A stretch of 2,811 nucleotides of DNA, from positions 1-2,811 of the IMG/VR virus record IMGVR_UViG_2802429235_000006; one strand, given 5' to 3'. A model generated the notes under the pieces. That model saw nothing but the letters and a program-made list of their open reading frames with translations. It had not been told where the DNA came from and ran no database searches. Each line of letters opens with the position of its first letter. Position 1 is the stretch's first letter. This DNA comes from a virus. Its lineage: Duplodnaviria > Heunggongvirae > Uroviricota > Caudoviricetes. Both the position numbers and the translations under genes were made by a program. Below, one piece after another: positions 1 to 2,811 of the stretch.

Positions 1-162
1 GTGATTGATGGACAGGACGGGACACCGTTCATGCTGTCGCAGTCTCCGGTAGGGACACTGGCGGCAGACAAGTTACGCCTGACCGATATCACCAGTAATG
101 CAACGTATCCGGTACTGATTGGCAGCATTATGGTGGAAGTGAATAACCCGTCAGCAGGATAA
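1..162 (+). CDS. 3' end (last 53 codons) of an upstream gene truncated by the window edge; product not identifiable from this fragment
   Basis: Frame +1 is the only + frame open across 1-159 (the other two + frames hit stops within the first 7 nt) and ends at TAA 160-162. The peptide ...VIDGQDGTPFMLSQSPVGTLAADKLRLTDITSNATYPVLIGSIMVEVNNPSAG has ordinary globular composition. No start codon in window. Confidence 0.45.
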   Translation: MIDGQDGTPFMLSQSPVGTLAADKLRLTDITSNATYPVLIGSIMVEVNNPSAG

Positions 163-297
163 AAAAATGCCGCCGGGAAAGGGAAAACAAGGAAACCGGC
201 GGCAGAGGTCGTTATGTCCAAAGCAAAAAATGCAGGACGCTTTTTTAACCAACAGGTATTAACGATGTCAACACCATATCAATAATTGGGAGGGATA

Positions 298-474
298 ATG
301 ATATTTTTACAGCTTATTTTATTGTATTTCTGCACGGTGGTATGTGTCTTATATCTGGTGAGTGGCGGTTATAAAATCATCCGTAACTACATCCGTAAAA
401 AAATTGATGCCATGGCGGCTGAAAAAATCAGCGCCAGTCAGTCAGCTGAGCCAAAAGCTCCCCCCCTCCCGTAA
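298..474 (+). CDS. small (58 aa) single-pass membrane protein, function unknown
   Basis: ATG 298 preceded by GGAGG (289-293, 4-nt spacer); the ORF track's TTG 286 start is less likely. N-terminal hydrophobic helix IFLQLILLYFCTVVCVLYLV followed by a basic/charged tail (KIIRNYIRKKIDAMAAEK...PKAPPLP). Stop TAA 472-474. AT-rich (about 32-42% GC) relative to neighbours. No family recognised. Confidence 0.45.
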   Translation: MIFLQLILLYFCTVVCVLYLVSGGYKIIRNYIRKKIDAMAAEKISASQSAEPKAPPLP

Positions 475-499
475 TCACATCTCACAGCGAGAAAATCCC

Positions 500-805
500 A
501 TGACAGAAATGAAAAAACTTGTCACTGCTGATGCAGTGAAGTCTGCGCTGCGCACTGAAGAAGTACGCGGTACGCTGAAAGCATCTATCCGTAAAACGTT
601 TGAGGCTCAGATTGATGCTGATGTGGAAGCGATTCTGGATGAGCTTATCGGACCTGCTGAGGGGGCATCTGCGCCACAGGCAGGGGATGGTGAGAATACA
701 GCAGACTCTCCGGTGGAAAACAGCAGCGAACAACCTGAGGCACAACCCGGTGCTGGAGAACAACCGGCTGATGTACTGCAGCCTGAACCAGCGACCATGC
801 TGTGA
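500..805 (+). CDS. hypothetical acidic protein (101 aa) with helical N-terminal half and Pro/Glu/Ala/Gln-rich low-complexity C-terminal half
   Basis: Open frame 362-805; I place the start at ATG 500 (MTEMKKLV...) because frame-2 translation upstream of 500 is S/Q/P/R-rich and overlaps the better-looking frame of the 298-474 ORF. Weak SD (GAGAAAA). Stop TGA 803-805. Antisense ORFs 482-817, 607-810 and 645-926 are Arg/Cys-rich and look non-coding. ATG 509 or 407 cannot be excluded. Confidence 0.5.
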   Translation: MTEMKKLVTADAVKSALRTEEVRGTLKASIRKTFEAQIDADVEAILDELIGPAEGASAPQAGDGENTADSPVENSSEQPEAQPGAGEQPADVLQPEPATML

Positions 806-820
806 TACATGACGCACAGG

Positions 821-849
821 CCACCAGCATATCGCGGTGGTCTTTTGTT
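821..849 (+). terminator. candidate intrinsic terminator-like hairpin between the acidic ORF and the holin
   Basis: ccacc(a)gc-atatc-gcggtgg: 7-bp GC-rich stem with a 1-nt bulge (821-840), followed by tcttttgtt (841-849). Lies 16 nt after the stop at 803-805 and about 20 nt before the holin SD. Hand-folded, no free-energy calculation. Confidence 0.3.
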
Positions 850-882
850 ATCGTGCGCTTTCGGTGAACGGGAGGCGGGGAT

Positions 883-1098
883 ATGTACCAGATGGAAAAA
901 ATCACAACAGGAGTGTCATACACCACGTCTGCGGTGGGGACGGGATACTGGTTTCTGCAGTTGCTGGACAGGCTATCCCCGTCTCAGTGGGCGGCGATAG
1001 GTGTGCTGGGGAGTCTGCTGTTTGGTTTGCTGACGTACCTGACGAATCTGTATTTCAAAATTAAAGATGATCGTCGTAAGGCGGCGCGTGGAGAGTAG
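883..1098 (+). CDS. S: class II holin (pinholin), phage-21 S-like, 71 aa
   Basis: GGAGG at 871-875, 7 nt before ATG 883; second in-frame ATG at 892 (M1-Y-Q-M4 dual-start arrangement). Product [71 protein letters not shown]. It has a weakly hydrophobic Gly/Ser/Thr-rich TMD1, a hydrophobic TMD2 and a charged C-terminal tail ([13 protein letters not shown]). This closely resembles my recollection of phage 21 S21. Stop TAG 1096-1098. Confidence 0.9.
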
Positions 1099-1328
1099 GT
1101 GATGAATAAAAAATACTAACTGGTTGTTAAAGGGATACATGATTGCCTGGATAATGGGGGATTTTCAGGTTGTTGCGGGGATTGAAGCACTGGTCAGTGG
1201 TGCAGAAAAGGAAGCATCGCTGATGAAGCCTCTTCTTTGTGATTCTGATAACCACCATTCAGTAAAGTACATTATGGTTTGTGCCTGTCATGGGAACCAA
1301 GGGAAAAAGGGGTACTACAGGTTTCTGG

Positions 1329-1646
1329 CTATCTGAATTTTAATGATAGATTATTGAAAATTCGCTTTTTTTGCAGGCATGCATAATTCTTATCCCATGG
1401 GCAATCAGGGCGACTGAATTCCTCATTAACCCATTTGTTAATATGGTGTTTCAGATGCTGAAGCATTAATGGTGTTAATGTGGTGATAACGATATCCATC
1501 GTTTCTGTTGACAGTTTGCCGTAAGGCTCTGCGAGAATGGCTCTAGTGGTTTCGCTATTATCCGTGATAAGTCTCCGGAGCTCTGACTTAATATTTTCAT
1601 TCATTACCTGCAAAAACTCCCTGCGTAAATTGTCTTTGTTATTCAT
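1329..1646 (-). CDS. hypothetical protein (105 aa), antisense ORF inserted between holin and endolysin; function unknown
   Basis: Only long ORF in the 675-bp S-R gap. ATG at 1646-1644 (minus strand) with GAGA 8 nt upstream; an in-frame TAA lies immediately 5' of the ATG. No TM segment or signal peptide, charged and helical composition. The ORF and its flanks are AT-rich (about 38% GC over 1321-1740 by hand count). A perfect TATAAT hexamer lies on the minus strand at 1696-1701 in the AT-rich leader. Stop TAG (minus) at 1331-1329. Confidence 0.55.
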   Translation of the reverse strand: MNNKDNLRREFLQVMNENIKSELRRLITDNSETTRAILAEPYGKLSTETMDIVITTLTPLMLQHLKHHINKWVNEEFSRPDCPWDKNYACLQKKRIFNNLSLKFR

Positions 1647-1773
1647 TTATAAAATCTCATTTGTTGTTATCTGATGTGTCCCGGTGAGTATATTGATTAT
1701 ATGTGTTGTGAATGTTGGATTACGCACCAGACATACCATGGAATGAGAAACCGATAAATCCTGATAAATATCC

Positions 1774-2307
1774 ATGAGTGCAAAAATCAAATACGGCCTG
1801 TCGGCTGCCGTTCTGGCGATGATTGCCGCAGGGGCTTCTGCGCCTGAAATTCTCGACCAGTTTCTGGATGAAAAGGAAGGCAACCACATAACAGCATACC
1901 GTGATGGTACGGGTATCTGGACCATCTGCCGTGGTGCCACAATGGTGGACGGTAAGCCTGTCGTTCCTGGCATGAAACTGACGAAGACAAAATGCGAGCA
2001 GGTGAACGCCATCGAGCGCAATAAGGCGCTGGCGTGGGTGGAGGAAAATATCCAGGTATCGCTGACTGAGCCGCAGAAAGCAGGTATCGCGTCGTTCTGT
2101 CCGTACAACATTGGCCCAGGTAAGTGTTTCCCGTCGACGTTTTATAAGCGGCTTAATGCCGGTGATCGTAAAGGTGCCTGCGAGGCGATTCGCTGGTGGA
2201 TTAAGGATGGTGGCAAAGACTGCCGTATTCGCTCAAACAACTGCTACGGTCAGGTATCACGGCGTGACCAGGAAAGCATGCTGACGTGCTGGGGGATAGA
2301 TAATTGA
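1774..2307 (+). CDS. R: SAR endolysin: signal-anchor-release lysozyme (T4-lysozyme-like, GH24 muramidase), phage-21 R-like, 177 aa
   Basis: N-terminus [27 protein letters not shown] has K4/K6 followed by a weakly hydrophobic Ala/Gly/Ser-rich stretch, typical of a SAR domain. E35 (1876-1878), D44 (1903-1905) and T50 (1921-1923) have the 9/6 spacing of the T4 lysozyme E11-D20-T26 triad. No Cys within the SAR segment. Stop TGA 2305-2307. No obvious SD before ATG 1774. Confidence 0.92.
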
Positions 2308-2811
2308 TTAAGCTTGTGGCCATTGTATTGCTGTCAATTGGCTCATTTATTGCCGGAAATGTCTGGTGTGAAAGAGAATGGCAAACGAAATGGGCTGAGC
2401 GGGACAGTGAAGAGTCGTCGCAGATTGTTAATACGCAGATTGCTACCAGGAGGATTGAACAGGGGCGTATTGTTGCCCGTGATGAGGCTGTCAAAGATGC
2501 ACAAGAGAAAGCTGTCAAAGCCAATGCTACTGTTGCTGGTTTATCTGCCACTGTTAGTCAGTTGCGGGAAAAAGCAACAAGGCTTACCAGTCAGACTGGA
2601 ATCGGCAGAGCATACCGCAAATATTGCCGCTACCGTCAGAAGCAAAACAATCGAAAGCAACGTCGCAATGCTCGCCGACATGCCCGGAAGCCTTGCAGAA
2701 GAAGCTGGATATTATGCTAAACGAGCTGACGAAAATTACCGCGCTGGATTGACATGTGAACGCATTTATAATTTAGTCAGAGATTCAAATTATCTGACAG
2801 AGACGTACTAA
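2304..2811 (+). pseudogene. Rz: i-spanin (Rz-type) gene, frame-disrupted as written: N-terminal TMD and first helical region in frame 0 (2304 to about 2573), C-terminal periplasmic region in frame 1 (about 2575-2811)
   Basis: TTG 2304 overlaps the R stop (aTTGA), with GGGGGA 7 nt upstream. Frame 0 gives [21 protein letters not shown] (N-terminal TMD with K3) then a charged helical region ...[29 protein letters not shown]. It then becomes a 41-aa Arg/Lys-rich tail ([41 protein letters not shown]) to TAA 2718-2720, typical of out-of-frame translation. Frame 1 from about 2581 gives a well-formed helical tail (...[46 protein letters not shown], stop 2809-2811) resembling Rz C-termini as I recall them (lambda ...RLADTAERDYFTLRERL...). 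Removing one nt near 2569-2573 yields a continuous 168-aa Rz. Confidence 0.65.
2497..2752 (+). pseudogene. Rz1: o-spanin (Rz1-type) outer-membrane lipoprotein gene embedded in Rz, affected by the same frame shift: signal peptide and lipobox in frame 1, predicted mature region in frame 2
   Basis: ATG 2497 with GAGG 9 nt upstream. Frame 1 gives [23 protein letters not shown]: a basic n-region, hydrophobic h-region and lipobox L-V-S-C (Cys codon 2563-2565). As written, frame 1 runs on through the Rz-like helical tail to 2811 (104 aa). Frame 2 after the Cys region reads ...[59 protein letters not shown] to TGA 2750-2752. This is Pro/Ser/Gln-rich like embedded Rz1 mature domains; with one nt removed the product is 84 aa, fully embedded in Rz. 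Confidence 0.5.

Follow-up and report, generated by a model that had tools for sequence, protein, structure and literature searches.

A ydfR-family pseudogene and a conserved opposite-strand gene between the holin and endolysin genes of a prophage relic

Which genes occupy the 675 bp that separate the holin gene S (stop at 1098) from the endolysin gene R (start at 1774) in this fragment of a lambdoid late region, and is any of them under selection? A preliminary description, made from the sequence alone, had correctly noted this separation and had read the interval as a single AT-rich antisense moron with a promoter of its own and a possible influence on the timing of lysis. We analyzed the whole stretch of 2,811 nt, referred to below as the window, and found the following features.

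298-474: DUF1378 gene, within the lambdoid late-region fragment
500-805: DUF826 gene, within the lambdoid late-region fragment
883-1098, plus strand: holin gene S, phage-21-type class II, intact (71 aa; PF04971, E 1.3e-32); left border of the cassette
1099-1773: S-R gap, 675 nt
1105-1156, plus strand: 5' stub of a ydfR-family (DUF1327-type) gene, MNKKY*LVVKGI, with a nonsense codon at position 6
1157-1336, plus strand: remnant of the C-terminal domain of a long-form YdfR-family protein (matches to phrog_26186 and phrog_1085)
1329-1646, minus strand: intact gene for a protein of 105 aa (phrog_1853, E 9.1e-43)
1647-1773, minus strand: AT-rich leader, putative promoter region (GC content 0.346)
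1696-1701, minus strand: TATAAT, a possible -10 box 49 nt before the ATG
1774-2307, plus strand: endolysin gene R, SAR-type, intact (177 aa; PF00959, E 2.1e-24); right border of the cassette
2304-2811, plus strand: Rz-like spanin gene (DUF2514), running to the end of the window and disrupted by a +1 frameshift near 2583-2587

The accessory cassette in the S-R gap is thus composite, consisting of a dead gene on the late strand and an intact gene with its leader on the opposite strand. Of the earlier reading as one antisense moron, the discrete and compositionally distinct accessory block stands, but not the single unit, as the left third of the gap is what remains of a ydfR-family gene of the late strand.

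Composition, genomic context and probable host

The AT-richness described before was borne out by computed values, which set the gap apart in composition. GC content is 0.376 over 1321-1740 and 0.391 over the whole gap, compared with 0.519 in the holin gene and 0.532 in the endolysin gene; by parts, it amounts to 0.43 in the remnant, 0.381 in the minus-strand ORF, and 0.346 in the leader, and GC at third codon positions is 0.43 in the minus-strand ORF versus 0.59-0.63 in the flanks. Low GC content also occurs outside the gap, with 0.35-0.39 at positions 201-450 in the region of the DUF1378 gene.

The window is a 2.8-kb prophage relic that, to judge from the surrounding sequence, probably resides in Escherichia ruysiae. 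The exact 105-aa protein was found in 199 blocks of a contig index, and the whole 2,811-nt window was matched at 98.9-99.9% identity in five of six places among the matches listed. The relic is flanked by a gene for a cytochrome b561-type protein on one side and by lpxR/ompW on the other, with the trp operon about 4 kb past the cytochrome gene, and neither a Q antiterminator gene nor structural genes were called in the flanking 20 kb. Neither alignment nor an exact 43-mer gave a match among the species-representative genomes, and we infer E. ruysiae as the host because proteins at matching loci are named either Escherichia ruysiae or 'MULTISPECIES Escherichia' and the trp operon beside the relic is 94.1% identical to its best E. 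coli match.

The lysis cassette itself is decaying, since Rz is frameshifted: a tblastn search with the Rz-like spanin of phage 2H10 as query split into frame 3 (2310-2582) and frame 1 (2587-2793), and DNA alignment revealed one extra base in the window. A sister strain (L060) carries a deletion of 28 nt in R. With no Q gene called nearby and a broken Rz, the proposed modulation of lysis timing is inoperable in this context, and if the 105-aa gene has any role here, it would be that of a stand-alone chromosomal gene.

A late-strand pseudogene and an intact minus-strand gene

A nonsense codon, a deletion of about 585 nt, a frameshift, and the ratio of nonsynonymous to synonymous change mark the plus strand of 1105-1336 as a pseudogene that derives from a long-form gene of the ydfR family but is not a member of it. 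The window retains the first 17 codons of the gene and part of the long-form C-terminal extension. The stub (ATG AAT AAA AAA TAC TAA CTG GTT GTT AAA GGG ATA) aligns base for base with the beginning of the YdfR-family genes that are intact in Stx2 phage 86 and Stx2_95 (MKKKYELVVKGINNYPDK) and is interrupted by a change from GAA to TAA at codon 6 (1120-1122); in BLASTN, homology of this region to L053 and L054 extends to about 1154. Upstream of the C-domain remnant, about 585 nt are absent from the DNA alignment with relatives, and a 1-nt gap in the same kind of alignment marks a frameshift near 1269. The ORF called in this region (1124/1139-1336, plus strand, 65/70 aa) is accordingly a fragment of the pseudogene. 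In its longer version (1124-1336) it matches phrog_26186 (E 1e-5) and phrog_1085 (E 2.7e-5), the families of the intact late-strand gene, so that homology to the long form is present and the reading frame is destroyed. The remnant C-domain is 54% identical over domain residues 27-63 (tblastn) as against 87-100% among intact copies, and its dN/dS of 0.52-0.58, compared with 0.15-0.32 between intact late-strand copies, indicates relaxed constraint.

Long YdfR-family forms of 185-333 aa are common in E. coli, and many of them are named 'YdfR family protein'. Their N-terminus is variable, being either DUF1327 or a coiled coil, and the late-strand proteins share a C-domain with the conserved motif IGRCMG..QVAAEIE..DNPPFK..YLK. 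AlphaFold2 returned a poor model of the late-strand partner protein (pLDDT 48.6). The ydfR gene (DUF1327) of the K-12 prophage Qin and the genes for 'YdfR family proteins' between S and R of Stx and other lambdoid phages likewise lie on the late strand after a class II holin gene, but the copy in the window is a pseudogene, and the 105-aa ORF lies on the other strand without a DUF1327 match. For YdfR, a recent study (PMC13232886) reported binding to the catalytic half of RNase E and, possibly, to RNA. The comparison with ydfR in the preliminary description applies to the plus strand, where the pseudogene lies, and not to the 105-aa protein, which we rejected as a YdfR homologue because of its opposite strand, its different predicted secondary structure, and the lack of a match to PF07041. 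A conserved plus-strand gene in relatives, which had been named as an argument against an antisense insertion, exists for 1099-1328 but not for 1329-1773; a plus-strand coding reading of 1329-1646 was discarded as well, since this strand offers only ORFs of 32 and 45 aa.

On the minus strand, the previously described ORF of 105 codons was found again at 1329-1646, beginning with ATG. Its length is uninformative, because longer spurious antisense ORFs of 111-154 aa are present inside other genes of the window; it is conservation and dN/dS that make it real. The match to phrog_1853 spans residues 1-103 and profile positions 57-158 of 159, which places the protein in this family. Compared with the E. 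coli copy L001, substitutions at codon positions 1, 2, and 3 number 19, 8, and 32, respectively, and dN/dS lies at 0.15-0.25 in every estimable pair of lineages (0.17 versus L001). By these substitution patterns, the ORF is a real gene under purifying selection, as its earlier reading as a coding gene had presumed.

The family phrog_1853 is small and confined to enterobacterial prophages. The 105-aa family forms six clusters at 90% identity among 5.8 billion proteins and has 21 representatives at 50% identity among 1.84 billion proteins. Among 50,697 phage records, only four, all of them Stx2 phages, carried the minus-strand gene. In chromosomes of E. coli, relatives were detected by blastn in 654 of 5426 complete genomes (c. 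12%), 628 of these 654 at about 72% nucleotide identity and with sampled O157:H7 strains among them; a second allele group comprises 95 genomes. Two relatives, both annotated as hypothetical proteins, belong to phrog_1853 and are likewise encoded on the opposite strand between S and R, namely orf6 of Stx2-converting phage 86 (BAF34038.1, 47% identical) and an O157:H7 protein (WP_000138558.1, c. 67% identical). Phage 86, unlike the window, retains an intact late-strand partner (orf5, 268 aa), and the O157:H7 copy is an orphan by a different deletion from that of the window. The RefSeq start of the O157:H7 copy corresponds to Met15 (90 aa); the conserved N-terminus argues for 104-105 aa, so that the start codon annotated in the record read is probably placed too far downstream.

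The protein has a mass of 12.6 kDa, a pI of 9.3, and a GRAVY of -0.7, and the absence of transmembrane or signal features noted before agrees with a maximum of 0.83 in a 19-residue Kyte-Doolittle window, that is, with no hydrophobic segment. AlphaFold2 modeled five helices (pLDDT 83.5, pTM 0.72), and we predict a soluble, basic, all-helical, cytoplasmic protein. The searches by homology and structure that had been proposed for it yielded no functional match from Pfam, NCBIfam, PADLOC, PDB, or BFVD. A Pfam scan detected no family at E ≤ 0.1, and scans of the protein and four relatives against Pfam, NCBIfam, and PADLOC gave nothing above noise, the best hits in PADLOC-DB 2.0 (PD-Lambda-1 and LmuC; E 0.0085-0.018, about 40 residues, 12-13.5 bits) being noise themselves. 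Foldseek of the model against PDB and BFVD found nothing at E ≤ 0.001, and a profile search of PDB sequences resulted in one meaningless match to a designed protein (E 0.008). A literature search on this gene family and on orf5 and orf6 of phage 86 found nothing. The slot described in the Tai defence paper is a different one, upstream of the packaging genes.

Upstream of the gene, the plus strand of the leader (1647-1773) carries the approach to the endolysin start codon. The leader shows 0-1 substitutions in 127 nt relative to the E. coli prophages L058 and L004 and is the best-conserved part of the cassette. The minus-strand TATAAT at 1696-1701 was confirmed; it is kept in L001 and reads CATAAA in the O157:H7 copy. 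A more distal box is CGTAAT in the window, whereas L001 and O157:H7 have TATAAT there. The independent promoter claimed on its basis was, however, not demonstrated: the hexamer occurs at chance frequency (two in the window versus 1.3 expected, with 78 of 200 shuffles reaching two), no -35 box paired with it scores above 2/6, and neither a sigma-70 consensus scan nor separate scoring revealed a convincing promoter in any lineage. The sequence evidence for a promoter of the minus-strand gene is therefore weak. On the minus strand downstream of 1329, there is no terminator-like site. Folding of the leader RNA of the window gave no stable structure (z = +0.83), and an Rfam scan produced only a sub-threshold fungal snoRNA, a chance hit.

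An exchanged cassette and a separable convergent pair

Alignment of the S-R region across prophages, as had been suggested, located the boundaries of an exchanged block at about 1078 and 1790. Against L058 and L004, mismatches of the window amount to 41-43 of 216 positions in the holin gene (19-20%) and 67-72 of 527 in the endolysin gene (13-14%), but to only 11-12 of 675 in the gap (98.3% identical). The low-divergence block extends from about 1078 to about 1790, with the divergence of the holin gene reaching to about 1077 and that of the endolysin gene resuming at about 1788-1850; the difference in substitutions between the gap (12/675) and the flanking S and R genes (115/743) in these E. 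coli prophages is highly significant (Fisher p 6e-22). Because of this 98% identity amid 13-20% divergence of S and R, we regard the S-R block as a discrete, exchanged cassette. Both prophages share the stop codon, the deletion, and the frameshift of the window, so the orphan configuration must be older than its spread into different S and R backgrounds.

Megablast picked out 24 of 5426 complete E. coli genomes with relatives at about 81% nucleotide identity. In these relatives, the gap holds two annotated, convergent genes: one of 194-222 aa on the late strand, whose start lies 4 nt past the holin stop, and one of 99-106 aa on the minus strand, whose product is 73-77% identical to that of the window ORF. 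The C-domain is directly adjacent and convergent in all 42 of 42 viral-contig loci as well as in L001, L002, and L054, and loci with the minus-strand gene have either a late-strand C-domain or the wreck of a late-strand gene directly downstream, tail to tail. The pair was followed in relatives from 79% down to 25% identity, where either 9-25 nt separate the two genes or their ends share 18-33 nt, next to a holin gene. In the distant relatives L010 (44% identity), L065 and L066 (34%), and L067 (25%), the pair has its place directly upstream of the holin gene instead of downstream, the holins being of PF04971, PF05106 (L065/L066), and PF16080, respectively, and the partners retain the motif IGRCM..LQ.AAEIE...DNPPFK...YLK. 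Among the 50,697 phage records, the C-domain occurs in five, which include the four with the minus-strand gene. From these gene neighborhoods, the linkage of the pair exceeds what sharing of a slot alone would lead one to expect. In all, holin genes of no fewer than three families accompany the pair.

Both genes also occur separately. The late-strand gene is common without its neighbor (as in L053, L062, and L063), and 787 of 5426 E. coli genomes contain DNA of the C-domain. Stx2_95, M1/5, and O157:H7 TX 265-1 show the order S, late-strand gene, a spacer of 36 nt, and R, with no minus-strand gene, and in L010, S and R overlap. Conversely, the minus-strand gene is an orphan in the lineage of the window, because its late-strand partner is dead. 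The O157:H7 locus L061 is an independent orphan, in which ydfR is reduced to a stub of ten codons ('MNKQYELVVK*') and the holin is a truncated ORF of 54 aa adjoining an IS1203 element. Between these two orphan lineages, dN/dS of the minus-strand gene is 0.20, and its retention through two different routes of partner decay argues for a selective value of its own. The minus-strand gene evolves faster than its late-strand neighbor: C-domains from E. coli lineages retain 87-100% identity even where the minus-strand proteins of these lineages share only about 47%, which is unlike tightly co-evolving partners unless alleles have been swapped by recombination.

A moron, as reportedly defined by Juhala and Hendrix, is an additional gene of atypical composition that is equipped with a promoter and a terminator of its own; in phage lambda, lysogens express bor, an opposite-strand gene beside Rz. 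The cassette of the window resembles morons in its low GC content (ORF 0.38 and leader 0.35, versus 0.52-0.53 for S and R), its opposite strand, its place beside lysis genes, its sharp borders, and its absence from syntenic relatives (Stx2_95, M1/5, and TX 265-1). It differs from classic morons in that the gene has no demonstrable promoter or terminator, its product is neither a lipoprotein nor a membrane protein, and by ancestry it belongs to a convergent pair instead of forming a unit by itself. Toxin-antitoxin and immunity pairs with orphan antitoxins likewise consist of two small adjacent genes, one of which is often lost, but the pair described here is convergent instead of co-directional. 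An obligate toxin-antitoxin pair was rejected on account of this orientation, the common occurrence of each gene alone, and the lack of any toxin or antitoxin domain.

Possible roles of the 105-aa protein

As an explanation of the locus as a whole, we favor, with a probability of roughly 55%, a composite cassette derived from an ancient convergent pair, whose minus-strand member was retained as an orphan and would be expressed in the prophage state. The gene would be transcribed from a weak promoter of its own in the AT-rich leader, opposing late transcription. Because such a promoter would oppose the late direction, as in other lambdoid accessory genes on the opposite strand, the protein may be made in the prophage state and silenced once late transcription overruns the gene. 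We guess that it acts by binding and not by catalysis and that it would antagonize the C-domain of late YdfR-family proteins, be it of its own phage or of co-resident or superinfecting lambdoid phages. Though the likeliest mechanism we can offer, this antagonism is a tentative proposal; it would make the gene useful, and thus selected, even after the loss of its partner in cis. The late-strand gene for its part needs no antagonist in cis, since it lacks the minus-strand gene in most E. coli loci read.

About as likely as the proposed antagonism is that the gene is stand-alone prophage cargo directed at the host or a foreign phage, for instance in superinfection exclusion, defence, or host regulation, its adjacency to the ydfR-family gene reflecting a shared permissive slot and common history and no functional link. 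Cargo of this kind fits the hundreds of E. coli genomes in which each gene occurs without the other, the purifying selection on the gene in two lineages from which the partner disappeared by different routes, and the low GC content, opposite orientation, and sharp recombination borders known from classic morons. Conflict genes often evolve fast, and the faster evolution of the minus-strand gene relative to its neighbor would suit one of them. What slot sharing explains poorly is that the convergent pair is kept down to 25-44% identity, across two genomic positions and three holin families; moreover, no PADLOC model matched better than E 0.0085.

A somewhat more doubtful variant of the favored reading takes the convergent pair as a two-component system, in which a late effector acting on lysis, host takeover, or phage competition would be opposed by the 105-aa protein as its prophage-state antagonist. 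The orphans in the E. ruysiae relic and at the O157:H7 locus would then have been retained by domestication, for an anti-phage or anti-effector function.

It is improbable, by comparison, that the ORF is functionless and has stayed intact so far only owing to the youth of the relic, with decay like that of its neighbors still to come. The prophage is indeed decaying, as seen from the ydfR pseudogene, the frameshifted Rz, and the endolysin deletion in L060, and frameshifted variants of the 105-aa family exist in databases (P0004, P0005, P0007, and P0009). However, dN/dS is low over all lineage pairs, and within the exchanged block the 445 nt of ORF and leader accumulated only 4 substitutions, compared with 8 in the 238 nt of the pseudogene part (Fisher p 0.03). 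Cluster sequences include 14 variants of the 65-aa remnant ORF but only six of the longer 105-aa protein, and the ORF is intact in both of the independently degraded cassettes read (the E. ruysiae relic and O157:H7 L061).

Least probable of all is a cis-acting antisense regulator, in which minus-strand transcription, on its way toward S, would pass through the 3' end of the late-strand gene and damp or time the lysis genes by transcriptional interference or RNA pairing, the ORF being incidental: the convergent layout with 3' ends overlapping in several relatives, the lack of a terminator between the two genes, and the strong conservation of the leader would suit it, but the excess of third-position substitutions and dN/dS of about 0.2 point to selection on the protein, the leader RNA has neither a stable fold nor an Rfam match, and, as Rz is broken and no Q gene was called in 20 kb of flanking sequence, nothing is left here to be timed. 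Selection at the codon level and repeated retention of the gene thus make both the antisense-RNA and the dead-ORF reading disfavored.

Altogether, the S-R gap is an ordinary prophage accessory cassette and not a new kind of system. The slot and its ydfR-family gene are known and already annotated, whereas the 105-aa family is annotated as hypothetical only; its gene is an uncharacterised prophage accessory gene beside the lysis cassette and not a known defence protein. The finding is thus mainly a correction of annotation, by which the S-R gap resolves into a ydfR pseudogene and a conserved gene on the opposite strand. It would carry more weight if the gene proves to serve a function by itself, in view of its survival of two decays, the purifying selection, and the deep linkage near holin genes. 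The 105-aa gene is a cheap and well-defined candidate for studies of interference between lambdoid phages, of lysis control, and of the domestication of prophage genes.

Chromosomal setting and margins of the relic

The entire window (1–2811) corresponds to a prophage relic of 2.8 kb, located in the chromosome of an Escherichia other than E. coli. Copies were found at positions 8836–11646 of six chromosomal loci (L055–L060), whose host is named E. ruysiae by the sources, and the trp operon of the relic-bearing chromosome revealed 94.1% identity to that of E. coli. The relic is flanked by a cytochrome b561-type gene on one side and by lpxR/ompW on the other; neither a Q gene nor structural genes were called nearby in 20 kb of flanking sequence. 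Gene remnants and a compositional feature were assigned as follows:

1–162: 3' fragment of an esterase gene (last 53 codons), the intact form of which in relatives encodes a SASA/DUF6645 esterase of 648–649 aa
201–450: second AT-rich stretch (GC 0.35–0.39), spanning an intergenic region and the DUF1378 gene
2304–2811, plus strand: Rz-like (DUF2514) spanin gene with a +1 frameshift near 2583–2587 in comparison with phage 2H10

Of the esterase gene, the E. ruysiae relic keeps just this 3' fragment or, at L055, a piece of 219 aa. Due to the frameshift, the N-terminal (2310–2582) and C-terminal (2587–2793) parts of the Rz-like gene lie in different reading frames, and in strain L060 the endolysin gene additionally revealed a 28-nt deletion. 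Since low GC also occurs at 201–450, it is not peculiar to the gap between the holin and endolysin genes (S–R gap).

The minus-strand gene in other lineages

Upstream of the minus-strand gene of the S–R gap, the leader in several relatives carries an additional element:

3926–3955 in locus L013, and at about 3925–3955 in L041, L054, and L010: GC-rich hairpin followed by a U-run

Its sequence, GCCCGCCAG..CTGGCG-UUUUU, resembles that of an intrinsic terminator, with the same strand orientation as the gene. The hairpin is kept even in L010, whose minus-strand protein is just 44% identical, and is absent from both the window and the related locus L001. It could serve as an insulator or attenuator, or else form a structure when the late strand is read.

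In E. coli O157:H7 TR01 (L061, 2350–3735), an orphan copy of the minus-strand gene adjoins a 10-codon ydfR stub, and the holin ORF, located beside an IS1203 element, is truncated to 54 aa. RefSeq lists the gene product with 90 aa, starting at Met15 (WP_000138558.1). Because the N-terminal 14 residues are conserved, the true product is more likely the 104-aa form.

The late-strand partner and the S–R slot

Alignment A6 (L001 2439–3023 and homologues) revealed that the ydfR-family late-strand partner is modular. DUF1327 or, alternatively, a coiled coil forms its N-terminus, the middle segment varies, and the C-domain (about 85 aa) is highly conserved, its GRCMGYLQ and PFK motifs being invariant. 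AlphaFold2 gave no usable model (pLDDT 48.6). YdfR (DUF1327) has been reported to interact with RNase E through the catalytic half of that enzyme (PMC13232886).

In Escherichia phage PhiR5_1 (L003), the S–R slot harbors a DUF1327-plus-linker gene without the C-domain, together with another ORF:

2349–2609, minus strand: 86-aa ORF (phrog_2572), converging on the DUF1327-plus-linker gene

This ORF differs from the minus-strand protein of the window (22% identity), of which it may at most be a remote homologue. The slot has thus repeatedly been home to convergent gene pairs.

Follow-up and report, generated by a model that had tools for sequence, protein, structure and literature searches.

In the 2,811-nucleotide stretch of DNA analysed here (the window), a single A inserted at position 2589, in a stretch common to the genes of the i-spanin Rz and the o-spanin Rz1, breaks both genes together. 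The best explanation overall, which we hold with high confidence, is that these genes form an embedded spanin pair of the RzpQ/RzoQ (DUF2514) family that has become a pseudogene within a cryptic prophage remnant. Such a pair is a routine and known kind of thing, and its importance extends little beyond correct annotation. It illustrates cleanly that, where one gene is embedded in another, a single indel can inactivate both proteins in one step. Gene callers then emit misleading chimeric ORFs; in this case they are a 'DUF2514' lipoprotein of 104 aa and a truncated Rz of 138 aa, which occur on about 100 public contigs.

Reading frames and the lesion at position 2589

The window is a lambdoid late/lysis region according to Pfam and PHROG profiles, and all parts of the spanin pair lie on its plus strand. 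An earlier note, made from the sequence, had described 2304-2811 as Rz-like in frame 0, as a lipoprotein in frame 1 and as continuing in frame 2, a description that our three-frame translation reproduced. The i-spanin gene starts with a TTG that overlaps the endolysin stop, and its N-terminal 95 codons (2304..2588, frame 0), identified by PF10721, PHROG 312 and alignment with K-12 RzpQ, encode the transmembrane domain (TMD) and the first helical region, with a hydrophobic stretch at residues 2-21 followed by charged helical sequence. Past the inserted base (2589..2589), the C-terminal 73 codons continue in frame 1 (2590..2811, stop 2809-2811), where they match positions 95-160 of the PF10721 profile. 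The o-spanin is divided at the same point. Its N-terminal part, read by translation in frame 1 (2497..2589), comprises the signal peptide, the lipobox LVSC with its Cys codon at 2563-2565 and the first mature residues, while the mature domain lies in frame 2 (2591..2752, stop 2750-2752), is recognized by its CSPTC-containing translation and matches PHROG 11621 (E = 9e-9).

As the sequence stands, frame 0 yields a 138-aa ORF (2304-2720), in which the TMD and helical Rz-like sequence are followed by an out-of-frame Arg/Lys-rich tail of 43 codons plus stop (2589..2720, stop 2718-2720), evident from the translation of the truncated i-spanin. Frame 1 is open from 2308 to 2811 and passes from the lipoprotein signal into the Rz-like C-terminus. 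The 161-position DUF2514 profile (PF10721) is correspondingly split: positions 5-100 match residues 4-96 of the frame-0 product, positions 95-160 match the frame-1 product, and the two halves abut exactly. This division over two frames at profile position 95-100 indicates a frameshift inside one gene rather than a chance resemblance. No Pfam match extends past residue 96 of the 138-aa product. The earlier note had named conservation of the basic tail among homologues as an observation that would speak against a frameshift; a counterpart of the tail was sought in intact relatives and homologues, and none was found.

The position of the lesion was established by comparison with intact relatives, against which A2589 is the only indel. 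In the pairwise alignment with the gene of an Escherichia coli M18 prophage, it is the sole gap (CTTACC[A]GTCAG in the window vs CTTACCGTCAG in M18), and the frameshifted allele reads CTTACCAGTCAG at the insertion site. Since A2589 stands between C and G, the position of the insertion is unambiguous and no homopolymer has changed. The prediction that one inserted base within 2563-2600 moves both embedded frames by +1 is thus borne out, whereas its assignment to the A5 run at 2569-2573, 16 nt upstream of A2589, is incorrect. We made the count of this run in relatives that had been proposed, and it is the same in the window and in intact M18 (both GGGAAAAAGC), which lacks only A2589. Dropping one A from the run, the repair suggested earlier, returns proteins of the right lengths (168 and 84 aa) with the wrong residues, as 5-6 positions per protein conflict with M18 and other relatives, and we rejected it. 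The frame logic behind that suggestion was sound; attributing the indel to the nearest homopolymer was not.

Deleting A2589 in silico gave the predicted products, a 168-aa Rz and a fully embedded 84-aa lipoprotein read in the +1 frame from the ATG at 2497. The repaired Rz covers the whole DUF2514 profile in the Pfam run that the earlier note had called for (E = 3e-39) and matches PHROG 312, 'Rz-like spanin' (E = 1e-46). The repaired Rz1 runs from 2497 to the stop at 2750-2752, wholly within Rz (2304-2811), and has a mature o-spanin of 61 aa. It occupies 0.38-0.88 of the length of Rz, a span typical for embedded pairs (PMC6139136).

We also compared the locus with the criteria for embedded two-component spanins used in the same work (PMC6139136). 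An i-spanin with an N-terminal TMD and a helical periplasmic domain is encoded by the repaired Rz and is split over frames 0 and 1 in the window; the o-spanin lipoprotein signal with its lipobox Cys is present as LVSC; and the o-spanin gene lies wholly within the i-spanin gene in the +1 frame once A2589 is removed. The pair occupies the last place in the lysis cassette, after the holin (883-1098) and the lysozyme (1774-2307). The two frames themselves are not intact, as A2589 truncates Rz at residue 95 and severs the Rz1 signal from its mature domain.

Intact relatives and inheritance of the extra base

Among complete E. coli genomes, a close match to the Rz gene of the window was found in only four, M18, M1, M3 and CI5. 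The M18 gene is 97.4% identical (507 nt vs 508), encodes a 168-aa DUF2514 protein and follows an rrrQ lysozyme. The prophage of these strains, whose DUF2514 protein is WP_034172993.1, shares with the window the order of holin, lysozyme, Rz and cytochrome b as well as the same A5 run, and differs from it in lacking A2589, so that its 168-aa Rz, with the embedded o-spanin, is read in one frame. In M18, annotated terminase genes follow the lysis genes and cytochrome b, forming a complete phage late region. The same intact allele occurs in the IMG/VR record UViG_2711768044_000001 (contig L049), again with A2589 as the only indel relative to the window, and several long, unannotated ORFs lie downstream of it.

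The best-known relative of the pair is rzpQ (ydfP)/rzoQ of the K-12 Qin prophage. Like the window pair, it belongs to DUF2514, follows an rrrQ-type lysozyme and a phage-21-type holin, and resides in a cryptic prophage; the DNA identity is about 70%. Gapless alignments relate the repaired Rz to RzpQ (50% identity over 163 residues) and the repaired Rz1 to the embedded Qin lipoprotein (52% over 82 residues). The statement in the earlier note that RzoQ is about 84 aa long, and would match, proved accurate: the +1-frame lipoprotein ORF within K-12 rzpQ has 84 aa, as does the repaired Rz1. Unlike the window pair, the Qin genes are in frame, at 165 and 84 aa, and occupy another chromosomal site in another host lineage.

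More distant relatives show the same architecture. A protein-guided scan of GTDB species representatives returned 26 relatives, from genera including Citrobacter, Kluyvera, Pantoea, Mixta, Erwinia, Escherichia and Shigella, and all 26 cross the junction in a single frame. In 25 of them, a +1-frame lipoprotein carries the lipobox LL[AST]SC and the conserved core CSPTCSE.LQ.KL in one frame, so the embedded +1-frame layout of Rz1 within Rz is common to K-12 Qin and these 25 relatives. Phage genes annotated as Rz-like spanins reach 70-76% DNA identity; among them, phage N15 gene 55 (gp55, DUF2514) has 73.9%. PHROG 312 and 11621 match the repaired i-spanin and o-spanin as they do the N15-type Rz-like spanins, which in contrast to the window pair are functional phage genes read in a single frame. 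The repaired pair also resembles lambda Rz/Rz1, where the lysis cassette ends with an i-spanin, which has an N-terminal TMD and a helical periplasmic domain, and with an o-spanin lipoprotein encoded entirely within the i-spanin gene in the +1 frame. It nevertheless belongs to another sequence family, without a Pfam match to Rz or Rz1 (PF06085), and its mature o-spanin is longer (61 aa vs 40 in lambda) and less proline-rich, besides the pair being inactivated. Taken together, these comparisons show that an in-frame embedded pair is the ancestral state and that one base was gained in the lineage of the window.

Every one of the 19 loci from which the Rz region was extracted has the extra A. The loci derive from 16 assemblies, comprising NCBI isolates, ENA metagenome scaffolds and Logan read assemblies, and represent seven distinct alleles that differ at up to 7 of 508 positions (1.4%) in this gene. 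Because the extra base is common to all of these diverged alleles, the insertion predates their divergence and has been inherited. Look-ups with the window lysozyme and with a 105-aa ORF recovered long NCBI isolate and ENA metagenome contigs that hold all 2811 bases at 98.7-100% identity. The carrier strain GCA_002965965.1 is 100% identical to the window, and one Logan read assembly that encodes the 138-aa product matches it at 100% identity along 692 nt. In a collection of 15 billion proteins, the clusters of the 104-aa and the 138-aa products together account for roughly 100 contigs, and the exact repaired 168-aa protein is absent. An exact-pattern scan of the GTDB species representatives for either allele gave no match, and none of the 26 relatives from the protein-guided scan is a copy of the remnant. 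A2589 is thus a mutation of long standing that has been passed on, and no read error. Of the two readings between which the earlier note left the choice, this inheritance upholds the one in which the spanins of a decaying prophage have truly been inactivated.

Two further sequences were noted during these searches. Protein P0030 (ENA, 164 aa, on a 1501-nt contig) is an intact in-frame Rz with the junction TVRLEAAEH that shares the marker residues K23, T48, M50, P128, N161 and D166 with the remnant alleles, and it may be the nearest intact relative of the remnant. A contig of a metagenome-assembled genome labelled Veillonella parvula (JAGZPX010000007.1) carries a Qin-type rzpQ whose embedded lipoprotein ORF matches that of the E. 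ruysiae representative exactly and that of E. coli almost exactly; it is probably Escherichia DNA contaminating the bin.

Consequences, later decay and alternative readings

The locus is a lambdoid lysis cassette that consists of a pinholin, a SAR-type lysozyme and, in last place, an embedded two-component DUF2514 spanin. The A at 2589 was inserted in the stretch shared by the two spanin genes, so that one event disrupted both. The i-spanin would now be a 138-aa protein with 95 genuine residues (TMD and first helix) and 43 of nonsense, having lost its distal helical domain. The signal and lipobox of the o-spanin would be fused to the C-terminal helix of Rz in a predicted 104-aa chimera, and the true mature o-spanin domain would be left without a start codon or signal. 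In lambda, knockout of Rz or of Rz1 alone blocks outer-membrane disruption (PMC6139136). By analogy with these genetics, an i-spanin without its distal domain and an o-spanin cut from its signal would form no functional spanin complex, which makes the pair a likely pseudogene. Neither the 104-aa nor the 138-aa ORF bears signs of conservation.

The insertion is old, and further lesions of the remnant came after it. We tabulated substitutions in seven remnant copies, taking the Rz-region differences of one locus (L019) from the allele comparison, and scored ORF lengths in 15 full-length copies. On Rz, one synonymous and seven nonsynonymous substitutions were counted; the numbers are small, and they suggest relaxed selection on the spanin pair in a qualitative sense only. 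In three loci (L012, L019 and L020), a G>A change at 2564 converts the lipobox Cys to Tyr (LVSC to LVSY), a second and independent blow to the same o-spanin gene. L017 and L018 have lost 28 nt of the lysozyme gene (window 2053-2080). This deletion, which falls exactly between two CAGGTATCGC repeats (2053-2062 and 2081-2090), cuts the lysozyme ORF, from its original start, to 160 codons. In L020, a C>T change equivalent to window position 439 introduces the stop Q48* into the DUF1378 gene. All 15 copies checked have a full-length holin, and 13 of them also have a full-length lysozyme. The picture is one of a remnant that appears to decay neutrally, with the spanin frameshift as the oldest shared lesion of its lysis cassette. 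Yet the cassette is not uniformly wrecked, and some use of the holin and lysozyme may have been retained.

We considered whether the frameshifted allele might still be alive, through low-level +1 slippage at CUU-A or as host-kept dominant-negative blockers or a lysis attenuator for a domesticated holin and endolysin, and regard this as very unlikely. One form of the idea is neofunctionalisation, in which the 104-aa lipoprotein with the distal Rz helix, the basic-tailed 138-aa i-spanin, or both, would be retained because they serve the host, possibly by interfering in a dominant-negative manner with the spanins of superinfecting relatives or by attenuating lysis. In its favour, gene finders call both of these open ORFs on many contigs, the allele persists through up to 1.4% divergence, and the adjoining holin and lysozyme are mostly intact. 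However, persistence is also what one would expect if the lesion were neutral and the remnant inherited vertically, and the substitutions that have accumulated do not spare the new products. The Cys to Tyr change in three loci would abolish lipidation of the chimera, all three substitutions in its Rz part are nonsynonymous, and so are both of those in the basic tail (R33Q and C43F), which is conserved in no homologue. The chimera also lacks a C-terminal TMD. A reading as a unimolecular spanin (u-spanin) of the T1 gp11 type is ruled out by this absence: the 104-aa product has a lipobox, and its C-terminus, ...CERIYNLVRDSNYLTETY, is hydrophilic and without a TMD. We therefore consider a retained new function highly improbable.

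A programmed +1 ribosomal frameshift could in principle restore full-length Rz, and similarly Rz1, at the CUU-A of 2583-2586, where the codon CUU would be exchanged for UUA. CUU-N serves as the slippery codon in prfB and Ty1, and a +1 slip of the peptidyl-tRNA-Leu would give ...ATRLPVRLES..., one residue off the ancestral ...ATKLTVRLEA.... Nonetheless, the site lacks the features of the prfB or Ty1 type. The next codon, ACC, is common and is neither a stop nor rare, and no suitably spaced Shine-Dalgarno-like stimulator is found, the upstream AGG being derived and confined to the window allele, where others have AAG. Moreover, both overlapping genes would need to shift, and A2589 is absent from all intact relatives, all of which are read in a single frame. 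Later in this lineage the lipobox Cys was lost and nonsynonymous changes accumulated, and the remnant has no phage to release. Programmed frameshifting is for these reasons barely plausible. Finally, single-base indels are the commonest assembly artefact and the A5 run is close by, yet a sequencing or assembly error in an organism with an intact pair, which the earlier note had linked to a homopolymer, deserves next to no credence, given that the extra base lies in C-A-G outside any homopolymer, that it recurs in 16 separately produced assemblies and seven sequence-distinct alleles, with frameshifted products on about 100 contigs, and that the sequence differences between the assemblies exclude a common origin in one read set.

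The prophage remnant and the rest of the window

The remnant to which the pseudogenised pair belongs measures about 8.7 kb and occupies a site between ompW and yciE/trp in an Escherichia-like chromosome. It is flanked by yciA/yciB/yciC-type genes and ompW on one side and by yciE/yciF/yciG-type genes (DUF892, KGG) and trpA-trpD on the other, an arrangement that matches the ompW-yciE-trp neighbourhood of the K-12 map. The trpA beside one remnant copy (L003) is at most 94.8% identical to that of any of the 5422 complete E. coli genomes, which places the host in an Escherichia-like lineage distinct from E. coli sensu stricto. The frameshift is also a stable lineage marker for the prophage remnant at the ompW-yciE site in this non-coli lineage.

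Besides the lysis genes, the remnant carries LpxR, a cytochrome b gene, part of an integrase and small ORFs, to which some copies add PmrD and a longer NanS-p-like gene. Genes for terminase, portal, capsid or tail proteins were not found in the approximately 8.7 kb. The lpxR gene, of the lipid A deacylase family, is present in loci L003-L021, and pmrD in some copies. The cytochrome b gene (PF01292) lies directly downstream of Rz in the remnant and in the intact M18 phage alike, and its presence after Rz in the latter identifies it as phage cargo.

Upstream of the lysis genes, the window opens with the 3' end of a DUF6645 (NanS-p-like) gene (1-162): its first ORF retains no more than the last 53 codons of a NanS-p-like esterase gene with the domains DUF1737-SASA-DUF6645. 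Longer NanS-p-like versions (219, 423 plus 219, and 649 aa) occur in other copies, among them L012, L015 and L018, and in phages, and these differing lengths show that the extent to which the remnant is truncated varies between lineages. A DUF1378 gene (298-474) and a DUF826 gene (500-805) follow. Near the 3' end of the former, a C7 run (460-466) precedes TCCC (...APPLP); such a homopolymer could vary in length, and no length variation was seen in it among the copies examined. Across the window, an Rfam search returned no RNA family, and promoter-like and terminator-like sites were not enriched over shuffles.

In the window, both genes preceding the spanin pair are intact. The phage-21-type class II holin, or pinholin (883..1098, plus strand), has 71 aa (PF04971, E = 1e-32), and the phage lysozyme (1774..2307, plus strand) is a 177-aa protein with the hydrophobic N-terminus of a SAR-type endolysin (PF00959, E = 2e-24; PHROG 7). 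Between them lies an AT-rich insert (1100-1770) with 36-42% GC, compared with about 55% around it. The insert holds a 65-aa ORF on the plus strand (1139-1336) and a 105-aa ORF on the minus strand (1329-1646); the latter has no Pfam match and belongs to PHROG 1853, a family of unknown function. In the public collection, the same 105-aa protein appears in 199 blocks, and the insert as a whole looks like a moron.
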